This document shows, in pieces, positions 1 through 64,000 of a stretch of DNA of 64,000 nt (positions are counted from its first letter, which is position 1; the number at the start of each line of letters is the position of its first letter). Both the position numbers and the translations under genes were made by a program. The DNA comes from Escherichia coli (GTDB taxonomy: Bacteria; Pseudomonadota; Gammaproteobacteria; Enterobacterales; Enterobacteriaceae). Under the pieces are notes generated by a model. It searched no databases. It was not told the DNA's origin and was given only the letters and a program-made list of their open reading frames with translations. The DNA lies in the NCBI RefSeq assembly GCF_044324875.1, contig NZ_CP172185.1. The stretch is one strand, 5' to 3'.

Positions 1-711
1 CATGATCGGGAAGAAGCCGGACATGAACATCCCCGCGGTGCCGTCACCGGCATAGAAGCGGTTAATGTCGCCGTGGAAAACCGTACCCGCCGCGTTGGTG
101 AATTCACCAATCTGGAACCAGGCGATGGTGTTCAGTACCTGATGCAGACCGGTTGGGATCAGCAGACGGTTGATGAAACCAAAGATACCGGAACCCAGCG
201 CGCCCGCAGAAACGATCCACTCGCCGCCTGCATGGATAGCGTGCTGTACCGGCGGCCAGACGTAACCAAAAATGGCCGCCAGCACCAGGCAGAAGAAGCC
301 GGTGGCAATCGGCACAAAGCGTTTGCCGCCGAAGAAGCTCAGGAAGTCAGGCAGTTTAATATCGGACCAACGGTTATAGGCTGCGCCACCAACCAGACCG
401 GTAATGATACCCGCCAGTACACCCATGTTAATTTCTGGGTTGATGGTCACCATCGCTTTGGTTAACACAAAGTAACCTACCGCACCCGCCAGCGCCGCCG
501 CACCCGCGCTGTCTTTCGACCAGCTGGATGCCACACCGATGGCGAAGATTAATGCGAGGTTATCAAAAATCGCACCGCCCGCCTGGGCAATAAACGCAAC
601 GTTAAGTAAATCTGGCTGACCGAATCGCAGCAACAGCGCCGCCACCGGCAGCACCGCGATAGGGAGCTGTAACGCCCTACCGAGTCGCTGGAAAAAACCT
701 AAAATATTCAT
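1..711 (-). CDS. nagE: PTS N-acetylglucosamine transporter EIICBA, N-terminal 237 codons (gene continues beyond window start)
   Basis: Minus-strand frame open from base 1; ATG at 709-711 (reverse complement) preceded by GGGAATAAG; translation MNILGFFQRLGRALQLPIAVLPVAALLLRFGQPDLL... matches NagE; divergent from nagB. Confidence 0.9.
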   Translation of the reverse strand, partial: MNILGFFQRLGRALQLPIAVLPVAALLLRFGQPDLLNVAFIAQAGGAIFDNLALIFAIGVASSWSKDSAGAAALAGAVGYFVLTKAMVTINPEINMGVLAGIITGLVGGAAYNRWSDIKLPDFLSFFGGKRFVPIATGFFCLVLAAIFGYVWPPVQHAIHAGGEWIVSAGALGSGIFGFINRLLIPTGLHQVLNTIAWFQIGEFTNAAGTVFHGDINRFYAGDGTAGMFMSGFFPIM

Positions 712-834
712 CTTATTCCCCCTACGAGAACCCTATTTGGCTCGTTTAAAGCCGTATTTTTATTTTGCTGCAAATTGTACTGCCGATGTTCTGTAATCAG
801 ATTGTTAGATCATCTGCTACAGAGTGTGTGAAAA

Positions 835-857
835 TTTAATTCGTATCGCAAATTAAA
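835..857. promoter_or_regulatory. Putative NagC operator (palindrome TTTAATTCGTATCGCAAATTAAA) in nagE-nagB divergent control region
   Basis: Near-perfect AT-rich palindrome with TTTAATT/AATTAAA arms, as expected for NagC/Mlc-type operators; position between divergent nag genes. Confidence 0.4.
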
Positions 858-868
858 AGCGTGTCTTT

Positions 869-884
869 TGTGAGTTTTGTCACC
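869..884. promoter_or_regulatory. Putative CRP binding site TGTGAgttttgTCACC
   Basis: Matches TGTGA-N6-TCACA consensus at 9/10 half-site positions; located in nagE-nagB intergenic region. Confidence 0.5.
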
Positions 885-1043
885 AAATATCGTTATCATC
901 ACTCCCTTTTACTGGCTAAACCAGAAAACTTATTTTATCATTCAAAAAATCAGGTCGGATTGACGCCTGTCTGCGCAAATCCAGGTTACGCTTAAAGATG
1001 CCTAATCCGCCAACGGCTTACATTTTACTTATTGAGGTGAATA

Positions 1044-3052
<2,009 letters not shown>

Positions 3053-3060
3053 GAGAAAGT

Positions 3061-4281
3061 ATGACACCAGGCGGACAAGCTCAGATAGGTAATGTTGATC
3101 TCGTAAAACAGCTTAACAGCGCGGCGGTTTATCGCCTGATTGACCAGTATGGGCCAATCTCGCGGATTCAGATTGCCGAGCAAAGCCAGCTTGCCCCCGC
3201 CAGCGTAACCAAAATTACGCGTCAGCTTATCGAACGCGGGCTGATCAAAGAAGTTGATCAGCAGGCCTCCACCGGGGGCCGCCGCGCTATCTCTATCGTC
3301 ACCGAAACCCGCAATTTCCACGCAATCGGTGTACGGCTTGGTCGTCACGACGCCACCATTACTCTGTTCGATCTCAGTAGCAAAGTGCTGGCAGAAGAAC
3401 ATTACCCGCTGCCGGAACGTACCCAGCAGACGCTGGAACATGCCCTGCTGAATGCCATTGCTCAGTTTATTGATAGCTACCAGCGCAAGCTGCGCGAGCT
3501 GATTGCTATTTCCGTGATCCTGCCAGGGCTTGTTGACCCGGACAGCGGCAAAATTCATTACATGCCGCATATTCAGGTAGAAAACTGGGGGCTGGTAGAA
3601 GCACTGGAAGAGCGTTTTAAAGTGACCTGTTTTGTCGGCCACGATATCCGTAGTCTGGCGCTGGCAGAGCACTACTTCGGTGCAAGTCAGGATTGCGAAG
3701 ACTCCATTTTAGTGCGTGTCCATCGCGGGACCGGGGCAGGGATTATCTCTAACGGGCGCATTTTTATTGGCCGCAACGGTAACGTCGGTGAAATTGGCCA
3801 TATTCAGGTCGAACCGCTGGGTGAACGCTGCCACTGCGGCAACTTTGGCTGCCTGGAAACTATTGCTGCCAACGCTGCTATTGAACAACGGGTGTTGAAT
3901 CTGTTAAAGCAGGGCTACCAGAGCCGCGTGCCGCTGGACGACTGCACCATAAAAACTATCTGCAAAGCTGCGAACAAAGGCGATAGCCTGGCGTCGGAAG
4001 TGATTGAGTATGTGGGTCGTCATCTGGGCAAAACCATCGCCATTGCGATCAACTTATTTAATCCGCAAAAAATTGTTATTGCCGGTGAAATCACCGAAGC
4101 CGATAAAGTGCTGCTCCCTGCTATTGAAAGCTGCATTAATACCCAGGCGCTGAAGGCGTTTCGTACTAATCTGCCGGTGGTACGTTCTGAGCTGGATCAC
4201 CGCTCGGCAATCGGCGCTTTTGCGCTGGTAAAACGCGCCATGCTCAACGGTATTTTGCTCCAGCATTTGCTGGAAAATTAA
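3061..4281 (+). CDS. nagC: ROK-family transcriptional repressor of nag regulon
   Basis: 406-aa ORF with N-terminal HTH and ROK glucokinase-like domain (CHCGNFGCLE zinc motif); matches NagC. Confidence 0.97.
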   Translation: MTPGGQAQIGNVDLVKQLNSAAVYRLIDQYGPISRIQIAEQSQLAPASVTKITRQLIERGLIKEVDQQASTGGRRAISIVTETRNFHAIGVRLGRHDATITLFDLSSKVLAEEHYPLPERTQQTLEHALLNAIAQFIDSYQRKLRELIAISVILPGLVDPDSGKIHYMPHIQVENWGLVEALEERFKVTCFVGHDIRSLALAEHYFGASQDCEDSILVRVHRGTGAGIISNGRIFIGRNGNVGEIGHIQVEPLGERCHCGNFGCLETIAANAAIEQRVLNLLKQGYQSRVPLDDCTIKTICKAANKGDSLASEVIEYVGRHLGKTIAIAINLFNPQKIVIAGEITEADKVLLPAIESCINTQALKAFRTNLPVVRSELDHRSAIGAFALVKRAMLNGILLQHLLEN

Positions 4282-4328
4282 TGTGCTTTTATAGTGGCGC
4301 TTATTGTTGTCAATATTCTGGGTAGTCC

Positions 4329-5082
4329 ATGACCATTAAAAATGTAATTTGCGATATCGACGGCGTGCTGATGCACGATAACGTCGCCGTACCGGGTGCA
4401 GCGGAATTTTTGCACGGGATTATGGATAAAGGCCTGCCGCTGGTGTTGCTGACCAACTATCCTTCGCAGACCGGGCAAGATCTGGCGAACCGCTTTGCCA
4501 CTGCCGGTGTCGATGTACCTGACAGCGTGTTTTATACCTCTGCGATGGCGACCGCCGATTTCCTGCGTCGCCAGGAAGGCAAGAAAGCGTATGTGGTGGG
4601 CGAAGGCGCACTGATTCATGAACTGTACAAAGCCGGTTTCACTATTACCGATGTGAACCCTGATTTTGTGATTGTTGGCGAAACGCGTTCCTACAAACTG
4701 GGACATGATGCATAAAGCAGCCTATTTCGTCGCTAACGGTGCACGTTTTATCGCCACCAACCCGGACACCCACGGGCGCGGTTTTTATCCGGCGTGTGGT
4801 GCGCTGTGTGCGGGGATCGAAAAAATCTCCGGACGTAAACCGTTCTATGTTGGTAAGCCGAGTCCGTGGATCATCCGCGCAGCATTAAACAAAATGCAGG
4901 CGCATTCGGAAGAAACGGTGATTGTCGGCGATAACCTGCGTACCGATATTCTGGCGGGCTTCCAGGCCGGTCTGGAGACGATTCTGGTACTCTCCGGCGT
5001 TTCGTCGCTCGACGATATCGACAGTATGCCATTCCGCCCCAGCTGGATTTACCCATCGGTCGCCGAAATTGACGTTATCTGA
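4329..5082 (+). pseudogene. nagD: UMP phosphatase NagD/UmpH, interrupted by +1 frameshift (extra A in AAA run at 4696-4698)
   Basis: ORF track splits the gene into 4329..4715 and 4672..5082; total span 754 nt = 753+1; upstream frame reads ...VIVGETRSYKLGHDA* whereas intact NagD as I recall it reads ...VIVGETRSYNWDMMHKAAYF..., and the downstream frame continues NWDMMHKAAYFVANGARF... Confidence 0.85.
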
Positions 5083-5133
5083 ATACCACCCACGTCTGCG
5101 GACGTGGTTGGCTCTGATGACAAGCGCCAAACT

Positions 5134-6442
<1,309 letters not shown>

Positions 6443-6477
6443 GCAGCTCCTGCAATATATTGAATTTTCATGCTTTT

Positions 6478-6512
6478 GTAGGCCGGATAAGGCGTTCACG
6501 CCGCATCCGGCA
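6478..6512. repeat. REP palindromic element (second REP of a BIME-like pair)
   Basis: GTAGGCCGGATAAGGCGTTCACGCCGCATCCGGCA matches REP consensus. Confidence 0.6.
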
Positions 6513-6758
6513 TGAACAAATCGCACTTTGTCAGCAATTTGGCCCCCGTAAAATATAACCATTCAATAAAACCCGCTAAAAATTATCGATTCATCAATAA
6601 ATACATCCTTACACCAGACCTTTTTTCACCAATCGACAATCACCATTACGTTTTTTATTTTTTCACCGCCAAATCGCTTGCGCACAGTGCTGCTTTGCGG
6701 CATTTTTTTAAACAAGCAAACACAACAAGCAACAAATACCAGGTTAACGGAGAAGGTT

Positions 6759-8423
6759 ATGTGTTCAATTTTTGGCGTATTCGATATCAAAACAGACGCA
6801 GTTGAGCTGCGTAAGAAAGCACTCGAGCTGTCACGCCTGATGCGTCATCGTGGCCCGGACTGGTCCGGTATTTATGCCAGCGATAACGCCATTCTCGCCC
6901 ACGAACGTCTGTCCATTGTTGACGTTAACGCGGGGGCGCAACCTCTCTACAACCAACAAAAAACTCATGTGCTGGCAGTAAACGGTGAAATCTACAACCA
7001 CCAGGCATTGCGCGCTGAATATGGCGATCGTTACCAGTTCCAGACCGGGTCTGACTGTGAAGTGATCCTCGCGCTGTATCAGGAAAAAGGGCCGGAATTT
7101 CTCGACGACTTACAGGGCATGTTTGCCTTTGCCCTGTACGACAGCGAAAAAGATGCCTACCTGATTGGTCGCGACCATCTGGGGATCATCCCACTGTATA
7201 TGGGCTATGACGAACATGGTCAGCTGTATGTGGCCTCAGAAATGAAAGCCCTGGTGCCGGTATGCCGCACGATTAAAGAGTTCCCGGCGGGGAGCTATTT
7301 GTGGAGTCAGGACGGCGAAATCCGTTCTTATTATCATCGCGACTGGTTCGACTACGATGCGGTGAAAGATAACGTGACCGACAAAAACGAGCTGCGTCAG
7401 GCACTGGAAGATTCCGTTAAAAGCCATCTGATGTCTGATGTGCCTTACGGTGTGCTGCTATCTGGTGGCCTGGATTCCTCAATCATTTCCGCTATCACCA
7501 AGAAATACGCAGCCCGTCGCGTGGAAGATCAGGAACGCTCTGAAGCCTGGTGGCCGCAGCTGCACTCCTTTGCTGTAGGTCTGCCGGGTTCACCGGATCT
7601 GAAGGCAGCCCAGGAAGTGGCAAACCATCTGGGCACTGTGCATCATGAAATTCACTTCACTGTACAGGAAGGTCTGGACGCCATCCGCGACGTGATTTAC
7701 CACATCGAAACCTATGATGTGACCACTATTCGCGCTTCAACACCGATGTATTTAATGTCGCGTAAGATCAAGGCGATGGGCATTAAAATGGTGCTGTCCG
7801 GTGAAGGATCTGATGAAGTGTTTGGCGGTTATCTTTACTTCCACAAAGCGCCGAATGCCAAAGAACTGCATGAAGAGACGGTGCGTAAACTGCTGGCCCT
7901 GCATATGTATGACTGCGCCCGTGCCAACAAAGCGATGTCAGCCTGGGGCGTGGAAGCACGCGTTCCGTTCCTCGACAAAAAATTCCTCGACGTGGCGATG
8001 CGCATTAACCCACAGGATAAAATGTGCGGTAACGGCAAAATGGAAAAACACATCCTGCGTGAATGTTTTGAAGCGTATCTGCCTGCAAGCGTGGCCTGGC
8101 GGCAGAAAGAGCAGTTCTCCGATGGCGTCGGTTACAGTTGGATCGATACCCTGAAAGAAGTGGCGGCGCAGCAGGTTTCTGATCAACAGCTGGAAACTGC
8201 CCGCTTCCGCTTCCCGTACAACACACCGACCTCAAAAGAAGCGTATCTGTACCGGGAGATCTTTGAAGAACTCTTCCCGCTTCCGAGCGCCGCTGAGTGC
8301 GTGCCGGGCGGCCCGTCCGTCGCGTGTTCTTCCGCTAAAGCGATTGAGTGGGATGAGGCGTTCAAGAAAATGGACGATCCGTCTGGTCGTGCGGTTGGCG
8401 TTCACCAGTCGGCGTATAAGTAA
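6759..8423 (+). CDS. asnB: Asparagine synthetase B (glutamine-hydrolysing)
   Basis: ATG at 6759 after GGAGAAGG RBS; 554 aa MCSIFGVFDIKTDAVELRKKALELSRLMRHRGPDWSG...; the ORF-track start at 6678 is an in-frame upstream extension. Confidence 0.95.
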   Translation: MCSIFGVFDIKTDAVELRKKALELSRLMRHRGPDWSGIYASDNAILAHERLSIVDVNAGAQPLYNQQKTHVLAVNGEIYNHQALRAEYGDRYQFQTGSDCEVILALYQEKGPEFLDDLQGMFAFALYDSEKDAYLIGRDHLGIIPLYMGYDEHGQLYVASEMKALVPVCRTIKEFPAGSYLWSQDGEIRSYYHRDWFDYDAVKDNVTDKNELRQALEDSVKSHLMSDVPYGVLLSGGLDSSIISAITKKYAARRVEDQERSEAWWPQLHSFAVGLPGSPDLKAAQEVANHLGTVHHEIHFTVQEGLDAIRDVIYHIETYDVTTIRASTPMYLMSRKIKAMGIKMVLSGEGSDEVFGGYLYFHKAPNAKELHEETVRKLLALHMYDCARANKAMSAWGVEARVPFLDKKFLDVAMRINPQDKMCGNGKMEKHILRECFEAYLPASVAWRQKEQFSDGVGYSWIDTLKEVAAQQVSDQQLETARFRFPYNTPTSKEAYLYREIFEELFPLPSAAECVPGGPSVACSSAKAIEWDEAFKKMDDPSGRAVGVHQSAYK

Positions 8424-8435
8424 GAAATGCGGTAC

Positions 8436-8463
8436 TGCCCCGGAGAAATCCGGGGCTGTTTTA
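8436..8463. terminator. Bidirectional rho-independent terminator between asnB and convergent 145-aa ORF
   Basis: GCCCCGG-agaaat-CCGGGGC hairpin followed by TGTTTT. Confidence 0.6.
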
Positions 8464-8464
8464 G

Positions 8465-8902
8465 TTATTGAGCTGCTTGTTGATTCTGATATGCAGTAAG
8501 GAAATGTTCCGGGTTTGCCACATCACTGTTTGACAACTCATCACTGTAGGCCACCGACCAGGTCGCCTGCTCATCCGGAATATGCAGGCTGCCATTCCCC
8601 TCTTTCAGGCGTAATAACTCAAAAGATTTGCCCTTAATTACGGCGGTATAGGATTTTTCACCTTCCTGTAATGCTTTCACTTTACAGCGAAAAATATGGC
8701 CATCGATGTCATTATCAACATGCGATACCTGAATGAGGGCTTCATTAGAGGCTTTCGGCCCTATCCGCATCATCCACACCACAGCGCCTTCCTGCCCACG
8801 ATAGCCAAAAACATATTTACCGATTTCCGGTTTGACCGTATCGGCAAACGCAGATTGCATAAGTAATAACGCACCCATCAGCGCCGTCATAAAACGCAGC
8901 AT
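8465..8902 (-). CDS. Hypothetical secreted protein (145 aa, signal peptide, no family recognised)
   Basis: ORF with GAGGGA RBS 5 nt upstream of ATG; N-terminus MLRFMTALMGALLLMQSAFA-DTVK looks like a Sec signal peptide with AFA-D cleavage site; E. coli-like codon usage. Confidence 0.6.
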   Translation of the reverse strand: MLRFMTALMGALLLMQSAFADTVKPEIGKYVFGYRGQEGAVVWMMRIGPKASNEALIQVSHVDNDIDGHIFRCKVKALQEGEKSYTAVIKGKSFELLRLKEGNGSLHIPDEQATWSVAYSDELSNSDVANPEHFLTAYQNQQAAQ

Positions 8903-9165
8903 AGTATTCCCTCAATAAATCGCCTGAAGTGGTAGCAGAGATGCAGGCGTAGCGATCCCTGCCCTGTCCTGTTGCAACGGGCCAGTATTTCATAGATTAA
9001 TTTCCCACCACTATTGTTGAATTCCGAATTTCATCCTGTATGACAAAAGAATGGCTGTAGGGTGGGAAAAAAACACAAAGTAAACAATAATTGACGAATA
9101 TAGCGCCACGCTGTTCGCAACCTAACCAAACAGTCACTTTCGAGCAATTTTCCTTGAAAAAGAGG

Positions 9166-9200
9166 TTGACGCTGCAAGGCTCTATACGCATAATGCGCCC
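9166..9200 (+). promoter_or_regulatory. Sigma70 promoter of tRNA operon (TTGACG -35, 17-bp spacer, CATAAT -10, GC-rich discriminator)
   Basis: TTGACG at 9166-9171, CATAAT at 9189-9194, then GCGCCCCGC discriminator typical of stringently controlled stable-RNA promoters; about 40 bp upstream of first tRNA. Confidence 0.6.
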
Positions 9201-9235
9201 CGCAACGCCGATAAGGTATCGCGAAAAAAAAAGAT

Positions 9236-9312
9236 GGCTACGTAGCTCAGTTGGTTAGAGCACATCACTCATAATGATGGGGTCACAGGTTCGAATCCCG
9301 TCGTAGCCACCA
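9236..9312 (+). tRNA. metT: tRNA-Met (CAU, elongator)
   Basis: GGCTACGTAGCTCAGTTGGTTAGAGC...CTCATAA anticodon loop...GGTTCGAATCC...GCCACCA; cloverleaf with encoded CCA. Confidence 0.95.
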
Positions 9313-9321
9313 TCTTTTTTT

Positions 9322-9406
9322 GCGGGAGTGGCGAAATTGGTAGACGCACCAGATTTAGGTTCTGGCACCGCAAGGTGTGCGAGTTCAAGTCTCGCCTCCC
9401 GCACCA
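9322..9406 (+). tRNA. leuW: tRNA-Leu (UAG)
   Basis: GCGGGAGTGGCGAAATTGGTAGACGC...anticodon loop TTTAGGT...long variable arm...GCACCA. Confidence 0.93.
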
Positions 9407-9429
9407 TTCACCAGAAAGCGTTGTACGGA

Positions 9430-9504
9430 TGGGGTATCGCCAAGCGGTAAGGCACCGGTTTTTGATACCGGCATTCCCTGGTTCGAATCCAGGTACCCCA
9501 GCCA
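9430..9504 (+). tRNA. glnU: tRNA-Gln (UUG)
   Basis: TGGGGTATCGCCAAGCGGTAAGGCACCGGTTTTTGATACCGG...GGTTCGAATCC...CCCAGCCA; anticodon TTG. Confidence 0.93.
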
Positions 9505-9519
9505 TCGAAGAAACAATCT

Positions 9520-9596
9520 GGCTACGTAGCTCAGTTGGTTAGAGCACATCACTCATAATGATGGGGTCACAGGTTCGAATCCCGTCGTAGCCACCA
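9520..9596 (+). tRNA. metU: tRNA-Met (CAU, elongator), second copy
   Basis: Identical to 9236-9312. Confidence 0.95.
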
Positions 9597-9644
9597 AATT
9601 CTGAATGTGTCGAATGCGTTCGGCAAATTCACAAACCAATTTGT

Positions 9645-9719
9645 TGGGGTATCGCCAAGCGGTAAGGCACCGGATTCTGATTCCGGCATTCCGAGGTTCG
9701 AATCCTCGTACCCCAGCCA
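9645..9719 (+). tRNA. glnV: tRNA-Gln (CUG)
   Basis: TGGGGTATCGCCAAGCGGTAAGGCACCGGATTCTGATTCCGG...GGTTCGAATCC; anticodon CTG. Confidence 0.93.
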
Positions 9720-9723
9720 CATT

Positions 9724-9750
9724 AAAAAAGCTCGCTTCGGCGAGCTTTTT
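9724..9750 (+). terminator. Rho-independent terminator of tRNA operon
   Basis: AAAAAGCTCGC-ttcg-GCGAGCTTTTT hairpin with U tract. Confidence 0.8.
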
Positions 9751-9765
9751 GCTTTTCTGCGTATA

Positions 9766-9842
9766 TTCAATGTCGAATGCGATGTTGACTCGTCTTATCC
9801 TTCAAAGTCGGATGCGACGCTGACGCGTCTTATCCGACCTAC
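9766..9842. repeat. Two tandem degenerate REP-like units (BIME-like) between tRNA terminator and ubiF 3' end
   Basis: Unit A TGTCGAATGCGATGTTGACTCGTCTTATCC and unit B GTCGGATGCGACGCTGACGCGTCTTATCCGACCTAC share the REP core GATGCGACGCTG..CGTCTTATC. Confidence 0.5.
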
Positions 9843-9872
9843 GGTTGGCATGCATCCGGCAATGTTGTAAGG

Positions 9873-11048
9873 CTACAACCCTAACGCATATTTCAGCGCC
9901 TGACGTTTCAACATGCCAGCACGCTCCGCCGCCATCAAACCAAGATTACGCACAAAACGCAGTGGTGGCAGATTATTGCTGAATCCGGCATAAAACAGAT
10001 CCATACCGCTCTGCATAATGAAGTTATCCGCCATGCGCCGCATCTGGTAACGCTTGAGGATCGGATAACTGGCCCACGCTTCGCCATGGCTGCGAGCGTT
10101 GACCAGAACGTCAATCAGGGCATCGACATCACGATAACCAAGATTCACCCCCTGCCCCGCCAGCGGATGGATGGTATGCGCGGCATCGCCCACCAGTGCC
10201 AGTCCCGGCTGCACATACTGCAACGCATGGCGGCGCGTCAGCGGAAAAGCGCCAGCGGCAAGCGGTGTTACATACCCAAGACGTGACGGGAAATGCTTCG
10301 CGATTTCCGCCTGTAGCTGCGCCATATTCATATTCTGCAACTGGCGAATGCGTGCCGGAGAGTCATACCACACCAGCGATGCCCAGTTATCAAACAACGG
10401 CAGAAACGCACGAGGTCCATCCGGGGTAAATTGCTGCCAGGTGCTGTCGCCGGGATCGTTCTCACACTGTACGCTAATCAACATACACGACTGTGCATAC
10501 TGCCAGGCATGAACGCCAATTCCCGCCATCTGCCGCACCTGCGAATTTGCGCCGTCGGCACCAATCACCAGCTTCGCGCGGATCGTTTCACCGCCCTTCA
10601 GTTCCAGCTCCTGAAGATCATTATGGCGATGCAGCGCAATCAGCGAGCCTGGCACACGTAACGTTACTTTCGGATGCGCTTCCAGCGCCTGCCACAGCGC
10701 CTGTTGCAGGACAGTGTTTTCCACCATGTAGCCAAGCAGCGGTAGCTTAAGTTCAGCGGCGTCAAACACCACATGCGCCGTTTCCCACTCCCACGTTTCC
10801 AGTCTGCGGTAAGGATGGCAACGCATAGCCTGTACCGCGTCCCAGACGCCTAAACCTTTAAGCAATGATACCGAAGCCGCACTGATCGCCGAGATCCGCA
10901 CGTCCGGCTGGCTGTCAGCGACAAACGGTGCAGGTTGGGCATGTTCGATAACCATTACCGAAAATCCGTGCTGAGCCAGTCCCAGCGCCAGTGCGCCGCC
11001 GACCATTCCTCCGCCGACAATGGCAATTTCCGTTGGTTGATTTGTCAT
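9873..11048 (-). CDS. ubiF: Ubiquinone biosynthesis FAD-dependent monooxygenase (3-demethoxyubiquinol 3-hydroxylase)
   Basis: 391 aa MTNQPTEIAIVGGGMVGGALALGLAQHGF... with GxGxxG FAD motif; ORF-track start MTMTNQ at 11054 is 2 codons longer. Confidence 0.93.
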   Translation of the reverse strand: MTNQPTEIAIVGGGMVGGALALGLAQHGFSVMVIEHAQPAPFVADSQPDVRISAISAASVSLLKGLGVWDAVQAMRCHPYRRLETWEWETAHVVFDAAELKLPLLGYMVENTVLQQALWQALEAHPKVTLRVPGSLIALHRHNDLQELELKGGETIRAKLVIGADGANSQVRQMAGIGVHAWQYAQSCMLISVQCENDPGDSTWQQFTPDGPRAFLPLFDNWASLVWYDSPARIRQLQNMNMAQLQAEIAKHFPSRLGYVTPLAAGAFPLTRRHALQYVQPGLALVGDAAHTIHPLAGQGVNLGYRDVDALIDVLVNARSHGEAWASYPILKRYQMRRMADNFIMQSGMDLFYAGFSNNLPPLRFVRNLGLMAAERAGMLKRQALKYALGL

Positions 11049-11193
11049 GGTCAATCATCCTGTTAGCAATATGCTTTAAGTTTACAGGATTTTTACCCCC
11101 AAGGGCTGATAACGCTCATACTGGTCACAACGGCAGCAAAGCATTACACTATGCGCCCTGCATTCCTGGCTACTATTTCGCAAGAGCAAGTCG

Positions 11194-12618
11194 ATGACCA
11201 AAAAACTCCATATTAAAACCTGGGGCTGTCAGATGAACGAGTACGATTCATCGAAGATGGCCGATCTGCTGGATGCCACCCACGGCTATCAACTGACCGA
11301 CGTGGCGGAAGAAGCGGATGTGCTGCTGCTGAACACCTGCTCAATCCGCGAGAAGGCTCAGGAAAAAGTCTTCCATCAGTTGGGTCGCTGGAAACTGTTA
11401 AAAGAGAAGAATCCAGACCTGATTATCGGCGTCGGCGGCTGCGTGGCATCGCAAGAAGGCGAGCACATTCGCCAGCGCGCCCACTATGTCGATATTATTT
11501 TTGGGCCGCAAACGCTGCACCGCCTGCCGGAGATGATCAACTCCGTGCGCGGCGACCGCAGCCCGGTTGTAGATATCAGCTTCCCGGAAATCGAGAAGTT
11601 TGACCGTCTGCCGGAACCGCGTGCCGAAGGGCCGACCGCGTTTGTCTCCATCATGGAAGGCTGCAATAAATATTGCACCTACTGCGTAGTGCCTTACACC
11701 CGTGGTGAAGAGGTAAGCCGTCCGTCCGACGATATTCTGTTTGAGATTGCCCAACTTGCTGCTCAGGGCGTGCGTGAAGTTAACCTGCTCGGCCAGAACG
11801 TGAACGCCTGGCGCGGTGAGAACTACGACGGCACCACCGGATCGTTTGCCGATCTACTGCGTCTGGTTGCTGCGATCGACGGGATCGATCGTATTCGCTT
11901 TACCACCAGCCATCCGATCGAATTCACCGACGATATCATCGAAGTGTACCGCGACACGCCGGAGCTGGTGAGCTTCCTGCATCTGCCGGTACAGAGCGGT
12001 TCCGATCGCATTCTGAACCTGATGGGACGTACCCATACAGCGCTGGAGTACAAAGCGATCATCCGTAAACTGCGTGCGGCGCGTCCGGATATTCAGATCA
12101 GTTCTGACTTCATCGTTGGCTTCCCTGGTGAAACCACCGAAGACTTCGAGAAAACGATGAAGCTGATTGCCGACGTCAATTTCGACATGAGCTACAGCTT
12201 TATCTTCTCTGCACGTCCGGGTACGCCAGCCGCCGATATGGTTGATGATGTTCCGGAAGAAGAGAAGAAGCAGCGTCTGTATATTCTACAAGAACGTATT
12301 AATCAGCAAGCGATGGCATGGAGCCGCCGGATGCTCGGCACCACCCAGCGTATTCTGGTAGAAGGTACATCGCGTAAGAGCATCATGGAGCTTTCCGGTC
12401 GCACTGAAAATAACCGCGTGGTCAACTTCGAGGGCACACCGGATATGATCGGTAAATTCGTCGATGTAGAAATTACCGACGTCTACCCGAACTCTCTGCG
12501 CGGTAAAGTGGTGCGAACTGAAGATGAAATGGGTCTGCGCGTGGCAGAAACACCGGAATCGGTGATTGCCCGTACCCGCAAAGAAAACGACCTTGGCGTG
12601 GGTTATTATCAGCCGTAA
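11194..12618 (+). CDS. miaB: tRNA-i6A37 methylthiotransferase (radical SAM)
   Basis: 474 aa [26 protein letters not shown]...; CNKYCTYC radical-SAM cysteine motif. Confidence 0.96.
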
Positions 12619-12624
12619 TTCTCA

Positions 12625-12655
12625 GGCCCGCCGTTCCGGTGGGCCTTGTTTTTTC
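12625..12655 (+). terminator. Rho-independent terminator after miaB
   Basis: AGGCCCGCCG-ttcc-GGTGGGCCT hairpin followed by TGTTTTTT. Confidence 0.7.
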
Positions 12656-12770
12656 TCTCTTTATCCCCATCTTTATCGCAATGCTTGCGCCTTTTTCCTG
12701 TGGCGTGAATAATTTCCTTATAGGCCGGTGAATGTTCAGCTTCCGGCGGCATACAGATAAGAGGAACGGT

Positions 12771-13811
12771 TTGAACATAGACACTCGCGAAATCACCCTG
12801 GAGCCAGCAGACAACGCGCGTCTGTTGAGCCTGTGCGGCCCGTTTGATGACAACATCAAACAACTCGAACGCCGTCTCGGCATCGAGATCAATCGCCGCG
12901 ATAACCACTTTAAACTGACCGGCCGTCCGATTTGCGTCACCGCTGCGGCAGACATTCTGCGTAGCCTGTATGTCGATACCGCCCCGATGCGCGGTCAGAT
13001 TCAGGATATTGAACCGGAACAGATCCACCTTGCGATTAAAGAAGCGCGGGTACTGGAGCAAAGCGCGGAGAGCGTGCCGGAGTACGGCAAAGCGGTCAAT
13101 ATCAAGACCAAACGCGGCGTAATCAAACCGCGCACGCCAAACCAGGCGCAGTACATTGCCAATATTCTCGACCATGACATCACCTTCGGCGTTGGCCCGG
13201 CGGGTACGGGTAAAACCTACCTGGCAGTGGCTGCGGCAGTTGATGCCCTGGAGCGTCAGGAAATTCGCCGTATTCTGCTGACTCGTCCGGCGGTAGAAGC
13301 CGGTGAGAAACTGGGCTTCCTGCCTGGCGATTTAAGCCAGAAAGTAGACCCGTATTTGCGCCCGCTGTACGACGCGCTGTTTGAAATGCTGGGCTTTGAG
13401 AAAGTCGAGAAACTGATTGAGCGCAACGTTATTGAAGTCGCGCCGCTGGCCTATATGCGTGGCCGTACGCTGAACGACGCGTTTATCATTCTCGATGAGA
13501 GCCAGAACACTACCATCGAACAGATGAAGATGTTCCTGACCCGTATCGGTTTTAACTCAAAAGCGGTTATCACCGGCGACGTCACGCAGATCGACCTGCC
13601 GCGTAATACCAAGTCAGGCTTACGTCATGCCATCGAAGTGCTGGCTGACGTCGAAGAGATCAGCTTTAACTTCTTCCACAGCGAAGACGTGGTTCGTCAC
13701 CCGGTGGTGGCGCGTATCGTTAACGCTTATGAAGCCTGGGAAGAAGCAGAACAAAAACGTAAAGCGGCGCTGGCAGCAGAACGCAAGCGCGAAGAACAGG
13801 AACAAAAATGA
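12771..13811 (+). CDS. ybeZ: PhoH-like ATPase
   Basis: 346 aa from TTG start at 12771 ([19 protein letters not shown]...), Walker A GPAGTGKT; ORF-track start 12732 is an upstream extension. Confidence 0.9.
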
Positions 13812-14275
13812 GTCAGGTGATCCTCGATTTACAACTGGCATGTGAAGATAATTCCGGGTTACCGGAAGAGAGCCAGTTTCAGACATGGCTGAATGCGGTG
13901 ATCCCGCAGTTTCAGGAAGAATCGGAAGTGACGATTCGCGTGGTCGATACCGCCGAAAGCCACAGTCTGAATCTGACCTATCGTGGTAAGGATAAGCCGA
14001 CCAACGTGCTCTCCTTCCCGTTTGAAGTACCGCCTGGCATGGAAATGTCGCTACTGGGCGATCTGGTTATCTGCCGTCAGGTGGTTGAGAAGGAAGCACA
14101 GGAGCAAGGCAAACCACTGGAGGCGCACTGGGCGCATATGGTGGTGCACGGCAGTCTGCATTTGTTAGGTTACGATCACATCGAAGATGACGAAGCAGAA
14201 GAAATGGAAGCCCTCGAAACAGAGATTATGCTTGCTCTGGGCTATGAGGATCCGTACATTGCCGAGAAAGAATAA
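13808..14275 (+). CDS. ybeY: Endoribonuclease YbeY (16S rRNA maturation)
   Basis: 155 aa [14 protein letters not shown]...; [11 protein letters not shown] zinc-binding motif; ATGA overlap with ybeZ stop. Confidence 0.96.
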
Positions 14276-14364
14276 TTTGCCAGGCATTTGACTGGCAGAC
14301 GTCCCCGCCGTTGGTGATTAACGACGGCGTTTTGATTAACTAACATGAGAACCCATACGACGCC

Positions 14365-15243
14365 ATGAGCGACGACAATTCACACAGTAGTGACACGATA
14401 AGCAACAAGAAGGGATTTTTCTCCCTGTTACTCAGCCAACTTTTCCACGGTGAACCGAAAAACCGTGACGAACTGCTGGCGCTGATCCGTGATTCCGGGC
14501 AGAACGACCTTATCGACGAAGATACGCGCGATATGCTCGAAGGGGTGATGGACATCGCAGACCAACGCGTCCGCGACATCATGATCCCCCGCTCCCAGAT
14601 GATTACCCTGAAACGCAACCAGACGCTGGACGAATGCCTTGATGTCATCATCGAGTCCGCCCACTCACGTTTCCCGGTGATTAGCGAAGACAAAGATCAC
14701 ATTGAAGGGATTCTGATGGCGAAAGACTTGCTGCCGTTTATGCGCAGCGATGCTGAAGCCTTCAGCATGGACAAAGTGTTACGTCAGGCGGTTGTCGTTC
14801 CTGAAAGTAAGCGCGTAGACCGGATGCTGAAAGAGTTTCGCTCTCAGCGTTACCACATGGCGATCGTCATTGACGAATTCGGTGGGGTTTCCGGTCTGGT
14901 GACCATTGAAGACATCCTGGAACTGATTGTTGGTGAGATTGAAGACGAGTATGACGAAGAAGATGATATCGACTTCCGTCAACTTAGCCGCCACACCTGG
15001 ACCGTGCGCGCACTGGCTTCCATCGAAGATTTCAACGAAGCGTTCGGCACCCACTTTAGCGATGAAGAGGTTGACACTATCGGTGGTCTGGTGATGCAGG
15101 CATTTGGGCATCTTCCGGCGCGTGGCGAAACCATCGACATCGACGGTTACCAGTTCAAAGTGGCGATGGCCGACAGTCGGCGTATTATTCAGGTTCATGT
15201 CAAAATCCCGGATGACTCACCCCAGCCGAAGCTGGATGAATAA
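14365..15243 (+). CDS. corC: Mg/Co efflux-associated CBS-domain protein CorC
   Basis: 292 aa [38 protein letters not shown]...; matches CorC/YbeX. Confidence 0.95.
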
Positions 15244-15267
15244 AACCGAAACTGGATAGATAACTAC

Positions 15268-16806
15268 ATGGCTTTTGCCTCATTAATTGAACGCCAGCGC
15301 ATTCGCCTGCTGCTGGCGTTATTATTCGGTGCCTGCGGAACGCTGGCCTTCTCTCCTTGCGACGTCTGGCCTGCGGCGATTATTTCGCTGATGGGGCTTC
15401 AGGCGCTGACCTTTAACCGCCGTCCACTCCAGTCTGCCGCTATTGGCTTTTGCTGGGGATTTGGTCTCTTTGGCAGCGGTATTAACTGGGTCTATGTCAG
15501 CATCGCGACTTTTGGCGGAATGCCTGGCCCGGTTAACATCTTCCTGGTGGTGCTGCTGGCGGCGTATTTGTCGCTGTATACCGGACTGTTTGCTGGCGTG
15601 CTGTCGCGTCTGTGGCCGAAAACCACCTGGCTGCGCGTGGCGATTGCCGCCCCTGCTCTCTGGCAAGTGACCGAGTTTCTGCGCGGTTGGGTGCTGACCG
15701 GCTTCCCGTGGTTACAGTTCGGCTATAGCCAGATTGATGGCCCGTTAAAAGGGCTGGCACCGTTAATGGGCGTGGAAGCCATTAACTTCCTGCTGATGAT
15801 GGTTAGTGGCCTGCTGGCACTGGCGTTGGTCAAACGCAACTGGCGTCCGCTGGTGGTGGCCGTCGTGCTGTTCGCTCTTCCCTTCCCGCTGCGTTACATC
15901 CAGTGGTTCACCCCGCAACCGGAGAAAACCATTCAGGTTTCGATGGTTCAGGGCGATATTCCGCAATCACTGAAATGGGACGAAGGCCAGCTTCTTAATA
16001 CGCTGAAGATTTACTACAACGCAACGGCACCGCTGATGGGCAAATCATCGTTGATTATCTGGCCGGAGTCGGCGATAACCGATCTGGAAATTAATCAGCA
16101 ACCGTTCCTCAAAGCACTGGACGGTGAGTTGCGCGATAAAGGTAGCTCGCTGGTCACCGGGATTGTCGACGCGCGTCTCAATAAGCAGAACCGCTACGAT
16201 ACCTACAACACCATCATCACGCTGGGGAAAGGTGCGCCGTACAGCTACGAATCAGCCGATCGCTATAACAAAAACCATCTGGTGCCGTTTGGCGAGTTTG
16301 TCCCGCTGGAGTCGATTCTGCGTCCGTTAGCGCCGTTCTTTGATCTGCCGATGTCGTCGTTCAGCCGTGGGCCATATATCCAGCCACCGCTGTCGGTAAA
16401 CGGTATTGAGCTTACTGCGGCTATTTGCTACGAGATCATTCTCGGCGAGCAAGTGCGTGATAACTTCCGCCCGGATACCGACTACCTGCTGACCATCTCC
16501 AACGATGCGTGGTTTGGTAAATCTATTGGTCCATGGCAACACTTCCAGATGGCGCGAATGCGTGCGCTGGAGCTGGCGCGCCCGCTGTTGCGTAGCACCA
16601 ATAACGGTATTACGGCGGTGATTGGCCCGCAGGGGGAGATTCAGTCGATGATCCCGCAATTCACCCGCGAAGTGTTAACCACTAACGTGACACCGACCAC
16701 CGGACTCACACCATACGCACGTACCGGCAACTGGCCGCTGTGGGTACTGACGGCACTGTTTGGTTTTGCCGCTGTGTTGATGAGTCTGCGAGCACGTAAA
16801 CGTTAA
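15268..16806 (+). CDS. lnt: Apolipoprotein N-acyltransferase
   Basis: 512 aa [30 protein letters not shown]...; multi-TM N-terminus plus C-N hydrolase domain. Confidence 0.96.
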
Positions 16807-16883
16807 TGTGCCTGATGTATCCGGCATAAACAAAACATACTTTCTCTTTGAGCTGTGGGGCGTGATTATCATGCCCCTTTTTC

Positions 16884-18761
16884 TTACGGTTCAGGGATAC
16901 AAGCCACATCGCCATATTGGGGATGCCGAATAATTGCCTGCGGATCAAGCGAGCGCGTCCTGTCCATTTGGATTAACCCGTTCTTCGCCATAACAAATAT
17001 CTTTCTACCATCCGCTGAAAAACGAAGATGATTAACGTAGCTGGCAGGATAAACGCCAATAATCTGCCCGGCATTAATATTGAGCAGAATGACATAACCT
17101 TGCAGGCCATATGACACCAACGCTAAATACTGACCGTCCGGGCTAATACCCTCAACGGAATAAACGCTCCTGCTACACCATTGCGTCATAATGCTGGCTT
17201 GCTGATCCCCAACTCTTATACGTGAAATCCCCTGGCTGTCGGCAAAAATTACATCCCCGTTTTCAGGTCGAAAACGCATCGCCGATATCGTTCCACGCGC
17301 ATCACTAGCCGGATAGCTTTCTTTTTGATGCGTGATGGTATTGATGCGTACAATGTCACCTCTGACCATACCGGGTATCAACAATGTTTTTTCATCCGGG
17401 GAAAGTGCCATAACCCAGGCGCCTGGTTTACCGCTCGTCCCCGTCCCGTCGTATTTCTCCAGCGGGATATCCGCCACATGCTGATAAGCCACCAGATCAA
17501 TGGCTGACACACTATTACTGGTGCGATTCATCACCCAGGCTTTTGTGCCATCGCGCGAGAGGATAAGGCTGTCAGGATGTGCGCCGGTGGTAATCGACTG
17601 AATAATCTCCCCCGTCGCCACGTTAATGACCGATAACGCATTCGCTTCAAATGAAGTTGCATAAAGCAACGTTTCATCCGGGCTTAACGCCAGCGATCTG
17701 ACGGCCTGATCTTTACAGCCACCACAATGTTTGAGTGACTTTTCTTTCGCTATGGGCGCTGTAAAGGTATGCAGGATTTTCTTTTGTCCGAGGTCGAAAA
17801 CAACAATGCTGTTGGTGTTTTCAATTGCGGCATACAACGTATTACCATCCCGACTGATCGCCATATCATGGATATCGGCAATCTCAGCGAGCAAATCACC
17901 ACTGGCCTGCTCACGACTTACCGGAGCGGATAATGTTTCCCTGAGGGCGTTGCGCTCCTCCACTAACTGCTGCTTTTTTTGTCGTCGCTCTTGTTCAATC
18001 TCCTGCGGATAAAACTCTTCACGCAGGCTGTGCCTGACCAGTAAAACTGATTCATCAATCTGCTGCTGCACAAGCCAGATAGCCCCGGTAAGAAGAAGAC
18101 TGCCCGCAACAATAATCCCGCCTTCCGTAACAAGCCGGTTTTGCCCAGATAAACGCGCACTCAGCCACCCCAACGCACCACCCGCAATCAGGCCGCCAAT
18201 ATGACAAGCATTATCTATTCCTGTTTGCCGGGCACCATACAACAGTGTCAGCGCCACCATACCCAACAGAGAAAATACTCGCCGCTGGTTTTTATGGTAT
18301 GTGCCCGCACCTGAAGCAAGCTGTGTTGCTATCGCAGCGCCAGCAATTCCCATAATTGCCCCGGATGCCCCAACGCTGATGACTATCTGCTCACTTTCGC
18401 GTAACGCATAACAGGCGCTGATTAGCCCACCAAAGACGCCAGAGAATAGCCAGACAATCAGGAGTCGCCATTTCCCCAGTATCCGTTCCGCCACTGCCCC
18501 CACCACCAGGAGTGCAAACATATTCATCAGCAAATGGGGAAAACTACTGTGCAGAAAGACACTGCTCAATAAGCGCCAGGGTTCACCCGACAACGTGAGA
18601 GAAGCAACGTTAGCACCAAGATGGATGAGTGCGGATTGATCGACGTCTTCATAACTCATCCATTGTGCGAGATAACAAAATATCCCAACACAGAGCGCAA
18701 AAAGGATAAGAGTTATTGCGGGTAATTGAACATTTAACGGCTTAACCGAAGATGCAGACAT
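16884..18761 (-). CDS. Rhomboid-family intramembrane serine protease fused to C-terminal YVTN-type beta-propeller domain (625 aa)
   Basis: AAGGA-like RBS before ATG (reverse complement at 18759-18761); N-terminal 6-TM rhomboid core with WR loop motif, GASG (Ser133) and CHIGGLIAG (His187); 7th TM; coiled-coil-like EEFYPQEIEQERRQKKQQLVEERNALRE; then six repeats of the S-x-DG-x-x-LY/V...N-S-V-S-V/I-D type. Confidence 0.8.
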   Translation of the reverse strand: MSASSVKPLNVQLPAITLILFALCVGIFCYLAQWMSYEDVDQSALIHLGANVASLTLSGEPWRLLSSVFLHSSFPHLLMNMFALLVVGAVAERILGKWRLLIVWLFSGVFGGLISACYALRESEQIVISVGASGAIMGIAGAAIATQLASGAGTYHKNQRRVFSLLGMVALTLLYGARQTGIDNACHIGGLIAGGALGWLSARLSGQNRLVTEGGIIVAGSLLLTGAIWLVQQQIDESVLLVRHSLREEFYPQEIEQERRQKKQQLVEERNALRETLSAPVSREQASGDLLAEIADIHDMAISRDGNTLYAAIENTNSIVVFDLGQKKILHTFTAPIAKEKSLKHCGGCKDQAVRSLALSPDETLLYATSFEANALSVINVATGEIIQSITTGAHPDSLILSRDGTKAWVMNRTSNSVSAIDLVAYQHVADIPLEKYDGTGTSGKPGAWVMALSPDEKTLLIPGMVRGDIVRINTITHQKESYPASDARGTISAMRFRPENGDVIFADSQGISRIRVGDQQASIMTQWCSRSVYSVEGISPDGQYLALVSYGLQGYVILLNINAGQIIGVYPASYVNHLRFSADGRKIFVMAKNGLIQMDRTRSLDPQAIIRHPQYGDVACIPEP

Positions 18762-19215
18762 GAGGTAATTCTTCCTTGAAAAGACAGGTAAAAAGCATTT
18801 TTCTCGTGTGCAGTTACCATCCCGGCAAACGTCCCATACCGAAAAGTTAACCCTGTCCGAAATATGACTTTTTCAGCCTGAAATTACAATCGTAATTAAT
18901 TCACCCCTAACTATTTTTTGGCATGTAAGTTGCTTTAATTACTGTGTAAGCAATGAAATCAGCCGCAACGAAACCGGGTTGCACCACCACAAATCAACGG
19001 TAGCGCCAAAAAGGTGCGGTTTAAGAATTTTGCTTCGGAATGGTGCGGCGCATCTCGCAAAAACAAACAATAAAACAGCAATATCTTTACATTTAGCCAA
19101 ACTAAATGTTACCTAACAAGCACAACACTGCACAATAAAGTTGCAGATGATAACAACACAAACACTCACAACGGGTATCCATGCGTTCTTAACGCAGAAG
19201 ATAAAGGAGTTGGAT

Positions 19216-20124
19216 ATGCAATTACGTAAACCTGCCACAGCAATCCTGGCCCTGGCGCTTTCCGCAGGACTGGCACAGGCAGATGACGCCGCCCCGGCAG
19301 CGGGCAGTACGCTGGACAAAATCGCCAAAAACGGTGTGATTGTCGTCGGTCACCGTGAATCTTCAGTACCTTTCTCTTATTACGACAATCAGCAAAAAGT
19401 GGTGGGTTACTCGCAGGATTACTCCAACGCCATTGTTGAAGCAGTGAAAAAGAAACTCAACAAACCGGACTTGCAGGTGAAACTGATTCCGATCACCTCA
19501 CAAAACCGTATTCCTCTGCTGCAAAACGGCACTTTCGATTTTGAATGTGGTTCTACCACCAATAACGTCGAACGCCAGAAACAGGCGGCTTTCTCTGACA
19601 CTATTTTCGTGGTCGGTACGCGCCTGCTGACCAAAAAGGGCGGCGATATCAAAGATTTTGCCGACCTGAAAGGCAAAGCCGTAGTCGTCACTTCCGGCAC
19701 TACCTCTGAAGTTTTGCTCAACAAATTGAATGAAGAGCAAAAAATGAATATGCGCATCATCAGCGCCAAAGATCACGGTGACTCTTTCCGCACCCTGGAA
19801 AGCGGTCGTGCTGTTGCCTTTATGATGGATGACGCTCTGCTGGCAGGTGAACGTGCGAAAGCGAAGAAACCGGACAACTGGGAAATCGTCGGCAAGCCGC
19901 AGTCTCAGGAAGCCTACGGTTGTATGTTGCGTAAAGATGATCCGCAGTTCAAAAAGCTGATGGATGACACCATCGCGCAGGTGCAGACCTCCGGTGAAGC
20001 GGAAAAATGGTTTGATAAGTGGTTCAAAAATCCCATTCCGCCGAAAAACCTGAACATGAATTTCGAGCTGTCAGACGAAATGAAAGCACTGTTCAAAGAA
20101 CCGAATGATAAGGCACTGAACTAA
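19216..20124 (+). CDS. gltI: Glutamate/aspartate ABC transporter periplasmic binding protein
   Basis: 302 aa MQLRKPATAILALALSAGLAQA...; ATG at 19216 after AAGGAG RBS; ORF-track start 19141 is an upstream extension. Confidence 0.95.
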   Translation: MQLRKPATAILALALSAGLAQADDAAPAAGSTLDKIAKNGVIVVGHRESSVPFSYYDNQQKVVGYSQDYSNAIVEAVKKKLNKPDLQVKLIPITSQNRIPLLQNGTFDFECGSTTNNVERQKQAAFSDTIFVVGTRLLTKKGGDIKDFADLKGKAVVVTSGTTSEVLLNKLNEEQKMNMRIISAKDHGDSFRTLESGRAVAFMMDDALLAGERAKAKKPDNWEIVGKPQSQEAYGCMLRKDDPQFKKLMDDTIAQVQTSGEAEKWFDKWFKNPIPPKNLNMNFELSDEMKALFKEPNDKALN

Positions 20125-20281
20125 TTACAAGAACCAGGGGCGGAAATTCCAGCCCTCTCGATTGTTACGTAGCACGGACAGACTATACGCCTGATGGTCG
20201 TTCCCCATCGGGCCTGAAAACCGCAATACGCTGGGTAACAATCTTCGAGGGTAGCAGTTAACGCTGCTACCCTCTTTTTTC
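20125..20281 (+). ncRNA. sroC: Candidate SroC sRNA (gltI 3'UTR / gltI-gltJ spacer-derived), ends at intrinsic terminator
   Basis: About 160-nt non-coding spacer between gltI stop and gltJ start ending in GGGTAGCAG-ttaacg-CTGCTACCC-TCTTTTTT hairpin; position corresponds to the known SroC locus. Confidence 0.5.
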
Positions 20282-20293
20282 TGGAGTAGATTT

Positions 20294-21034
20294 ATGTCTA
20301 TAGACTGGAACTGGGGTATTTTTTTACAACAAGCCCCGTTCGGCAACACCACCTATCTTGGTTGGATCTGGAGTGGTTTTCAGGTGACGATCGCTTTGTC
20401 GATCTGCGCCTGGATTATCGCTTTCCTCGTCGGTTCATTTTTCGGCATTTTACGTACCGTTCCAAACCGTTTTCTCTCCGGTCTGGGTACGTTGTATGTC
20501 GAACTGTTCCGCAACGTGCCGTTGATTGTGCAATTCTTTACCTGGTATCTGGTGATCCCGGAGCTGCTGCCGGAGAAAATCGGCATGTGGTTTAAGGCCG
20601 AGCTGGATCCCAATATTCAGTTTTTCCTTTCATCCATGCTCTGCCTGGGGCTGTTTACCGCCGCCCGTGTTTGCGAACAGGTACGCGCCGCGATCCAGTC
20701 GCTGCCGCGAGGGCAAAAAAATGCCGCGCTGGCGATGGGCCTGACGCTACCGCAGGCTTATCGATACGTACTGTTGCCTAACGCTTATCGCGTTATCGTC
20801 CCGCCGATGACCTCCGAGATGATGAACCTGGTGAAAAACTCTGCCATCGCCTCGACTATTGGTCTGGTGGATATGGCGGCGCAGGCGGGTAAATTGCTTG
20901 ATTACTCAGCCCACGCCTGGGAGTCGTTTACCGCCATCACGCTGGCGTATGTATTGATTAACGCTTTTATCATGCTGGTGATGACGCTGGTTGAACGTAA
21001 AGTTCGCCTGCCTGGCAACATGGGGGGCAAATAA
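20294..21034 (+). CDS. gltJ: Glutamate/aspartate ABC transporter permease
   Basis: 246 aa multi-TM permease [24 protein letters not shown]...; operon order. Confidence 0.95.
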
Positions 21035-21708
21035 TGTACGAGTTTGACTGGAGTTCCATTGTCCCTTCCCTGCCATATCTGCTCGACGGGCTGGTGATCA
21101 CGCTGAAAATCACCGTCACAGCAGTCGTGATTGGTATTTTGTGGGGCACCATGCTGGCGGTGATGCGCTTGTCCAGCTTTGCGCCCGTAGCGTGGTTTGC
21201 CAAAGCCTACGTTAACGTATTCCGCTCGATTCCTTTAGTTATGGTTTTGCTGTGGTTTTACCTGATCGTGCCGGGTTTTCTGCAAAACGTACTGGGATTA
21301 TCACCAAAAAATGACATCCGTTTAATTTCGGCGATGGTGGCGTTTTCGATGTTTGAAGCAGCCTACTATTCAGAGATTATCCGTGCCGGTATTCAAAGTA
21401 TTTCCCGTGGTCAGTCGAGCGCCGCGCTGGCGTTGGGGATGACTCACTGGCAGTCGATGAAACTGATTATTCTGCCGCAGGCTTTCCGCGCAATGGTGCC
21501 GCTGCTGCTCACTCAGGGCATCGTACTGTTCCAGGATACCTCGCTGGTGTATGTGTTATCTCTGGCCGATTTCTTCCGTACCGCTTCAACCATTGGTGAA
21601 CGTGATGGTACGCAGGTCGAGATGATCCTGTTTGCCGGATTTGTTTATTTCGTTATTAGCCTTAGCGCGTCGTTGTTGGTCAGCTACTTGAAAAGAAGGA
21701 CAGCATAA
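21034..21708 (+). CDS. gltK: Glutamate/aspartate ABC transporter permease
   Basis: 224 aa [24 protein letters not shown]...; 1-bp overlap with gltJ. Confidence 0.95.
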
Positions 21709-22433
21709 TGATTACCCTGAAAAATGTTTCAAAATGGTATGGTCACTTTCAGGTGCTGACCGACTGCTCAACCGAAGTGAAAAAAGGCGAAGTGGTGGTG
21801 GTTTGCGGCCCGTCTGGTTCCGGCAAATCAACGCTGATTAAAACCGTCAACGGCCTCGAACCGGTGCAGCAAGGTGAAATTACCGTCGATGGCATCGTGG
21901 TTAACGATAAGAAAACCGATCTGGCAAAGCTGCGTTCCCGCGTCGGGATGGTGTTCCAGCATTTCGAGTTGTTCCCCCATTTGTCGATTATTGAAAACCT
22001 GACCCTGGCGCAGGTGAAAGTGCTTAAACGCGATAAAGCACCCGCTCGTGAAAAAGCATTGAAATTGCTGGAGCGCGTCGGGCTTTCCGCTCATGCCAAT
22101 AAGTTTCCGGCGCAGCTTTCCGGCGGTCAGCAGCAGCGTGTGGCGATCGCTCGCGCATTGTGCATGGATCCTATTGCCATGCTGTTCGACGAACCGACAT
22201 CGGCGCTGGATCCGGAGATGATCAACGAAGTGCTGGACGTAATGGTCGAACTGGCGAACGAAGGAATGACCATGATGGTGGTGACCCACGAAATGGGCTT
22301 TGCCCGTAAAGTGGCGAATCGGGTGATCTTTATGGACGAGGGTAAAATTGTCGAAGACTCGCCGAAAGACGCTTTCTTCGATGATCCGAAATCGGACCGC
22401 GCAAAAGACTTCCTCGCGAAAATCCTGCATTAA
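21708..22433 (+). CDS. gltL: Glutamate/aspartate ABC transporter ATP-binding protein
   Basis: 241 aa with Walker [13 protein letters not shown] signature LSGGQQQR, Walker [12 protein letters not shown]. Confidence 0.96.
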
Positions 22434-22440
22434 TCACTCT

Positions 22441-22464
22441 GGCGCGCATACCCAAGTGCGCGCC
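22441..22464 (+). terminator. Hairpin after gltL (putative terminator)
   Basis: GGCGCGCA-tacccaag-TGCGCGCC perfect 8-bp GC-rich stem immediately after stop; weak U tract. Confidence 0.4.
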
Positions 22465-22550
22465 ATCTCACGCTTTATCGTTTCGCCCCTCGTATCTGTT
22501 ACATCCTGGCGTTACCCTTGTCGCAAAGAAGCACACAACAAGGAGCAACA

Positions 22551-23486
22551 ATGGCACTGCCAATTCTGTTAGATTGCGACCCAGGTCATGATGACGCTAT
22601 CGCAATAGTTCTCGCCCTCGCCTCACCAGAGCTTGATGTCAAAGCAATTACGTCTTCCGCCGGAAACCAGACACCAGAAAAAACCTTACGCAATGTTCTG
22701 CGTATGCTGACCTTGCTTAATCGCACCGATATTCCGGTGGCAGGCGGCGCGGTAAAACCGTTAATGCGTGAGTTGATTATCGCGGACAATGTGCACGGCG
22801 AAAGCGGTCTCGACGGCCCGGCATTACCGGAACCGACGTTCGCACCGCAAAACTGTACGGCGGTGGAGCTGATGGCGAAAACGCTGCGTGAAAGTGCGAA
22901 ACCTGTCACGATTGTTTCTACCGGGCCGCAAACTAACGTTGCCTTGCTGCTCAATAGCCATCCGGAACTGCATAGCAAAATTGCTCGTATCGTGATTATG
23001 GGCGGCGCAATGGGGCTTGGTAACTGGACGCCTGCGGCTGAATTTAATATTTACGTTGACCCGGAAGCGGCAGAAATTGTTTTCCAGTCAGGGATCCCGG
23101 TGGTGATGGCCGGTCTGGATGTTACTCATAAAGCGCAAATCCACGTTGAAGACACCGAGCGTTTCCGCGCGATTGGCAACCCTGTTTCAACCATTGTTGC
23201 CGAACTGCTGGATTTCTTCCTCGAATATCATAAAGACGAAAAATGGGGCTTTGTCGGCGCACCGCTGCATGACCCATGCACCATCGCCTGGCTGTTAAAA
23301 CCGGAGTTGTTTACCACTGTTGAGCGCTGGGTTGGCGTGGAAACACAAGGGAAATATACCCAGGGTATGACGGTTGTTGATTATTATTATCTGACCGGCA
23401 ATAAACCGAATGCCACTGTAATGGTCGATGTTGATCGTCAGGGCGTTGTTGATTTACTGGCTGATTGTCTGAAATTTTACGCTTAA
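22551..23486 (+). CDS. rihA: Pyrimidine-specific ribonucleoside hydrolase
   Basis: 311 aa [34 protein letters not shown]...; DxDxxxDD nucleoside hydrolase motif. Confidence 0.95.
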
Positions 23487-23569
23487 CACACGTCATTGAT
23501 TAAGATCACCACGCGTTACCCGGGTGGTCTTAATCTGTTTATCTCTTTTTCTTTCAAGATATAAATGCA

Positions 23570-25240
23570 ATGGATAATGCAGAACTCGCCATTGGTATCG
23601 ATCTCGGTACTACCAATAGTTTAATTGCCGTCTGGAAAGACGGTGCCGCGCAATTAATTCCAAATAAGTTCGGTGAATATTTAACACCATCCATAATTAG
23701 CATGGATGAAAATAATCATATTTTAGTCGGAAAACCCGCTGTATCACGGCGCACTTCGCATCCGGATAAAACGGCAGCGTTATTTAAACGTGCAATGGGC
23801 AGTAATACCAACTGGCGGTTAGGCAGCGACACATTTAACGCGCCAGAACTGTCCTCTTTGGTATTACGCTCATTAAAAGAAGATGCCGAAGAATTTCTGC
23901 AACGTCCGATTAAAGATGTGGTGATCTCCGTTCCGGCTTATTTCAGCGATGAACAACGCAAGCATACCCGTTTAGCAGCGGAGTTAGCCGGGTTAAATGC
24001 GGTACGCTTAATTAATGAACCCACAGCAGCTGCGATGGCATATGGCCTGCATACGCAACAAAATACCCGCTCGCTGGTTTTTGATCTCGGTGGCGGCACG
24101 TTTGACGTCACGGTGCTCGAATACGCCACGCCGGTGATTGAAGTTCACGCCTCCGCTGGCGACAACTTTCTTGGCGGCGAAGATTTTACTCATATGCTGG
24201 TGGATGAAGTTTTAAAACGCGCCGCAGTGGCTAAAAACATGCTCAACGAAAGTGAGCTGGCAGCCCTGTACACCAGCGTGGAAGCGGCAAAATGCGGCAA
24301 TCAATTACCGCTGCAAATTAGCTGGCAGTATCAGGAAGAAACGCGTGAGTGCGAATTTTACGAGAACGAACTGGAAGATTTGTGGTTGCCGCTGCTCAAT
24401 CGCTTGCGAGTGCCGATTGAACAGGCGTTGCGCGATGCACGTCTGAAGCCCAGTCAAATCGACAGTCTGGTGCTGGTTGGCGGCGCATCACAAATGCCGC
24501 TGGTGCAGCGAATCGCCGTACGTCTGTTTGGCAAATTACCATATCAAAGTTACGACCCGAGCACCATTGTCGCGCTGGGCGCAGCAATCCAGGCCGCCTG
24601 CCGCTTACGCAGTGAAGATATTGAAGAGGTGATCCTCACTGATATTTGCCCTTACTCGTTGGGTGTTGAAGTTAACCGCCAGGGCGTTTCCGGCATTTTC
24701 TCGCCGATAATTGAACGAAACACCACTGTACCGGTGTCGCGTGTAGAAACTTACTCGACCATGCACCCGGAACAGGATTCAATTACGGTTAACGTCTATC
24801 AAGGAGAAAATCACAAAGTTAAAAATAACATTCTGGTGGAATCCTTTGATGTGCCGTTGAAGAAAACCGGGGCTTATCAGTCGATTGATATTCGCTTTAG
24901 TTATGATATCAACGGGTTGCTTGAAGTTGACGTGCTTCTGGAAGACGGCAGCGTTAAGTCCAGAGTCATTAATCACAGTCCTGTAACATTGAGCGCACAG
25001 CAGATTGAAGAGAGTCGGACGCGGTTATCCGCATTGAAAATTTATCCGCGCGATATGCTCATCAACCGTACCTTTAAAGCCAAACTGGAAGAGTTGTGGG
25101 CGCGGGCGCTGGGTGACGAGCGAGAAGAGATCGGCCGGGTGATCACCGATTTTGATGCGGCGTTGCAGTCAAACGATATGGCCCGCGTCGATGAAGTTCG
25201 GCGACGGGCGAGCGATTATTTGGCTATTGAGATCCCTTAA
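23570..25240 (+). CDS. hscC: Hsp70-family chaperone HscC
   Basis: 556 aa MDNAELAIGIDLGTTNSLIAVW...; Hsp70 ATPase motifs IDLGTTNS, DLGGGTFD. Confidence 0.95.
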   Translation: MDNAELAIGIDLGTTNSLIAVWKDGAAQLIPNKFGEYLTPSIISMDENNHILVGKPAVSRRTSHPDKTAALFKRAMGSNTNWRLGSDTFNAPELSSLVLRSLKEDAEEFLQRPIKDVVISVPAYFSDEQRKHTRLAAELAGLNAVRLINEPTAAAMAYGLHTQQNTRSLVFDLGGGTFDVTVLEYATPVIEVHASAGDNFLGGEDFTHMLVDEVLKRAAVAKNMLNESELAALYTSVEAAKCGNQLPLQISWQYQEETRECEFYENELEDLWLPLLNRLRVPIEQALRDARLKPSQIDSLVLVGGASQMPLVQRIAVRLFGKLPYQSYDPSTIVALGAAIQAACRLRSEDIEEVILTDICPYSLGVEVNRQGVSGIFSPIIERNTTVPVSRVETYSTMHPEQDSITVNVYQGENHKVKNNILVESFDVPLKKTGAYQSIDIRFSYDINGLLEVDVLLEDGSVKSRVINHSPVTLSAQQIEESRTRLSALKIYPRDMLINRTFKAKLEELWARALGDEREEIGRVITDFDAALQSNDMARVDEVRRRASDYLAIEIP

Positions 25241-25247
25241 ACACGGC

Positions 25248-25279
25248 TGCCGGATGCGGCATAAACGCTGCATCCGGCA
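25248..25279. repeat. REP palindromic element between convergent hscC and djlC
   Basis: GCCGGATGCGGCATAAACGCTGCATCCGGC palindrome of REP type. Confidence 0.6.
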
Positions 25280-25299
25280 TCGGCGCAAAAAACACTTCC

Positions 25300-26751
25300 T
25301 CAGCTAAACAACATCGCGATTTTTCCGAGAGCATAACCTATCACCAGCACCGTTAAGCTGATTTTGATAATGCTGGTAATGCTCTGTGGTTTTTCATCCT
25401 CATCATTTTTTTCTTCGTGGTTTTCAGGTGTTGGCTCATCGACATCTTCATCCTCCGGCTCGAGTTTCACTTTCGTCAACAGCATCCGGGTGATAATGGC
25501 CTCTAATGGATGAGCATCTCCACCTTCCAGCCTTGTATTAAGACGGGCCAGCATCTCTTGTTTCGGGAACGCTTCCAGCACAACCTGTTCCGCTACCCGA
25601 TACAAATCCAGTAACGGTGAATCTTGTTCTGTCTCGCTACCGACTCTCGATTTCCACCACGCCCATGCTTTGCGCTTGAAGAATAACGACTCAATAAACG
25701 ATTGACCTAACGGCGATAATTTTCCGCTATGTAAAATTTCCGCCCATAACAGCCGCGTCCGGGCGCTCTCACCAGGAACATATTTCAACGGTTGACCTTG
25801 CGCATCAACCATGCTCTGCGCTTCGATAACCATCACTAACAGCGCGAAATAATCCGGGCAATGACGCTTGCTCCACTGCAACAACAAATTATCGGCTTGT
25901 GTAGATGGGTAACTCTCCCGGTATGCGCAGAGATCGGCAAGCAGGCTTTCCCCCTCGCCACAGTACAACCGTTGCGCACACTGGTAATAACGGGCATCTT
26001 CGCTTTCTGGTTCTTCTGCTTGCCACTGTTGGGCAACAGGAATGAGTTCCGCCATACCTCTTTTCACCGAGCTGTACCAGCGCAACAGTTTGCGATGTAA
26101 CTTGACATCATCAGGAATGAACCACGGACCTTCCATTGCCATAAACGCAGTGACATAGTCGGGATGGTAACGGCAACAGCGTTCCAGCGCGAAGTAATAC
26201 TCAACAGTCTGGTTCTGCAACGCGACGGGATATTCCAGAAGGCTAAGGAAATCGAAACAATCACCAGCCTGAATGGCCTCAAGAAAAGCCTCCCTTTCTT
26301 CCTCATCCATTCCTTCGCTGTCATTAAACGAATGCCAGTTCAAACGCTCTGCCAGCAAAGAAGCACAATTTAATGAAAGATATCGCGCTTCTATAGCGAT
26401 TGCACACAGCGGCCAGCGTAATTGATCGACATCCTCCATGTTCCAGGTATTTAATTGCTGAATAAATTTCTGCCAGGCGGAGGGCTGAAAACGATCACTT
26501 TCTGAATCCAGTAATGTCCTGAATGCACGTAGTATTTCATGTTCAGCGGCGGCATCTTTTTCTTCATCATCTGCTTCCTCGACAGGATTTACCGCCAGTC
26601 GCAGCGCCTCTTCATAGGCCTGGCGTAATGCTTTAAACCCCTGCGGATCGGTTTCGGGATGACACAACGGTAAGCGAGCAAGATAAGCCTGGCGGATAAT
26701 GTCTATTTGCGTCGTGCTTTCAATTTCGAGGATTTGCCAACATGTTTTCAT
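25300..26751 (-). CDS. djlC: J-domain-like membrane-anchored co-chaperone (HscC partner)
   Basis: 483 aa [39 protein letters not shown]...; C-terminal hydrophobic anchor [19 protein letters not shown]; paralogous to djlB. Confidence 0.9.
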
Positions 26752-27455
26752 AGGTCGCTCACATCCTTAAGCGTTACCGGGCATTCAGGCTGGGCAGTCA
26801 ATGGCTGCCAGGGAAGCGTGGCATAGAAACGATCGCTTCCCGCTGCCAGCTCTTCGAACATCCGACTCCCGGCGCTATCGTATTTGTACAGGGTTAGCGC
26901 CTCGCGTAACGAAGCGTTGTCTTCGCATTGAGAAGATTGCCAGTAGAGACGCCCTAGTGAATAGGCAGAAAAATAGTGCATCCAGCTGTGATAGTAATGG
27001 TGTGCTCGGACATAGATGCGCGATTGCAGCCATAAACTCTCTTCTTCCGTCAGCCACTTGTTGAGCACACCGACCCGTGACAGAAACCCCATTCGAACAT
27101 AATCCCAGGCTTTGATTCCCCCTTCTCCACAGCACATAGCGGTTTGGGCAACGAATTGGGTATAAATCAACCCTCTCTCCGAGCCACCAGCAATTAATGC
27201 TTTCCACTCTTCAGGGGAAGAGCGATGCCATGTCAGATATAAGCCAGCTAAATCATTGGCATGACCATCATCGGTCATCTGATAAATAGTCTGAATTAAA
27301 TCATCACGATTATTTATTCCCCAGGATGATGAGAGATCGAATTCTTTTATCCCGGTATACATTTTTGGCGAGTCATGCGCGGGCTTGCAACCCTGATTAA
27401 GTATTTCCATGGGCGTAGAAAGCGCAAAAAGAAGATATTGTTCTTCCTTATTCAT
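26748..27455 (-). CDS. ybeU: Conserved hypothetical protein YbeU (paralog of YbeR)
   Basis: 235 aa [33 protein letters not shown]...; 4-bp overlap with downstream djlC start. Confidence 0.9.
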
Positions 27456-27556
27456 TTGTTAATAATCCCTTAAGTGCATTAACTGACTACTTTTTTATTA
27501 TTGATGAGTATAAACTTGACGCTTTCAAAATAAAAAGAAAATCGAAGTATTCACAC

Positions 27557-28111
27557 ATGAATAAAAAATTAATGTATATATTCGCAATATTTATAGTTGC
27601 AGCAATAACCTGTATTAGTCAACCCAAGAAAACGACGTTGCGTGATAAAGCCATGGTGAATTATGCCTTTGATTATTTAAGCTCACCGGGCAGTCTTCCA
27701 TTCACCACGGCAGCCACGGAGCTTTCCGCGATTCATGGTCACTCAACGTCGCAATATCGCCTTGGAGAATTTTATCTTCATGGTAGCGACGGTAAACCAC
27801 TGGATTATACACAGGCGAGATACTGGTATGAGCAATCAGCGGAACAGGAAAATCCACGCGCGCAAAGTAAACTGGGGTGGATCTACCTCAAAGGTCTGGG
27901 GGTCAAACCCGATACCCGTAAAGCAATTCTCTGGTATAAGGAAGCAGCTGAACAAGGGTATGCTCATGCTCAATATACTTTAGGTTTGATCTACAGAAAC
28001 GGCTCAGGTATTAATGTTAACCATTATGAATCTCAAAAATGGTTAAAACTGGCCGCCAAACAACATTACAAAAATGCGGAAAGATTACTTGCCGGGCTTC
28101 CCGCACATTAA
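27557..28111 (+). CDS. ybeT: Sel1-repeat (TPR-like) protein with N-terminal signal/anchor
   Basis: 184 aa; repeats of the AQ..LG..Y..G.GV..D...A..WY..AA.QG type. Confidence 0.9.
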
Positions 28112-28120
28112 CGTCGACTG

Positions 28121-29548
28121 TCACCCGAACAGATGGAGTATTTTCCCTATCAAACCAGCAAAGATAAAAATATAGAAAATAATTTTGATGACGCCCAGAC
28201 AGCCCGGCCCACCATCGTCAACGGGCATTGGCTGCGGTTGCGGCTCCGGTTCAACAGTTTGCTTCTCGGTAAAATTCGCCGCCTGAATTAATAATCGACG
28301 AATAATTAATGCTTCCAGTGGACAACGATCTTCTGCATCAAGGCGGCTCACAATCGGCATTAATGATTCTTCTGTCGGTTGGCTGGCCTGCACTAATTGT
28401 TTGGCAACTAGATATAATGGCCATAAGGGATGTTCTGTATCACGCGTGAGTGAGATCCGCGGCTTACGTCCTTTGTGCAAAACCATCTCGACCAGAGAAC
28501 GCCCCAGCGCAGAGAGTTTTTCATCACTGAGTATTTCGTATAAATGAAAACGCGTACGAGCGCTGTCACCAGGGACATAAAGTAGCGGTTTTCCCTGATC
28601 GTTAACCAGATCACGCGCTTCAATCATCATCACCACTAATGGGTAATAATCGACCCGATGCTGACGGCACCATTGCAACATTAAAGCATCCGCCTGGGTG
28701 GAGGGATACTCGCGCCAGTAGTCACAAAGTTCTGCCAGCAGGCTTTCGCCTTCTCCACAATAGACGCGTTGCGCGTATTCATAATAACGCGCATCTTCAT
28801 TATCAGGTTCAGCTTCCCGCCACGACCGGGCGTAATCCAGAAGTTCGGGGATTCCCAGGCGGCTTGCGCTATACCAGCGGAGTAAATTTCTGTGCAGTTT
28901 TGCATCATCGGGGATAATCACTGCGCGATGTTGCGCTAAATACAATGTCAGCCATTCTGGATGCGATGACCAAATCCGAGCGAACATTTGGTAAAAATCG
29001 ATGGTGTCATTTTGCACGGCAACGGGCAGATGCAGAATGGTCTGGAAGTTAAAAACATTCCCCTTCGCAATGGCATATAAAAAGGATTCCAGTTCTTCTT
29101 CGTCTATTTCCCCGGTGTTTTCCTCCTGCAACCACCGCAGTCTTTCTGCTAATAACACCACGCACTCGAAGGATAAATGGGCAGTGTTCATGGCGATTGT
29201 GCACAGCGACCAGCGTAATTCATCAATCTCTTCCATCGAGCAATAATTTAATTGCTGAATGAATCGCTGCCAGGCGGAAGGCAGAAAACGTTCGCTATCA
29301 GAGGCGAGTAACGCACGAAAGGCGAGCAGAATTTCATGTTCTGCAACTTCATGTTCTTCTGGTTGCCAAACAGATTTAGCAGGGGACTGCGCAATCCGTA
29401 GCGCATCCTCATACGCCTGACGAAGTTGTTTAAAACCCTGCGGATCTGTTTCTGGATGAAAGGACGGTAACAAGGCCAGATAAGCGCGACGGATAATATC
29501 GACGTCAGTCGTTTGAGGTATATCGAGGATCTGCCAGCAAGTTTTCAT
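28121..29548 (-). CDS. djlB: J-domain-like membrane-anchored co-chaperone (paralog of DjlC)
   Basis: 475 aa [39 protein letters not shown]...; C-terminal hydrophobic anchor. Confidence 0.9.
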
Positions 29549-30252
29549 AGGTCGCTCATATCCTTAAGCGTTTCCGGGCATGTGGGGTAGTCAACCAGTG
29601 GTTGCCAGGGTAAGGTCGCGTAATATGCATCGTCACTGGCAAATAATTGATAAAACATATCATTGCCGGAATCGTCGTATTCTTTACGCGCTAAGAATTC
29701 ACGTAATAACTGAAGATTATCATCTTCGGGAGACTGCCAATATTGCCGACCAAAGGTATAACCGGCAAAGTATTGCTGCCAGTTACTATAATAACGTAGC
29801 GCCCGTAGATGAATGCGCGACTGGATCCATAGACTTTCTTCTTCGCTTAACCAGTTATTAAGTACGCCCATTCGGCTTAAAAAACCCATCCGGACATAAT
29901 CCCAGGCTTTAATTCCTCCCTCACCACAGCATTCGGCGGTGCTGGCGACAAATTGCGCATAAGCCTGACCTTGCTCATTTAATTCAGCAAGATAGTCACG
30001 CCATTCACATGGCGAATAACGAAACCAGCAGTGATAAAACCCTGCCAACCGCGCGGCATGACCGTTATCAATCATTCGGTGAATTGTGCGCAGCAGGTCA
30101 TCACGGTCATCAATTCCCCAGGAGGAAGAAAGGTCAAAAAAGCGTGTACCTAAATACATTTTGGGAGATGAATGCGAAGGTAAACAGCATTCATTGCGTA
30201 TTTCCATCGGAGTGGAAAGTGCAAACAATATTTTTTGCGACTCCATGTCCAT
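29545..30252 (-). CDS. ybeR: Conserved hypothetical protein YbeR (paralog of YbeU)
   Basis: 235 aa from ATG (reverse complement at 30250-30252) after AAGGA RBS: [23 protein letters not shown]...; ORF-track start 30279 is 9 codons longer. Confidence 0.88.
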
Positions 30253-30409
30253 ATAATTTATCCTTAAATATTCATTCAATGAATATTAACCACGTTGCGA
30301 GGCTCATTTATTTATACTTTTCTGACGCAACATAATACGCATAAAATAAGGCTTACGCAAAAATGGAACACATAAAAATATAATATGTTTTATATGCAAC
30401 CATAAGGAA

Positions 30410-31393
30410 ATGATAATGATTTTTACGTCAAGTTGCTGCGATAATTTATCAATAGATGAGATTATCGAACGTGCTGAAAAAGGCGATTGCGAGGCTCAAT
30501 ATATTATTGGGTTTTATTATAATCGCGATAGCGCAATTGACTCTCCGGACGACGAAAAAGCCTTCTACTGGCTGAAGCTGGCCGCTGAGCAAGGCCATTG
30601 TGAAGCACAATATTCCTTAGGGCGGAAATACTCCGAGGATAAAAGCCGTCATAAAGATAATGAGCAAGCCATCTTTTGGCTGAAAAAAGCTGCCCTACAA
30701 GGCCATACTTTCGCTTCCAACGCCCTTGGCTGGATACTGGATCGTGGAGAAGACCCCAACTATAAAGAAGCGGTTGCCTGGTATCAGATAGCCGCGGAGA
30801 GCGGAATGTCTTATGCGCAAAATAATCTTGGATGGATGTACAGAAATGGCAACGGAGTCGCTCAAGACTATGCGCTGGCATTTTTCTGGTACAAACAAGC
30901 TGCATTACAAGGCCATAGTTACGCACAAGACAATCTGGCCGATCTTTATGAAGACGGAAAAGGCGTTGCTCAAAACAAGACACTCGCCGCATTCTGGTAT
31001 TTGAAAAGCGCACAGCAGGGTAATCGGCATGCCCAGTTTCAAATTGCATGGGATTATAACGCTGGCGAAGGGGTGGACCAGGACTATAAGCAAGCCATGT
31101 ACTGGTATCTGAAGGCTGCCGCTCAGGAAAGCGTCGGCGCTTACGTCAACATCGGTTATATGTATAAACATGGACAAGGCGTTGAGAAAGATTATCAGGC
31201 CGCCTTTGAATGGTTTATGAAAGCCGCTGAATGCAATGACGCCACTGCCTGGTATAACCTGGCCATTATGTATCACTACGGAGAAGGAAGACCTGTCGAT
31301 CTCCGACAGGCTCTCGACCTGTATCGTAAAGTTCAGGCATCCGGTACCAGGGATGTCAGTCAAGAAATCCGTGAGATTGAAGATTTACTGTAA
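30410..31393 (+). CDS. ybeQ: Sel1-repeat protein
   Basis: 327 aa with at least 7 Sel1-like repeats (A.YNLGWMYRNGNGVAQDY..AFFWYKQAA.QG). Confidence 0.9.
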   Translation: MIMIFTSSCCDNLSIDEIIERAEKGDCEAQYIIGFYYNRDSAIDSPDDEKAFYWLKLAAEQGHCEAQYSLGRKYSEDKSRHKDNEQAIFWLKKAALQGHTFASNALGWILDRGEDPNYKEAVAWYQIAAESGMSYAQNNLGWMYRNGNGVAQDYALAFFWYKQAALQGHSYAQDNLADLYEDGKGVAQNKTLAAFWYLKSAQQGNRHAQFQIAWDYNAGEGVDQDYKQAMYWYLKAAAQESVGAYVNIGYMYKHGQGVEKDYQAAFEWFMKAAECNDATAWYNLAIMYHYGEGRPVDLRQALDLYRKVQASGTRDVSQEIREIEDLL

Positions 31394-31406
31394 GAGATAA
31401 AAACAA

Positions 31407-31430
31407 GGGCCGGGGAATTTTATTCGGCCC
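31407..31430. terminator. Bidirectional hairpin between convergent ybeQ and ybeL
   Basis: GGGCCG-gggaattttatt-CGGCCC hairpin in the short convergent spacer. Confidence 0.45.
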
Positions 31431-31463
31431 ATATTCTCTTTATTGCTGTGCGAAATCAGACCA

Positions 31464-31946
31464 TTAAGGCTCGAACGGGCGTCTCTGGAACTGGTCATGA
31501 CCACATTTCGGGCATAGCGTCAGCACTTCCGGTGTATAGATCGGGAGATGGAAATGACATTTCTCGCAGACCAGATTACCCAGCCCTACCACTTCTCCGC
31601 TGTGATAAACCCCGTGATGATTGAGGTCCTGGAAAACTTCGCGCCATTCAAGCTGCGTTTTATCGGTGATGTCTGCCAGCTCCTGCCACAAGCTTTCTTT
31701 AATCACCCGCATAAAGACGCTGTCAGACTCTTCTTTCAGGCTCTCTTCATAGCTCATGGCGAACTCTTCCAGGTCACGTCTGACAGCTCGCGTCAGCTCA
31801 TCGACCTCGGTTCGCGTTAACTCCCCTGTTTTTATTACGCGCTCGCGCGCCTGCTCCACCAGTGCGTCGATATCACGTTCGCCATTACGCAGGCGTTCGC
31901 TCAGTGACGCGACCAGTTCACGGTAATATTGAGCAACCTTGTTCAT
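31464..31946 (-). CDS. ybeL: DUF1451-family protein with C-terminal CxxC zinc ribbon
   Basis: 160 aa MNKVAQYYRELVASLSERLRNGERDIDALVEQ...; CEKCHFHL...CPKCGHDQF. Confidence 0.92.
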   Translation of the reverse strand: MNKVAQYYRELVASLSERLRNGERDIDALVEQARERVIKTGELTRTEVDELTRAVRRDLEEFAMSYEESLKEESDSVFMRVIKESLWQELADITDKTQLEWREVFQDLNHHGVYHSGEVVGLGNLVCEKCHFHLPIYTPEVLTLCPKCGHDQFQRRPFEP

Positions 31947-32180
31947 CGTTTCATCTCCCGGGTCGTTAACTGACTATAATAATAGACGTTCTTTGTTCCT
32001 TGCTTTGCTAATACGCCCACAAACTCTGTAAATTAATGTATGAATAATCCGGGCATCATTTCAACGTCGAGTGCGCGAAAGGCTGTTTTGACGCGGACGT
32101 TTGGGCTATGCTATGCGGATCTGAAAAACCACCTCAACGCTACATTTGTAGCCGTATTGAAAACAGGACCACTGGCTGCC

Positions 32181-34763
32181 ATGCAAGAGCAATACCGCCC
32201 GGAAGAGATAGAATCCAAAGTACAGCTTCATTGGGATGAGAAGCGCACATTTGAAGTAACCGAAGACGAGAGCAAAGAGAAGTATTACTGCCTGTCTATG
32301 CTTCCCTATCCTTCTGGTCGACTACACATGGGCCACGTACGTAACTACACCATCGGTGACGTGATCGCCCGCTACCAGCGTATGCTGGGCAAAAACGTCC
32401 TGCAGCCGATCGGCTGGGACGCGTTTGGTCTGCCTGCGGAAGGCGCGGCGGTGAAAAACAACACCGCACCGGCACCGTGGACGTACGACAACATCGCGTA
32501 CATGAAAAACCAGCTCAAAATGCTGGGCTTTGGTTATGACTGGAGCCGCGAGCTGGCAACCTGTACGCCGGAATACTACCGTTGGGAACAGAAATTCTTC
32601 ACCGAGCTGTATAAAAAAGGCCTGGTATATAAGAAGACTTCTGCGGTCAACTGGTGCCCGAACGACCAGACCGTACTGGCGAACGAACAAGTTATCGACG
32701 GCTGCTGCTGGCGCTGCGATACCAAAGTTGAGCGTAAAGAGATCCCGCAGTGGTTTATCAAAATCACTGCTTACGCTGACGAGCTGCTCAACGATCTGGA
32801 TAAACTGGATCACTGGCCAGACACCGTTAAAACCATGCAGCGTAACTGGATCGGTCGTTCCGAAGGCGTAGAAATCACTTTCAACGTTAACGACTATGAC
32901 AACACGCTGACCGTTTACACTACCCGCCCGGACACCTTTATGGGTTGTACCTACCTGGCGGTAGCGGCAGGTCATCCGCTGGCGCAGAAAGCGGCGGAAA
33001 ATAATCCTGAACTGGCCGCCTTTATTGACGAATGCCGTAACACCAAAGTTGCCGAAGCTGAAATGGCGACGATGGAGAAAAAAGGCGTCGATACTGGCTT
33101 TAAAGCGGTTCACCCATTAACGGGCGAAGAAATTCCCGTTTGGGCAGCAAACTTCGTATTGATGGAGTACGGCACGGGCGCAGTTATGGCGGTTCCGGGT
33201 CACGACCAGCGCGACTACGAGTTTGCCTCTAAATACGGCCTGAACATCAAACCAGTTATTCTGGCGGCTGACGGTTCTGAACCCGATCTTTCTCAGCAAG
33301 CCCTGACCGAAAAAGGCGTGCTGTTCAACTCTGGCGAGTTCAACGGTCTTGACCATGAAGCGGCCTTCAACGCTATCGCCGATAAACTGACTGCGATGGG
33401 CGTTGGCGAGCGTAAAGTGAACTACCGCCTGCGCGACTGGGGTGTTTCCCGTCAGCGTTACTGGGGCGCGCCGATTCCGATGGTGACGCTGGAAGACGGT
33501 ACCGTAATGCCGACCCCGGACGACCAGCTGCCGGTGATCCTGCCGGAAGATGTGGTGATGGACGGCATTACCAGCCCGATTAAAGCAGATCCGGAGTGGG
33601 CAAAAACTACCGTTAACGGTATGCCAGCGCTGCGTGAAACCGACACTTTCGACACCTTTATGGAGTCCTCCTGGTACTATGCGCGCTACACTTGCCCGGA
33701 GTACAAAGAAGGTATGCTGGATTCCAAAGCGGCTAACTACTGGCTGCCGGTGGATATCTACATTGGTGGTATCGAACACGCCATTATGCACCTGCTCTAC
33801 TTCCGCTTCTTCCACAAACTGATGCGTGATGCAGGCATGGTGAACTCTGACGAACCAGCGAAACAGTTGCTGTGTCAGGGTATGGTGCTGGCAGATGCCT
33901 TCTACTATGTTGGCGAAAACGGCGAACGTAACTGGGTTTCCCCGGTTGATGCTATCGTTGAACGTGACGAGAAAGGCCGTATCGTGAAAGCGAAAGACGC
34001 GGCAGGTCATGAACTGGTTTATACCGGCATGAGCAAAATGTCCAAGTCGAAGAACAACGGTATCGACCCGCAGGTGATGGTTGAACGTTACGGCGCGGAC
34101 ACCGTTCGTCTGTTTATGATGTTTGCTTCTCCGGCGGATATGACTCTCGAATGGCAGGAATCCGGCGTGGAAGGGGCTAACCGCTTCCTGAAACGTGTCT
34201 GGAAACTGGTTTACGAGCACACAGCGAAAGGTGATGTTGCGGCACTGAACGTTGATGCGCTGACTGAAGATCAGAAAGCGCTGCGTCGCGATGTGCATAA
34301 AACGATCGCTAAAGTGACCGATGATATCGGCCGTCGTCAGACCTTCAACACCGCAATTGCGGCGATTATGGAGCTGATGAACAAACTGGCGAAAGCACCG
34401 ACCGATGGCGAGCAGGATCGCGCTCTGATGCAGGAAGCACTGCTGGCCGTTGTTCGTATGCTTAACCCGTTCACCCCGCACATCTGCTTCACGCTGTGGC
34501 AGGAACTGAAAGGCGAAGGCGATATCGACAACGCACCGTGGCCGGTTGCTGACGAAAAAGCGATGGTGGAAGACTCCACGCTGGTCGTGGTGCAGGTTAA
34601 CGGTAAAGTCCGTGCAAAAATCACCGTTCCGGTGGACGCAACGGAAGAACAGGTTCGCGAACGTGCTGGCCAGGAACATCTGGTAGCAAAATATCTTGAT
34701 GGCGTTACCGTGCGTAAAGTGATTTACGTACCCGGTAAACTCCTCAATCTGGTCGTTGGCTAA
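32181..34763 (+). CDS. leuS: Leucyl-tRNA synthetase
   Basis: 860 aa from ATG 32181 ([24 protein letters not shown]...); HMGH and KMSKS class I motifs ([26 protein letters not shown]); ORF-track start 32040 is an in-frame extension. Confidence 0.96.
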
Positions 34764-34777
34764 GCGCGGGAGGAAGC

Positions 34778-35341
34778 GTGCGATATCTGGCAACATTGTT
34801 GTTATCTCTGGCGGTGTTAATCACCGCCGGGTGTGGCTGGCATCTGCGTGATACCACGCAGGTTCCTTCCACTATGAAGGTCATGATCCTGGACTCAGGC
34901 GATCCGAACGGGCCATTAAGCCGTGCGGTGCGTAACCAGTTACGTCTGAATGGTGTCGAGTTGCTTGATAAAGAAACCACGCGTAAGGACGTTCCATCCC
35001 TGCGTTTGGGTTCTGTATCAATCTCGCAGGATACCGCTTCAGTTTTCCGTAATGGTCAAACAGCGGAATATCAGATGGTGATGACTGTCAGTGCGAGCGT
35101 ATTGATTCCGGGTCAAGATATTTACCCAATTAGCGCCAAAGTCTTCCGTTCGTTCTTTGATAACCCACAAATGGCGTTAGCGAAAGATAACGAACAGGAG
35201 ATGATTGTAAAAGAGATGTACGACCGTGCTGCCGAACAGTTGATCCGTAAACTGCCAAGCATCCGTGCTGCTGAAATTCGTTCTAACGAAGATGATGTAG
35301 CAGCAACGCCTGCACGCGTCTCTACCACGCTGGGTAACTGA
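34778..35341 (+). CDS. lptE: LPS assembly lipoprotein LptE
   Basis: 187 aa from GTG; [21 protein letters not shown] lipoprotein signal with lipobox LITAGC. Confidence 0.9.
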
Positions 35342-36372
35342 TGATTCGGTTGTACCCGGAACAACTCCGCGCGCAGCTCAATGAAGGGCTGCGCGCGGCG
35401 TATCTTTTACTTGGTAACGATCCTCTGTTATTGCAGGAAAGCCAGGACGCTATTCGTCAGGTAGCTGCGGTACAAGGATTCGAAGAACACCACACTTTTT
35501 CCATTGATCCCAACACTGACTGGAATGCGATCTTTTCGTTATGCCAGGCCATGAGTCTGTTTGCCAGTCGACAAACGCTATTGCTGTTGTTACCAGAAAA
35601 CGGACCGAATGCGGCGATTAATGAACAACTTCTCACACTCACCGGACTTCTGCATGACGACCTGCTGTTGATCGTCCGCGGTAATAAATTAAGCAAAGCG
35701 CAAGAAAATGCCGCCTGGTTTACTGCTCTTGCGAATCGCAGCGTGCAGGTGACCTGTCAGACACCGGAGCAGGCTCAGCTTCCCCGCTGGGTTGCTGCGC
35801 GCGCAAAACAGCTCAACTTAGAACTGGATGACGCGGCGAATCAGGTGCTCTGCTACTGTTATGAAGGTAACCTGCTGGCGCTGGCTCAGGCACTGGAGCG
35901 TTTATCGCTACTCTGGCCAGACGGCAAACTGACATTACCTCGCGTTGAACAGGCGGTGAATGATGCCGCGCATTTCACCCCTTTTCATTGGGTTGATGCT
36001 TTGTTGATGGGAAAAAGTAAGCGCGCGTTGCATATTCTTCAGCAACTGCGTCTGGAAGGCAGCGAACCGGTTATTTTGTTGCGCACATTACAACGTGAAC
36101 TGTTGTTACTGGTTAACCTGAAACGCCAGTCTGCCCATACGCCACTGCGTGCGTTGTTTGATAAGCATCGGGTATGGCAGAACCGCCGGGGCATGATGGG
36201 CGAGGCGTTAAATCGCTTAAGCCAGCCGCAGTTACGTCAGGCCGTGCAACTCCTGACACGAACGGAACTCACCCTCAAACAAGATTACGGTCAGTCAGTG
36301 TGGGCAGAGCTGGAAGGGTTATCTCTTCTGTTGTGCCATAAACCCCTGGCGGACGTATTTATCGACGGTTGA
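35341..36372 (+). CDS. holA: DNA polymerase III delta subunit
   Basis: 343 aa [36 protein letters not shown]...; start overlaps lptE stop. Confidence 0.95.
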
Positions 36373-36373
36373 T

Positions 36374-37015
36374 ATGAAATCTTTACAGGCTCTGTTTGGT
36401 GGCACCTTTGATCCGGTGCACTATGGACATCTTAAACCCGTGGAAACGCTGGCGAATTTGATTGGTCTAACGCGGGTCACAATCATCCCTAATAATGTTC
36501 CTCCGCATCGTCCCCAGCCGGAAGCGAACAGCGTGCAGCGTAAACACATGCTTGAACTGGCGATTGCCGACAAGCCATTATTTACTCTTGATGAACGCGA
36601 GCTAAAGCGCAATGCCCCCTCTTACACTGCGCAAACACTGAAAGAGTGGCGGCAGGAACAAGGGCCAGACGTGCCGCTGGCGTTTATTATTGGTCAGGAT
36701 TCATTGCTGACCTTTCCGACCTGGTACGAATACGAAACGATACTCGACAATGCACATTTGATCGTCTGTCGGCGTCCAGGTTACCCACTTGAAATGGCGC
36801 AACCGCAATACCAGCAATGGCTGGAAGATCATTTGACACATAACCCGGAAGATCTTCACCTTCAGCCTGCCGGTAAAATTTATCTGGCTGAAACGCCGTG
36901 GTTTAACATCTCCGCGACCATCATCCGCGAACGTTTGCAAAACGGTGAATCGTGTGAAGATTTATTGCCGGAACCGGTACTGACTTACATTAACCAACAA
37001 GGCTTGTATCGCTGA
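36374..37015 (+). CDS. nadD: Nicotinate-nucleotide adenylyltransferase
   Basis: 213 aa [20 protein letters not shown]... nucleotidyltransferase motif. Confidence 0.95.
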
Positions 37016-37038
37016 TACCTGTCGTTACGGAGGGCATG

Positions 37039-37650
37039 ATGCGACTGTGGTTAATTCGTCATGGCGAAACGCAAGCGAATATCGATGGTCTGTACAGCGG
37101 TCATGCTCCCACCCCCCTGACTGCGCGCGGTATTGAGCAAGCGCAAAATCTGCATACGCTGCTACATGGTGTTTCCTTTGACCTGGTTTTATGCAGTGAA
37201 CTGGAACGGGCACAGCATACCGCGCGACGGGTTCTCAGTGATCGCCAGCTCCCCGTGCAAATCATCCCTGAACTCAACGAAATATTTTTTGGCGACTGGG
37301 AGATGCGACATCATCGCGACCTCATGCAAGAAGATGCCGAAAACTATAGCGCGTGGTGCAATGACTGGCAGCATGCTATCCCCACGAACGGTGAAGGATT
37401 TCAGGCATTTTCACAACGTGTGGAACGGTTTATCGCAAGGCTTAGTGAATTTCAGCACTATCAGAATATTTTAGTCGTCAGCCATCAGGGTGTACTGAGT
37501 CTGTTAATCGCCCGTTTAATTGGTATGCCTGCCGAAGCTATGTGGCATTTTCGCGTTGACCAGGGGTGTTGGAGCGCCATTGATATCAACCAAAAATTCG
37601 CGACGCTACGCGTCCTCAATAGCCGTGCCATCGGGGTCGAGAATGCATGA
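37039..37650 (+). CDS. cobC: Alpha-ribazole phosphatase / phosphoglycerate-mutase-family phosphatase
   Basis: 203 aa MRLWLIRHGETQANIDGLYSG... with RHGE histidine phosphatase motif. Confidence 0.92.
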   Translation: MRLWLIRHGETQANIDGLYSGHAPTPLTARGIEQAQNLHTLLHGVSFDLVLCSELERAQHTARRVLSDRQLPVQIIPELNEIFFGDWEMRHHRDLMQEDAENYSAWCNDWQHAIPTNGEGFQAFSQRVERFIARLSEFQHYQNILVVSHQGVLSLLIARLIGMPAEAMWHFRVDQGCWSAIDINQKFATLRVLNSRAIGVENA

Positions 37651-37891
37651 CTTTTCTGTTTTTTTACGGGTAAGCCGCAACGACCATTGACAGCCCCGGG
37701 CAGGCTGATATTCTCCGCAGCCAGACTTTTTTCGCCAGACACGACTTTGTAGAAATTGTTTTACAAAAATGGCGATGCAATCTGCGGCGCGGGGTGGGAT
37801 GATAGCCCACTTTCGAAAGCCGATTCGGCGACAATTGTCCCGAAATCGCCTCTGGTTCAGGTATACTGACAGACCATTTTTATCTATTTGA

Positions 37892-38227
<336 letters not shown>

Positions 38228-38230
38228 TGC

Positions 38231-38698
38231 GTGAAGCTGCAACTTGTCGCCGTGGGAACGAAAATGCCGGACTGGGTACAAACCGGTTTTACCGAGTACC
38301 TGCGTCGTTTTCCGAAAGATATGCCCTTCGAGCTGATTGAAATTCCGGCCGGAAAACGCGGCAAGAATGCGGACATCAAGCGCATACTCGACAAAGAGGG
38401 TGAGCAGATGTTGGCGGCCGCAGGCAAAAACCGCATTGTCACCCTCGATATTCCAGGCAAGCCCTGGGATACGCCGCAGTTAGCCGCTGAGCTGGAACGC
38501 TGGAAGCTGGATGGTCGCGACGTCAGTCTACTGATTGGCGGGCCTGAAGGGTTGTCGCCTGCCTGTAAAGCGGCGGCGGAGCAGAGCTGGTCGCTGTCGG
38601 CGCTTACCCTCCCCCATCCGTTGGTTCGCGTGCTGGTCGCAGAGAGTCTGTACCGGGCGTGGAGCATCACCACCAACCATCCTTATCACCGTGAGTGA
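38231..38698 (+). CDS. rlmH: 23S rRNA (pseudouridine1915-N3)-methyltransferase RlmH
   Basis: 155 aa from GTG; [20 protein letters not shown]... Confidence 0.95.
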
Positions 38699-38728
38699 TA
38701 AGGGAGCTTTGAGTAGAAAACGCAGCGG

Positions 38729-40630
38729 ATGAAACTACAGAACTCTTTTCGCGACTATACGGCAGAGTCCGCGCTGTTTGTGCGCCGGGCGCTGGTCGCC
38801 TTTTTGGGGATTTTGCTGCTGACCGGCGTGCTTATCGCCAACCTGTATAATCTGCAAATTGTTCGCTTTACCGATTACCAGACCCGCTCTAATGAAAACC
38901 GCATTAAGCTGGTGCCTATCGCGCCCAGCCGCGGCATTATCTACGACCGTAACGGTATCCCTCTGGCACTTAACCGCACTATCTACCAGATAGAGATGAT
39001 GCCGGAGAAAGTCGATAACGTGCAGCAAACGCTGGACGCTTTGCGCAGCGTGGTTGATCTGACCGATGACGATATTGCTGCATTCCGAAAAGAGCGCGCA
39101 CGTTCACACCGTTTCACCTCCATTCCGGTGAAAACTAACCTGACCGAAGTACAAGTAGCTCGCTTTGCCGTCAATCAGTACCGTTTTCCGGGTGTTGAAG
39201 TTAAAGGCTATAAACGTCGTTACTATCCTTACGGTTCGGCGTTGACCCACGTCATCGGCTATGTGTCGAAAATCAACGATAAAGACGTCGAACGCCTGAA
39301 TAATGACGGCAAACTGGCCAACTATGCGGCAACGCATGATATCGGTAAGCTGGGCATTGAGCGTTACTATGAAGATGTGCTGCACGGTCAGACTGGTTAT
39401 GAAGAGGTTGAAGTTAACAACCGTGGGCGTGTTATCCGCCAGTTAAAAGAAGTGCCACCGCAAGCCGGACACGATATTTACCTGACGCTGGATCTCAAAC
39501 TCCAGCAATATATTGAAACGCTGCTGGCGGGTAGCCGCGCAGCGGTGGTAGTCACCGACCCGCGTACAGGTGGGGTGCTGGCGCTGGTTTCCACGCCTAG
39601 TTATGACCCAAACCTATTTGTTGACGGTATCTCCAGCAAAGATTATTCCGCCTTGCTGAACGACCCGAATACACCGCTGGTGAACCGCGCCACACAGGGG
39701 GTTTATCCTCCCGCGTCTACAGTTAAACCCTATGTGGCGGTTTCGGCATTGAGCGCCGGAGTGATCACGCGCAATACGACGCTGTTTGACCCAGGCTGGT
39801 GGCAACTGCCAGGTTCGGAAAAACGTTATCGTGACTGGAAAAAATGGGGCCACGGGCGTCTGAATGTCACAAGATCGCTGGAAGAATCTGCGGATACCTT
39901 CTTCTATCAGGTGGCCTACGATATGGGAATCGATCGCCTCTCCGAATGGATGGGTAAATTCGGTTATGGTCATTACACCGGTATCGACCTGGCGGAAGAA
40001 CGTTCCGGCAACATGCCTACCCGCGAATGGAAACAGAAACGCTTTAAAAAACCGTGGTATCAGGGTGACACCATTCCGGTTGGTATCGGTCAGGGTTACT
40101 GGACAGCGACCCCAATCCAGATGAGTAAGGCACTGATGATCCTGATTAATGACGGTATCGTGAAGGTTCCGCATTTGCTGATGAGCACCGCCGAAGACGG
40201 CAAACAGGTGCCATGGGTACAACCGCATGAACCGCCCGTCGGCGATATTCATTCCGGTTACTGGGAGCTGGCAAAAGACGGTATGTACGGTGTTGCTAAC
40301 CGCCCTAACGGTACGGCGCATAAATACTTTGCCAGCGCACCGTACAAAATTGCGGCGAAATCTGGTACCGCTCAGGTCTTCGGTCTGAAAGCGAACGAAA
40401 CCTATAATGCGCACAAAATTGCCGAGCGTTTACGTGACCACAAACTGATGACCGCCTTTGCGCCATACAACAATCCGCAAGTCGCTGTCGCCATGATTCT
40501 GGAGAACGGCGGTGCGGGTCCGGCGGTTGGTACGCTGATGCGCCAGATCCTCGACCACATTATGCTGGGTGATAACAACACCGATCTGCCTGCGGAAAAT
40601 CCAGCGGTTGCCGCAGCGGAGGACCATTAA
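38729..40630 (+). CDS. mrdA: Penicillin-binding protein 2 (elongasome transpeptidase)
   Basis: 633 aa [25 protein letters not shown]...; STVK active-site motif (PPASTVKP), KSGT motif. Confidence 0.96.
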
Positions 40631-40632
40631 TC

Positions 40633-41745
40633 ATGACGGATAATCCGAATAAAAAAACATTCTGGGATAAAGTCCATCTCGATCCCACAATGCTGCTGAT
40701 CTTACTGGCATTGCTGGTTTACAGCGCCCTGGTTATCTGGAGCGCCAGCGGTCAGGATATTGGCATGATGGAGCGTAAAATCGGCCAAATCGCGATGGGT
40801 CTGGTCATCATGGTGGTGATGGCGCAAATTCCTCCACGCGTTTATGAAGGCTGGGCCCCCTATCTCTATATCATCTGTATTATTTTGCTGGTGGCGGTAG
40901 ATGCTTTCGGTGCCATCTCTAAAGGCGCTCAACGCTGGCTGGACCTCGGTATTGTTCGTTTTCAGCCGTCGGAAATTGCCAAAATAGCCGTACCACTGAT
41001 GGTTGCGCGCTTTATCAACCGCGACGTTTGCCCGCCATCGTTGAAGAACACTGGCATCGCGCTGGTGCTGATATTTATGCCTACGCTGCTGGTGGCTGCA
41101 CAGCCTGACCTGGGAACATCAATCCTCGTTGCGCTTTCCGGTCTGTTTGTACTGTTCCTCTCTGGCCTTAGCTGGCGTCTGATTGGCGTCGCAGTAGTGC
41201 TGGTAGCGGCGTTCATTCCGATTCTGTGGTTCTTCCTGATGCATGATTACCAGCGCCAGCGCGTAATGATGCTCCTGGACCCGGAATCAGACCCACTCGG
41301 CGCGGGCTATCACATTATTCAGTCTAAAATTGCTATTGGCTCCGGCGGATTACGCGGCAAAGGCTGGCTGCATGGCACTCAGTCACAACTTGAATTTCTC
41401 CCCGAACGCCATACCGACTTTATCTTCGCGGTACTGGCGGAAGAGCTGGGATTAGTGGGCATTTTGATTCTGCTCGCTCTCTACATTCTGCTGATCATGC
41501 GCGGGCTGTGGATAGCCGCCAGAGCGCAAACCACCTTTGGTCGCGTCATGGCTGGCGGCTTAATGCTGATATTATTCGTTTATGTCTTCGTAAATATTGG
41601 TATGGTAAGCGGTATTCTGCCGGTTGTAGGGGTTCCGCTCCCACTGGTCAGTTATGGAGGATCGGCGCTAATTGTGCTGATGGCTGGGTTCGGGATTGTA
41701 ATGTCAATCCACACCCACAGGAAAATGTTGTCGAAAAGCGTGTAA
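40633..41745 (+). CDS. mrdB: Peptidoglycan glycosyltransferase RodA (SEDS family)
   Basis: 370 aa multi-[38 protein letters not shown]... Confidence 0.96.
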
Positions 41746-41755
41746 GAGGTGCGCA

Positions 41756-42844
41756 ATGCGTAAGCAGTGGCTCGGGATCTGCATCGCGGCAGGAATGCTC
41801 GCGGCATGTACAAGCGATGATGGTCAGCAACAGACGGTAAGTGTACCGCAGCCTGCGGTATGTAACGGCCCCATAGTTGAAATTAGCGGGGCGGACCCGC
41901 GTTTCGAACCACTGAACGCGACGGCAAATCAGGATTACCAGCGCGACGGTAAAAGCTACAAAATCGTGCAGGATCCGTCTCGATTTAGCCAGGCGGGACT
42001 GGCGGCAATCTATGATGCCGAACCCGGCAGTAACCTGACGGCCTCTGGCGAAGCTTTCGATCCGACACAGTTGACGGCGGCCCATCCAACGCTTCCGATC
42101 CCCAGCTACGCCAGAATCACTAACCTGGCTAACGGGCGAATGATCGTGGTGCGCATTAATGATCGCGGTCCTTACGGCAACGACCGCGTTATTTCGCTTT
42201 CTCGCGCGGCAGCTGACCGTCTTAACACGTCAAACAACACCAAAGTTCGTATCGATCCGATTATTGTCGCCCAGGATGGTTCGCTTTCTGGTCCTGGTAT
42301 GGCCTGTACCACAGTTGCTAAACAGACTTACGCCCTGCCTGCACCTCCCGATTTAAGCGGCGGCGCGGGAACAAGTTCAGTGTCTGGCCCGCAGGGTGAC
42401 ATTCTTCCGGTCAGTAATTCGACGCTAAAAAGCGAAGATCCGACCGGCGCGCCGGTAACCAGCAGCGGTTTCCTCGGTGCACCAACGACCTTAGCGCCTG
42501 GTGTTCTGGAAGGCAGCGAACCAACGCCTGCACCACAGCCCGTTGTTACAGCTCCGTCGACAACACCTGCAACCTCGCCTGCAATGGTGACACCGCAAGC
42601 CGCCTCGCAAAGCGCCAGCGGCAACTTTATGGTGCAAGTCGGGGCCGTTAGCGATCAGGCTCGTGCGCAACAGTACCAACAGCAACTGGGACAGAAGTTC
42701 GGCGTCCCCGGTCGCGTAACTCAAAATGGCGCGGTCTGGCGGATCCAGCTTGGCCCATTCGCCAGCAAAGCCGAAGCCAGTACCTTGCAGCAACGTTTAC
42801 AAACCGAAGCCCAATTACAGTCATTTATTACCACCGCGCAGTAG
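41756..42844 (+). CDS. rlpA: Septal ring lytic transglycosylase RlpA (lipoprotein, SPOR domain)
   Basis: 362 aa MRKQWLGICIAAGMLAACTSDDGQQ... lipobox LAAC; Pro/Thr-rich linker; C-terminal SPOR-like. Confidence 0.95.
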   Translation: MRKQWLGICIAAGMLAACTSDDGQQQTVSVPQPAVCNGPIVEISGADPRFEPLNATANQDYQRDGKSYKIVQDPSRFSQAGLAAIYDAEPGSNLTASGEAFDPTQLTAAHPTLPIPSYARITNLANGRMIVVRINDRGPYGNDRVISLSRAAADRLNTSNNTKVRIDPIIVAQDGSLSGPGMACTTVAKQTYALPAPPDLSGGAGTSSVSGPQGDILPVSNSTLKSEDPTGAPVTSSGFLGAPTTLAPGVLEGSEPTPAPQPVVTAPSTTPATSPAMVTPQAASQSASGNFMVQVGAVSDQARAQQYQQQLGQKFGVPGRVTQNGAVWRIQLGPFASKAEASTLQQRLQTEAQLQSFITTAQ

Positions 42845-42983
42845 CGTAAAGCAGGCATCTGATGTGTCAATTTCTGTAAATGACGTTAACAAAGTCACGC
42901 GGAAAGTCAGATGCCTGCCGGTAGTGCATTTGCTATAGTAGGGCACTTTTTTTAATTCCATCACGGATGTCGTAGTTCAGACC

Positions 42984-44195
42984 ATGAATACCATTTTTTC
43001 CGCTCGTATCATGAAGCGCCTGGCGCTCACCACGGCTCTTTGCACAGCCTTTATCTCTGCTGCACATGCCGATGACCTGAATATCAAAACTATGATCCCG
43101 GGTGTACCGCAGATCGATGCGGAGTCCTACATCCTGATTGACTATAACTCCGGCAAAGTGCTCGCCGAACAGAACGCAGATGTCCGCCGCGATCCTGCCA
43201 GCCTGACCAAAATGATGACCAGTTACGTTATCGGCCAGGCAATGAAAGCCGGTAAATTTAAAGAAACTGATTTAGTCACCATCGGTAACGACGCATGGGC
43301 TACCGGTAACCCGGTGTTTAAAGGCTCTTCGCTGATGTTCCTCAAACCGGGCATGCAGGTTCCGGTTTCTCAGCTGATCCGCGGTATTAACCTGCAATCG
43401 GGTAACGATGCTTGCGTCGCCATGGCCGATTTTGCCGCTGGTAGCCAGGACGCTTTTGTTGGCTTGATGAACAGCTACGTTAACGCCCTGGGCCTGAAAA
43501 ATACCCACTTCCAGACGGTACATGGTCTGGATGCTGATGGTCAGTACAGCTCCGCGCGAGATATGGCGCTGATCGGCCAGGCGTTGATCCGTGACGTACC
43601 GAATGAATACTCGATCTATAAAGAAAAAGAATTTACGTTTAACGGTATTCGCCAGCTGAACCGTAACGGCCTGTTATGGGATAACAGCCTGAATGTCGAC
43701 GGCATCAAAACCGGACACACTGACAAAGCAGGTTACAACCTTGTTGCTTCTGCGACTGAAGGCCAGATGCGCTTGATCTCTGCGGTGATGGGCGGACGTA
43801 CTTTTAAAGGCCGTGAAGCCGAAAGTAAAAAACTGCTAACCTGGGGCTTCCGTTTCTTCGAAACCGTTAACCCACTGAAAGTAGGTAAAGAGTTCGCCTC
43901 TGAACCGGTTTGGTTTGGTGATTCTGATCGCGCTTCGTTAGGTGTTGATAAAGACGTGTACCTGACCATTCCGCGTGGCCGCATGAAAGATCTGAAAGCC
44001 AGCTATGTGCTGAACAGCAGTGAATTGCATGCGCCGCTGCAAAAGAATCAGGTCGTCGGTACTATCAACTTCCAGCTTGATGGCAAAACGATCGAACAAC
44101 GCCCGCTGGTCGTGCTGCAAGAAATCCCGGAAGGCAACTTCTTCGGCAAAATCATTGATTACATTAAATTAATGTTCCATCACTGGTTTGGTTAA
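42984..44195 (+). CDS. dacA: D-alanyl-D-alanine carboxypeptidase PBP5
   Basis: 403 aa with signal peptide, SLTK active site ([11 protein letters not shown]), SGN and KTG motifs. Confidence 0.96.
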
Positions 44196-44248
44196 AAATC
44201 GAACACTTGAAAGTGTAATTTCCGTCCCCATATACTAAGCATCAGTAA

Positions 44249-44276
44249 AAAACTCCCGCCTTCTGGCGGGAGTTGC
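44249..44276 (+). terminator. Hairpin after dacA (putative terminator)
   Basis: AAAAAACTCCCGCC-ttct-GGCGGGAGTT hairpin. Confidence 0.5.
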
Positions 44277-44304
44277 TATTTAATTACGTTACGCCGGAGC
44301 TGAC

Positions 44305-44568
44305 ATGAAAACCAAACTTAACGAACTGCTTGAATTCCCTACTCCTTTTACTTACAAAGTTATGGGGCAGGCGTTACCTGAGCTGGTTGATCAGGTGGTT
44401 GAAGTGGTACAGCGCCATGCGCCAGGTGACTACACCCCAACGGTAAAACCAAGCAGCAAAGGCAACTACCACTCGGTATCTATCACTATCAACGCGACTC
44501 ATATCGAGCAGGTTGAAACACTGTATGAAGAACTGGGCAAAATCGATATTGTCCGCATGGTTCTGTAA
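44305..44568 (+). CDS. ybeD: UPF0250 family protein YbeD
   Basis: 87 aa [38 protein letters not shown]... Confidence 0.95.
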
Positions 44569-44668
44569 CTCGCTTCTCCGTTACCCGGCTCCTGGTCGGG
44601 TAACTCCCCTCTCCTCGCTGTGATATACTTTTCCCCCACTTTTACTCATTCTCCACGGAGATGCCGTT

Positions 44669-45310
44669 TTGTATCAGGATAAAATTCTTGTCCGCCAGCT
44701 CGGTCTTCAGCCTTACGAGCCAATCTCCCAGGCTATGCATGAATTCACCGATACCCGCGATGAAAGTACCCTTGATGAAATCTGGCTGGTCGAGCACTAT
44801 CCGGTATTTACCCAAGGGCAGGCAGGAAAAGCGGAGCACATTTTAATGCCGGGTGATATTCCGGTGATTCAGAGCGATCGCGGTGGGCAGGTGACTTATC
44901 ACGGGCCGGGGCAACAGGTGATGTATGTGTTGCTTAACCTGAAACGCCGTAAACTCGGTGTGCGTGAACTGGTGACCTTGCTTGAGCAAACAGTGGTGAA
45001 TACCCTGGCTGAACTGGGTATAGAAGCACATCCTCGGGCTGACGCGCCTGGTGTCTATGTCGGGGAAAAGAAAATTTGCTCACTGGGTTTACGTATTCGA
45101 CGCGGTTGTTCATTCCACGGTCTGGCATTAAACGTCAATATGGATCTTTCACCATTTTTACGTATTAATCCTTGTGGGTATGCCGGAATGGAAATGGCTA
45201 AAATATCACAATGGAAACCCGAAGCGACGACTAATAATATTGCACCACGTTTACTGGAAAATATTTTAGCGCTACTAAACAATCCTGACTTCGAATATAT
45301 TACCGCTTAA
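44669..45310 (+). CDS. lipB: Octanoyltransferase (lipoyl(octanoyl) transferase)
   Basis: 213 aa from TTG start [28 protein letters not shown]... Confidence 0.95.
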
Positions 45311-45569
45311 TTGCATACATCAATGGCCCAATTTACGCTGGGTCATTACTCATAATACCTGCTAATGCTTTACATCTCCTTCGCGTTTGTATATTTTCTT
45401 TATCACTTGCAGAAATGCGATGCTACGCCTTGCTCCGTAACTCACCCCATTGATTAACTTATTGAAATAGTTGATTATGGTGAGCAAAAGCGTTCCGTTC
45501 CAATTAGACATAAGATTATTGTAATTTTTTTTAATATTATTTTTCCATGAATAAAATTGGAGTAAGTGC

Positions 45570-46523
45570 GTGGATAGTAATAATCAAATTGAAACCTGTT
45601 TAAGCAGAAAGTCGTCAGAAGGTAAACCACAAATATTTACAACCTTACGAAATATTGATCTTAACCTTCTGACTATTTTTGAAGCTGTATATGTACATAA
45701 AGGGATCGTTAATGCAGCGAAAGTGCTTAATCTGACACCCTCGGCAATCAGTCAGTCTATTCAGAAACTGCGCGTTATATTCCCTGACCCATTGTTTATT
45801 CGCAAAGGCCAGGGCGTCACTCCTACCGCATTTGCGATGCATCTACATGAGTATATCAGTCAGGGCCTTGAGTCCATTCTTGGCGCGCTGGATATCGAAG
45901 GAAGCTATGATAAGCAACGAACGATAACTATTGCGACCACCCCCTCGGTCGGAGCCCTGGTCCTTCCTGTCATCTATCGGGCGATTAAATCTCACTATCC
46001 GCAGCTTTTACTGCGCAACCCGCCCATCAGCGACGCGGAAAACCAACTCAGTCAGTTTCAAACCGATCTCATCATCGATAACATGTTTTGCACCAATCGT
46101 ACGGTGCAACATCATGTTCTGTTCACCGACAATATGGTGTTAATTTGCCGTGAGGGAAATCCACTACTCTCTTTAGAAGATGACAGGGAGACTATCGACA
46201 ACGCTGCGCATATACTCCTGTTACCGGAAGGGCAAAATTTCAGCGGTCTGCGGCAGAGAGTTCAAGAGATGTTTCCGGACCGGCAAATCAGTTTCACCAG
46301 CTACAACATTTTGACAATCGCTGCACTGGTTGCCAACAGTGACATGTTAGCGATTATTCCCAGCCGTTTTTATAACCTGTTTAGCCGTTGCTGGCCGCTG
46401 GAAAAACTGCCTTTTCCGTCCTTAAATGAGGAGCAAATAGATTTCTCTATCCACTACAACAAATTCAGCCTGCGTGATCCCATCCTGCACGGGGTAATAG
46501 ATGTTATCCGTAATGCATTTTGA
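45570..46523 (+). CDS. ybeF: LysR-family transcriptional regulator
   Basis: 317 aa; N-terminal HTH (LNLTPSAISQSIQKLR) and LysR substrate-binding domain. Confidence 0.9.
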   Translation: MDSNNQIETCLSRKSSEGKPQIFTTLRNIDLNLLTIFEAVYVHKGIVNAAKVLNLTPSAISQSIQKLRVIFPDPLFIRKGQGVTPTAFAMHLHEYISQGLESILGALDIEGSYDKQRTITIATTPSVGALVLPVIYRAIKSHYPQLLLRNPPISDAENQLSQFQTDLIIDNMFCTNRTVQHHVLFTDNMVLICREGNPLLSLEDDRETIDNAAHILLLPEGQNFSGLRQRVQEMFPDRQISFTSYNILTIAALVANSDMLAIIPSRFYNLFSRCWPLEKLPFPSLNEEQIDFSIHYNKFSLRDPILHGVIDVIRNAF

Positions 46524-46731
46524 AAAAGTATTGTTACAGCCAGATCACAGCGAAGAACGAAAAAATGGCACAATCCAACAACAATTTTACATTTTCGCGA
46601 CCGCTTTGGCTGCTTTCAGGTCCGTTTCAATGATATACTGCCAGTCGTTAATTCAAAAATAGTTGATAATTACAACAATCTATTGAATTGAAACGCTTTC
46701 CTTCGTAATTCGCAACTGGAACACGCACGCT

Positions 46732-47697
46732 ATGAGTAAACCCATTGTGATGGAACGCGGTGTTAAATACCGCGATGCCGATAAGATGGCCCTTATCCCG
46801 GTTAAAAACGTGGCAACAGAGCGCGAAGCCCTGCTGCGCAAGCCGGAATGGATGAAAATCAAGCTTCCAGCGGACTCTACACGTATCCAGGGCATCAAAG
46901 CCGCAATGCGCAAAAATGGCCTGCATTCTGTCTGCGAGGAAGCCTCCTGCCCTAACCTGGCGGAATGCTTCAACCACGGCACAGCAACGTTTATGATCCT
47001 CGGCGCTATTTGTACCCGCCGTTGTCCGTTCTGTGACGTTGCCCACGGTCGCCCGGTAGCTCCGGATGCCAATGAACCAGTGAAACTGGCGCAGACCATT
47101 GCCGATATGGCGCTGCGTTATGTGGTTATCACCTCCGTTGACCGTGATGACCTGCGCGATGGCGGTGCCCAGCACTTTGCGGATTGCATTACTGCCATTC
47201 GGGAAAAAAGCCCGCAAATCAAAATTGAAACTCTGGTGCCGGATTTCCGCGGTCGTATGGATCGTGCTCTGGATATTCTGACCGCCACACCACCAGATGT
47301 GTTCAACCATAACCTGGAAAACGTACCGCGTATTTACCGTCAGGTACGGCCTGGTGCAGATTACAACTGGTCGCTGAAGCTGCTGGAACGCTTTAAAGAA
47401 GCGCATCCGGAAATCCCGACCAAGTCTGGTCTGATGGTGGGTCTGGGTGAAACCAATGAAGAAATTATTGAGGTAATGCGCGACCTGCGCCGTCATGGTG
47501 TGACGATGTTAACGCTGGGGCAATATTTGCAGCCAAGCCGCCATCACCTGCCGGTTCAACGTTACGTTAGCCCGGATGAGTTCGACGAAATGAAAGCCGA
47601 AGCGCTGGCGATGGGCTTTACCCATGCTGCATGCGGTCCGTTTGTCCGCTCGTCTTACCACGCCGATTTGCAGGCGAAAGGGATGGAAGTTAAGTAA
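46732..47697 (+). CDS. lipA: Lipoyl synthase (radical SAM)
   Basis: 321 aa [26 protein letters not shown]...; cysteine motifs CEEASCPN and CTRRCPFC. Confidence 0.96.
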
Positions 47698-47725
47698 TCC
47701 TGTAATAATTACTTACATCTGTCTG

Positions 47726-47758
47726 ATAAAAAACCCGCTTTTTGAAGCGGGTTTTTTG
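47726..47758. terminator. Bidirectional rho-independent terminator between lipA and tatE
   Basis: AAAAAACCCGC-tttttgaa-GCGGGTTTTTT; A/T tracts on both sides. Confidence 0.8.
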
Positions 47759-47797
47759 TATCGAACAAGATATTGAGGGAGCGTCCTGCTCGCCACG

Positions 47798-48001
47798 TCA
47801 CTCTTTATGAGAGAGCTTTTCAGCCTGAAGATCAACGTCTGCGCCTTTTTTCGCCGCAGCATCGTCATCATTCATCGCCTTCTTGAACCCTTTAATGGCC
47901 GCTCCAAGGTCTCCGCCCAGCGTACGTAACTTCTTAGTCCCAAACAGCAGAACGACCAGCGCCGCAACTACCAGCAGTTTGGTAATACTAATCTCACCCA
48001 T
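47798..48001 (-). CDS. tatE: Twin-arginine translocase subunit TatE
   Basis: 67 aa [43 protein letters not shown]... Confidence 0.95.
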
Positions 48002-48129
48002 AGATACCTTCTTGACATATAACCGGCAACAGAACGCGCCTTAAAAACCAGAGAATATTAACGGTCATTCGACGCGCGCACACAATAGCAATCTGTAACA
48101 AGGTGAATCAAGCGCCGAGTAAAAAAACA

Positions 48130-48924
48130 TCATAATAATTGCGGCGGCGCAAAGCGACGGTTGTTTAAAACGGGAAGTTGCGCGCGCACCTGACGCACAC
48201 GTTCGGGCGTCACTTCCGCCATAATGAGTGCAGGCATTTCTGACGCTGCCGCAATGGTGACGCCAAAGGGATCTATAATCCGGCTTTGCCCGATATTTTT
48301 GTTCCCGCACTCCCCCGCCGCCACCATATAACAGGTGGTATCCAGCGCACGAGCGGCAAGCAACGTTGACCAGTGATGCTCCTTGAGCGGCCCACGAACC
48401 CAGGCGGCAGGAAGTACCAGGATTTCAGCTCCCTGTAATGCCTGTGCCAGCGCCAGCTCTGGAAAGCGTAAGTCATAACAGGTCATCAGACCGACCTTCA
48501 TCCCTTCCACCTCCAGTAACGGAGCTATTTCATTACCAGCATCAACATGGCGTGATTCCTGAATGGCAAATGCATCATAGAGATGCAGTTTGGCATAACG
48601 GGCGACGATGTTTCCTGCCTGTAGCGCCACCAGCATATTCCATGCGCGCCCCGGTGTTGAAGGAACATGAATCGTCAGAATTGTCGTCATCATGTTACGT
48701 TTACTTTCTCGACGTAAACGTCCGAGGAATTCGCCTTCCAGCAGCTGTGCTGATTTAACCGATAGATCTGCATCATGATCATCACGCGCCAACAATGCTT
48801 CCGGCAGGACAAACAGCGAAACGTCGTTTTCCGCCGCCTGCGCCATCAACGAGGCACAAATCTCAGCGTTCTTTTCCCACACAGATGTAACAGCAAACTG
48901 TCCTGCGGCAACCAGCATTGCCAC
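48130..48924 (-). CDS. ybeM: C-N hydrolase (nitrilase superfamily) YbeM, apparently intact here
   Basis: Uninterrupted 264-aa [35 protein letters not shown]...; C-N hydrolase E-K-C signature context [12 protein letters not shown]. Confidence 0.85.
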
Positions 48925-49013
48925 CTCCTCCTGTCAGAGTCGTAAAATTCGCCAACGGCGATTATTCGGCGTTACACTTATCACTCATACAAATCAAATA
49001 GCAGGATTTTGCA

Positions 49014-49397
49014 GTGTTACAACTTCTTTTAGCAGTTTTTATTGGCGGTGGTACGGGAAGCGTGGCGAGATGGCTGTTAAGTATGCGATTTAACCCGCTG
49101 CATCAGGCGATTCCGTTGGGGACGCTGGCAGCAAACCTGATTGGGGCATTCATCATAGGAATGGGATTCGCCTGGTTTAGCAGGATGACGAACATTGATC
49201 CAGTGTGGAAAGTATTAATCACCACCGGATTTTGTGGCGGTCTAACAACCTTCTCAACATTTTCGGCAGAAGTGGTGTTTTTGTTACAAGAGGGCCGCTT
49301 TGGCTGGGCGTTACTGAACGTTTTCGTCAACCTTCTGGGGTCTTTTGCCATGACCGCACTGGCTTTCGGGCTGTTTTCCGCCTCAACCGCACACTAA
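49014..49397 (+). CDS. crcB: Fluoride ion channel CrcB/FluC
   Basis: 127 aa [24 protein letters not shown]...[13 protein letters not shown]. Confidence 0.95.
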
Positions 49398-49402
49398 AGA
49401 CC

Positions 49403-49432
49403 AAAAAAAACCCGCTGATTAAGCGGGTTTTG
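49403..49432. terminator. Bidirectional rho-independent terminator between crcB and cspE
   Basis: AAAAAAAACCCGC-tgattaa-GCGGGTTTT. Confidence 0.8.
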
Positions 49433-49450
49433 AATTCTTGCTGACGTATC

Positions 49451-49660
49451 TTACAGAGCGATTACGTTTGCAGCAGAAGGGCCTTTGGCACCGTTAGTGA
49501 TTTCGAACTCTACGCGCTGACCTTCAGCAAGAGTTTTAAAACCATTAGTCTGGATTGCAGAGAAGTGTACGAACACGTCTTTGCTGCCGTCTTCCGGAGT
49601 AATGAAACCGAATCCTTTGGACTCATTAAACCACTTAACGTTACCTTTAATCTTAGACAT
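49451..49660 (-). CDS. cspE: Cold-shock-domain protein CspE
   Basis: 69 aa [37 protein letters not shown]...; ORF-track 97-aa version is an upstream extension. Confidence 0.95.
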
Positions 49661-49834
49661 CAAAATTACCTTTACATGAAAAATAGACACAAATGCTGTG
49701 TCGGTTACCAGTACACCAATTGTGGTACGCTTTGTCCAGTGCAACTTTACTAAAAAGTGATAAAAGTCGCGTTATTTTTGATGTTAATTATTTTACCCAT
49801 TGATTTTAAAGAGTTTACTAAAATTTCATTTGTC

Positions 49835-50395
49835 TCAAAACTGAAAGCGCATCCAGGCAAAGTACACATTGCCATTGTTATAGGTACCCGGAATGTAGGT
49901 CATCTGAAAAGTCACTGGACCATAACCCACAGAGGCCAATGGCAGTAGAACCGGGAGAGGGATGTAATTCCAGTTATCGCGTGCCGTTACGCCAGCGGTG
50001 AATCCCAGTCCTAAATGAAAATTTTCATCTGCCAGCGGTCGCCAGGTACTTTCCCATCCGTATCCGGCAATCGGTTCCCATTTGTTCCACGAGTCCTTAA
50101 ATGCCATGGCATACAGGCCATGCCAGTTTCCTTTTTCATCCCAACGCGACTGACCAAAACCGCCACCCCACGGTCGCTCGTTATAGCGATCGGTTTTTTC
50201 TTTGTCGTAAGCGAAACGTGCATGCCAGGTGATGGCAGGAATATATAAATCATAATGTTCAGGCTGTTGCCAGGTTTGTGCAATATTTTCTCTAAACGTT
50301 GTCATCCACTCATCTGCGTTAGCAAAAACTTTACCAACGCTGATTAACTGAATAAAAACAAAGGAAAAGATAGCGACATATTTACTCACGTTCAT
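49835..50395 (-). CDS. pagP: Lipid A palmitoyltransferase PagP (outer membrane)
   Basis: 186 aa [34 protein letters not shown]...; ORF-track start is 8 codons longer. Confidence 0.93.
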
Positions 50396-50981
50396 TTGTG
50401 ACCATAAAACATTTATCAAAAATCTACTACTAGCATAGCAAAGCTACAATTAACATAACCTTAATAGCCCCAACATAAAGAACAATCTGAATAGCTGCTC
50501 TATTTATTTCCGCTTGTTTAAGTTAAATATTTCCGCGCATCGATTAAAGATGATGTATCGTTTTCTGCTATGGGAATAGTCATAAAAAAACCAAGTCTTT
50601 TTTGATGACAAAATACAACCAAGAAAAAATTACTTTATTTTTTAATAGGATACAAAAAAATCTCTTAACGAAGAATATATTATATATCGTCAACCTATGC
50701 TCATGTTAGATTATTTTTTGAGCGCACAGCCGCAGCTAACACCATTGCAATTAACAAATTTGCATCAATCCACCATCAATTTACACACATTATTATGTGA
50801 TAATTGCCAACCGCTAAATATGCGTTTTGTTATCTATGTATAAAAACAGCAAATTCAATGTCTTAATGGCAGTTTTTCTTGATTTTAATCAGCATTCATC
50901 GCCAATTTATTGGGCATATTTTTTCCTTAAGCTTTAGGAATTTTTTATTATTTACTTTGGGGCCTGGAGACAGGAAAAATT

Positions 50982-52367
50982 ATGCTGACATTCATTGAAC
51001 TCCTTATTGGAGTTGTGGTTATTGTGGGTGTAGCTCGCTACATCATTAAAGGGTATTCCGCCACTGGCGTGTTATTTGTCGGTGGCCTGTTATTGCTGAT
51101 TATCAGTGCCATTATGGGGCACAAAGTGTTACCGTCCAGCCAGGCTTCAACAGGCTACAGCGCCACGGATATCGTTGAATACGTTAAAATATTGCTAATG
51201 AGCCGCGGCGGCGACCTCGGCATGATGATTATGATGCTGTGTGGCTTTGCCGCTTACATGACCCATATCGGCGCGAATGATATGGTGGTCAAGCTGGCGT
51301 CAAAACCATTGCAGTATATTAACTCCCCTTACCTGCTGATGATTGCCGCCTATTTTGTCGCCTGTCTGATGTCTCTGGCCGTCTCTTCCGCGACCGGTCT
51401 GGGTGTTTTGCTGATGGCAACCCTGTTTCCGGTGATGGTAAACGTTGGTATCAGCCGTGGTGCAGCTGCTGCTATTTGTGCCTCCCCGGCGGCGATTATT
51501 CTCGCACCGACTTCAGGGGATGTGGTGCTGGCGGCGCAGGCTTCCGAAATGTCGCTGATTGACTTCGCCTTCAAAACAACGCTGCCTATCTCAATTGCTG
51601 CAATTATCGGCATGGCAATCGCCCACTTCTTCTGGCAACGTTATCTGGATAAAAAAGAACACATCTCTCATGAAATGTTAGATGTCAGTGAAATCACCAC
51701 CACTGCCCCTGCGTTTTATGCCATTTTGCCGTTCACGCCGATCATCGGAGTGCTGATTTTTGACGGCAAATGGGGCCCGCAATTACACATCATCACTATT
51801 CTGGTGATTTGTATGCTGATTGCCTCCATTCTGGAGTTCATCCGCAGCTTTAATACCCAGAAAGTTTTCTCTGGTCTGGAAGTGGCTTATCGCGGGATGG
51901 CAGATGCATTTGCAAACGTGGTGATGCTGCTGGTTGCCGCTGGGGTATTCGCTCAGGGGCTTAGCACCATCGGCTTTATTCAAAGTCTGATTTCTATCGC
52001 TACCTCGTTTGGTTCGGCGAGCATCATCCTGATGCTGGTATTGGTGATCCTGACAATGCTGGCGGCAGTCACGACCGGTTCAGGCAATGCGCCGTTTTAT
52101 GCGTTTGTTGAGATGATCCCGAAACTGGCGCACTCTTCCGGCATTAACCCGGCGTATTTGACTATCCCAATGCTGCAGGCGTCAAACCTCGGCCGTACCC
52201 TGTCACCCGTTTCTGGCGTAGTCGTTGCGGTTGCCGGGATGGCGAAAATCTCACCATTTGAAGTCGTAAAACGCACCTCGGTGCCGGTGCTTGTTGGGCT
52301 GGTGATTGTTATCGTTGCTACAGAGCTGATGGTGCCAGGAACGGCAGCCGCGGTCACAGGCAAGTAA
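50982..52367 (+). CDS. dcuC: Anaerobic C4-dicarboxylate transporter DcuC
   Basis: 461 aa multi-TM MLTFIELLIGVVVIVGVARYIIKGYSATGVL... Confidence 0.95.
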   Translation: MLTFIELLIGVVVIVGVARYIIKGYSATGVLFVGGLLLLIISAIMGHKVLPSSQASTGYSATDIVEYVKILLMSRGGDLGMMIMMLCGFAAYMTHIGANDMVVKLASKPLQYINSPYLLMIAAYFVACLMSLAVSSATGLGVLLMATLFPVMVNVGISRGAAAAICASPAAIILAPTSGDVVLAAQASEMSLIDFAFKTTLPISIAAIIGMAIAHFFWQRYLDKKEHISHEMLDVSEITTTAPAFYAILPFTPIIGVLIFDGKWGPQLHIITILVICMLIASILEFIRSFNTQKVFSGLEVAYRGMADAFANVVMLLVAAGVFAQGLSTIGFIQSLISIATSFGSASIILMLVLVILTMLAAVTTGSGNAPFYAFVEMIPKLAHSSGINPAYLTIPMLQASNLGRTLSPVSGVVVAVAGMAKISPFEVVKRTSVPVLVGLVIVIVATELMVPGTAAAVTGK

Positions 52368-52407
52368 ATAGTCATGCCGGAGGCAAGTTTCCTCCGGCTT
52401 TATCATG

Positions 52408-53088
52408 TCACCCACTGTGGTATATGCGTTGCGGTCTGCCAACTTTGCCGTGAACAATTTCAGCAATAATCAGATGGCGGCTGGCGCAATATTCAAGATA
52501 ACGTCTGGCAGTGGTGCGGCTGATAGTCAGTGCCTGCGCCACCGTTTCTGCCGTATGTTGCACACCAGGCTCTTTAAACAGTTTTCGCACCGCGTTTAGC
52601 GTCAAGGGGTCAATGCCGGTCGGCAGTTCGTCTTTGGGTTCACCGCGAGCATAGGCATTAAACATCTCATCAATTTGCTTCTGGCTGGCGCTATCAATAC
52701 TTTCCAGCATATGTTTACGCTGGCGGAATCGGGTTAGCGTTTGCCCCAGCCGTTCATAGGCAATTGGCTTAATGAGATAATCAAATACACCACAACGTAC
52801 GGCTTCAGACACCGTTTCCATATCACTGGCTGCAGTGGTAAACACCACGTCGCCGGGATAATGCGCCTGCACCAGTTCATGCAGTAAATTAATCCCTCTA
52901 CCGTCAGGAAGATAGTTATCAAGCAAGATTAGCCCCGGCTTAAAACGCTCGATCATCATTCGGGCCTGCGCCAGGTTTCCCGCCAGTAATATCTGACTGA
53001 ATCCGGGAATGTGACGAATATATTCCGCATGCATCTCTGCCAGCGGCGTTTCGTCCTCAACGATCAATAGGGTTAATGGAGCTGTCAT
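52408..53088 (-). CDS. dpiA: Two-component response regulator DpiA (CitB)
   Basis: 226 aa MTAPLTLLIVEDETPLAEMHAEYIRH... receiver domain plus HTH. Confidence 0.95.
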   Translation of the reverse strand: MTAPLTLLIVEDETPLAEMHAEYIRHIPGFSQILLAGNLAQARMMIERFKPGLILLDNYLPDGRGINLLHELVQAHYPGDVVFTTAASDMETVSEAVRCGVFDYLIKPIAYERLGQTLTRFRQRKHMLESIDSASQKQIDEMFNAYARGEPKDELPTGIDPLTLNAVRKLFKEPGVQHTAETVAQALTISRTTARRYLEYCASRHLIIAEIVHGKVGRPQRIYHSG

Positions 53089-54715
53089 TAGGTTTCACTT
53101 TCGGAATATAGATTGAAAATAAGGTACCGCAGGGATCATTATCTTCGAGAGTGATAACACCACCGCAGCGCGTTACGTAGCTGGCAATCAAGTACAACCC
53201 AATGCCATGTTCGCCGGGCTCGTCAGCACGCGTACTGACACCCTGCTCAAATATTTTGTCTCGTAGAGACTCTGGAACGCCGCAGCCCTGATCGGCGACT
53301 TCAATCACCACATCATCGCCTTCATCGCTGAGGAATAATTCAACGATCTTGTTTCCTTCATCGCTACGCAGGCTGGCTTCGAAGGCGTTATCAAGTAAAT
53401 TGCCAACAATGGCTGCAAACTCGGTGCTGTCCAGTCCTGGCGGCAGTTGCGAAAGCTGACTTCCGGGGACGATGACCATTTTTAGCCCCAGTTCGCGGGC
53501 GCGCTGCACTTTACCAAAAAGCAGCCCCGCCACCTGGCGATCGGCAAACGCCTCGCGCAGGCTATCAATAAGCTGTTGCTGGGCCTGAGACTCCCCCTGC
53601 ACCATCGCCAACACGCGATCATACTCTTTCATCTGCAACAGACCATTGAGCGTCGACATCCAATTGAGATGCTCGTGTCGCAATGTGCGCAGGCTCTCGA
53701 CGTATTGTTTAATTTGCGTCAGTTGCGCATTGAGGGTGGATATTTCGTCTTTACTACGAAAGCTGATAATGGCCCCCAGCAAATCATCACCAGAACGAAT
53801 AGCTTCCCGGTTGGCAATAACGCTCAGACCGTTAAAGTTCGCCACCACATCCTGACGTTTTTCATCAATCTGTTCGGTAAAGAAATCGGCGGGCCTGACC
53901 ACTTCAGCAATGGGTTTACCCAACCATTGCCGTCCGGGGGAACTCAGACCCAGCATCTTTCTTGCGTTACGATTGATGGCGGTAATGTAACCATGCGGAT
54001 CCACCGCAATGAGCCCTTCATAAACCGAACTAAACAGCGCCTCTTGCTGACGGACCACGCGTGCGATTTGCTTTGGCTCCATGCCCATCATCTGCCGACG
54101 GATATGCGCGGCCAGGAACCACGACAGCAACATCAGAATCCCTAACAGCACGACAAACACGCCAGCCATCGGTAATAAAAACTCAGCCCGCCAGCTATCG
54201 ATTTTACTCACCAGGTAGCCAATCGACACCACGCCGATGACTTTTCCATCGTCATCAAAGATTGGCGTTTTGGCACGCATCGCCATGCCAATTGACCCTT
54301 TCCCGGTGATGAAGTAGCTCTCCCCTTTCTCCAGCGCGCCCGGTTTGGTGAACTGCATAGGATAACCAATTTTCTCCGGATTAGGATGGTAAAGACGAAT
54401 CGAGTGCCGATCGCCAATCACCACATAATCGAAATCAGTATCTCTTTGTAATTTGTTAGCGATGGTCGCCAGCCTCTTGTAGTCACGCGTTTTCACTGCG
54501 CTGATGATACTGTCATTAGAAGCAATAATTTTTGCCTGATTCATTGCCATGTCGCGCACATGAAGCGTTAAATAGTCCTCAAAACTGGCCGTAAAATATT
54601 GCGCCAGGGCTGCAATGACAAATATTGAGAACACCAGAATCAGCAAAAAGATACGCAGCGGAAATGCCAGTCTTTGGAAAAATGCAAACTGTTTATTCTC
54701 GTTAAGCTGCAACAT
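53057..54715 (-). CDS. dpiB: Sensor histidine kinase DpiB (CitA)
   Basis: 552 aa from ATG (reverse complement at 54713-54715) MLQLNENKQFAFFQRLAFPLRIFLL...; two TMs, periplasmic sensor, HATPase; overlaps dpiA by 32 bp. Confidence 0.93.
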   Translation of the reverse strand: MLQLNENKQFAFFQRLAFPLRIFLLILVFSIFVIAALAQYFTASFEDYLTLHVRDMAMNQAKIIASNDSIISAVKTRDYKRLATIANKLQRDTDFDYVVIGDRHSIRLYHPNPEKIGYPMQFTKPGALEKGESYFITGKGSIGMAMRAKTPIFDDDGKVIGVVSIGYLVSKIDSWRAEFLLPMAGVFVVLLGILMLLSWFLAAHIRRQMMGMEPKQIARVVRQQEALFSSVYEGLIAVDPHGYITAINRNARKMLGLSSPGRQWLGKPIAEVVRPADFFTEQIDEKRQDVVANFNGLSVIANREAIRSGDDLLGAIISFRSKDEISTLNAQLTQIKQYVESLRTLRHEHLNWMSTLNGLLQMKEYDRVLAMVQGESQAQQQLIDSLREAFADRQVAGLLFGKVQRARELGLKMVIVPGSQLSQLPPGLDSTEFAAIVGNLLDNAFEASLRSDEGNKIVELFLSDEGDDVVIEVADQGCGVPESLRDKIFEQGVSTRADEPGEHGIGLYLIASYVTRCGGVITLEDNDPCGTLFSIYIPKVKPNDSSINPIDR

Positions 54716-54775
54716 TGTTTTCCTTGCGGGTTGTCCCGAGCCTCTTTGACGGATGTAATTAAAATGTTGAATCAA

Positions 54776-55094
54776 AATACATAGATATTAAATATAATCG
54801 TGGCAAATTTTATTCATTAAATCAATTAAATCACTTAAACCTGCGGGTCATTTCGTAATTACATTAATTAAAAAACTTAAAACCATTAAATAAATAAAAA
54901 ACCACTAACTCTATGTGAAATAAATCAAAATTTCACGCTGCAATACTCCTTAGGATGTATAGCGAAAGGAGAAAAAGATATACCTCGATCGCCCCCCTTT
55001 CTCCCAAGTGAAAATAAAAGGTTATCAGTTTGCAACATCGAACAACATTCGTTGCAAATCGATAACAACATGCACCTTCAGGATACTATTTATT
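54776..55094. promoter_or_regulatory. AT-rich divergent dpiB/citC control region with reiterated TTAAAT/ATTAA motifs
   Basis: Multiple copies of AAATCAATTAAATCACTTAAA / ATTAATTAAAAAACTTAAAACCATTAAATAAATAAAAAACC between divergent operons; plausible DpiA/CRP/Fnr binding area. Confidence 0.35.
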
Positions 55095-56153
55095 ATGTTC
55101 GGCAATGATATTTTCACCCGTGTAAAACGTTCAGAAAATAAAAAAATGGCGGAAATCGCCCAATTCCTGCATGAAAATGATTTGAGCGTTGACACCACAG
55201 TCGAAGTATTTATTACCGTAACCCGCGATGAAAAGCTTATCGCGTGCGGTGGAATTGCCGGAAATATTATTAAATGCGTTGCTATCAGTGAATCCGTTCG
55301 CGGTGAAGGACTGGCGCTGACATTAGCCACCGAGCTAATTAACCTCGCCTATGAGCGGCACAGCACGCATCTGTTTATTTATACCAAAACCGAATACGAG
55401 GCGCTGTTCCGCCAGTGCGGTTTTTCCACGCTGACCAGTGTACCCGGCGTGATGGTGCTGATGGAAAACAGCGCCACGCGACTGAAACGCTATGCCGAAT
55501 CGCTGAAAAAATTTCGTCATCCAGGGAACAAGATTGGCTGCATTGTGATGAACGCCAATCCCTTTACGAATGGTCACCGTTATCTGATTCAACAGGCTGC
55601 AGCACAGTGCGACTGGTTGCATCTGTTTTTAGTTAAAGAAGATTCTTCACGCTTTCCCTATGAAGACCGGCTGGATCTGGTGTTAACAGGCACCGCCGAT
55701 ATTCCACGCCTGACTGTGCATCGCGGCTCCGAATACATCATCTCCCGCGCTACGTTCCCTTGCTACTTCATTAAAGAACAGAGCGTCATTAACCATTGTT
55801 ACACCGAAATTGATCTGAAGATTTTCCGTCAGTACCTCGCTCCCGCGCTGGGTGTAACTCACCGCTTTGTCGGTACTGAACCCTTTTGTCGCGTTACCGC
55901 CCAGTACAACCAGGATATGCGCTACTGGCTGGAAACGCCGACTATCTCCGCACCGCCCATCGAACTGGTTGAAATTGAGCGGCTGCGTTACCAGGAGATG
56001 CCGATATCCGCTTCCCGGGTACGTCAACTGCTGGCGAAAAACGATCTCACGGCTATCGCGCCGCTGGTCCCTGCAGTCACGCTGCATTATTTGCAGAACC
56101 TGCTTGAGCACTCCCGCCAGGACGCGGCAGCTCGTCAAAAGACCCCCGCATGA
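55095..56153 (+). CDS. citC: [Citrate (pro-3S)-lyase] ligase
   Basis: 352 aa from ATG 55095 MFGNDIFTRVKRSENKKMAEIAQFL...; first gene of citCDEFXG. Confidence 0.93.
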   Translation: MFGNDIFTRVKRSENKKMAEIAQFLHENDLSVDTTVEVFITVTRDEKLIACGGIAGNIIKCVAISESVRGEGLALTLATELINLAYERHSTHLFIYTKTEYEALFRQCGFSTLTSVPGVMVLMENSATRLKRYAESLKKFRHPGNKIGCIVMNANPFTNGHRYLIQQAAAQCDWLHLFLVKEDSSRFPYEDRLDLVLTGTADIPRLTVHRGSEYIISRATFPCYFIKEQSVINHCYTEIDLKIFRQYLAPALGVTHRFVGTEPFCRVTAQYNQDMRYWLETPTISAPPIELVEIERLRYQEMPISASRVRQLLAKNDLTAIAPLVPAVTLHYLQNLLEHSRQDAAARQKTPA

Positions 56154-56167
56154 GAAACAGGTGAAAA

Positions 56168-56464
56168 ATGAAAATAAACCAGCCCGCCGTTGCAGGCACC
56201 CTTGAGTCTGGGGATGTGATGATACGCATCGCCCCACTCGATACGCAGGATATCGACCTGCAAATCAACAGCAGCGTTGAGAAACAGTTTGGCGATGCAA
56301 TTCGCACCACCATTCTGGACGTTCTCGCCCGCTACAACGTGCGCGGCGTACAGCTGAATGTCGATGACAAAGGCGCACTGGACTGCATTTTACGTGCACG
56401 ACTGGAAGCCCTGCTGGCACGCGCCAGCGGTATCCCGGCTCTGCCATGGGAGGATTGCCAATGA
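56168..56464 (+). CDS. citD: Citrate lyase acyl carrier protein (gamma subunit)
   Basis: 98 aa [24 protein letters not shown]... Confidence 0.95.
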
Positions 56465-57369
56465 TTTCCGCTTCGCTGCAACAACGTAAAACTCGCACCC
56501 GCCGCAGCATGTTGTTTGTGCCTGGTGCCAATGCCGCGATGGTCAGCAACTCCTTCATCTACCCGGCTGATGCCCTGATGTTTGACCTCGAAGACTCCGT
56601 GGCATTACGTGAAAAAGACACCGCCCGCCGCATGGTTTACCACGCGCTGCAACATCCGCTGTATCGCGATATTGAAACCATTGTGCGTGTAAACGCGCTG
56701 GATTCCGAATGGGGTGTTAACGACCTGGAAGCCGTCGTTCGCGGTGGTGCGGACGTTGTGCGTCTGCCGAAAACCGATACCGCTCAGGATGTTCTGGATA
56801 TCGAAAAAGAGATCCTGCGCATCGAAAAAGCCTGTGGTCGTGAACCCGGCAGCACCGGCCTGCTGGCAGCGATTGAATCTCCGCTGGGCATTACCCGCGC
56901 GGTGGAAATCGCTCACGCTTCCGAGCGTTTGATCGGTATCGCCCTCGGAGCAGAAGACTATGTGCGCAACCTGCGTACAGAACGCTCCCCGGAAGGAACA
57001 GAACTGCTGTTCGCACGCTGCTCCATTTTGCAGGCCGCGCGCTCTGCGGGTATTCAGGCGTTCGATACCGTCTATTCCGACGCTAACAACGAAGCCGGAT
57101 TCCTGCAAGAAGCCGCCCACATCAAACAGCTGGGCTTTGACGGCAAATCGCTGATCAACCCGCGTCAGATTGATCTGCTGCACAACCTCTACGCACCGAC
57201 CCAGAAAGAAGTGGATCACGCCCGCCGCGTCGTAGAAGCCGCTGAGGCCGCCGCTCGCGAAGGCCTCGGCGTGGTTTCCCTGAACGGCAAGATGGTGGAC
57301 GGTCCGGTTATCGATCGCGCCCGTCTGGTGCTCTCCCGCGCAGAACTTTCCGGCATCCGCGAAGAATAA
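56461..57369 (+). CDS. citE: Citrate lyase beta subunit (citryl-ACP lyase)
   Basis: 302 aa [28 protein letters not shown]...; ATGA overlap with citD. Confidence 0.95.
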
Positions 57370-57379
57370 GGCAATCAAA

Positions 57380-58912
57380 ATGACGCAGAAAATTGAACAA
57401 TCTCAACGACAAGAACGGGTAGCGGCCTGGAATCGTCGCGCTGAATGCGATCTTGCCACTTTCCAGAACTCACCAAAGCAAACCTACCAGGCTGAAAAAG
57501 CGCGCGATCGCAAACTGTGCGCCAACCTGGAAGAAGCGATTCGTCGCTCTGGTTTACAGGACGGCATGACGGTTTCCTTCCATCACGCTTTCCGTGGCGG
57601 TGACCTGACCGTCAATATGGTGATGGACGTCATCGCGAAGATGGGCTTTAAAAACCTGACTCTGGCCTCCAGCTCCCTGAGTGATTGCCATGCGCCGCTG
57701 GTAGAACACATTCGCCAGGGCGTGGTTACCCGCATTTATACCTCTGGCCTGCGCGGTCCACTGGCGGAAGAAATCTCCCGCGGTCTGCTGGCGGAACCGG
57801 TGCAAATCCACTCTCACGGCGGACGTGTGCATCTGGTACAGAGCGGCGAACTGAATATTGATGTGGCTTTCCTCGGCGTCCCATCCTGTGATGAATTCGG
57901 TAATGCCAACGGCTACACCGGTAAAGCCTGCTGCGGCTCCCTCGGCTATGCAATGGTTGATGCCGACAACGCGAAACAGGTTGTGATGCTCACTGAAGAA
58001 CTGCTGCCTTATCCGCATAATCCGGCAAGCATTGAGCAAGATCAGGTTGATCTGATCGTCAAAGTTGATCGCGTTGGCGATGCCGCGAAAATCGGCGCTG
58101 GCGCGACCCGTATGACCACTAACCCGCGCGAACTGCTTATTGCCCGTAGCGCTGCGGATGTGATTGTCAACTCAGGCTACTTTAAAGAAGGTTTCTCCAT
58201 GCAGACCGGCACCGGCGGCGCATCGCTGGCGGTAACCCGTTTCCTGGAAGACAAAATGCGTAGCCGCGATATTCGCGCCGACTTCGCCCTTGGCGGTATT
58301 ACCGCAACGATGGTTGATCTGCACGAAAAAGGGCTGATCCGCAAACTGCTGGATGTACAGAGCTTTGACAGCCACGCTGCACAATCGCTGGCCCGTAACC
58401 CCAATCACATCGAAATCAGCGCCAACCAGTACGCTAACTGGGGTTCAAAAGGCGCATCGGTTGATCGTCTCGACGTGGTGGTACTGAGCGCGCTGGAAAT
58501 TGACACCCAGTTCAACGTTAACGTGCTGACCGGCTCTGACGGCGTACTGCGTGGTGCTTCCGGTGGTCACTGCGATACCGCGATTGCCTCTGCGCTTTCC
58601 ATCATCGTCGCGCCGCTGGTACGCGGTCGTATTCCGACTCTGGTGGATAACGTGCTGACCTGCATCACCCCGGGCTCCAGTGTCGATATTCTGGTCACTG
58701 ACCACGGTATCGCAGTTAACCCGGCACGTCCGGAGCTGGCAGAACGTCTGCAGGAAGCGGGCATTAAAGTGGTTTCCATTGAGTGGCTGCGTGAACGTGC
58801 GCGTCTGCTGACCGGTGAACCACAGCCGATTGAATTCACCGACCGCGTCGTTGCCGTTGTGCGTTACCGCGATGGCTCGGTGATCGATGTTGTGCATCAG
58901 GTGAAGGAATAA
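57380..58912 (+). CDS. citF: Citrate lyase alpha subunit (citrate CoA-transferase)
   Basis: 510 aa MTQKIEQSQRQERVAAWNRRAECDL... Confidence 0.95.
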   Translation: MTQKIEQSQRQERVAAWNRRAECDLATFQNSPKQTYQAEKARDRKLCANLEEAIRRSGLQDGMTVSFHHAFRGGDLTVNMVMDVIAKMGFKNLTLASSSLSDCHAPLVEHIRQGVVTRIYTSGLRGPLAEEISRGLLAEPVQIHSHGGRVHLVQSGELNIDVAFLGVPSCDEFGNANGYTGKACCGSLGYAMVDADNAKQVVMLTEELLPYPHNPASIEQDQVDLIVKVDRVGDAAKIGAGATRMTTNPRELLIARSAADVIVNSGYFKEGFSMQTGTGGASLAVTRFLEDKMRSRDIRADFALGGITATMVDLHEKGLIRKLLDVQSFDSHAAQSLARNPNHIEISANQYANWGSKGASVDRLDVVVLSALEIDTQFNVNVLTGSDGVLRGASGGHCDTAIASALSIIVAPLVRGRIPTLVDNVLTCITPGSSVDILVTDHGIAVNPARPELAERLQEAGIKVVSIEWLRERARLLTGEPQPIEFTDRVVAVVRYRDGSVIDVVHQVKE

Positions 58913-58915
58913 GCC

Positions 58916-60320
<1,405 letters not shown>

Positions 60321-60369
60321 TAATTTAAGCACTTGATAAAATTGGAATATTAATTGTCGGAGAACCCGT

Positions 60370-61833
60370 ATGTCTTTAGCAAAAGATAATATATGGAAAT
60401 TATTGGCGCCCCTGGTGGTGATGGGTGTCATGTTTCTTATCCCTGTACCTGACGGTATGCCGCCGCAGGCGTGGCATTACTTTGCAGTGTTTGTGGCAAT
60501 GATTGTCGGCATGATCCTCGAGCCAATTCCGGCAACGGCGATCAGTTTTATTGCGGTTACTATTTGCGTTATTGGCAGTAATTACCTGCTCTTTGATGCC
60601 AAAGAATTAGCTGACCCAGCGTTTAATGCGCAAAAACAGGCGCTGAAATGGGGTCTGGCTGGTTTTTCCAGCACCACGGTATGGCTGGTATTTGGCGCAT
60701 TTATTTTTGCATTAGGGTATGAAGTTTCCGGGTTAGGTCGTCGCATTGCCCTTTTCCTGGTGAAATTCATGGGCAAACGCACGCTGACGTTGGGTTATGC
60801 GATTGTCATTATCGACATTCTGCTGGCACCGTTTACACCGTCCAACACCGCGCGTACCGGGGGTACGGTTTTTCCGGTCATTAAAAACCTGCCGCCGCTG
60901 TTTAAATCATTCCCGAACGATCCGTCCGCGCGTCGTATTGGCGGCTATTTGATGTGGATGATGGTCATTAGTACCAGTCTGAGTTCGTCCATGTTTGTCA
61001 CCGGTGCGGCACCAAACGTACTGGGTCTGGAGTTCGTCAGCAAAATTGCCGGTATCCAGATTAGCTGGTTGCAGTGGTTCCTCTGCTTCCTGCCGGTTGG
61101 GGTTATCTTGCTTATCATTGCGCCGTGGCTTTCCTACGTGCTGTACAAACCGGAAATCACACACAGTGAAGAAGTGGCAACCTGGGCGGGTGATGAACTA
61201 AAAACCATGGGTGCGCTGACACGCAGAGAGTGGACGCTGATTGGTCTTGTATTGCTCAGCTTAGGTTTGTGGGTATTTGGCAGTGAAGTCATTAATGCTA
61301 CTGCGGTAGGTCTGCTGGCAGTTTCGCTGATGCTGGCGCTGCACGTTGTGCCGTGGAAAGACATTACTCGCTATAACAGCGCATGGAACACGCTGGTCAA
61401 CCTGGCAACGCTGGTTGTTATGGCGAATGGCCTGACCCGTTCTGGCTTTATCGACTGGTTCGCCAACACGATGAGTACACACCTGGAAGGCTTCTCACCA
61501 AACGCAACGGTGATTGTACTGGTTCTGGTGTTCTACTTTGCGCACTACCTGTTTGCCAGCCTGTCTGCGCACACCGCAACCATGCTGCCGGTTATTCTGG
61601 CCGTCGGTAAAGGTATTCCGGGCGTACCAATGGAACAACTGTGTATCCTGCTGGTGCTGTCTATCGGTATCATGGGCTGTCTGACGCCGTATGCAACCGG
61701 TCCTGGGGTGATTATTTACGGCTGTGGCTATGTGAAATCAAAAGATTACTGGCGACTTGGTGCAATCTTCGGGGTGATTTACATCTCTATGCTGCTGTTG
61801 GTTGGCTGGCCGATTCTCGCCATGTGGAACTAA
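60370..61833 (+). CDS. citT: Citrate:succinate antiporter (DASS family)
   Basis: 487 aa multi-TM MSLAKDNIWKLLAPLVVMGVMFLIPVPDGMPPQAWHYF... Confidence 0.95.
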   Translation: MSLAKDNIWKLLAPLVVMGVMFLIPVPDGMPPQAWHYFAVFVAMIVGMILEPIPATAISFIAVTICVIGSNYLLFDAKELADPAFNAQKQALKWGLAGFSSTTVWLVFGAFIFALGYEVSGLGRRIALFLVKFMGKRTLTLGYAIVIIDILLAPFTPSNTARTGGTVFPVIKNLPPLFKSFPNDPSARRIGGYLMWMMVISTSLSSSMFVTGAAPNVLGLEFVSKIAGIQISWLQWFLCFLPVGVILLIIAPWLSYVLYKPEITHSEEVATWAGDELKTMGALTRREWTLIGLVLLSLGLWVFGSEVINATAVGLLAVSLMLALHVVPWKDITRYNSAWNTLVNLATLVVMANGLTRSGFIDWFANTMSTHLEGFSPNATVIVLVLVFYFAHYLFASLSAHTATMLPVILAVGKGIPGVPMEQLCILLVLSIGIMGCLTPYATGPGVIIYGCGYVKSKDYWRLGAIFGVIYISMLLLVGWPILAMWN

Positions 61834-61864
61834 TACGTTCGCCAAACGCTGAATAAATCATCAC

Positions 61865-61898
61865 GCCCGCCAGGTAAGCCCACCTGGCGGGCTTTTTT
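61865..61898 (+). terminator. Rho-independent terminator after citT
   Basis: GCCCGCCAGGT-aagccc-ACCTGGCGGGC followed by TTTTTT. Confidence 0.8.
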
Positions 61899-61946
61899 AT
61901 GATTTAATAGATAGTATTCAGTGTATGTATGAGTTCCACACCCATT

Positions 61947-62753
61947 ATGAAAGCATTCTGGCGTAACGCCGCGTTGCTCGCGGTTTCTCTGCTTCCCTTC
62001 TCTTCTGCCAACGCCGTGGCGTTGCAGGCAAAACAGTATGGCGATTTTGATCGCTATGTCCTGGCCCTCTCCTGGCAAACCGGATTTTGCCAGAGTCAAC
62101 ACGATCGAAATCGTAACGAACGAGATGAATGTCGCCTGCAAACCGAAACGACCAACAAAGCTGATTTTCTGACCGTACATGGTCTGTGGCCAGGATTGCC
62201 TAAATCGGTTGCTGCCCGTGGTGTTGATGAACGCCGCTGGATGCGCTTCGGTTGCGCTACCCGCCCAATCCCGAATCTACCAGAAGCGCGCGCCAGCCGA
62301 ATGTGTTCATCGCCGGAAACTGGGTTATCGCTGGAAACGGCAGCTAAACTAAGTGAAGTCATGCCAGGAGCTGGCGGACGTTCCTGCCTGGAACGCTACG
62401 AATATGCCAAACACGGTGCCTGCTTTGGTTTTGATCCAGACGCATACTTCGGCACGATGGTACGCCTGAATCAAGAAATTAAAGAGAGCGAAGCCGGAAA
62501 ATTCCTTGCGGATAATTACGGTAAAACAGTGAGCCGCCGTGACTTTGACGCCGCCTTTGCCAAAAGCTGGGGAAAAGAGAACGTGAAAGCAGTTAAGCTA
62601 ACGTGCCAGGGTAACCCTGCGTATTTGACTGAAATTCAGATCTCGATCAAAGCTGACGCCATCAACGCTCCGCTTTCTGCCAACTCATTCTTGCCACAAC
62701 CACACCCAGGCAACTGTGGCAAAACCTTTGTGATTGATAAAGCAGGTTATTAA
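61947..62753 (+). CDS. rna: Ribonuclease I (periplasmic, T2 family)
   Basis: 268 aa MKAFWRNAALLAVSLLPFSSANA signal peptide; T2 RNase motif HGLWP. Confidence 0.95.
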   Translation: MKAFWRNAALLAVSLLPFSSANAVALQAKQYGDFDRYVLALSWQTGFCQSQHDRNRNERDECRLQTETTNKADFLTVHGLWPGLPKSVAARGVDERRWMRFGCATRPIPNLPEARASRMCSSPETGLSLETAAKLSEVMPGAGGRSCLERYEYAKHGACFGFDPDAYFGTMVRLNQEIKESEAGKFLADNYGKTVSRRDFDAAFAKSWGKENVKAVKLTCQGNPAYLTEIQISIKADAINAPLSANSFLPQPHPGNCGKTFVIDKAGY

Positions 62754-62982
62754 TCCTCTGATTTACAAAACACGCTAATTCGTCTTCCATAAACCATGAC
62801 GATTAAGATTTATACATAATGCACTGCATTGAGGAATTCCCTGAATGTGACGCAAATCACTTCAAAGAGTGAGCAACAGTCAGTATCATCATGTGAGTTA
62901 AACCCTCGCCGCCTGACGGTGAGGGTTTTCTTTTGGGTATGTTTATCTGCGACACTCGCAGTACCGACGACATGGAGTAAAA

Positions 62983-63393
62983 ATGTCCAGACCAACTATC
63001 ATCATTAACGACCTGGATGCCGAACGCATCGATATTCTGCTGGAGCAACCCGCCTATGCTGGTTTGCCAATCGCCGACGCGTTAAACGCAGAGTTGGATC
63101 GCGCCCAAATGTGTTCGCCAGAAGAGATGCCACACGACGTGGTGACAATGAACAGCCGGGTTAAATTCCGCAATCTTAGCGATGGCGAAGTGCGTGTGCG
63201 CACGCTGGTGTATCCGGCAAAAATGACCGACAGCAATACTCAGCTTTCCGTTATGGCTCCGGTAGGTGCCGCACTGCTGGGGCTGCGCGTTGGCGATTCC
63301 ATTCACTGGGAACTTCCGGGCGGCGTTGCAACCCACCTTGAAGTGCTGGAACTCGAATACCAGCCAGAAGCTGCTGGCGACTACCTGCTTTAA
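62983..63393 (+). CDS. rnk: Regulator of nucleoside diphosphate kinase (GreA/B-like)
   Basis: 136 aa [42 protein letters not shown]... Confidence 0.95.
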
Positions 63394-63426
63394 TCCCATC
63401 TGCACAAGCGATAACTCGCTTTGCCC

Positions 63427-63451
63427 AGAGGATGCACTCGCATCCTCTTTC
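63427..63451 (+). terminator. Hairpin after rnk (putative terminator)
   Basis: AGAGGATGC-actcg-CATCCTCT followed by TT. Confidence 0.45.
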
Positions 63452-63535
63452 CGCTCAAATATCAACCAGATTTATCATTTTGCTCTTAAGCGCAGCATTC
63501 TAATCTGAACTGGTTATTCATCTGCGGAACCTCAT

Positions 63536-63625
63536 ATGAGCGAAGCTCTCGGTATCACTGCATTTTATATATTCATAGCCGCAATTATTGTTGCTGCAGT
63601 GCTATACCTTGAACAACGCTGGTAG
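63536..63625 (+). CDS. Candidate small hydrophobic protein (29 aa, single predicted TM helix)
   Basis: ATG...TAG ORF MSEALGITAFYIFIAAIIVAAVLYLEQRW in otherwise non-coding rnk-uspG spacer; weak RBS; speculative. Confidence 0.25.
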   Translation: MSEALGITAFYIFIAAIIVAAVLYLEQRW

Positions 63626-63748
63626 CGCCTGGTTTTATTTATTTTCCAGCTCAATAGCAAATTCAGATCAAATCAGCCTCGCAAATCATAGATTCATAAC
63701 CAATAATGTGCTGTTATGTATACATGCAAAAACAAGGAGAGAATGCTT

Positions 63749-64000
63749 ATGTACAAAACAATCATCATGCCAGTGGATGTTTTCGAAATGGAATTGAGCG
63801 ACAAAGCGGTTCGCCACGCTGAATTCCTCGCCCAGGATGACGGAGTTATTCATCTACTTCACGTACTACCGGGGTCAGCCAGCCTGAGCCTGCACCGTTT
63901 TGCCGCTGATGTACGTCGTTTTGAAGAGCATCTGCAACATGAAGCAGAAGAACGTTTGCAAACGATGGTCAGCCACTTCACCATCGATCCTTCCCGCATT
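63749..64000 (+). CDS. uspG: Universal stress protein G, N-terminal 84 codons (continues beyond window end)
   Basis: ATG at 63749 after AAGGAGAG RBS; [42 protein letters not shown]...; frame open to window end. Confidence 0.9.

Follow-up and report, generated by a model that had tools for sequence, protein, structure and literature searches.

Does the nagD (umpH) gene in this stretch of Escherichia coli DNA carry a genuine inactivating mutation or a sequencing error, and what would be left of the enzyme that it encodes? The question arises because the gene (4329–5082, +) measures 754 nt in the analysed DNA (64 kb in all, hereafter the window), whereas the intact reference gene measures 753 nt. 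When the window gene was aligned with the nagD alleles of E. coli 042 and 118UI, both intact and 753 nt long, all alignment columns matched except for one inserted A, the window having TACAAACTGG at the site where both references have TACAACTGG. TAC-AAC is changed to TACAAAC, with the A run at 4695–4697 and the C at 4698, and the inserted A is not assignable to any single one of the three A's. The frameshift call rests on this comparison against reference alleles and not on a chance pattern in the letters. The gene order nagE (partial)-nagB-nagA-nagC-nagD was the same in the window, 042, 118UI, and CH4796, with nagD as the last gene of nagBACD, which is divergent from nagE. The features of the locus are as follows:

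1044–4281 (+): intact nagB, nagA, and nagC, which precede nagD in the nagBACD operon.
4329–4715 (+): 5′ fragment of nagD, with 122 native codons (M1–Y122) and six out-of-frame codons (KLGHDA) before a TAA; from the ORF list and translation.
4695–4697 (+): frameshift site, AA to AAA, one gap column against 042 and 118UI; codon 123, the AAC of Asn123.
4696–5082 (+): 3′ part of nagD in the shifted frame, with native N123–I250 and the native stop; from translation.
4705–4710 (+): ATGATG, coding for native Met126 and Met127 when read in the downstream frame, 3–8 nt upstream of the premature stop; candidate termination-reinitiation start.
4713–4715 (+): premature TAA in the original nagD frame; from translation.
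5161–6440 (+): IS621 (IS110 family), 1280 bp when the CT core is counted; transposase at 5353–6333; junctions placed by comparison with the empty 042 site.

A one-base insertion in nagD, a length of 754 instead of 753 nt, and a frame 1 running through ...ETRSYKLGHDA into a stop at 4713–4715 had all been described in the first-pass annotation, and alignment and translation bore out each of them; the comparison with related strains that it had asked for returned the single inserted A against the 042 and 118UI alleles. Its count of 122 codons after the shift had to be corrected, as 128 native codons (N123–I250, 4696–5079) lie 3′ of the shift and 122 is the number of native codons kept upstream. 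The downstream frame reads (N)WDMMHKAAYFVANGARF... up to the native stop at 5080–5082 and can be called as a 124-aa ORF from the ATG at 4708, or alternatively from that at 4705; the 124-aa product has been gene-called in public contigs. With the extra base removed, the window protein was 100% identical to the crystallised K-12 NagD/UmpH (UniProt P0AF24, PDB 2C4N), a HAD-IIA ribonucleotide monophosphatase whose gene has the same last place in nagBACD. Unlike the K-12 gene, the window gene as written encodes two half-proteins, both below the NCBIfam equivalog cut-off.

On the opposite strand, a 142-aa ORF lies inside nagD (4278–4706, −), and the inserted base puts its ATG at 4706; were nagD intact, this ATG would open a frame reading MSQL followed by a stop. 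A 144-aa antisense version with a different start was called on scaffolds with an unshifted nagD, and the antisense ORF is therefore probably a shadow ORF and not a gene.

NagD/UmpH is a HAD-IIA phosphatase in which the C2 cap is placed between motifs II and III. The C2 cap domain comprises residues 71–175 and the substrate-specificity loop residues 144–149 (PMC5132288). The break at codon 123 falls in the middle of this domain. Motif I (DIDGV, residues 9–13) and motif II (LLTN, residues 40–43) are located on the 5′ fragment, while motif III (GKPS, residues 175–178, including Lys176), motif IV (GDNLRTD, residues 200–206), and the specificity loop are encoded in the shifted frame, and no single polypeptide encoded by the window nagD was found to combine HAD motifs I–IV with the C2 cap. 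The NCBIfam model NF007762 (NagD/UmpH equivalog, HAD-IIA), with a curated cut-off of 368 bits, scored the 5′ fragment at 255 bits (profile positions 1–123) and the 3′ fragment at 267 bits (profile positions 127–250), against 550 bits for an intact allele that was the same but for the extra A. Since both fragments score below the cut-off and neither amounts to a full-length equivalog, the locus is, on sequence grounds, a nagD pseudogene and not a nagD gene. Translation from the native start would end after 122 native and six aberrant residues, a product that extends from motif I, with the catalytic Asp, through motif II to the middle of the C2 cap, and no one polypeptide would contain a complete HAD active site. 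Because motifs I–II and III–IV sit on separate fragments, little or no UMP/ribonucleotide monophosphatase activity is expected to remain, as judged from the motif topology and HAD enzymology.

A strain that truly has an intact nagD (site TCCTACAACTGGGAC), with the extra A as an artefact of the record, would explain the same letters, single-base indels being the commonest assembly error. The extra A was also absent from all complete RefSeq genomes of E. coli: none of 5,422 matched a 68-nt query around the site exactly, all remaining below 99% identity, and among the matches listed the value of 98.5% over 67 record bases corresponded to a one-base gap. The AAA allele of nagD is rare, and this rarity alone fits mutation and error equally well. 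What speaks against an error is that the same extra A was present in independently made assemblies from several submissions. The exact 128-aa truncated NagD product was found on 29 public contigs of NCBI, ENA, and Logan, one of its records being NCBI protein SRB22626.1. At least six separate samples were identified among the carriers, five as Logan SRA assemblies and one as an NCBI draft. The carrier loci that were retrieved (GCA_900482385.1, with SRB22626.1, and SRR32234848, SRR31121688, SRR21141798, and SRR31121872) were 100% identical to the window over an overlap of 3.6–5.3 kb, extra A included, so that the change was reproduced in five assemblies; this independent support consists of assembled contigs (the NCBI draft and Logan reference-free assemblies of raw SRA runs), not of read pile-ups. 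Since one SNP in 8.2 kb sets one carrier locus apart from the others, the sequences suggest that the carriers are closely related isolates and not a single resequenced culture; the samples might also represent repeat sequencing of very few isolates, with one SNP between them.

The window itself also argued against an error. When approximately 60 genes of the 64-kb window were compared with the reference genes of strain CH4796, nagD alone had a frame-breaking change, and the other full-length genes translated without internal stops. Technology-specific errors would concentrate in long homopolymers, whereas the inserted A extends a 2-base run (A2 to A3) and leaves the A6, A5, and T5 runs of nagD untouched, and such an artefact is missing from thousands of genomes that share the local sequence. 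As a contrast, nagE, nagB, nagC, nagD, and asnB were all split in GCA_900448615.1, which encodes the same NagA protein as the window and looks like an indel-rich long-read assembly. With identical product and DNA recurring in independent public assemblies, which is the decisive line of evidence, a one-off sequencing error is excluded for practical purposes; this explanation is largely refuted and we regard it as exceedingly unlikely. The first-pass annotation had left the choice between pseudogene and sequencing error undecided: the pseudogene held, and the error did not.

Two further genes of the window differed in frame status from reference annotations. A 145-aa hypothetical ORF (8465–8902) was intact in the window (438 nt) and annotated as frameshifted in CH4796 (437 nt), 042, and 118UI; likewise, the gene of a rhomboid-family protease (16884–18761) was intact in the window (1878 nt) and annotated as frameshifted in CH4796 (1877 nt). 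An exact-pattern scan of JGI/ENA metagenome contigs with the mutant 32-mer of nagD gave no match, and the wild-type 31-mer used as control matched one contig only, so that the scan was powerless. A phase-variable contingency locus, switching by a simple-sequence repeat, was rejected because the run has just three bases; all carriers had AAA and all other genomes compared had AA, with no length polymorphism among carriers.

Given a real frameshift, the enzyme could in principle persist in two pieces, with termination at TAA 4713–4715, reinitiation at ATG 4705/4708, and reassembly of the N-terminal (residues 1–122 plus six) and C-terminal (126/127–250) fragments into an active or partly active phosphatase. 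The two in-frame ATGs and the premature stop fall within the same 11 nt, both halves are predicted by gene callers, and jointly they keep all four motifs. A weak GGGA Shine-Dalgarno (SD)-like element precedes the ATGs, with a predicted anti-SD duplex of −3.9 kcal/mol that is on par with the −3.7 kcal/mol of the native nagD start, and translation may start at ATG 4705/4708. However, the cut lies inside the C2 cap domain and at no domain boundary, residues 123–125/126 would be lost and six foreign residues gained, the split is unconserved and confined to one clone, and literature searches returned no experimental precedent for a split NagD, all of which makes a functional two-piece enzyme very unlikely. 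We give next to no chance to the notion that the gene is functional as written, with full-length NagD restored by a programmed +1 ribosomal frameshift or by transcriptional slippage. Between TGA 4669 and TAA 4713, a stretch of 42 nt, a +1 slip at any point would yield a near-native protein, and for −1 slips in test genes, non-programmed suppression of 1–10% has been reported (PMC10861913); traces of near-native NagD from non-programmed slippage in this stretch are conceivable. A programmed event is another matter: AAA CUG GGA CAU GAU GCA UAA offers no re-pairing option, the stop follows a non-slippery codon (GCA UAA), the codon after AAA is the common CUG, a strong upstream SD is lacking (best anti-SD duplex −3.9 kcal/mol), and the A3 run is much too short for transcriptional slippage. 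The likeness to the programmed +1 frameshift of prfB (RF2) consists in the +1 shift needed to read through and in a stop that closes the zero frame soon after, but the window nagD has neither a slippery/stop context of the CUU-UGA type nor an upstream SD enhancer, and whereas programmed sites are conserved, this shift occurred in none of the 5,422 complete E. coli genomes.

A further possibility concerns not the product but the cause of its loss, in that inactivation of the UMP overflow phosphatase may have been favoured by selection in this clone, which would make it a case of parallel gene loss and not of neutral decay. In favour of selection, a published umpH deletion raises the final culture density, and two other independent nagD breaks were found within five codons of this site in unrelated backgrounds: one extra A, TCC to TCAC, in GCA_902810015.1 (L013; locus 5622–6375), and a stop at Trp124, TGG to TGA, in ERR12450131 (L017; locus 5623–6375). 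These two cases show that nagD loss recurs. However, the query by which they were retrieved, the 124-aa C-terminal ORF, finds only breaks at this position, so that their clustering near the window site is ascertainment bias and not evidence of a hotspot, and nagD was annotated as intact in every complete-genome record among the matches listed; adaptive loss is thus highly improbable. Most matches to the 124-aa ORF (L008–L012 and L014–L016, approximately 5856–5999) were rejected as scaffolding artefacts that mimic a split gene without a frameshift: in these ENA metagenome scaffolds, an otherwise intact nagD is interrupted by an N gap and by the duplication of a 55-nt overlap (reference positions 362–416), which produces the same 124-aa ORF. 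Even when both readings are taken jointly, i.e., a two-polypeptide NagD made by termination-reinitiation at the overlapping ATGATGCATAA and reassembling, perhaps under different regulation, or an adaptive loss of UMP overflow recurring here as in L013 and L017, only a small probability remains.

The reading that we prefer, and hold to be very likely, is a genuine AA to AAA insertion in codon 123 that was fixed in a rare E. coli clone and made nagD (umpH) a pseudogene. It is an ordinary clone-specific loss-of-function frameshift in a dispensable gene. With other lineage-specific pseudogenes caused by single-base indels it shares the one insertion, the otherwise undecayed sequence, the restriction to one clone, and the non-essential gene; its only oddity in comparison with them is the premature stop overlapping two in-frame ATGs, which makes reinitiation possible in principle.

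The frameshift had also been placed immediately upstream of an insertion sequence, in a title hinting at a link between the two. IS621 is inserted between CTTATCAGGCCT and ACGCAG in the REP target that separates nagD from asnB, with the CT core at both junctions, and its left junction (5160/5161) lies 78 nt beyond the nagD stop and 464 nt downstream of the frameshift, to which the element is not adjacent. E. coli HS contains IS621 at the identical nagD-side junction and an intact nagD (RefSeq annotation). The HS copy is only 97.7% identical to that of the window, and for this reason the two are probably separate insertions; their shared junction points to recurrent sequence-specific insertion. 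HS and 41 other complete genomes matched across the nagD-IS621 junction, the identity of which was checked in HS only, and nagD was annotated as intact among the matches listed. IS621 was rejected as the cause of the frameshift, given the 464 nt between them, the clean junctions at a canonical target, and the intact nagD of HS; the suggested link is unsupported, as IS621 sits in the REP target normal for it, a site also filled in strains with an intact nagD. The short-read carrier contigs broke off at the left end of IS621 (5161) or a little way into it, and the NCBI draft GCA_900482385.1, thereby assigned to the lineage of the window, extended 119 bp into the same element at the same junction, from which it follows that the carriers share the insertion of the window. 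IS621 and the frameshift only co-mark one clone. To the right of the IS621 junction, sub-threshold Rfam matches at 6434–6517 to naRNA4 (38 bits, gathering score 59.5) and ES036 reflect the REP cluster in the nagD-asnB spacer. Around the frameshift site, Rfam and promoter/terminator scans yielded nothing relevant, only sub-threshold matches to REP-derived sRNAs and chance-level terminator matches.

The best complete genomes were 99.3–99.5% identical to the window over 5–19 kb, in a mosaic pattern. Since no complete RefSeq E. coli genome exceeded approximately 99.5% over 19 kb, the lineage of the window is poorly represented among complete genomes. Within positions 1–26000, many genes (asnB, ubiF, miaB, ybeZ, ybeY, gltI, and hscC) were 100% identical to CH4796, and neighbouring ones (nagA, nagC, gltJ, gltK, and rihA) were 97–98% identical to it. 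The window LptE (34778–35341) is a divergent allele, with 89% DNA identity to CH4796 and 18 nt shorter in frame, while its neighbours are 99–100% identical; the same LptE protein was also found in 120 blocks of the public collection. Among public contigs matching the LptE, NagA, and IS621 transposase of the window, many of them unrelated or more distant, none was a close relative.

NagD is non-essential. In a directed overflow pathway, excess UMP is broken down by UmpH, with SurE/UmpG as partial backup, and a single umpH deletion leaves pyrimidine end-product levels unchanged, impairs growth on an orotate upshift, and raises the final culture density (PMC4470420). UmpH is, in addition, a target of GlnK (PMC11617674). 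With a dispensable gene, a partial backup, and no operon gene downstream, loss of nagD would be tolerated, and no polarity is expected because nagD is the last gene of nagBACD. The phenotype of the frameshift is predicted to be mild, and the mutation is probably neutral.

For annotation, nagD should be recorded as a pseudogene in this clone, neither repaired as an error nor annotated as two genes; in one public draft, the 128-aa fragment has already been entered as a NagD protein (SRB22626.1). Taken together, the extra A and IS621 at the nagD-asnB REP site provide a handy marker for a rare lineage, and beyond correct annotation and this marker the finding has little significance. The clone is a natural umpH mutant, and as such it could show how E. 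coli copes without its main UMP overflow valve.

What the first reader, a model, noticed from the sequence alone, without database searches (positions are those of the whole stretch)
6478..6488. Second near-cognate candidate target for the IS recombinase in the adjacent REP
The reverse complement of 6478-6488 is ATCCGGCCTAC, one mismatch from the occupied target ATCAGGCCTAC. The mismatch falls at position 4, the same position where the putative RNA guide (ATCGGGCCT) differs from the used target. This suggests position 4 is tolerant and that REP arms in general supply many insertion sites.
Basis: inference. Interest (0 to 1): 0.3.

Follow-up and report, generated by a model that had tools for sequence, protein, structure and literature searches.

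The report
Weak off-target REP site for IS621
The flagged 11 bases are the conserved tail of an ordinary E. coli REP repeat that lies next to an IS621 insertion; the element's guide RNA can use such sites only rarely, and published work on IS621 already explains this.

Summary
The reverse complement of 6478-6488 is ATCCGGCCTAC. It differs from the occupied target ATCAGGCCTAC only at position 4, where the element's own guide (ATCGGGCCT, 5224-5232) also differs from that target.

The sequence is there because it is the CTAC tail of a y-type REP (6478-6512). That REP is paired, in one BIME, with the z2-type REP that IS621 actually entered.

Published structures show that A at position 4 is accepted because it forms an rG:dT wobble with guide base G53. 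C would give an rG·dG mismatch instead.

I compared IS621 left junctions across 5,426 complete E. coli genomes. Records with at least one perfect junction numbered 1,201 for A, 224 for G, 63 for C and 19 for T at position 4. The double-wobble target ATCAGACCT scored 164. Copies with the canonical guide do sit in genuine y-type REPs at eight or more loci, but none sits in this one.

Natural IS621 sublineages carry changed guides (ATCCGACCT, ATCCGGCCT) and occupy y-type REP variants. Both are already in the published supplement.

Verdict: a real but weak off-target site.

The parts
5134..5160 (+). z2-type REP (GCCTGATGCGCTACGCTTATCAGGCCT). Its tail ATCAGGCCT (5152-5160) is the left half and CT core of the target that was used.
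   Evidence: Sequence reading. The K-12 empty site shows the intact ATCAGGCCTAC followed by GCA.
5161..6440 (+). IS621-family element of 1280 bp, a minority sequence variant. The left end encodes the bridge RNA. The recombinase ORF is 5353-6333. The right end finishes with ACAGTATCT.
   Evidence: Pfam DEDD_Tnp_IS110 and Transposase_20. RefSeq annotates matching copies as an IS621 family transposase. It has 29 nucleotide and 4 amino-acid differences from the canonical copy.
5224..5232 (+). Left target guide (LTG) of the bridge RNA, ATCGGGCCT. The fourth base corresponds to G53 of the published RNA.
   Evidence: Identical to the published wild-type bridge RNA guide (supplement text). LTG is A50-U58 in PMC11208158.
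5253..5256 (+). Right target guide GTAG, preceded by TGC (5250-5252), the extended right target guide.
   Evidence: Sequence TGCGTAGAT. The role of UGC is described in PMC11208160 section 9.
6441..6477 (+). AC, the right half of the used target, followed by GCA and the long BIME linker (CTCCTGCAATATATTGAATTTTCATGCTTTT).
   Evidence: Sequence reading. Contiguous with the z2 REP in K-12. Sub-threshold Rfam ES036 hit over the linker.
6478..6512 (-). y-type REP (minus strand: TGCCGGATGCGGCGTGAACGCCTTATCCGGCCTAC), unoccupied.
   Evidence: Matches the y REP query sequence given in PMC11208160 methods. The hairpin folds at -12 kcal/mol, z = -2.9. Partial Rfam naRNA4 hit, 38 bits, below the gathering score.
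6478..6488 (-). The finding: ATCCGGCCTAC. The CT core would be plus-strand 6480-6481. Position 4 is C (plus-strand G6485). The 3' flank is AAA.

Best explanation
The 11-mer is the CTAC-end tail of a y-type REP. This REP forms a BIME with the z2-type REP that an IS621-family element entered.

IS621 chooses targets with a bridge RNA. Its left guide AUCGGGCCU pairs with the bottom strand of target positions 1-9, and GUAG pairs with the top-strand CTAC. At z-type REPs (ATCAGGCCTAC) position 4 forms an rG:dT wobble, so these abundant sites are used efficiently.

At the flagged y-type site position 4 would be an rG·dG mismatch. The 3' flank is AAA rather than the GCA that extends right-guide pairing. 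The site is therefore a weak single-mismatch off-target for the resident element. It is usable in principle, sites like it are used rarely in nature, and this one is unused in every complete genome examined.

The same 11-mer is a perfect match to the guide of a natural IS621 sister copy (ATCCGGCCT). It is one mismatch from the guide of an actively spreading sublineage (ATCCGACCT).

What is shown: the anatomy, the natural junction counts and the guide variants. What is inferred: that the rarity of C sites is caused by the rG·dG mismatch.
For: Anatomy and empty site.

Element identity. The bridge RNA folds into a 5' stem-loop plus two large loops, z = -4.1.

Published mechanism: in BL21(DE3), 129 of 173 insertion sites were ATCAGGCCTAC and 2 were ATCGGGCCTAC, together 96.21% of insertions. 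Tolerance at position 4 is attributed to rG:dT, and GCA flanks are favoured. The G53:tT11* non-canonical pair was seen by cryo-EM. Mismatch tolerance is described as low overall.

Natural census: perfect junctions CTTATC[N]GGCCT plus left end gave A 1,201, G 224, C 63 and T 19 records out of 2,123. ATCAGACCT gave 164.

Sampling: 16 C-junction genomes yielded 9 loci. Eight carry a canonical-guide, full-length copy, seven of them in complete y-type REPs and one (ruvB-znuB) in a z1-like REP.

Availability: ATCCGGCCTAC occurs 4 times and ATCAGGCCTAC twice (one of them occupied) in 164 kb.

Guide variants: ATCCGACCT is in 28 genomes at 71 places, and 4 of 5 sampled copies sit at ATCCGACCTAC. ATCCGGCCT is in 371 genomes.
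Against: The junction counts are records with at least one perfect junction. They are neither independent insertion events nor per-site rates.

Site availability rests on only 164 kb plus the BIME pairing rule (PMC3333891).

No experiment on the G-guide/C-target combination was accessible to me. The screen tables in Supplementary Table 3 were truncated in the held copy.

For the z1-like ruvB-znuB site and the T-site example, I did not test whether the position-4 base predates the insertion.

An absence from this locus in 5,426 genomes cannot show that the site is unusable.
Confidence: 0.8

Rival explanations
1. Position 4 of the IS621 target is a generally degenerate position, so any ATCNGGCCTAC in a REP is a good insertion site.
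For: All four bases are found at position 4 in natural left junctions. [quoted passage not shown]
Against: Counts are strongly skewed: A 1,201, G 224, C 63, T 19. C sites are nevertheless at least as common as A sites in the sample. G sites are rare in the genome, with only 2 hit in BL21, yet they are occupied in 224 records. The published reason for A is a specific rG:dT pair. The position-6 G-to-A variant is also common at 164 records, so the pattern follows wobble chemistry and is not tied to position 4.
Confidence: 0.08
2. Canonical-looking copies at ATCCGGCCTAC sites were not placed by mismatch tolerance. They were placed by bridge RNAs with a C at guide position 4, supplied in trans by a variant copy in the same cell, or the guide was later converted back.
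For: Variant guides ATCCGGCCT and ATCCGACCT exist in E. coli. In the synaptic complex the two loops come from two different bridge RNA molecules, so mixing is conceivable. One sampled C-site copy (PT62, mhpE-mhpT) does carry a variant guide.
Against: 15 of 16 sampled C-site copies carry the canonical guide. Only 4 of the 59 listed C-site genomes appear among the listed genomes with the ATCCGACCT variant. The ATCCGGCCT copy is a single frameshifted relic at one locus. In BL21(DE3), with only the wild-type bridge RNA supplied from the plasmids, 42 sites other than A or G were hit, most often with one or two mismatches.
Confidence: 0.1
3. At this locus the 11-mer has no relation to the insertion sequence at all. 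It is only a REP tail conserved for REP functions, and its likeness to the target is a by-product of y and z REPs being one repeat family.
For: The same y REP is present unchanged in K-12 and GZ04-0086. None of 5,426 genomes has IS621 in it. It folds as a REP hairpin.
Against: An almost identical context, a y REP tail followed by the long linker ACAAAGTCATGCAAATTCAATATATTG, is occupied by a canonical IS621 at yiiF-fdhE. Six other y REPs in the sample are occupied by canonical-guide copies. Such sites are therefore reachable. This reading is compatible with the best explanation and is not opposed to it.
Confidence: 0.25

Closest known systems
IS621 bridge RNA-guided recombination (Durrant et al. 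2024, PMC11208160; Hiraizumi et al. 2024, PMC11208158)
   Same: The resident element has the same guides (ATCGGGCCT and GTAG), the same donor ends (ACAGTATCT|TGTAT), the same CT core and the same natural target ATCAGGCCTAC with a GCA flank.
   Different: The window's copy is a minority variant, with 29 nucleotide differences including 3 changes in the loop between the two target guides and 4 amino-acid changes. The flagged site has C at position 4. The papers do not discuss this case in their main text, but their supplement lists such natural targets.
REP/BIME repeats of E. coli: y, z1 and z2 REPs with linkers (Ton-Hoang et al. 2012, PMC3333891)
   Same: The locus is a z-type REP, a long linker and an inverted y-type REP. 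The flagged 11-mer is the CTAC (complement of GTAG) end of the y REP.
   Different: Nothing unusual. Here a z2-type REP is joined to y by a long linker. The cited scheme pairs that linker with z1 (BIME-1), so this would be an atypical BIME.
REP-targeting insertion sequences in general (Tobes and Pareja 2006, PMC1525189; ISPpu9, PMC12288879; IS1397)
   Same: These are IS110-family and other elements that insert at a fixed point in REP repeats, so the host's repeat family supplies many safe intergenic sites.
   Different: Those papers concern other elements or the general phenomenon. I did not read them in detail here. IS1397 turned up only as a neighbour of the relic copy.
Natural IS621 guide variants listed in Durrant et al., Extended Data Fig. 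5a (groups TBL_ATCCGACCTAC and TBL_ATCCGGCCTAC)
   Same: The ATCCGACCT-guide copies I found, for example at nagA-agaS in strain C9, match a listed target. The relic with guide ATCCGGCCT is in their covariation input.
   Different: Most of their 245 targets for the ATCCGGCCTAC guide appear to belong to a different element with an unrelated left end. That element is absent from the complete E. coli genomes.

Membership tests
IS621 / IS110-family bridge recombinase element (the resident element at 5161-6440) | Recombinase with an N-terminal DEDD RuvC-like domain and a C-terminal Tnp domain | tested here: met
   Pfam PF01548 (E = 1.5e-24) and PF02371 (E = 8.9e-26) on the 326-aa ORF. It has 4 amino-acid differences from the canonical IS621 protein.
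IS621 / IS110-family bridge recombinase element (the resident element at 5161-6440) | The left end encodes a bridge RNA with target-binding and donor-binding loops | tested here: met
   The left end is near-identical to the published 177-nt bridge RNA, including both target guides. It is predicted to fold into a 5' stem-loop and two large loops, z = -4.1. Rfam has no family for it.
IS621 / IS110-family bridge recombinase element (the resident element at 5161-6440) | CT core at both junctions and no inverted terminal repeats; a precise empty site exists elsewhere | tested here: met
   Junctions read ATCAGGC-CT|TGTAT and ACAGTAT-CT|AC. K-12 has the exact 461-bp empty site.
Efficient (cognate) IS621 target site, ATC[A/G]GGCCTAC | CT core at positions 8-9 and AC at positions 10-11 | tested here: met
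   ATCCGGC-CT-AC at 6478-6488 on the minus strand.
Efficient (cognate) IS621 target site, ATC[A/G]GGCCTAC | Positions 1-7 pair with the left guide by Watson-Crick or G:T wobble pairs | tested here: not met
   Position 4 is C, so the bottom strand has G opposite guide G53, an rG·dG mismatch. The other six positions match.
Efficient (cognate) IS621 target site, ATC[A/G]GGCCTAC | A 3' flank GCA that extends right-guide pairing. This is a favouring feature, not an obligatory one. | tested here: not met
   The flank is AAA (ATCCGGCCTAC-AAAAGC). The occupied site has GCA.
Efficient (cognate) IS621 target site, ATC[A/G]GGCCTAC | Occupied by IS621 in some natural genome | tested here: not met
   The predicted junction for this locus has no perfect match in 5,426 genomes. 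The best hits, at 96%, are other loci. The sequence class ATCCGGCCTAC is occupied elsewhere in 63 records.
y-type REP within a BIME | GTAG-headed imperfect palindrome matching the y consensus | tested here: met
   6478-6512 equals the y REP sequence quoted in PMC11208160 methods except for one loop base. The hairpin is predicted.
y-type REP within a BIME | Paired in inverted orientation with a z-type REP across a linker | tested here: met
   The K-12 empty site shows z2 REP, a 35-nt linker and an inverted y REP. The architecture follows PMC3333891.
y-type REP within a BIME | Match to a curated RNA or repeat model | tested here: inconclusive
   Rfam naRNA4 gives 38.2 bits against a gathering score of 59.5. 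Only one REP of the model is covered.

The most novel reading that the evidence does not exclude
Rare single-mismatch insertions of canonical IS621 into y-type REPs act as stepping stones. A copy that lands in y-type REP territory and then acquires G53-to-C (and G55-to-A) in its guide gains access to a second, equally large family of safe sites. This would found new sublineages such as the ATCCGACCT-guide lineage, which has up to 10 copies per genome. If so, this would be natural guide evolution among copies that are more than 97% identical within one species. My data show the variants and their matched targets but not the order of events, and the variants themselves are already listed in published supplementary data.
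Probability: 0.3. Interest if true: 0.4.

Novelty: already known. Interest (0 to 1): 0.17.

Why it matters
It matters little beyond confirmation. The case is a textbook illustration of how bridge-RNA pairing rules shape where IS621 lands. Wobble-compatible REP variants are used heavily, while a transversion at the same position cuts use sharply.

The junction census across 5,426 genomes gives a natural-population estimate of off-target preference that agrees with the published laboratory data. That agreement is mildly useful to people designing bridge RNAs.

The retargeted natural sublineages show that one or two guide substitutions are enough to move the element to another repeat subfamily. 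That principle is also already published.

Tried and rejected
- **Rfam scan:** a scan of 4800-6900 found no bridge RNA family, only sub-threshold REP/BIME-derived hits.
- **BL21(DE3) insertion-site list:** I looked for the 173 sites to see whether ATCCGGCCTAC was hit. Supplementary Table 3 is truncated in the held copy and the strings are absent from it. Supplementary file 1 has only legends.
- **Exact count in the published supplement:** counting C sites among the 834 natural targets of the canonical guide would need about 7 look-ups. I read one part, in which 2 of 38 had C at position 4. From string totals I estimate only "a few percent".
- **Occupancy of the z2 arm at nagD-asnB:** the locus-specific query failed because the BIME flank is itself repeated. 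The figure of 1,143 records above 80% coverage is not locus-specific. I can name only the window, GZ04-0086 and 2013C-3264 as occupied.
- **The 303-record band:** I first thought the 303 records that fitted the C query better than the other queries were all the relic with guide ATCCGGCCT. I did not resolve this band and do not rely on it.
- **The other IS110 element:** the element whose guide is ATCCGGCCTAC in the published data has no match in complete E. coli genomes. An exact 31-mer found nothing in species-representative genomes. I dropped it.
- **Site availability:** I could sample only 164 kb.
- **Empty-site check:** I considered testing whether C predates the insertion at the z1-like ruvB-znuB site but had no searches left. 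For the y-type sites the complementary G in the other REP arm makes C ancestral.

Full report
**What is at the coordinates.** Window 6478-6488 reads GTAGGCCGGAT, and its reverse complement is ATCCGGCCTAC. It is the only ATCNGGCCTAC in the window, against 0.02 expected from shuffles. The neighbourhood is E. coli nagC-nagD, then an insertion sequence, then asnB.

The inserted element occupies 5161-6440. Its 326-aa ORF (5353-6333) carries the DEDD_Tnp_IS110 and Transposase_20 domains. RefSeq annotates matching copies as an IS621 family transposase.

- The left junction is CTTATCAGGC-CT|TGTATTATCC.
- The right junction is ACAGTAT-CT|AC.
- K-12 MG1655 has the exact empty site...GCCTGATGCGCTACGCTTATCAGGCCTACGCAGCTCCTGCAATATATTGAATTTTCATGCTTTTGTAGGCCGGATAAGGCGTTCACGCCGCATCCGGCA....

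The used target is therefore ATCAGGCCTAC followed by GCA. The guide string ATCGGGCCT lies at 5224-5232 in the left end.

**Why the 11-mer is there.** The empty site is a BIME. It consists of a z2-type REP (5134-5160 plus AC), a long linker (to 6477) and an inverted y-type REP (6478-6512). The y REP matches the y sequence quoted in the IS621 paper's methods. It folds as a hairpin and gives a partial, sub-threshold hit to the REP-derived Rfam family naRNA4.

E. coli REPs come in y, z1 and z2 types, and BIMEs pair a y with a z in inverse orientation (PMC3333891). The two 11-mers are the homologous CTAC tails of two members of one repeat family. Their similarity is inherited. It is not a coincidence that needs the insertion sequence to explain it.

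**What is already published.** IS621 selects its target with a bridge RNA.
- LTG (the left target guide, A50-U58) pairs with the bottom strand of the target. RTG (the right target guide, G77-G80) pairs with the top strand. G53 forms a non-canonical pair with the bottom-strand T of the natural target (PMC11208158).
- In BL21(DE3) the wild-type system hit 173 sites, 144 of them in REPs. Of these, 129 were ATCAGGCCTAC and 2 were ATCGGGCCTAC, together 96.21% of insertions.
- The authors attribute the position-4 tolerance to the rG:dT pair. They also note that a 3' GCA flank, complementary to UGC next to the right guide, marks favoured sites (PMC11208160 section 9).
- Single mismatches are otherwise poorly tolerated.

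By that logic the flagged site is different in kind from the used one. C at position 4 puts G opposite G53, and the flank is AAA rather than GCA.

**Natural census.** The element family is present in 2,244 of 5,426 complete E. coli genomes, at 13,171 places. I queried 46-nt left junctions of the form CTTATC[N]GGCCT plus 34 nt of the canonical left end. All queries found the same roughly 12,445 junction places in 2,123 records.

| Left junction queried | Records whose best place is a perfect match |
|---|---|
| ATCAGGCCT (position 4 = A) | 1,201 |
| ATCGGGCCT (position 4 = G) | 224 |
| ATCCGGCCT (position 4 = C) | 63 (59 rows at 100% identity and full coverage) |
| ATCTGGCCT (position 4 = T) | 19 |
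| ATCAGACCT (control: G-to-A at position 6, a second possible wobble) | 164 |

These are counts of genomes with at least one such junction. They are not independent events.

The order is still informative. The perfect-match G site is occupied in 224 records although only two such sites were hit in BL21. The wobble variants are common. The transversions are rare.

Availability does not explain the rarity of C. The window plus two arbitrary 50-kb stretches of K-12 (164 kb) contain ATCCGGCCTAC 4 times, against ATCAGGCCTAC once intact and once occupied. This fits the y/z pairing in BIMEs.

**Are the C-site copies real?** I fetched 16 of the C-junction genomes. They fall into 9 loci: ruvB-znuB, yjgA-mpl, ppc-argE, yahG-yahI, hypF-norW, ytfR-ytfQ, rlmG-rnpB, yiiF-fdhE and mhpE-mhpT.
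- At all nine loci the sampled copy is essentially full length (1,278-1,279 bp), with target ATCCGGCCT|...|AC.
- At eight loci it carries the canonical guide ATCGGGCCT. Seven of these lie in complete y-type REPs (TGCCGGATGCGGCG..ACGCCTTATCCGGCCTAC), so the C is ancestral and paired with a G in the other arm.
- The ruvB-znuB site is a z1-like REP in which C might be a mutation. I could not test its empty-site allele.
- The yiiF-fdhE case is a close analogue of the flagged site: a y REP tail followed by the long linker ACAAAGTCATGCAAATTCAATATATTG.

The published supplement also lists natural ATCCGGCCTAC targets for the canonical guide, such as seq53, seq54, seq626 and seq834.

At this particular locus the predicted junction has no perfect match in any of the 5,426 genomes. 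The z2 arm, by contrast, is occupied in the window, in GZ04-0086 (by a canonical copy) and in 2013C-3264.

**Guide variants.** That copy has the guide ATCCGACCT and a changed region next to the right guide.
- *ATCCGACCT variant.* It occurs in 28 genomes at 71 places, up to 10 per genome, with an intact transposase. Four of five sampled copies sit at ATCCGACCTAC, a perfect match, in REPs whose arms read GTCGGATG...ATCCGACC.
- *ATCCGGCCT variant.* It is about 95% identical to the window's copy, 1,264 bp long and frameshifted. It is present as about one copy in 371 genomes. All three sampled copies lie at the same IS1397-kgtP site, with target ATCCGACCTAC, again a possible rG:dT wobble, this time at position 6.

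The flagged 11-mer is thus a perfect match to the second variant's guide and one mismatch from the first. Both guide classes are already in the published supplement (TBL_ATCCGACCTAC with 35 targets, one identical to my nagA-agaS locus; the relic is in the covariation input). This is confirmation and not discovery. Most of the published targets for the ATCCGGCCTAC guide appear to belong to an unrelated element that is absent from complete E. coli genomes.

**Mechanism and rivals.** The best-supported reading is that the site is a weak, single-mismatch off-target for the resident element. This explains the skewed census, the laboratory data and the emptiness of this site.
- *Generally degenerate position 4.* This does not fit the skew or the position-6 control.
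- *Variant guide RNAs acting in trans.* This reading, for canonical copies at C sites, cannot be excluded. It is less economical because 15 of 16 sampled copies carry the canonical guide and the wild-type RNA alone produces mismatched insertions in BL21.
- *Only a REP tail.* This is true of its origin and compatible with the main explanation.

**Novelty and score.** IS621 targeting of REPs, the position-4 wobble, low mismatch tolerance and natural guide diversity are all published. The finding is a correct reading of the sequence with a partly correct inference. It adds nothing new in kind, and interest is low.

Noticed in passing
window 4693-4698, within nagD (4329-5082): nagD carries an extra A (CTACAAACTGG against CTACAACTGG in K-12 and GZ04-0086). 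This splits the gene into ORFs 4329-4715 and 4672-5082. It is either a real frameshift or a homopolymer sequencing error.
   Followed up: partly
window 5161-6440: The resident copy is a minority IS621 variant. Only 51 records hold a copy at 99% identity or better, and the canonical IS621 is 97.7% identical. It has 29 differences, including a T at the position where the published bridge RNA starts with A, and 3 changes (one a 1-nt insertion) in the loop between the two target guides. The best match, NZ_LR778147.1, is itself interrupted by an IS200/IS605 tnpA. No complete RefSeq genome has this variant at nagD-asnB, so the window's strain is not in that set.
   Followed up: partly
window 9832-9842 (+): ATCCGACCTAC, another REP tail. 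It is the perfect target for the natural ATCCGACCT-guide IS621 sublineage and is unoccupied here.
   Followed up: no
L016 and L020-L023 (PT62, isolate 602, C9, MB53): An IS621 sublineage with guide ATCCGACCT and an intact transposase (WP_040064624.1) reaches 8-10 copies per genome in a few strains from pigeon, poultry and frog, which suggests recent activity. One copy sits at ATCCGGCCTAC, which implies tolerance of an rA·dC mismatch at position 6.
   Followed up: partly
L001, L024, L025 (EcPF40, A13, GPEC1186): A frameshifted 1,264-bp IS621 relative with guide ATCCGGCCT sits immediately downstream of a frameshifted IS1397, between the rrn operon and kgtP. It is apparently shared by 371 genomes as a single old insertion. 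In GPEC1186 it is further truncated by an IS21-family element.
   Followed up: partly
window 6434-6477 (-) and 6481-6517 (+): Sub-threshold Rfam hits to ES036 (CssrF) and naRNA4 (CssrE) fall on the BIME linker and the y REP. These 'sRNA' families appear to be models of REP/BIME sequence.
   Followed up: no
L028 (TUM18781, codA-cynR): A canonical-guide IS621 sits at ATCTGGCCTAC inside a REP whose other arm is y-type (GCCGGATG). The T is therefore probably a C-to-T change. I could not tell whether it arose before or after the insertion.
   Followed up: no
window 20207-20215 (+): A second ATCGGGCCT 9-mer occurs outside the element. It is not followed by AC, so it is not a full target. I did not examine it.
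   Followed up: no

Follow-up and report, generated by a model that had tools for sequence, protein, structure and literature searches.

A gene for a predicted exported barrel protein between asnB and a tRNA operon is ancestral in Escherichia and deleted in K-12 and most complete E. coli genomes

Here, we present an analysis of the region between asnB and the neighbouring tRNA operon in a genome of Escherichia coli (assembly GCF_044324875.1), based on a stretch of 64,000 nucleotides of contig NZ_CP172185.1 (the window). In the window, asnB ends at position 8423 and the first tRNA gene, for tRNA-Met, starts at 9236, giving a spacer of 812 bp. The asnB-metT spacer of K-12 measures only 379 bp and contains no annotated feature in either RefSeq record. 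An earlier note, made from the letters of the window without database searches, had given 812 bp here and a gene-free spacer of about 380 bp for K-12, and our measurements agree with both. The spacer contains the following features:

8437..8456, no strand: G+C-rich hairpin with an 8-bp stem (seven G-C pairs) and a 4-nt loop (terminator scan, folding)
8465..8902, minus strand: protein-coding gene of 145 codons plus stop (ORF list, RefSeq annotation in other strains, homologues, dN/dS)
8465..8548, minus strand: 3' end of the ORF, YSDELSNSDVANPEHFLTAYQNQQAAQ plus stop, 27 codons, 84 nt (unannotated remnant in K-12)
8549..8979, no strand: 431-bp segment that K-12 and most E. coli lack (aligned against K-12, O157-type and CFT073-type genomes)
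8549..8553, no strand: left copy of the GGCCA direct repeat (junction alignment)
8980..8984, no strand: right copy of the GGCCA direct repeat (junction alignment)
8843..8902, minus strand: predicted Sec-type signal peptide MLRFMTALMGALLLMQSAFA, codons 1-20 (sequence rules, hydrophobicity, conservation)
8908..8913, minus strand: Shine-Dalgarno sequence GAGGGA, 5 nt before the ATG (read from the sequence)
8903..9235, no strand: divergent intergenic region between the ORF and the tRNA operon (promoter scan, tRNA genes)
9166..9194, plus strand: promoter-like site of the tRNA operon, TTGACG, 17 nt, CATAAT (promoter scan)

The hairpin is flanked by the stop codons of the two convergent genes, asnB (8423) and the ORF (8465), and its folding energy is −19.6 kcal/mol on the plus strand and −17.9 kcal/mol on the minus strand (z-scores of −2.9 and −3.8, respectively). 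The terminator scan flags it on the plus strand only, as a canonical intrinsic terminator for asnB, while the hairpin on the ORF strand is without a good U-run. Thus, the suggestion that the two genes share a bidirectional terminator is correct in its geometry, i.e., one hairpin between convergent genes; however, the canonical U-run is present only on the asnB side. The promoter scan of the region upstream of the ORF found no consensus sigma-70 site; a possible extended −10 element, TGAAATACT, was seen by eye ~85 nt upstream of the ORF and was given no weight. Rfam returned nothing above threshold over 8300..9800 except the five tRNAs, which ARAGORN orders from 9236 as Met(CAU), Leu(UAG), Gln(UUG), Met(CAU) and Gln(CUG).

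Three observations concern the neighbours of the spacer. The tRNA operon (9236..9719) has five genes in the window versus seven in K-12, ST131, Pseudocitrobacter and a Salmonella-labelled assembly; presumably, one copy of each duplicated Gln gene was lost by recombination between tandem copies. In E. coli CEA224S (NZ_CP166080.1; L016, locus 1625..2156), as assembled, the whole tRNA operon is missing between asnB and ubiF, the cut falls exactly at the first base of metT, and the metT part of the query was not seen to match the CEA224S record a second time. Because we take the K-12 operon at this site to comprise the elongator tRNA-Met genes and all tRNA-Gln genes, this gap likely represents an assembly error or a relocation. 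Finally, the nagD-asnB spacer of the window contains an IS621 element (5353..6333, plus strand) encoding a 326-aa IS110-family RNA-guided transposase (NCBIfam NF033542, E 6e-76); in other strains, the element at the same site is annotated in RefSeq as "IS110-like element IS621 family transposase".

The minus-strand ORF for a 145-aa protein and its strong ribosome-binding site GAGGGA are present exactly as the earlier note quoted them. The ORF is a real gene rather than a chance reading frame. The same ORF is annotated as a hypothetical protein in RefSeq for other strains (WP_000943490.1 and WP_000943484.1), homologues that are 56-98% identical to the 145-aa protein occur in several genera, and the ORF is conserved in related genomes with a clear coding signal (dN/dS 0.06-0.15). 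These ratios were calculated by the Nei-Gojobori method on codon alignments of pairs with dS up to 0.8. Specifically, dN/dS is 0.07 between the window and ST131 (14 synonymous and 4 non-synonymous differences), 0.09 between the window and a divergent E. coli allele, 0.08 between the window and the Salmonella-labelled allele, and 0.15 between the latter two alleles. In the comparison with Pseudocitrobacter, the synonymous sites are saturated, and the protein is still 70% identical. We conclude that the gene is under strong purifying selection where present.

Consistently with the signal peptide proposed in the earlier note, the N terminus of the 145-aa protein has a standard layout, in which M-L-R is followed by the core FMTALMGALLLMQ and then by A-F-A|D. 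As criteria for Sec export, we used an N-terminal positive residue, a hydrophobic core of 10-15 residues, small residues at −3/−1 (AxA) and the lack of a lipobox cysteine. The core comprises 13 hydrophobic residues (mean Kyte-Doolittle value 1.75), signal peptidase I is predicted to cut after AFA (AFA|DT), and the protein has no lipobox. By these rules, the protein would be exported by the Sec pathway and cleaved by signal peptidase I. QSAFA|(D/E) is kept in the enterobacterial homologues, and the signal layout is present in all close and most distant homologues. From the rules together with this conservation, we infer that the 145-aa protein is Sec-exported and that the mature protein (computed as 125 aa, 13.9 kDa, pI 5.5, one Cys) is located in the periplasm.

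The 431-bp segment that is absent from K-12 contains codons 1-117 of the ORF, the ribosome-binding site and 77 bp upstream of the start codon. The alignment of K-12 with the window runs from asnB across the terminator into the ORF, of which it covers the last 84 nt, and then jumps to window position 8980. GGCCA is present in two copies in the window and in one copy in K-12 and the other deleted genomes, and because of this repeat, the boundaries of the deletion can slide by 5 bp. Except for this 5-bp repeat, there are no mobile-element ends around the segment. Such a pattern, with a segment of 431 bp flanked by GGCCA and a single GGCCA in K-12, marks a deletion that arose between short direct repeats. 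By contrast, an insertion would not leave 84 nt of coding sequence in K-12, and we therefore reject a gain. Altogether, the ORF is ancestral at the asnB-metT position and was lost by the 431-bp deletion in K-12 and ~82% of complete E. coli genomes. The earlier note had described the difference as a gain of ~430 bp; the size is right (exactly 431 bp), but the direction is the opposite, since K-12 keeps a remnant of the ORF and outgroups share the gene.

Using megablast, we searched for the 431-bp segment in 5426 complete E. coli genomes. K-12 and most E. coli are without the ORF: the segment is present in 985 of the genomes, in one copy each and always on the chromosome, and all 985 matches cover at least 80% of it. 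The remaining genomes match the flanks only (59% coverage of the spacer query); the segment is absent from K-12, DH10B, O157:H7, O104:H4 and CFT073. Among the copies, 414 are at least 99% identical to the window, among them the copies of CE10 (phylogroup F) and of many isolates from poultry and humans, while 567 are 95-99% identical, and the sampled rows of this group represent a single 97.2% allele that includes JJ1887 and O25b:H4-ST131 strains. Four genomes have an allele with 80-90% identity. As a clean presence/absence marker, the gene tells ST131 apart from B2 strains of the CFT073 type, and the CE10 type (phylogroup F) apart from K-12, O157 and O104:H4.

The deletion junction, ACTGTA-GGCCA-GTATTTC, is identical on two flank haplotypes (L001, L013, L014 and L015). 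The K-12/O157-type and CFT073-type flanks differ by 6-7% over 326 bp, and ST131 has CFT073-type flanks with the gene intact. The haplotype-specific SNPs closest to the junction are at a distance of only 24 nt to one side and of ~135 nt to the other. Based on these alignments, we suggest either that the deletion occurred at least two times on the 5-bp repeat or that a conversion tract of less than ~160 nt was involved. Two further observations were made in the genome collection. The ORF of E. coli OkiPb01715 (L012, locus 1410..1847) has 65 differences to the window over 438 nt (~85% identity; dS 0.71) and 26 differences to the Salmonella-labelled allele (~94%; dS 0.20), while asnB of this strain is 96.6% identical to asnB in the window; judged from these distances, the allele looks like a replacement by recombination from outside the species. 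Moreover, one plasmid record in the E. coli genome collection matches the asnB-metT spacer query.

The gene order miaB-ubiF-tRNAs-ORF-asnB-nagD-nagC is common to four other taxa. In Pseudocitrobacter cyperus, the ORF is located between the tRNAs and asnB and its product has 70% protein identity; an assembly labelled Salmonella enterica has the same gene order, with an asnB that is 88% identical to that of the window; and in E. albertii as well as E. marmotae, the gene is in the same tRNA-ORF-asnB position. Close homologues are also on record from E. ruysiae and further Escherichia species. In other genera, unrelated housekeeping spacers contain the gene (one between amiC and mltA, close to a tRNA-Met gene; one between genes for a TonB-dependent receptor and PTS EIIC/EIIB), and no conserved partner gene is found across seven loci of different taxa and three further listed places. 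The first of these spacers is on an enterobacterial metagenome contig (L007), in which ~800 bp separate a 56%-identical homologue (4001..4447), flanked by amiC and mltA, from a tRNA-Met gene (5237..5313). The presence of a tRNA-Met locus beside the gene in two chromosomal contexts may be a coincidence.

The earlier note recognised no family in the mature sequence, and this is confirmed by Pfam, NCBIfam and PADLOC, all of which came back empty. In Pfam, the 145-aa protein has no match even at E ≤ 10, and 18 homologues scanned singly have none either; NCBIfam gave no match for the 145-aa protein; and PADLOC, which covers anti-phage defence, gave none at E ≤ 1 for this protein and two distant homologues. 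Sequence-profile searches of the PDB with profiles of 18 and 60 sequences returned only chance matches (E ≥ 0.2), and a literature search on the locus and the accession numbers found no paper. In contrast, a family profile built from 18 homologues and searched against 1.84 billion cluster representatives matched 214 representatives at E ≤ 1e-3, of which 115 also passed E ≤ 1e-10. Thus, the gene is an orphan in that its family has no name, but not in the sense of being without relatives. The family extends to Proteobacteria, Bacteroidota, Myxococcus and even fungi, and its cluster members are all named "hypothetical protein". Similarly, nearly all neighbours in AFDB50 are "uncharacterized"; they come from Atlantibacter, Pantoea, Yersinia, Brenneria, Xanthomonas, Pseudomonas, Duganella and Rhizobium and, further away, from Pedobacter, Spirosoma, Cytophaga, Myxococcus and a yeast. 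Two labels found on relatives were examined. DUF4367 (PF14285), the UniRef name of the Pseudocitrobacter homologue, has no match at E ≤ 0.1 to P0027 and 17 other homologues, and Ivy (PF08816), the label on one AFDB neighbour, has no Pfam match and an hhalign probability of 0.3% against E. coli Ivy. The protein family is uncharacterised and without a curated model.

Among 143 representatives that we examined, 95 are stand-alone proteins of 120-175 aa. A hydrophobic N-terminal stretch is present in 86 of the 94 stand-alone representatives that start with Met, and a lipobox in none of the 94. Over 60 diverse members, the motifs R-P-E-x-G-x-Y, Y-x-G-x-E-G, R-x-G-P, E-x-L-x-Q, G-I-D-H-x-W-D, L-Y-L-P and P-E-H-F-L-T-x-Y-L-x-Q are conserved, and R46, G48, D63 and L135 are at least 90% conserved. 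The family consensus reads RPEvGkY..Y.G.EG..V...R.GP....EALvQ..GIDH.WD..I.K......Y.....G.....L.....G.LYLP......Y...LS....PEHFLT.YL.Q. The 145-aa protein is the first row of the profile, and its full-length profile match and the shared conserved positions fit the family.

The AlphaFold2 model was the same whether 18 sequences (pLDDT 87.7) or 60 sequences (pLDDT 94.0, pTM 0.82) were supplied. The predicted strands are at 27-36, 41-47, 54-60, 70-77, 83-89, 92-100, 103-107 and 114-119, and the model further has the signal helix, a short helix (121-124) and, at the C terminus, a helix formed by residues 131-144. Accordingly, the fold is predicted with high confidence as an eight-stranded antiparallel beta-barrel with a C-terminal helix. 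This barrel fold is a common one. A Foldseek search of the PDB returned nothing at E ≤ 0.001, and PliC scored a TM of about 0.4, equal to avidins, fHbp and designed barrels; hence, the fold class is clear, but none of the solved structures is specifically related. Those that come nearest in fold are binder barrels without enzymatic activity or accessory barrel domains, and the Pfam and NCBIfam scans matched no catalytic family. The 145-aa protein is probably not an enzyme. Because the barrel is small (~90 residues), an internal lipocalin-type cavity is unlikely, and binding would go through the loops; we consider a central ligand cavity in this family doubtful.

In a few representatives, the domain is fused to signalling domains. 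Pfam scans revealed Guanylate_cyc, a membrane segment and then the family domain in P0079 (JGI name: class 3 adenylate cyclase); TIR_2, a membrane segment and then the family domain in P0128; and Response_reg followed by the family domain in P0109, a fungal-looking protein of 744 aa. In P0178, the family domain is followed by HTH_18/HTH_AraC; this protein has no signal peptide, would be cytoplasmic and is present on several contigs of up to 162 kb. The partner in such fusions that is neither catalytic nor DNA-binding is normally the input module. Because the family domain is the non-catalytic partner, we prefer to read the barrel as a binding or sensing domain. However, the signalling fusions are rare, i.e., single clusters among the 143 representatives examined, and about ten representatives carry a Cys-rich C-terminal domain instead. 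For these reasons, the fusions support the binding or sensing function only modestly and could be exceptions, and a binding or sensor function of the barrel is our guess from the domain arrangements.

Based on these data, we propose the following model. An ancestral, vertically inherited Escherichia gene would be transcribed alone and convergently with asnB. Its product would leave the cytoplasm by the Sec pathway and, once cut after AFA, would be free in the periplasm, with a mass of ~14 kDa. The mature protein would fold as a compact eight-stranded barrel closed by the conserved C-terminal helix (PEHFLTxYLxQ), and the barrel would recognise a ligand or a protein via the conserved loops (G-x-EG, GIDHxWD and LYLP). 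In K-12 and ~82% of complete E. coli genomes, the gene was destroyed by the GGCCA-repeat deletion, which left the last 27 codons. As the best overall explanation, an ancestral gene for a periplasmic binding or sensing module that is deleted in K-12 is one that we regard as reasonably probable; this judgement blends two parts, of which the gene and its deletion are close to certain, while the binding-module function is tentative and has somewhat less than an even chance of being correct. More speculatively, the E. coli protein could represent an undescribed input or binding beta-barrel domain with two uses in bacteria, on its own as a binder in the periplasm and joined to AraC-type regulators, class III cyclases and TIR proteins, for which it would do the sensing; in fungi, it would partner receiver proteins. 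We regard this generalization as conceivable but rather unlikely.

Alternatively, the protein could be a periplasmic proteinaceous inhibitor of lysozyme or a peptidoglycan hydrolase, with loops that plug the active site as in PliC/MliC, PhiA and ACP. MliC/PliC proteins are defined by the motifs SxSGAxY (loop 4) and YxxxTKG (strand 6), and conserved cysteines are marked in their structure-based alignment (PMC5507604). Neisseria ACP, for which a disulphide has been reported, inhibits lysozyme from the same fold without these motifs (PMC5507604), and a PliC-like mode is possible on this account. However, SxSGAxY and YxxxTKG are present in none of 190 family proteins. The 145-aa protein has a relaxed Y-x4-K-G at residues 85-91 (strand 5 and the following turn), in which K90 is not conserved in the family, and with its single Cys it cannot form the disulphide reported for ACP. 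Membership in MliC/PliC (PF09864) was rejected based on the lack of a Pfam match at E ≤ 10, the lack of the motifs and the failure of hhalign, in which the 60-sequence family profile aligned with E. coli MliC over the signal peptide only (probability 8%). Likewise, nothing was aligned with Ivy, and the Foldseek TM of about 0.4, without a PDB match at E ≤ 0.001, does not favour PliC. Moreover, the domain is also found in cytoplasmic proteins, i.e., the AraC fusion and the fungal receiver protein, in which inhibition of a lysozyme would make no sense. Altogether, we consider this explanation improbable and prefer a binding or sensing module.

A second possibility is that the gene is an orphan immunity gene against a toxin that acts in the periplasm (an effector of the type VI or contact-dependent kind), kept by some lineages for protection against competitors. 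One distant homologue is located near an Imm11 gene, which keeps this reading alive at a low probability. However, there is no adjoining toxin gene in about ten loci inspected; the conserved housekeeping context and the vertical inheritance across genera are unlike polymorphic-toxin loci; the strong purifying selection and the low protein divergence are atypical for immunity proteins; and the fusions to regulators do not fit. We therefore consider immunity very unlikely.

According to a third explanation, the ORF is a decaying or non-functional leftover that is poorly or not translated and is disappearing from all E. coli. The loss of the gene from 82% of the genomes, the identical deletion on two very different flank haplotypes, which may have arisen more than once, the absence of a promoter recognised by the scan and the lack of a phenotype on record would all be compatible with decay. 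Yet every one of the 985 copies covers at least 80% of the segment, the 145-codon ORF is intact in all six of the carriers with annotation that were examined (the window included), dN/dS is low also within E. coli, and the ribosome-binding site is strong and the signal peptide conserved; a leftover is hardly credible in view of these data. Because most E. coli are without the gene, its role is dispensable. Lastly, the gain of a foreign gene on a ~430-bp segment by the lineage of this strain has a negligible probability, since the lower G+C content of the ORF (46.6% versus 52.7% in asnB; GC3 47% versus 59%), which in light of the synteny we read as the gene's own property rather than recent import, the frequent use of tRNA loci as integration sites and the exchange suggested by the very divergent OkiPb01715 allele are outweighed by the 84 nt of the ORF kept in place in K-12, the same position of the gene in other Escherichia species and other genera, a divergence of the ORF between lineages that follows that of asnB, and flanks without mobile-element ends, in which there is only a 5-bp repeat that is present once in the deleted form.

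With the ancestral gene and its deletion as the preferred reading, K-12 represents the derived state at this locus, and its asnB-metT spacer holds an unannotated gene remnant. Nearly a thousand complete genomes already list the gene itself under the name hypothetical protein; it is an ordinary accessory gene, and our analysis does not overturn current understanding. Worth keeping are the gene remnant of K-12, the identical junction that recurs, and a family that has sensor-like fusions and could be curated. A sizeable family that has no Pfam or NCBIfam model is a reasonable target for curation and for a simple biochemical screen, because the barrel fold is confidently predicted and there are a few sensor-like fusions. 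If the more speculative reading as an input or binding domain used across bacteria and fungi is correct, the retention of the gene in some extra-intestinal lineages (ST131 and the phylogroup-F CE10 type) would indicate selection on niche-limited periplasmic sensing or protection, in contrast to the repeated loss of exactly the same 431 bp in other lineages.

Compared with known systems, the family has only a generic barrel likeness to MliC/PliC (Salmonella PliC, 3OE3; Brucella PliC, 4MIR; E. coli MliC/YdhA, 2F09) and no sequence relationship to them; it adds the conserved C-terminal helix and a conserved N-terminal RPE-x-G-K-Y segment, and Foldseek ranks PliC no higher than generic barrels. 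Brucella PhiA (7DPY) and Neisseria ACP (5MY7/6GQ4) are peptidoglycan hydrolase inhibitors of the barrel type that are likewise without the MliC/PliC motifs; however, the family has no detectable sequence similarity to them, the sole PDB profile match to ACP being in the signal peptide region (E 0.38), and no hydrolase partner is encoded nearby. Calycin-like barrels, i.e., avidins/streptavidins and bacterial lipocalin-like proteins, are longer than the barrel of this family and have no sequence similarity to it, and the same lack of sequence similarity applies to the accessory barrel domains of D-aminopeptidase/PBP-like proteins (1EI5, 2QMI, 5HAL and 4WHI). As in one-component regulators and membrane-bound cyclases, the family domain sits at the position of the input module in P0178, P0079 and P0128. 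Unlike the input domains of such regulators and cyclases, the E. coli protein and most representatives carry no output domain and are stand-alone proteins predicted to be exported.

Follow-up and report, generated by a model that had tools for sequence, protein, structure and literature searches.

As read from its sequence, the tRNA locus at positions 9236-9719 of the window (the whole 64-kb stretch of Escherichia coli DNA analysed here) is the metT tRNA operon in contracted form, in which each tandem pair of glutamine tRNA genes is reduced to one copy. This five-gene layout is rare, yet it is already present in public records and is an already known kind of variation. On a slight balance of probability, at least one of the two losses arose in assembly, and the strain itself would then carry six or seven genes.

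Anatomy of the contracted operon

ARAGORN detected exactly five tRNA genes in the whole window, all on the plus strand, and gave the same coordinates for them as a preliminary description of this DNA. The operon and its surroundings comprise the following features.

6678-8423, plus strand: asnB, the upstream flank, from the ORF list and the annotation of homologous records (the listed ORF starts at TTG; the annotated protein has 554 aa)
8465-8902, minus strand: 145-aa ORF between asnB and the tRNA operon, from the ORF list
9166-9194, plus strand: predicted sigma-70 promoter-like site (TTGACG, 17-nt spacer, CATAAT), followed by a G+C-rich stretch, from a consensus scan
9236-9312, plus strand: tRNA-Met(CAU), the metT equivalent, from ARAGORN; identical to K-12 metT
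9322-9406, plus strand: tRNA-Leu(UAG), the leuW equivalent, with A for G at 9367 in the variable-arm stem, from ARAGORN and alignment
9430-9504, plus strand: tRNA-Gln(UUG), single copy, from ARAGORN and alignment
9520-9596, plus strand: tRNA-Met(CAU), the metU equivalent, from ARAGORN and alignment
9645-9719, plus strand: tRNA-Gln(CUG), single copy, from ARAGORN and alignment
9725-9760, plus strand: intrinsic terminator-like hairpin (9725-9750; 11 pairs, loop of 4), then a T-rich tail, from a scan; identical to K-12
9873-11054, minus strand: ubiF, the downstream flank, convergent with the operon, from the ORF list and the annotation of homologous records

The operon is directed away from asnB and toward ubiF, and this asnB-ubiF setting is that of the metT operon. 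With one upstream promoter and one intrinsic terminator, the genes are predicted to form the single polycistronic unit of a metT-type operon. The promoter-like site scores 10 of 12 consensus matches, and the aligned region 9166-9194 has the same sequence in K-12, CH4796 and AVS0543; by homology with K-12, it probably functions as a promoter. The gene order is Met-Leu(UAG)-Gln(UUG)-Met-Gln(CUG), the two Met genes are identical to each other, and the tRNA sequences are those of K-12 except for the G-to-A change at 9367 in leuW. The canonical metT operon has seven genes, with both Gln genes doubled, whereas the window has five. Downstream of the terminator, two related motifs, gtcgaatgcgatgttgactcgtcttatcc and gtcggatgcgacgctgacgcgtcttatccgacctac, were observed in the interval 9765-9860; to the eye, they resemble REP-type intergenic repeats.

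At 9367 the window has A, where K-12 and almost every other E. coli have G. A G-U pair in the stem of the variable arm thereby becomes an A-U pair, and the minimum free energy goes from -36.1 to -36.5 kcal/mol. Only 2 of 5426 complete genomes (PSS-08-2 and War) have A at this position, together with draft genomes of the window's own clone. Because A is common to the same-clone drafts and to two unrelated strains, it is a real, recurrent and structure-preserving variant. PSS-08-2 and War are unrelated seven-gene strains that are without the 145-aa ORF, and are uninformative about the window's lineage. This ORF has a hydrophobic N-terminus and gave no match to Pfam; its region was found in 985 of the 5426 complete genomes. 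It is intact in the window and in AVS0543, whereas the annotation marks it as frameshifted in all five nearest-clade records examined (042, CH4796, 300033, GN25 and Ecol_316).

The operon regions of the window, K-12, AVS0543 and CH4796, the last from the nearest clade of complete genomes, were aligned. K-12 carries seven genes at the same asnB-ubiF position, with the Gln genes doubled, as the preliminary description stated. From the promoter to past the terminator, the window is collinear and nearly identical with K-12 except for two gaps. The first, of 109 bp (alignment columns 303-411), corresponds to one Gln(UUG) gene and the 34-nt glnU-glnW spacer; the second, of 112 bp (columns 625-736), corresponds to one Gln(CUG) gene and the 37-nt glnV-glnX spacer. 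On its 5' side the Gln(UUG) gene that remains is flanked like glnU, and on its 3' side like glnW; for the Gln(CUG) gene that remains, the corresponding flanks are those of glnV and glnX. Neither the glnU-glnW spacer, TCTTCTTCGAGTAAGCGGTTCACCGCCCGGTTAT, nor the glnV-glnX spacer, ATTTATTCAAGACGCTTACCTTGTAAGTGCACCCAGT, has a match anywhere in the window at up to 3 mismatches. The earlier statement that each Gln isoacceptor is present once is correct.

The repeats lie 109 and 112 bp apart in 042, a relative with seven genes. In the window, each Gln pair lacks exactly one unit, and the junctions fall in register within the identical direct repeats. Such precise loss is the pattern expected from either a deletion in the cell or a collapse in the assembler, and it supports the pair of alternatives, unequal recombination or assembly collapse, that had been put forward for this locus. 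If the identical 77-bp repeats of a Gln pair were put in register, one unit would drop out; this could take place in the cell, by slippage or by unequal exchange, or during assembly or polishing.

Distribution among E. coli genomes and within the clone

As had been proposed, the locus was compared across the species, in 5426 complete RefSeq genomes of E. coli, among which the five-gene layout proved rare but recurrent. The duplications were sought with a synthetic query of 171 nt that holds both junctions, each made up of the spacer flanked by the last 25 nt of one gene and the first 25 nt of the next. Both junctions were found in 5210 genomes (96.0%), only one in 188 (~3.5%), including the reference genomes E2348/69 and E24377A, and neither in 28 (0.5%). 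The single-Gln(CUG) context, represented by a query spanning one Gln(CUG) gene and both flanks, was found in one piece in 151 genomes. A 175-nt query across a single Gln(UUG) gene reached 80% coverage in 5412 genomes, with partial pieces joined through the Met repeat, and only its rows with a full-length E-value (44 rows) were usable. Since this query could not count single-copy genomes, the number without the Gln(UUG) duplicate was derived by arithmetic, which gives ~123 genomes without the Gln(CUG) duplicate only, ~65 without the Gln(UUG) duplicate only and 28 without both.

Six-gene layouts were found in E2348/69, E24377A and Ecol_316, which are without one Gln(CUG) copy, and in CH4796, which is without one Gln(UUG) copy. 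A second record of E2348/69 (LT827011) was listed with the same single-Gln(CUG) context. Because E2348/69 and E24377A, which we take to be Sanger-finished genomes, carry six genes, one-unit deletions are real in nature. At least 12 complete genomes (~0.2%) align in one piece to the window's operon, with two Met genes, one Leu gene and two Gln genes; these include AVS0543, FDAARGOS_1077, ECCTRSRTH03, TUM9757 and 2824. The five-gene layout was confirmed by ARAGORN in AVS0543 and by alignment in the other 11. The five-gene genomes found vary widely in size and in how closely they match the window, and suggest an origin in several lineages.

Two further arrangements, real or artefactual, were observed in records of the locus. 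In AVS0528 (NZ_CP124400.1; 810-948 of the locus) and six other AVS genomes, 139 nt rather than 48 separate metU from a single Gln(CUG) gene. In IPCEC42 (1032-1215 of the locus), the order is Met-Leu-Gln(UUG)-Gln(CUG), with a spacer of the glnU-glnW length and no metU.

The nearest complete genomes to the window are 28 strains including E. coli 042, at 99.6% identity over 22 kb, and their clade is presumably phylogroup D. Within it, 042, 300033 and GN25 have seven genes, CH4796 has lost one Gln(UUG) copy and Ecol_316 has lost one Gln(CUG) copy. Draft contigs of the window's own clone were found at NCBI by an exact-protein look-up with the 145-aa ORF. The draft GCA_040713135.1 shows no difference from the window in stretches of 3312 and 9039 bp (12.35 kb in all), the A at 9367 included, and has seven tRNA genes despite its identical flanks. 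Seven tRNA genes are also present in GCA_016679215.1, which has 2 differences from the window, and six, with one Gln(CUG), in GCA_050232825.1. The copy number in these independent assemblies of the clone is higher than in the window, as expected of a collapse. Because these drafts carry seven or six genes, the contraction is private to the window's record or to a tiny sublineage.

A 326-aa ORF at 5353-6333 matches NF033542, the IS110 family RNA-guided transposase (NCBIfam, 255.8 bits), and lies in an IS110-family element that occupies roughly 5200-6520 of the window. The clone's short-read drafts stop at window positions 6195, 6445 and 6521, at or inside this element, which argues that the element is multicopy in the lineage. 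The window's assembly crosses it, and its source is thus a long-read, hybrid or finished assembly, the class of assembly in which collapses of the tRNA locus occur.

Collapse in assembly and deletion in the cell

Collapse of this locus is evident in public records. The leuW gene is absent everywhere in 13 of the 5426 "complete" assemblies. The records of MC1061 (NZ_CP195014.1), which we take to be a K-12 derivative, and AVS0947 (NZ_CP124460.1) hold only Met-Gln(CUG) at the locus, and that of ST648 (NZ_CP008697.1) holds Met-Leu-Gln(CUG) and no Gln(UUG). The transcription unit is the sole source of its anticodons, and in MG1655(DE3) its deletion succeeded only when a plasmid complemented it (PMC11480407; also PMC6265465). 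Since the operon is essential and no other locus supplies tRNA-Leu(UAG) or tRNA-Gln(UUG), records that are without leuW or Gln(UUG) are misassembled; those of MC1061, AVS0947 and ST648 are almost certainly such misassemblies. Both of the processes originally proposed are documented at the locus, as one-unit losses in E2348/69 and E24377A and as collapses in the assemblies that are without leuW or Gln(UUG).

Losses of both duplicates were observed in 28 genomes as compared with 2.6 expected under independence, an excess of ~10-fold; after exclusion of the records without leuW, 15 remained against the same expectation of 2.6. Contracted layouts were also clustered by sequencing project. The AVS and GF projects accounted for 17 of the first 60 single-Gln(CUG) matches listed and for 17 of the 44 full-length single-Gln(UUG) rows, as compared with 0 of 57 genomes in a systematic sample of canonical genomes (Fisher p 4e-6 to 4e-3). 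One of the AVS genomes was announced as a hybrid assembly made with Unicycler (PMC8340865).

From these observations we infer where the units were lost. An origin in assembly is favoured because same-clone drafts with identical flanks carry more genes, because collapse is certain in some public "complete" assemblies of the locus, because double contractions exceed independence and cluster by sequencing project, and because the window's assembly is of the type that shows collapses. The probability that both losses are artefacts nevertheless falls somewhat short of even, and a mixture of one real and one artefactual loss is rather unlikely; these probabilities are rough and were drawn from base rates. 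Several findings weigh against an artefact. One-unit losses are real in E2348/69 and E24377A, and GCA_050232825.1 is already without the Gln(CUG) duplicate, so the window's sublineage may have inherited this loss. No anticodon is missing from the five-gene set, which is in principle viable, and the projects that produced FDAARGOS_1077, ECCTRSRTH03 and 2824 show no visible excess of variants.

Several of these findings also support the alternative that both losses are genuine deletions in the isolate or its immediate sublineage, which we regard as a serious prospect of rather less than even probability. Deletion between direct repeats is frequent in E. coli and is largely RecA-independent at such repeat length. 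The identical 77-bp direct repeats lie 109 and 112 bp apart; slipped misalignment or unequal sister-strand exchange between them would leave all tRNA species in production, with one copy rather than two of each Gln tRNA per transcript. The junctions are precise and in register, as this route predicts, ~3.5% of complete genomes are without one unit (E2348/69 and E24377A among them), and the seven-gene, Gln(UUG)-loss and Gln(CUG)-loss states all occur in the nearest clade, with the Gln(CUG) loss also present in the same-clone draft GCA_050232825.1. Recombination between tRNA genes of the operon has been seen to occur spontaneously on a Salmonella plasmid (PMC5400242), and E. coli strains are reported to vary by plus or minus one copy in tRNA genes (PMC4539685). 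However, two independent events would be needed, other sampled members of the clone show seven genes with no flank difference in 12 kb, and double losses in assemblies are far commoner than independence predicts and are clustered by project. Loss of at least one unit in assembly is the reading that we slightly prefer.

A third possibility, that the five-gene layout is ancestral and the K-12-type duplicates were gained later, is scarcely credible. Both duplications are carried by 96% of the 5426 genomes, the window's own clone has seven genes, and the five-gene genomes suggest several lineages; the analysis found no evidence in support of an ancestral five-gene state. Because the operon of Salmonella has the same seven genes (PMC5400242), seven is taken as the ancestral number.

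Significance and relation to known systems

A real contraction would halve the strain's usual gene dosage for both glutamine tRNAs. Because the genes are all cotranscribed, the Met:Leu:Gln(UUG):Gln(CUG) output would then change from 2:1:2:2 to 2:1:1:1. With a single Gln(CUG) gene, there would also be no spare gene to mutate into a supE-type suppressor. The retention of the duplicates in 96% of genomes despite an easy route of loss suggests weak purifying selection for Gln-tRNA dosage. It is very improbable that the double contraction is both real and selected, acting as a fast one-way copy-number switch that would halve Gln-tRNA dosage relative to Met and Leu and tune translation in natural isolates under slow-growth or nutrient-poor conditions. 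Whether deletion or assembly under-count, the five-gene contraction is biologically unremarkable. The metT locus is a sensitive indicator of assembly quality and, since several "complete" RefSeq E. coli genomes are without essential tRNA genes here, tRNA counts taken from assemblies need read support before they are read biologically.

An eLife 2023 paper on tRNA redundancy makes no mention of the genes of this operon. The closest known system is the metT operon of K-12, which shares the asnB-ubiF position and is identical to that of the window in promoter, spacers, terminator and tRNAs, apart from one leuW base and a few spacer bases; it differs in having seven genes, whereas the window has five, minus one 109-bp and one 112-bp unit. 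The six-gene alleles of E2348/69, E24377A, Ecol_316 and CH4796 show the same precise one-unit contraction at the same repeats, but in one Gln pair, whereas both pairs are contracted in the window. The public five-gene genomes (AVS0543 and 11 others) have a gene order and junctions identical to those of the window but probably belong to other lineages, with flanks 96.9-98.7% identical to the window, and several come from projects that also deposited certainly collapsed assemblies. The Salmonella plasmid pUST314 (PMC5400242) provides an experimental example of deletion by recombination between identical tRNA genes of the operon; there, the recombining genes are the metT/metU pair, the deletion removes leuW-glnU-glnW, and the event took place on a plasmid under selection.

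Follow-up and report, generated by a model that had tools for sequence, protein, structure and literature searches.

The closest described relative of the protein considered here is Rhom7 of Shigella sonnei (SSON_0610, UniProt Q3Z4D6; Liu et al. 2020, EMBO J; PMC7232013), a species with only two rhomboids, GlpG and SSON_0610 (PMC7232013). S. sonnei Rhom7 cuts a TatA-TMD reporter, this activity is abolished by either S133A or H187A, and the deltaTM7 and the deltaCTD forms each retain activity on the same reporter (PMC7232013). HybA is cleaved by plasmid-expressed Rhom7 and FdnH is cleaved when FdnI is absent, the P259A form of FdnH being resistant; cleavage of the full-length HybA and FdnH proteins is described in the text for plasmid-expressed Rhom7 only (PMC7232013). 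The word "propeller" does not occur in that paper, where the C-terminal fold is left unnamed (PMC7232013), and within the searchable literature we found no paper giving the Rhom7 C-terminal domain a fold name or a role.

In the window analysed here, a stretch of 64,000 nucleotides of Escherichia coli DNA, we have characterized an ORF lying between lnt and gltI. Judging from sequence comparison, it is very probably the E. coli 042 orthologue of S. sonnei Rhom7, an inner-membrane rhomboid serine protease, and an old, dispensable resident of this site. The novelty implied by the original prediction thus does not stand, as the gene is already in RefSeq and its orthologue Rhom7 is experimentally active (PMC7232013). 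What is newly added here is a structural model of the Rhom7 C-terminal domain, in which a helical stalk is predicted to carry a seven-bladed YVTN propeller that probably contains two disulfides, together with the extent of the family sharing this architecture and the age and dispensability of the gene at its site.

The lnt-gltI locus

The ORF matches E. coli 042 (NC_017626.1) at 100%, where RefSeq labels it as a rhomboid family intramembrane serine protease (EC042_RS03565 / WP_001276739.1). It was read correctly as a 625-aa minus-strand ORF, convergent with lnt (15268-16806, plus strand) and divergent from gltI (annotated start 19216, plus strand). The features of the gene and its surroundings are the following:

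16884..18761, minus strand: complete rhom7 CDS, 625 aa and stop, with an ATG start (ORF list)
18771..18777, minus strand: Shine-Dalgarno-like AAGGAAG, 9 nt 5' of the rhom7 ATG (direct sequence reading)
16857..16877, plus strand: terminator-like element for lnt, a hairpin rich in G+C with a T run after it, located where lnt and rhom7 converge (sequence scan)
16801..18971, no strand: rhom7-bearing segment, in place of which empty-site strains have about 155 bp of unrelated filler (BLAST)
19109..19116, no strand: site matching that of the IS5 insertion in K-12; it lies beyond the rhom7 segment, some 100 bp upstream of gltI (BLAST)

A promoter scan of the minus strand upstream of rhom7 gave no consensus sigma-70 promoter, and neither the ORFs of the window nor the annotation include mobility genes or repeats flanking rhom7. 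To set the bounds of the rhom7 segment, the intergenic regions of O157:H7 and K-12 were compared with the window by BLAST; the right boundary is uncertain by about 70 bp. Local alignment of the O157:H7 filler gave a score of 44, equal to the best of 200 shuffles; thus, no convincing remnant of rhom7 was found in the filler.

It had been proposed that K-12 carries an IS5 copy instead of the gene. IS5 is indeed present in the K-12 lnt-gltI gap, yet it does not take the place of the gene, as it sits nearer gltI in shared DNA. In fact, the target DNA at 19109-19116 is common to all strains compared, O157:H7 has the same empty site as K-12 without IS5, and within the strains sampled IS5 was found in the gap only in K-12-derived or laboratory strains. 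The absence of rhom7 and the insertion of IS5 in K-12 are two independent events.

Regarding the identity of the protein, two S. sonnei-labelled proteins show 93-94% identity to the 042 protein over 100% coverage, and since S. sonnei has just GlpG and SSON_0610, these matches must be Rhom7. The 042 protein shares with Rhom7 the full-length identity, the distinctness from GlpG, the Ser133/His187 pair, the seven TM helices and the C-terminal domain.

Protein architecture

Profile and homology searches and a full-length structure prediction all returned a rhomboid domain together with a propeller domain. The predicted architecture comprises:

18147..18761, minus strand: six-helix rhomboid core, residues 1-205 (PF01694, PDB sequence matches, six AF2 helices)
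18573..18578, minus strand: WR motif, Trp62-Arg63, in the periplasmic L1 loop (sequence motif)
18363..18365, minus strand: codon of catalytic Ser133 in GASG (residues 131-134), TM4 (sequence motif)
18201..18203, minus strand: codon of catalytic His187 in HIGGLIAG, within CHIGGLIAG, TM6 (sequence motif)
18063..18137, minus strand: TM7, residues 209-233 (hydropathy at about 210-233 and AF2 helix 209-233)
17937..18053, minus strand: charged helical stalk, residues 237-275 (AF2 helices 237-250 and 252-275)
16953..17897, minus strand: seven-bladed YVTN-type beta-propeller, residues 289-603 (TIGR02276, 1l0q, AF2, AFDB50)
17715..17726, minus strand: Cys346-x2-Cys349 pair in the blade-2 loop (family alignment)
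16887..16952, minus strand: C-terminal tail, residues 604-625, with conserved Cys621 (family alignment)

The rhomboid core is as first described, with WR at residues 62-63, Ser133 in GASG and His187 in CHIGGLIAG; PF01694 matches residues 59-201 (18159-18587; E 4.2e-29, 102 bits), and the PDB structures matched by the core sequence are GlpG (many) and iRhom. Ser133 and His187 are invariant in 62 of 62 family members, including homologues down to about 24% identity, R63 is likewise invariant and W62 is kept in 59 of the 62. The HxxxxHxxxN motif of TM2 corresponds to H71, H76 and N80, all invariant or nearly so in the family alignment. The profile match, the GxSG/HxxGxxxG dyad and the WR and HxxxxHxxxN motifs all place the protein among the rhomboid serine proteases (PF01694 / MEROPS S54), as a predicted active member.

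Only about 14 residues precede TM1, so that a cytoplasmic N-terminal domain is absent. A K/R-rich loop (residues 203-212) preceding TM7 fits the cytoplasmic side, and a positive-inside charge pattern is seen. The anticipated seventh helix is borne out by hydropathy and by the AF2 helix, the charged linker is helical in the AF2 model, with 9 K/R and 15 D/E in segment 232-300, and a periplasmic propeller on a 6+1 topology is upheld as architecture by the seven AF2 TM helices and the positive-inside charges. In the model, TM7 returns the chain to the periplasm, where the propeller sits on a helical stalk some 40 residues long.

The C-terminal domain was expected to be a YVTN-type beta-propeller with six repeats; the type is supported by TIGR02276, 1l0q and the AF2 model, while the number of blades becomes seven. 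The TIGR02276 YVTN repeat model scores 54.4 bits against a curated cut-off of 27.85, the YncE-like PF21783 matches the domain at E 2.3e-4, and the solved YVTN propeller 1l0q is matched at E 2e-23 by sequence and is also the best Foldseek match. In the AF2 model (mean pLDDT 87.6), seven TM helices and a stalk are followed, within residues 289-600, by 28 strands that form seven four-stranded blades, and every top structural match is a seven-bladed propeller, the AFDB50 matches being YncE-family models. The 10-residue blocks of 289-603 mostly exceed a pLDDT of 80, and the predicted structure is a closed seven-bladed fold according to both AF2 and Foldseek.

Two co-varying pairs of conserved cysteines were found, both confined to the C-terminal domain. 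Cys346 and Cys349, in a loop of low pLDDT, are 93% conserved; 42 sequences space them by x4 and 9 by x2, and 4 have lost both. C621 is kept in 88% of 60 family members, and of the 8 sequences in which the pair is incomplete, 6 have lost C529 together with C621. The propeller is probably stabilised by two disulfides. The Cys-x2/4-Cys loop and blades 2-3 form the most conserved part of the propeller in the family alignment. No ligand-binding signature was found in the propeller, where the conserved residues are mostly structural YVTN repeat positions.

Distribution and selection

Counted at a coverage of at least 80%, rhom7 occurs in 3231 of the 5426 complete E. coli genomes (about 60%), with 042 and Nissle as named carriers; it is thus strain-variable, as anticipated, rather than universal. 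The order lnt-rhom7-gltI is kept in Klebsiella aerogenes, where rhom7 is about 50% identical, and in two other enteric lineages, with flanking genes 83-96% identical. Between strains, the dS of rhom7 (0.11-0.19) equals that of lnt and gltI (0.12-0.17). Both observations point to a gene long established on the chromosome and agree with the earlier view that it is probably not a recent foreign island.

The dN/dS of rhom7 is about 0.2, roughly 5 times that of lnt and 4-10 times that of its neighbours; purifying selection on rhom7 is relaxed. For the propeller, diversifying selection was considered and rejected at the level of the whole domain, as its dN/dS (0.16-0.23) is similar to that of the core. 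E. coli W has a frameshifted allele, AFDB50 includes split E. coli fragments of the protein and clusters of truncated proteins have 85-640 members, while 8814 proteins, most of them full-length, make up the 90%-identity cluster. Since the gene is often deleted or frameshifted, and since its dN/dS is about 5 times that of lnt, rhom7 is dispensable. In Enterobacteriaceae, the gene has long occupied the lnt-gltI site, and some lineages have lost or disrupted it.

The rhomboid-propeller architecture defines a family that is not confined to Enterobacteriaceae and comprises over 50 clusters at the 50% identity level. A separate profile search of genome contigs with rhomboid-core patterns returned mostly generic rhomboids, with few full-length relatives among the matches listed. 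The distant homologues have no conserved neighbours, their contexts being unrelated in Budvicia, Cedecea, Trinickia, Pseudoduganella and one metagenome contig, so that they reveal neither an operon partner nor a clue to function. In a single case, that of Cedecea, three genes of type VI secretion effector families lie directly upstream of the homologue.

Discussion

By orthology with S. sonnei, Rhom7 of 042 would cut single-pass inner-membrane proteins inside a TM helix destabilised by proline. Its substrates would be, as in S. sonnei, FdnH and HybA, anchor subunits that are cut in the absence of their membrane partners; the cut would license further degradation of such orphan subunits and so serve the quality control of membrane proteins. 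For catalysis on a model substrate the propeller would not be needed; most likely it selects or gates natural substrates through their folded periplasmic domains. As a more specific and tentative proposal, which we regard as less likely than not, the propeller, positioned by its stalk over the active site, may recognise the ferredoxin-type periplasmic domains of orphan FdnH and HybA, either delivering their anchors to the protease or gating it. If this is true, the selectivity of Rhom7 would derive from the ectodomain, beyond the instability of the substrate TM helix alone.

Perhaps the propeller acts instead as a regulatory sensor, turning the protease on or off upon binding a ligand or partner in the periplasm, comparable to the extramembrane domains of Bacillus YqgP/GluP that tune MgtE cleavage. 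Outside the family, the closest rhomboid cores include those of many GluP-type proteins that end in a TPR domain, which makes ectodomain swapping on a 6+1 scaffold plausible; moreover, the dispensability of the C-terminal domain for catalysis (PMC7232013) and the concentration of conservation in the cysteine loop and blades 2-3 would suit a sensor. Yet the propeller has no ligand-binding signature, its conserved positions being mostly structural, and the neighbourhoods of distant homologues did not offer a conserved operon partner, so that we regard a sensor as rather unlikely. The gene could also be a decaying relic without current function in E. coli, persisting since loss is slow, with an over-expression activity that is physiologically meaningless. 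The roughly 40% of complete genomes without rhom7, the frameshift in E. coli W, the split and truncated forms, the elevated dN/dS relative to its neighbours and the use of plasmid-expressed Rhom7 where the cutting of full-length substrates is described (PMC7232013) are all in line with decay. Nonetheless, dN/dS is 0.18-0.28 in all domains, far below 1, indicating that intact rhom7 alleles are still under purifying selection; the catalytic residues do not vary across the 62 homologues, the full-length architecture occupies the same locus in genera that are about 50% diverged, and the large 90%-identity cluster is mostly full-length. A relic is therefore improbable.

Recent arrival of rhom7 as a foreign island between lnt and gltI in some E. 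coli is far less credible still. The patchy distribution among strains and a G+C content of 0.47-0.51, slightly below the 0.53-0.58 of lnt, with the upstream spacer at about 0.41, could be read in that direction, but recent horizontal acquisition is contradicted by a dS like that of lnt and gltI and by the same position, between closely similar flanks, in K. aerogenes and two other enteric lineages; nor is rhom7 flanked by mobility genes or repeats. We therefore retain the reading of an old resident gene whose propeller most likely selects or gates substrates.

Rhom7 is a second rhomboid that K-12 lacks but that most E. coli, pathogens and commensals alike, possess; rhomboid conclusions drawn from K-12 glpG mutants may therefore not transfer. 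The propeller does not represent a new kind of system, but it offers a concrete handle on substrate choice by bacterial rhomboids.

Compared with known systems, the 042 protein is nearest to S. sonnei Rhom7, with the same Ser133/His187 numbering, seven predicted TM helices and a C-terminal domain, although it is a separate allele differing at 6-7% of residues and its host belongs to the enteroaggregative E. coli pathotype. E. coli GlpG has the same catalytic fold and motifs; unlike Rhom7, it bears an N-terminal domain in the cytoplasm, stops at six TM helices and lacks a periplasmic domain, and membership of the GlpG group was rejected (40.9 against a cut-off of 250 for TIGR04239 and 37.5 against 335 for NF008155). 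Rhombosortases share the rhomboid core with Rhom7 but are without a propeller and act on GlyGly-CTERM proteins; the 042 protein falls outside them (TIGR03902, 46.4 bits against a cut-off of 84). The seven-bladed YVTN/YncE propellers (1l0q, 3vgz) match residues 289-603 in repeat sequence and fold, yet they are soluble or surface-layer proteins without a protease fusion, and the YncE equivalog model gives 32 bits against a cut-off of 400. The YqgP/GluP type of Bacillus subtilis resembles Rhom7 in its 6+1 TM helices, in a repeat-protein ectodomain outside the membrane and in the quality control of a membrane protein. Membership of this type was rejected, as the 042 protein has no TPR match and a very short N-terminus, the 6+1 topology alone being shared; the ectodomain is a TPR domain in YqgP/GluP, whereas in Rhom7 it is a beta-propeller.

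Identity of the rhomboid gene

Across the part compared, the window is 100% identical to E. coli 042 (NC_017626.1). The 625-aa ORF at 16884..18761 (-), here called rhom7, starts with an ATG preceded at 9 nt by a Shine-Dalgarno-like AAGGAAG, and is flanked by a convergent lnt on one side and a divergent gltI on the other. Judged from its sequence, the protein carries every hallmark of an active rhomboid; the WR motif (62-63), GASG (131-134) with Ser133 and His187 within CHIGGLIAG all lie where the original prediction had placed them, and the Pfam Rhomboid model matches residues 59-201 (E 4e-29). Mechanical ORF calling opened gltI at a TTG (19141) that lies 75 bp before the annotated ATG (19216), the latter being the start in all other strains examined.

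The novelty implied by the prediction did not survive, as RefSeq already lists the gene as a “rhomboid family intramembrane serine protease” (EC042_RS03565 / WP_001276739.1) and Liu et al. 2020 (PMC7232013) characterised the Shigella sonnei orthologue by experiment. In that work, BLASTP identified only two S. sonnei rhomboids, GlpG and SSON_0610, the second with Ser133 and His187 as its candidate catalytic residues and with a prediction of seven TM helices, hence the name Rhom7. A TatA-TMD reporter was cut by Rhom7 and cleavage was abolished by S133A or H187A; plasmid-expressed Rhom7 also cut HybA and, when the partner FdnI was absent, FdnH, while FdnH P259A resisted (PMC7232013). Our protein search returned S. 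sonnei-labelled proteins that share 93-94% identity with the 042 protein from end to end, and at 90% identity the 042 sequence falls in a cluster with 8814 members, among them entries from E. fergusonii and S. flexneri. As GlpG and SSON_0610 are the sole rhomboids of S. sonnei and the 042 protein scores far below the curated cut-offs of the GlpG models, the sequence-based assignment to Rhom7 is secure.

The fold and role of the C-terminal domain are the one point that we did not find in the searched literature. The word “propeller” is absent from the text of PMC7232013 and from that of a 2025 review naming Rhom7, and our literature search found no paper that ties a beta-propeller in the periplasm to a bacterial rhomboid.

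A predicted seven-bladed periplasmic propeller

The C-terminal third scored 54.4 bits against the YVTN repeat model TIGR02276 (curated cut-off 27.85), and the domain matched by sequence the YVTN propeller structure 1l0q, from a surface-layer protein of Methanosarcina (E 2e-23). An AlphaFold2 prediction from 62 aligned full-length members of the family (rhomboid plus propeller homologues) had a mean pLDDT of 87.6 and a pTM of 0.70. It contains seven long membrane helices, the seventh at 209-233 where hydropathy also indicates a hydrophobic segment (~210-233), as had been proposed, followed by a helical stalk (237-275) and 28 beta-strands between residues 289 and 600, which make seven four-stranded blades. 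The YVTN-type propeller of the original prediction is thus upheld by the repeat model, 1l0q and the structural model, with seven a better count than its six repeats. In Foldseek searches against the PDB, 1l0q ranked top, ahead of WD40 propellers with seven blades. In AFDB50, “Peptidase S54 rhomboid domain-containing” proteins (~25% identity) were the best matches over the full length, and the propeller alone matched YncE-family and YVTN proteins. A seven-bladed periplasmic propeller on a helical stalk is predicted with high confidence.

Under the positive-inside rule, the loop charges fit seven helices with the N-terminus inside and the C-terminus outside. In addition, four cysteines of the C-terminal domain are conserved, while those of the membrane core are not conserved across the family.

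Conserved propeller-domain cysteines (family alignment)
17715-17726, (-), C346/C349
17175-17177, (-), C529
16899-16901, (-), C621

C346 and C349 are conserved at 93% and are always kept or lost as a pair. Of the 58 members with both, 42 have the spacing Cx4C, while the 9 sequences of the E. coli clade have Cx2C. C529 and C621 are conserved at 88%, and both are missing in 6 of the 8 sequences without the full pair. The simplest reading would be two disulfides formed in an oxidising compartment, consistent with a periplasmic location of the domain.

Extended to 042 by orthology, the S. sonnei work suggests that the enzyme would cleave single-pass proteins inside proline-destabilised TM helices, with orphan FdnH and HybA among its substrates, and that the cut would license their degradation. 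Perhaps the propeller acts on natural substrates via their folded periplasmic domains, as a selector or a gate; the sole experimental datum on its role is that an artificial substrate can be cleaved without it (PMC7232013).

An old but dispensable gene

Rhom7 is strain-variable, as had been anticipated. Taking coverage of 80% or more of a 2.5-kb query across the gene as presence, we found it in 3231 of 5426 complete E. coli genomes, and nearly all others match the flanks only. Carriers include 042, Nissle, W and Ecol_AZ159; empty sites (the lnt-gltI gap without rhom7) were seen in K-12 derivatives, O157:H7 and several ETEC strains, among others. In O157:H7 (locus L003, 1608-1765), ~155 bp of unrelated filler stands in place of window ~16801-18971 and includes a REP-like sequence of the GCCGGATGCGGC type. 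The indel is a replacement, not a clean excision. The idea that IS5 occupies the place of rhom7 in K-12 fails here: a K-12 derivative has the same empty site as O157:H7, and its IS5 (~1.19 kb) sits at the point corresponding to window 19109-19116, in DNA common to all strains and ~100 bp upstream of gltI, so IS5 did not replace the gene.

Comparative sequence evidence also identifies rhom7 as old at this locus. Klebsiella aerogenes has a full-length homologue (51% identical) between lnt and gltI, with flanking genes 83-96% identical to their 042 counterparts, and in two further lineages homologues 54-57% identical adjoin lnt, one of them also adjoining gltIJKL. Between E. coli strains, rhom7 has a dS of 0.11-0.19 (inter-lineage pairs), equal to the 0.12-0.17 of lnt and gltI, in agreement with the proposed long-resident chromosomal gene rather than a recent island. 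Its dN/dS (0.18-0.28), alike in core, linker and propeller, exceeds that of lnt (0.03-0.12) and of gltI (0.01-0.07). Moreover, the E. coli W allele (NC_017664.1; L089, 2685-4561) carries a frameshift and is annotated as a pseudogene, split E. coli pieces are present in AFDB50 (a 349 aa “outer membrane protein” and a 249 aa “rhomboid family protein”), and the protein search returned several truncated clusters. Together, presence counts, synteny, dS, dN/dS and broken alleles identify rhom7 as vertically inherited, fast-evolving and dispensable, under relaxed purifying selection and lost or disrupted in some lineages.

Elsewhere in the window, a frameshifted RefSeq “hypothetical protein” pseudogene lies at ~8244-8680 (record 773881-774317), between the glnX-metT tRNA cluster and asnB. 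A few kb past gltL-rihA, a chaperone-related accessory cluster (~24000-31300; hscC, djlC, ybeU, ybeT, a J-domain protein, ybeR, ybeQ) has paired DUF1266 / J-domain / Sel1-TPR genes and looks like a duplicated module.

The wider family and its relation to GluP

We searched 1.84 billion representatives exhaustively, without a profile. Among the best 150 matches were over 50 clusters (50% identity) of proteins 600-690 aa in length that align end-to-end with the query at 27-35% identity. Named sources of family members include Budvicia, Cedecea, Trinickia, Pseudoduganella and Paraburkholderia. The catalytic residues are kept in all 62 aligned family members. No conserved neighbour genes were found among the distant members whose loci were compared. 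In Cedecea neteri (NZ_BCTL01000039.1; L006, 1069-7866), a homologue ~27-29% identical follows, on the same strand and at a distance of 370 bp, a type VI secretion effector gene of the BTH_I2691 family, and it also lies downstream of two ExIF-family putative effector genes; this is a single case, the other distant homologues having unrelated neighbours.

The nearest rhomboid cores outside the family include many GluP-type proteins, which carry a C-terminal TPR domain on the rhomboid core whereas the 042 protein carries a beta-propeller. This suggests, from sequence comparison, that different repeat ectodomains may have been mounted on a common 6+1 scaffold, that is, a six-helix rhomboid core with a seventh TM helix.

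What the first reader, a model, noticed from the sequence alone, without database searches (positions are those of the whole stretch)
20125..20281. gltI-gltJ spacer consistent with the SroC sRNA locus
The 157-nt spacer after the gltI stop is non-coding and ends in a strong intrinsic terminator (GGGTAGCAG...CTGCTACCC-TCTTTTTT) just before the gltJ RBS. SroC is a known sRNA generated from the gltIJKL mRNA at this position, acting as a sponge for GcvB.
Basis: established knowledge. Interest (0 to 1): 0.2.

Follow-up and report, generated by a model that had tools for sequence, protein, structure and literature searches.

The report
Known SroC small RNA, gltI–gltJ spacer
The stretch between the gltI and gltJ genes is the well-studied E. 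coli small RNA SroC, base-for-base identical to the K-12 copy, which is cut from the glutamate/aspartate transporter mRNA and soaks up the regulator RNA GcvB; this is an ordinary, already-described feature.

Summary
The observation and the interpretation both hold. Rfam's sroC model (RF00369) matches window 20120..20282 (+) over its full length at 174.8 bits (gathering score 45, E 7e-37). These 163 nt are identical to the annotated sroC gene (b4763) of E. coli K-12 MG1655. They lie in the same place: starting 5 nt inside the end of gltI and ending 11 nt before the gltJ start codon. The 3' end is a 12-bp hairpin followed by six T. The RNA folds far better than shuffles (z -6.5), and the fold is supported by compensatory changes across 15 enterobacterial species. 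Both published GcvB-pairing sites are present with the published 14-nt spacing: BS1 at 20176-20183 and BS2 at 20198-20204, the latter being exactly the open 7-nt loop of stem-loop 2. The gltI 5' UTR also carries the CA-rich GcvB target that closes the published feedback loop. Small corrections: the mature RNA starts at 20120, not 20125; the whole spacer to the gltJ ATG is 169 nt; the terminator stem is 12 bp. Processing by RNase E, Hfq binding and GcvB decay come from the literature and cannot be tested on sequence. Nothing here is new, and interest is low.

The parts
19150..19172 (+). CA-rich GcvB R1 target site in the gltI 5' UTR (core ATAACAACACAAACACTCACAAC; the predicted duplex spans about 19138-19181). 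It makes the parental mRNA a GcvB target.
   Evidence: Duplex with GcvB 56-95 is -41.1 kcal/mol against -24.0 +/- 3.2 for 500 shuffles, none reaching it. The paper's deltaCA mutant refers to this site.
19216..20124 (+). gltI, periplasmic glutamate/aspartate-binding protein (302 aa), the parental gene of SroC
   Evidence: NCBIfam NF008063 at 668.5 bits against a cut-off of 375, full length. RefSeq annotates the identical locus in E. coli 042 as gltI.
20120..20282 (+). SroC sRNA, 163 nt. Its 5' end lies 5 nt inside gltI and its 3' end is in the terminator tail.
   Evidence: Rfam RF00369 model positions 1-163, 174.8 bits, E 7.4e-37. 163/163 identical to MG1655 sroC b4763.
20137..20156 (+). SroC stem-loop 1
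   Evidence: Present in the MFE and centroid fold. Helix 1 in the 15-species alignment is 94% paired with one compensatory pair.
20160..20242 (+). Long-range helix (CGAUUGUUA ... UAACAAUCG) enclosing BS1 and stem-loop 2
   Evidence: Helix 2 is 97.6% paired, and two of its pairs have 6 sequences each changed on both sides.
20176..20183 (+). BS1, GGACAGAC, which pairs with GcvB 156-163 (GUCUGUCC, the R3/SL4 region). C at 20179 pairs with GcvB G160.
   Evidence: Perfect 8-bp complement; site duplex -15.3 kcal/mol. Matches SroC C63 / GcvB G160 of PMC4474525, whose Salmonella numbering is E. coli +3.
20189..20213 (+). SroC stem-loop 2 (9-bp stem, 7-nt loop)
   Evidence: Helix 5 is 97% paired with three compensatory pairs.
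20198..20204 (+). BS2, UCGUUCC, the entire loop of stem-loop 2, which pairs with GcvB 13-19 (GGAACGA, SL1). C at 20203 pairs with GcvB G14.
   Evidence: Perfect 7-bp complement lying 14 nt after BS1, as published. Unpaired probability 1.0. Invariant in all 15 species although it was not part of the search pattern.
20247..20280 (+). Leaky Rho-independent terminator: 12-bp hairpin (20247-20274, loop TAAC) plus T6 (20275-20280). It forms the 3' end of both the monocistronic gltI mRNA and SroC.
   Evidence: hairpin -21.3 kcal/mol. 'Leaky' is from PMC4474525.
20283..20286 (+). gltJ Shine-Dalgarno GGAG, 7 nt before the ATG
   Evidence: Read directly from the sequence.
20294..22433 (+). gltJ (20294-21034), gltK (21034-21708) and gltL (21708-22433), expressed only by read-through of the SroC terminator
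   Evidence: ORFs. GltK matches NF011687 at 479.2 bits against a cut-off of 318. gltJ and gltL are named in the RefSeq annotation of the identical locus.

Best explanation
Window 20120-20282 (+) is the sroC gene of Escherichia coli. Shown here: family membership, sequence identity to the K-12 gene, position in the operon, the terminator, a fold supported by covariation, and both GcvB-complementary sites. Taken from the literature for this same sequence or its Salmonella homologue: transcription from the single gltIJKL promoter often stops at the leaky intrinsic terminator after gltI. RNase E, working from the 5' end with Hfq bound, trims the gltI mRNA down to a stable 163-nt 3' fragment. That fragment pairs through BS1 and BS2 with two distant sites of the GcvB sRNA (the R3/SL4 region and SL1) and triggers RNase E decay of GcvB without being consumed. 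This relieves GcvB repression of many amino-acid transport and metabolism mRNAs, including gltI itself, whose 5' UTR carries a GcvB R1 site. The same terminator also sets a higher yield of the binding protein GltI than of GltJKL.
For: Rfam RF00369 matches over its full length at 174.8 bits against 45, E 7.4e-37. The sequence is 163/163 identical to MG1655 sroC b4763 with the same overlap of gltI and the same distance to gltJ. It is present once per genome in 5421 of 5426 complete E. coli genomes, at 99% identity or more in 5249. The terminator and fold give z -6.5. In 15 species of Escherichia, Salmonella, Citrobacter, Intestinirhabdus and one MAG, 97.1% of cells are paired against 33-50% when partners are slid, and 6 pairs are compensatory against 0-3 when slid. 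BS1 and BS2 are perfect 8- and 7-nt complements of GcvB 156-163 and 13-19, lie 14 nt apart, and place the mutated C residues opposite G160 and G14 exactly as in PMC4474525. BS2 is the fully accessible SL2 loop. A GcvB R1 site is in the gltI 5' UTR. Literature: RNase E/Hfq biogenesis, compensatory mutants and a GcvB half-life rising from 1.7 to over 15 min in a sroC deletion. The E. coli homologues are reported as equally functional. E. coli RIL-seq gives 67,138 GcvB-SroC chimeras, about 70% of GcvB in stationary phase. No sigma-70-like promoter was found on the + strand in 18700-22700, which is consistent with processing rather than separate transcription (weak evidence).
Against: Nothing contradicts it. 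There are limits. Complementarity of 7-8 nt is not distinctive statistically, since 32% of shuffled SroC sequences have an 8-mer or longer complement in GcvB, so the pairing rests on published mutagenesis and on exact positional agreement. BS1 invariance in my species set is by construction, because BS1 was in the search pattern. The exact 5' end is uncertain by a few nt: Salmonella numbering is offset by 3. Expression in this particular strain was not observed.
Confidence: 0.97

Rival explanations
1. The spacer is only an intra-operon attenuator that sets the GltI to GltJKL ratio, and the RNA fragment is an inert decay by-product.
For: A strong hairpin plus T6 sits between the binding-protein gene and the permease genes. 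The paper agrees that the terminator produces the monocistronic gltI mRNA.
Against: An attenuator needs only the hairpin, yet about 125 nt upstream of it are conserved with compensatory changes, and the 7-nt BS2 loop is invariant across genera. Published compensatory mutants and GcvB half-life data show a trans function. The attenuator role is real but is part of the SroC model, not an alternative to it.
Confidence: 0.02
2. In addition to acting as a sponge, the conserved body of SroC is a cis-acting or factor-binding element that regulates termination or read-through into gltJKL.
For: Long invariant stretches lie outside BS1 and BS2, for example CCCUCUCGAUUG and AACAAUCUUCGAGGGUAG. The authors raise this possibility themselves. 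Escherichia has a lengthened terminator hairpin, -21.3 against -13.1 kcal/mol.
Against: No Rfam riboswitch or leader family matches here. The conserved stretches could equally serve Hfq binding, RNase E resistance, or pairing with other partners (MgrR, fliE/flhBAE mRNAs). There is no direct evidence.
Confidence: 0.1
3. The spacer is a REP/BIME-type repeated palindromic element that stabilises upstream mRNA, as in other ABC-transporter operons.
For: It sits after a periplasmic binding-protein gene and has strong secondary structure.
Against: It is single-copy, with a median of 1 and at most 2 places per E. coli genome. It matches a specific sRNA family over its full length.
Confidence: 0.005
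4. The region encodes a small protein, such as the 75-aa GTG ORF on the minus strand at 20125-20352.
For: The ORF appears in the mechanical list.
Against: It runs antisense to gltJ's start and to SroC. There is no + strand ORF of 20 aa or more in the spacer. The pattern of change across species is paired-stem covariation, not codon-wise. It is not annotated in MG1655 or E. coli 042.
Confidence: 0.005

Closest known systems
SroC sRNA (Rfam RF00369; E. coli K-12 sroC b4763; Vogel et al. 2003; Miyakoshi, Chao & Vogel 2015, PMC4474525)
   Same: Identical 163-nt sequence, same gltI-gltJ position and strand, same terminator, same BS1 and BS2 sites and spacing, and the same GcvB site in the gltI 5' UTR.
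   Different: Nothing in the RNA itself. The only difference in the 201 bp compared is a synonymous GAT/GAC change in gltI at 20109, upstream of the RNA.
Salmonella / Citrobacter SroC homologues
   Same: Same architecture (SL1, long-range helix, SL2, terminator), the same BS1 and BS2 sequences and the same genomic context.
   Different: The Escherichia copies carry 7 extra nt (CAGTTAA, about 20255-20261) that lengthen the terminator stem from 9 to 12 bp, -21.3 against -13.1 kcal/mol. SL1 and the 5' tail differ in sequence.
Other processed 3'-UTR-derived Hfq sRNAs (SdhX, CpxQ, NarS, OppZ, MalH), as reviewed in PMC9438474
   Same: They are released from a parental mRNA by RNase E and share its Rho-independent terminator.
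   Different: SroC arises inside an operon at a leaky internal terminator, and its main target is another sRNA (sponge action) rather than an mRNA.

Membership tests
SroC (RF00369) | Scores above the Rfam gathering threshold over the full covariance model | tested here: met
   174.8 bits against 45, model positions 1-163 of 163, E 7.4e-37
SroC (RF00369) | Located in the gltI-gltJ spacer, on the operon strand, overlapping the 3' end of gltI | tested here: met
   gltI 19216-20124, SroC 20120-20282, gltJ 20294-21034, the same geometry as MG1655
SroC (RF00369) | Sequence identity to the experimentally defined E. coli sroC | tested here: met
   163/163 identical to b4763
SroC (RF00369) | Rho-independent terminator at the 3' end, shared with the gltI mRNA | tested here: met
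   12-bp stem plus T6 at 20247-20280
SroC (RF00369) | Conserved secondary structure (SL1, long-range helix, SL2) | tested here: met
   z -6.5. 97.1% of cells paired and 6 compensatory pairs, against 33-50% and 0-3 for slid controls, in 15 species
SroC (RF00369) | Two GcvB-complementary sites, BS1 and BS2, 14 nt apart, pairing with GcvB around G160 and G14 | tested here: met
   GGACAGAC at 20176-20183 pairs with GcvB 156-163, and UCGUUCC at 20198-20204 pairs with GcvB 13-19. This matches. Complementarity of this length alone is not above chance.
SroC (RF00369) | 5' end made by RNase E processing of the gltI mRNA (5'-monophosphate, no promoter of its own) | not testable with these tools
   Only weak support: no sigma-70-like site on the + strand. 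Shown experimentally in Salmonella.
SroC (RF00369) | Hfq-dependent destabilisation of GcvB in vivo | not testable with these tools
   From the literature only: Salmonella; E. coli homologues functional; E. coli RIL-seq chimeras
SroC (RF00369) | Second sponge target, MgrR | tested here: inconclusive
   Naive complementarity finds only an 8-mer in the MgrR terminator stem, and about 15% of shuffles do as well. The function is reported in the literature.
REP/BIME intergenic repeat | Dispersed, multi-copy palindromic unit | tested here: not met
   Median of 1 place per genome, maximum 2

The most novel reading that the evidence does not exclude
The invariant stretches of SroC outside the two GcvB contact sites, together with the Escherichia-specific 7-nt lengthening of the terminator hairpin, belong to a regulated termination switch, either cis-acting or bound by a factor. 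This switch would tune both the GltI to GltJKL ratio and SroC release, and hence GcvB levels. Miyakoshi et al. 2015 left the possibility open and nothing here excludes it.
Probability: 0.1. Interest if true: 0.4.

Novelty: already known. Interest (0 to 1): 0.06.

Why it matters
It matters little as a discovery. SroC has been known since 2003 and has been understood mechanistically since 2015 as the model case of an mRNA-derived sponge of an sRNA. The check is useful in two ways. It confirms that the first-stage reader can recognise a real sRNA locus from raw sequence. It also shows that pipeline-annotated RefSeq E. coli genomes list only gltI and gltJ under this stretch, while curated MG1655 annotates sroC, so this functional RNA is easy to miss in automated annotation.

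Tried and rejected
1) Whole-molecule RNAduplex of SroC against GcvB gave -78.8 kcal/mol, within the shuffle range (44 of 300 shuffles as good). It ignores intramolecular structure and is uninformative, so I replaced it with site-level duplexes and accessibility.
2) I tested whether complementarity to GcvB exceeds chance. It does not on its own: 32% of shuffles reach an 8-mer. An extra 8-mer, SroC 101-108 with GcvB 189-196, lies in the GcvB terminator stem and is probably chance.
3) A search for an MgrR pairing site was inconclusive.
4) The first protein-family call used a gltI start one base off and failed. It was corrected to 19216.
5) The first pairing script failed because L002 was not yet on disk. 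I re-ran it with the sequence pasted in.
6) I considered and rejected a REP element, a small ORF and a bare terminator as readings (see the rival explanations).

Full report
OBSERVATION. The gltI ORF ends with TAA at 20122-20124 and gltJ starts with ATG at 20294. No + strand ORF of 20 aa or more lies between them. The complete hairpin is longer: 12 pairs over 20247-20274, with 7 G-C pairs and loop TAAC, followed by T6 at 20275-20280. The gltJ Shine-Dalgarno GGAG follows at 20283-20286. The terminator scan as a whole is not enriched over shuffles (8 sites against 5.0 +/- 2.3), but this site is much the strongest. The 163-nt stretch folds at -66.3 kcal/mol against -40.5 +/- 4.0 for shuffles (z -6.5, 0 of 200 shuffles as good). 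The RNA itself begins 5 nt inside gltI.

IDENTITY. A scan of the whole window against Rfam 15 gives a full-length match to sroC (RF00369) at 20120-20282 (+): 174.8 bits against a gathering score of 45, E 7.4e-37. MG1655 annotates sroC (b4763) at 686681-686843 (-), overlapping the last 5 nt of gltI and ending 11 nt before gltJ. The window's 163 nt are identical to it. The only difference in the 201 bp compared is a synonymous GAT/GAC change in gltI at 20109.

The flanking genes are confirmed. GltI matches NF008063 at 668.5 bits (cut-off 375) and GltK matches NF011687 at 479.2 bits (cut-off 318). gltJ, gltL and rihA are named in the RefSeq annotation of an identical locus in E. coli 042. The SroC sequence occurs in 5421 of 5426 complete E. 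coli genomes, with a median of one copy, at 99% identity or more in 5249. It is therefore a core, single-copy element and not a dispersed repeat.

STRUCTURE AND RELATIVES. One DNA-pattern scan of species-representative genomes returned 18 loci from Escherichia, Salmonella, Citrobacter, Siccibacter, Intestinirhabdus and an Enterobacteriaceae MAG. All 17 that I scanned carry a full-length sroC match at 87-188 bits.

In a 15-sequence alignment, RNAalifold recovers SL1, a long-range helix, SL2 and the terminator. Of all cells, 97.1% form standard pairs, against 33-50% when the 3' partners are slid by 1-3 columns. Six pairs are kept through changes on both sides, against 0-3 in the slid controls. 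No shuffle out of 500 reaches the observed covariation score.

BS2 (UCGUUCC) is invariant in all 15 sequences although it was not part of the search pattern. BS1 was part of the pattern, so its invariance in this set says nothing. The Rfam consensus does show it as largely conserved.

MECHANISM. Miyakoshi, Chao and Vogel 2015 (PMC4474525) report the following for Salmonella.
- SroC is processed from the gltI mRNA by RNase E in a 5'-P- and Hfq-dependent way.
- It pairs with GcvB at two sites of 7-8 nt that are 14 nt apart in SroC.
- C63G/C87G changes in SroC and G160C/G14C changes in GcvB are mutually compensatory.
- Deleting sroC raises the GcvB half-life from 1.7 min to more than 15 min.
- The E. 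coli pair of RNAs is functional as well.

I tested the sequence-level part of this against MG1655 GcvB.
- SroC 57-64, GGACAGAC (window 20176-20183), is a perfect complement of GcvB 156-163. C60 lies opposite G160.
- SroC 79-85, UCGUUCC (window 20198-20204), is a perfect complement of GcvB 13-19. C84 lies opposite G14.
- Exactly 14 nt separate the two sites.
- The constant offset of 3 from Salmonella numbering accounts for every probed position in the paper: SroC G61, G65 and G84, and GcvB G14, G18 and G156.
- BS2 is the whole 7-nt loop of SL2, with an unpaired probability of 1.0. BS1 lies in a partly open internal region, mean 0.59.

Complementarity of this length is not above chance on its own, since 32% of shuffles reach an 8-mer. 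The weight therefore lies in the exact positional agreement with published mutagenesis.

The gltI 5' UTR in the window carries the CA-rich GcvB R1 target (core 19150-19172). The predicted duplex is -41.1 kcal/mol against -24.0 +/- 3.2 for shuffles, with 0 of 500 reaching it. The published loop is thus complete here: GcvB represses gltI, and SroC made from gltI destroys GcvB.

E. coli RIL-seq data summarised in PMC9299463 give 67,138 GcvB-SroC chimeras, about 70% of GcvB in stationary phase. The review PMC9438474 adds MgrR as a second sponged sRNA and fliE/flhBAE as mRNA targets. I could not locate a convincing MgrR site by simple complementarity.

SHOWN VERSUS INFERRED. Shown here: family membership, sequence identity, position in the operon, the terminator, a fold supported by covariation, both GcvB sites, and the GcvB site in the 5' UTR. 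Taken from the literature: RNase E/Hfq biogenesis, GcvB decay, terminator leakiness and the growth phenotype. Not tested: expression in this strain.

RIVALS. A bare attenuator is part of the model rather than an alternative. It does not explain about 125 conserved, covarying nucleotides upstream of the hairpin. A REP element is excluded by copy number. Coding potential is excluded by the lack of a + strand ORF and by stem-wise covariation. A further role as a regulated terminator remains possible and was raised by the authors themselves.

NOVELTY AND VERDICT. This is already known. It is the canonical E. coli sroC allele in its canonical place. Interest is low.

Noticed in passing
window 20255-20261 (terminator hairpin of SroC): All four Escherichia species copies carry 7 extra nt (CAGTTAA) relative to Salmonella, Citrobacter, Intestinirhabdus and the MAG. 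This lengthens the terminator stem from 9 to 12 bp, -21.3 against -13.1 kcal/mol. It could change read-through into gltJKL and the yield of SroC.
   Followed up: partly
L007:3490-3729 (-) and L012:11876-12117 (+) (Siccibacter colletis and S. turicensis): The sroC matches are about 240 nt instead of 163 and score only about 88 bits, which implies an insertion of about 80 nt inside the RNA. I did not align or fold them.
   Followed up: no
window 16884-18761 (-): A 625-aa ORF lies between lnt and gltI, with an N-terminal rhomboid-protease-like region and C-terminal YVTN-type beta-propeller repeats. It is annotated as a 'rhomboid family intramembrane serine protease' in E. coli 042. MG1655 has IS5D/insH3 at this position and no such gene.
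   Followed up: partly
window 9236-9719 (+): The tRNA cluster has 5 genes: Met, Leu(tag), Gln(ttg), Met, Gln(ctg). MG1655 has 7 at the same place, with two copies each of Gln-UUG and Gln-CUG. This is tandem copy-number variation.
   Followed up: yes
window 62829-62937 (+) and 49403-49761 (-): There are two further Rfam matches above gathering score: the rnk leader (124.9 bits) and a cspA-family thermoregulator 5' UTR/CDS (123 bits), the latter probably cspE judging from K-12 gene order as I recall it.
   Followed up: no
window 20220-20227 (SroC 101-108): ACCGCAAU is a perfect 8-nt complement of GcvB 189-196, which lies inside the GcvB terminator stem. It is probably chance, since 32% of shuffles give an 8-mer.
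   Followed up: partly
window 20120-20282, as annotated in public genomes: The pipeline-annotated RefSeq E. coli genomes listed show only gltI and gltJ under this stretch, while curated MG1655 annotates sroC. The sRNA is missing from the routine annotation in the records I saw.
   Followed up: partly
E. coli genome search: Five of 5426 complete E. coli genomes lack the sequence, some genomes have two copies, and two copies lie on records labelled as plasmids. I did not examine any of these.
   Followed up: no
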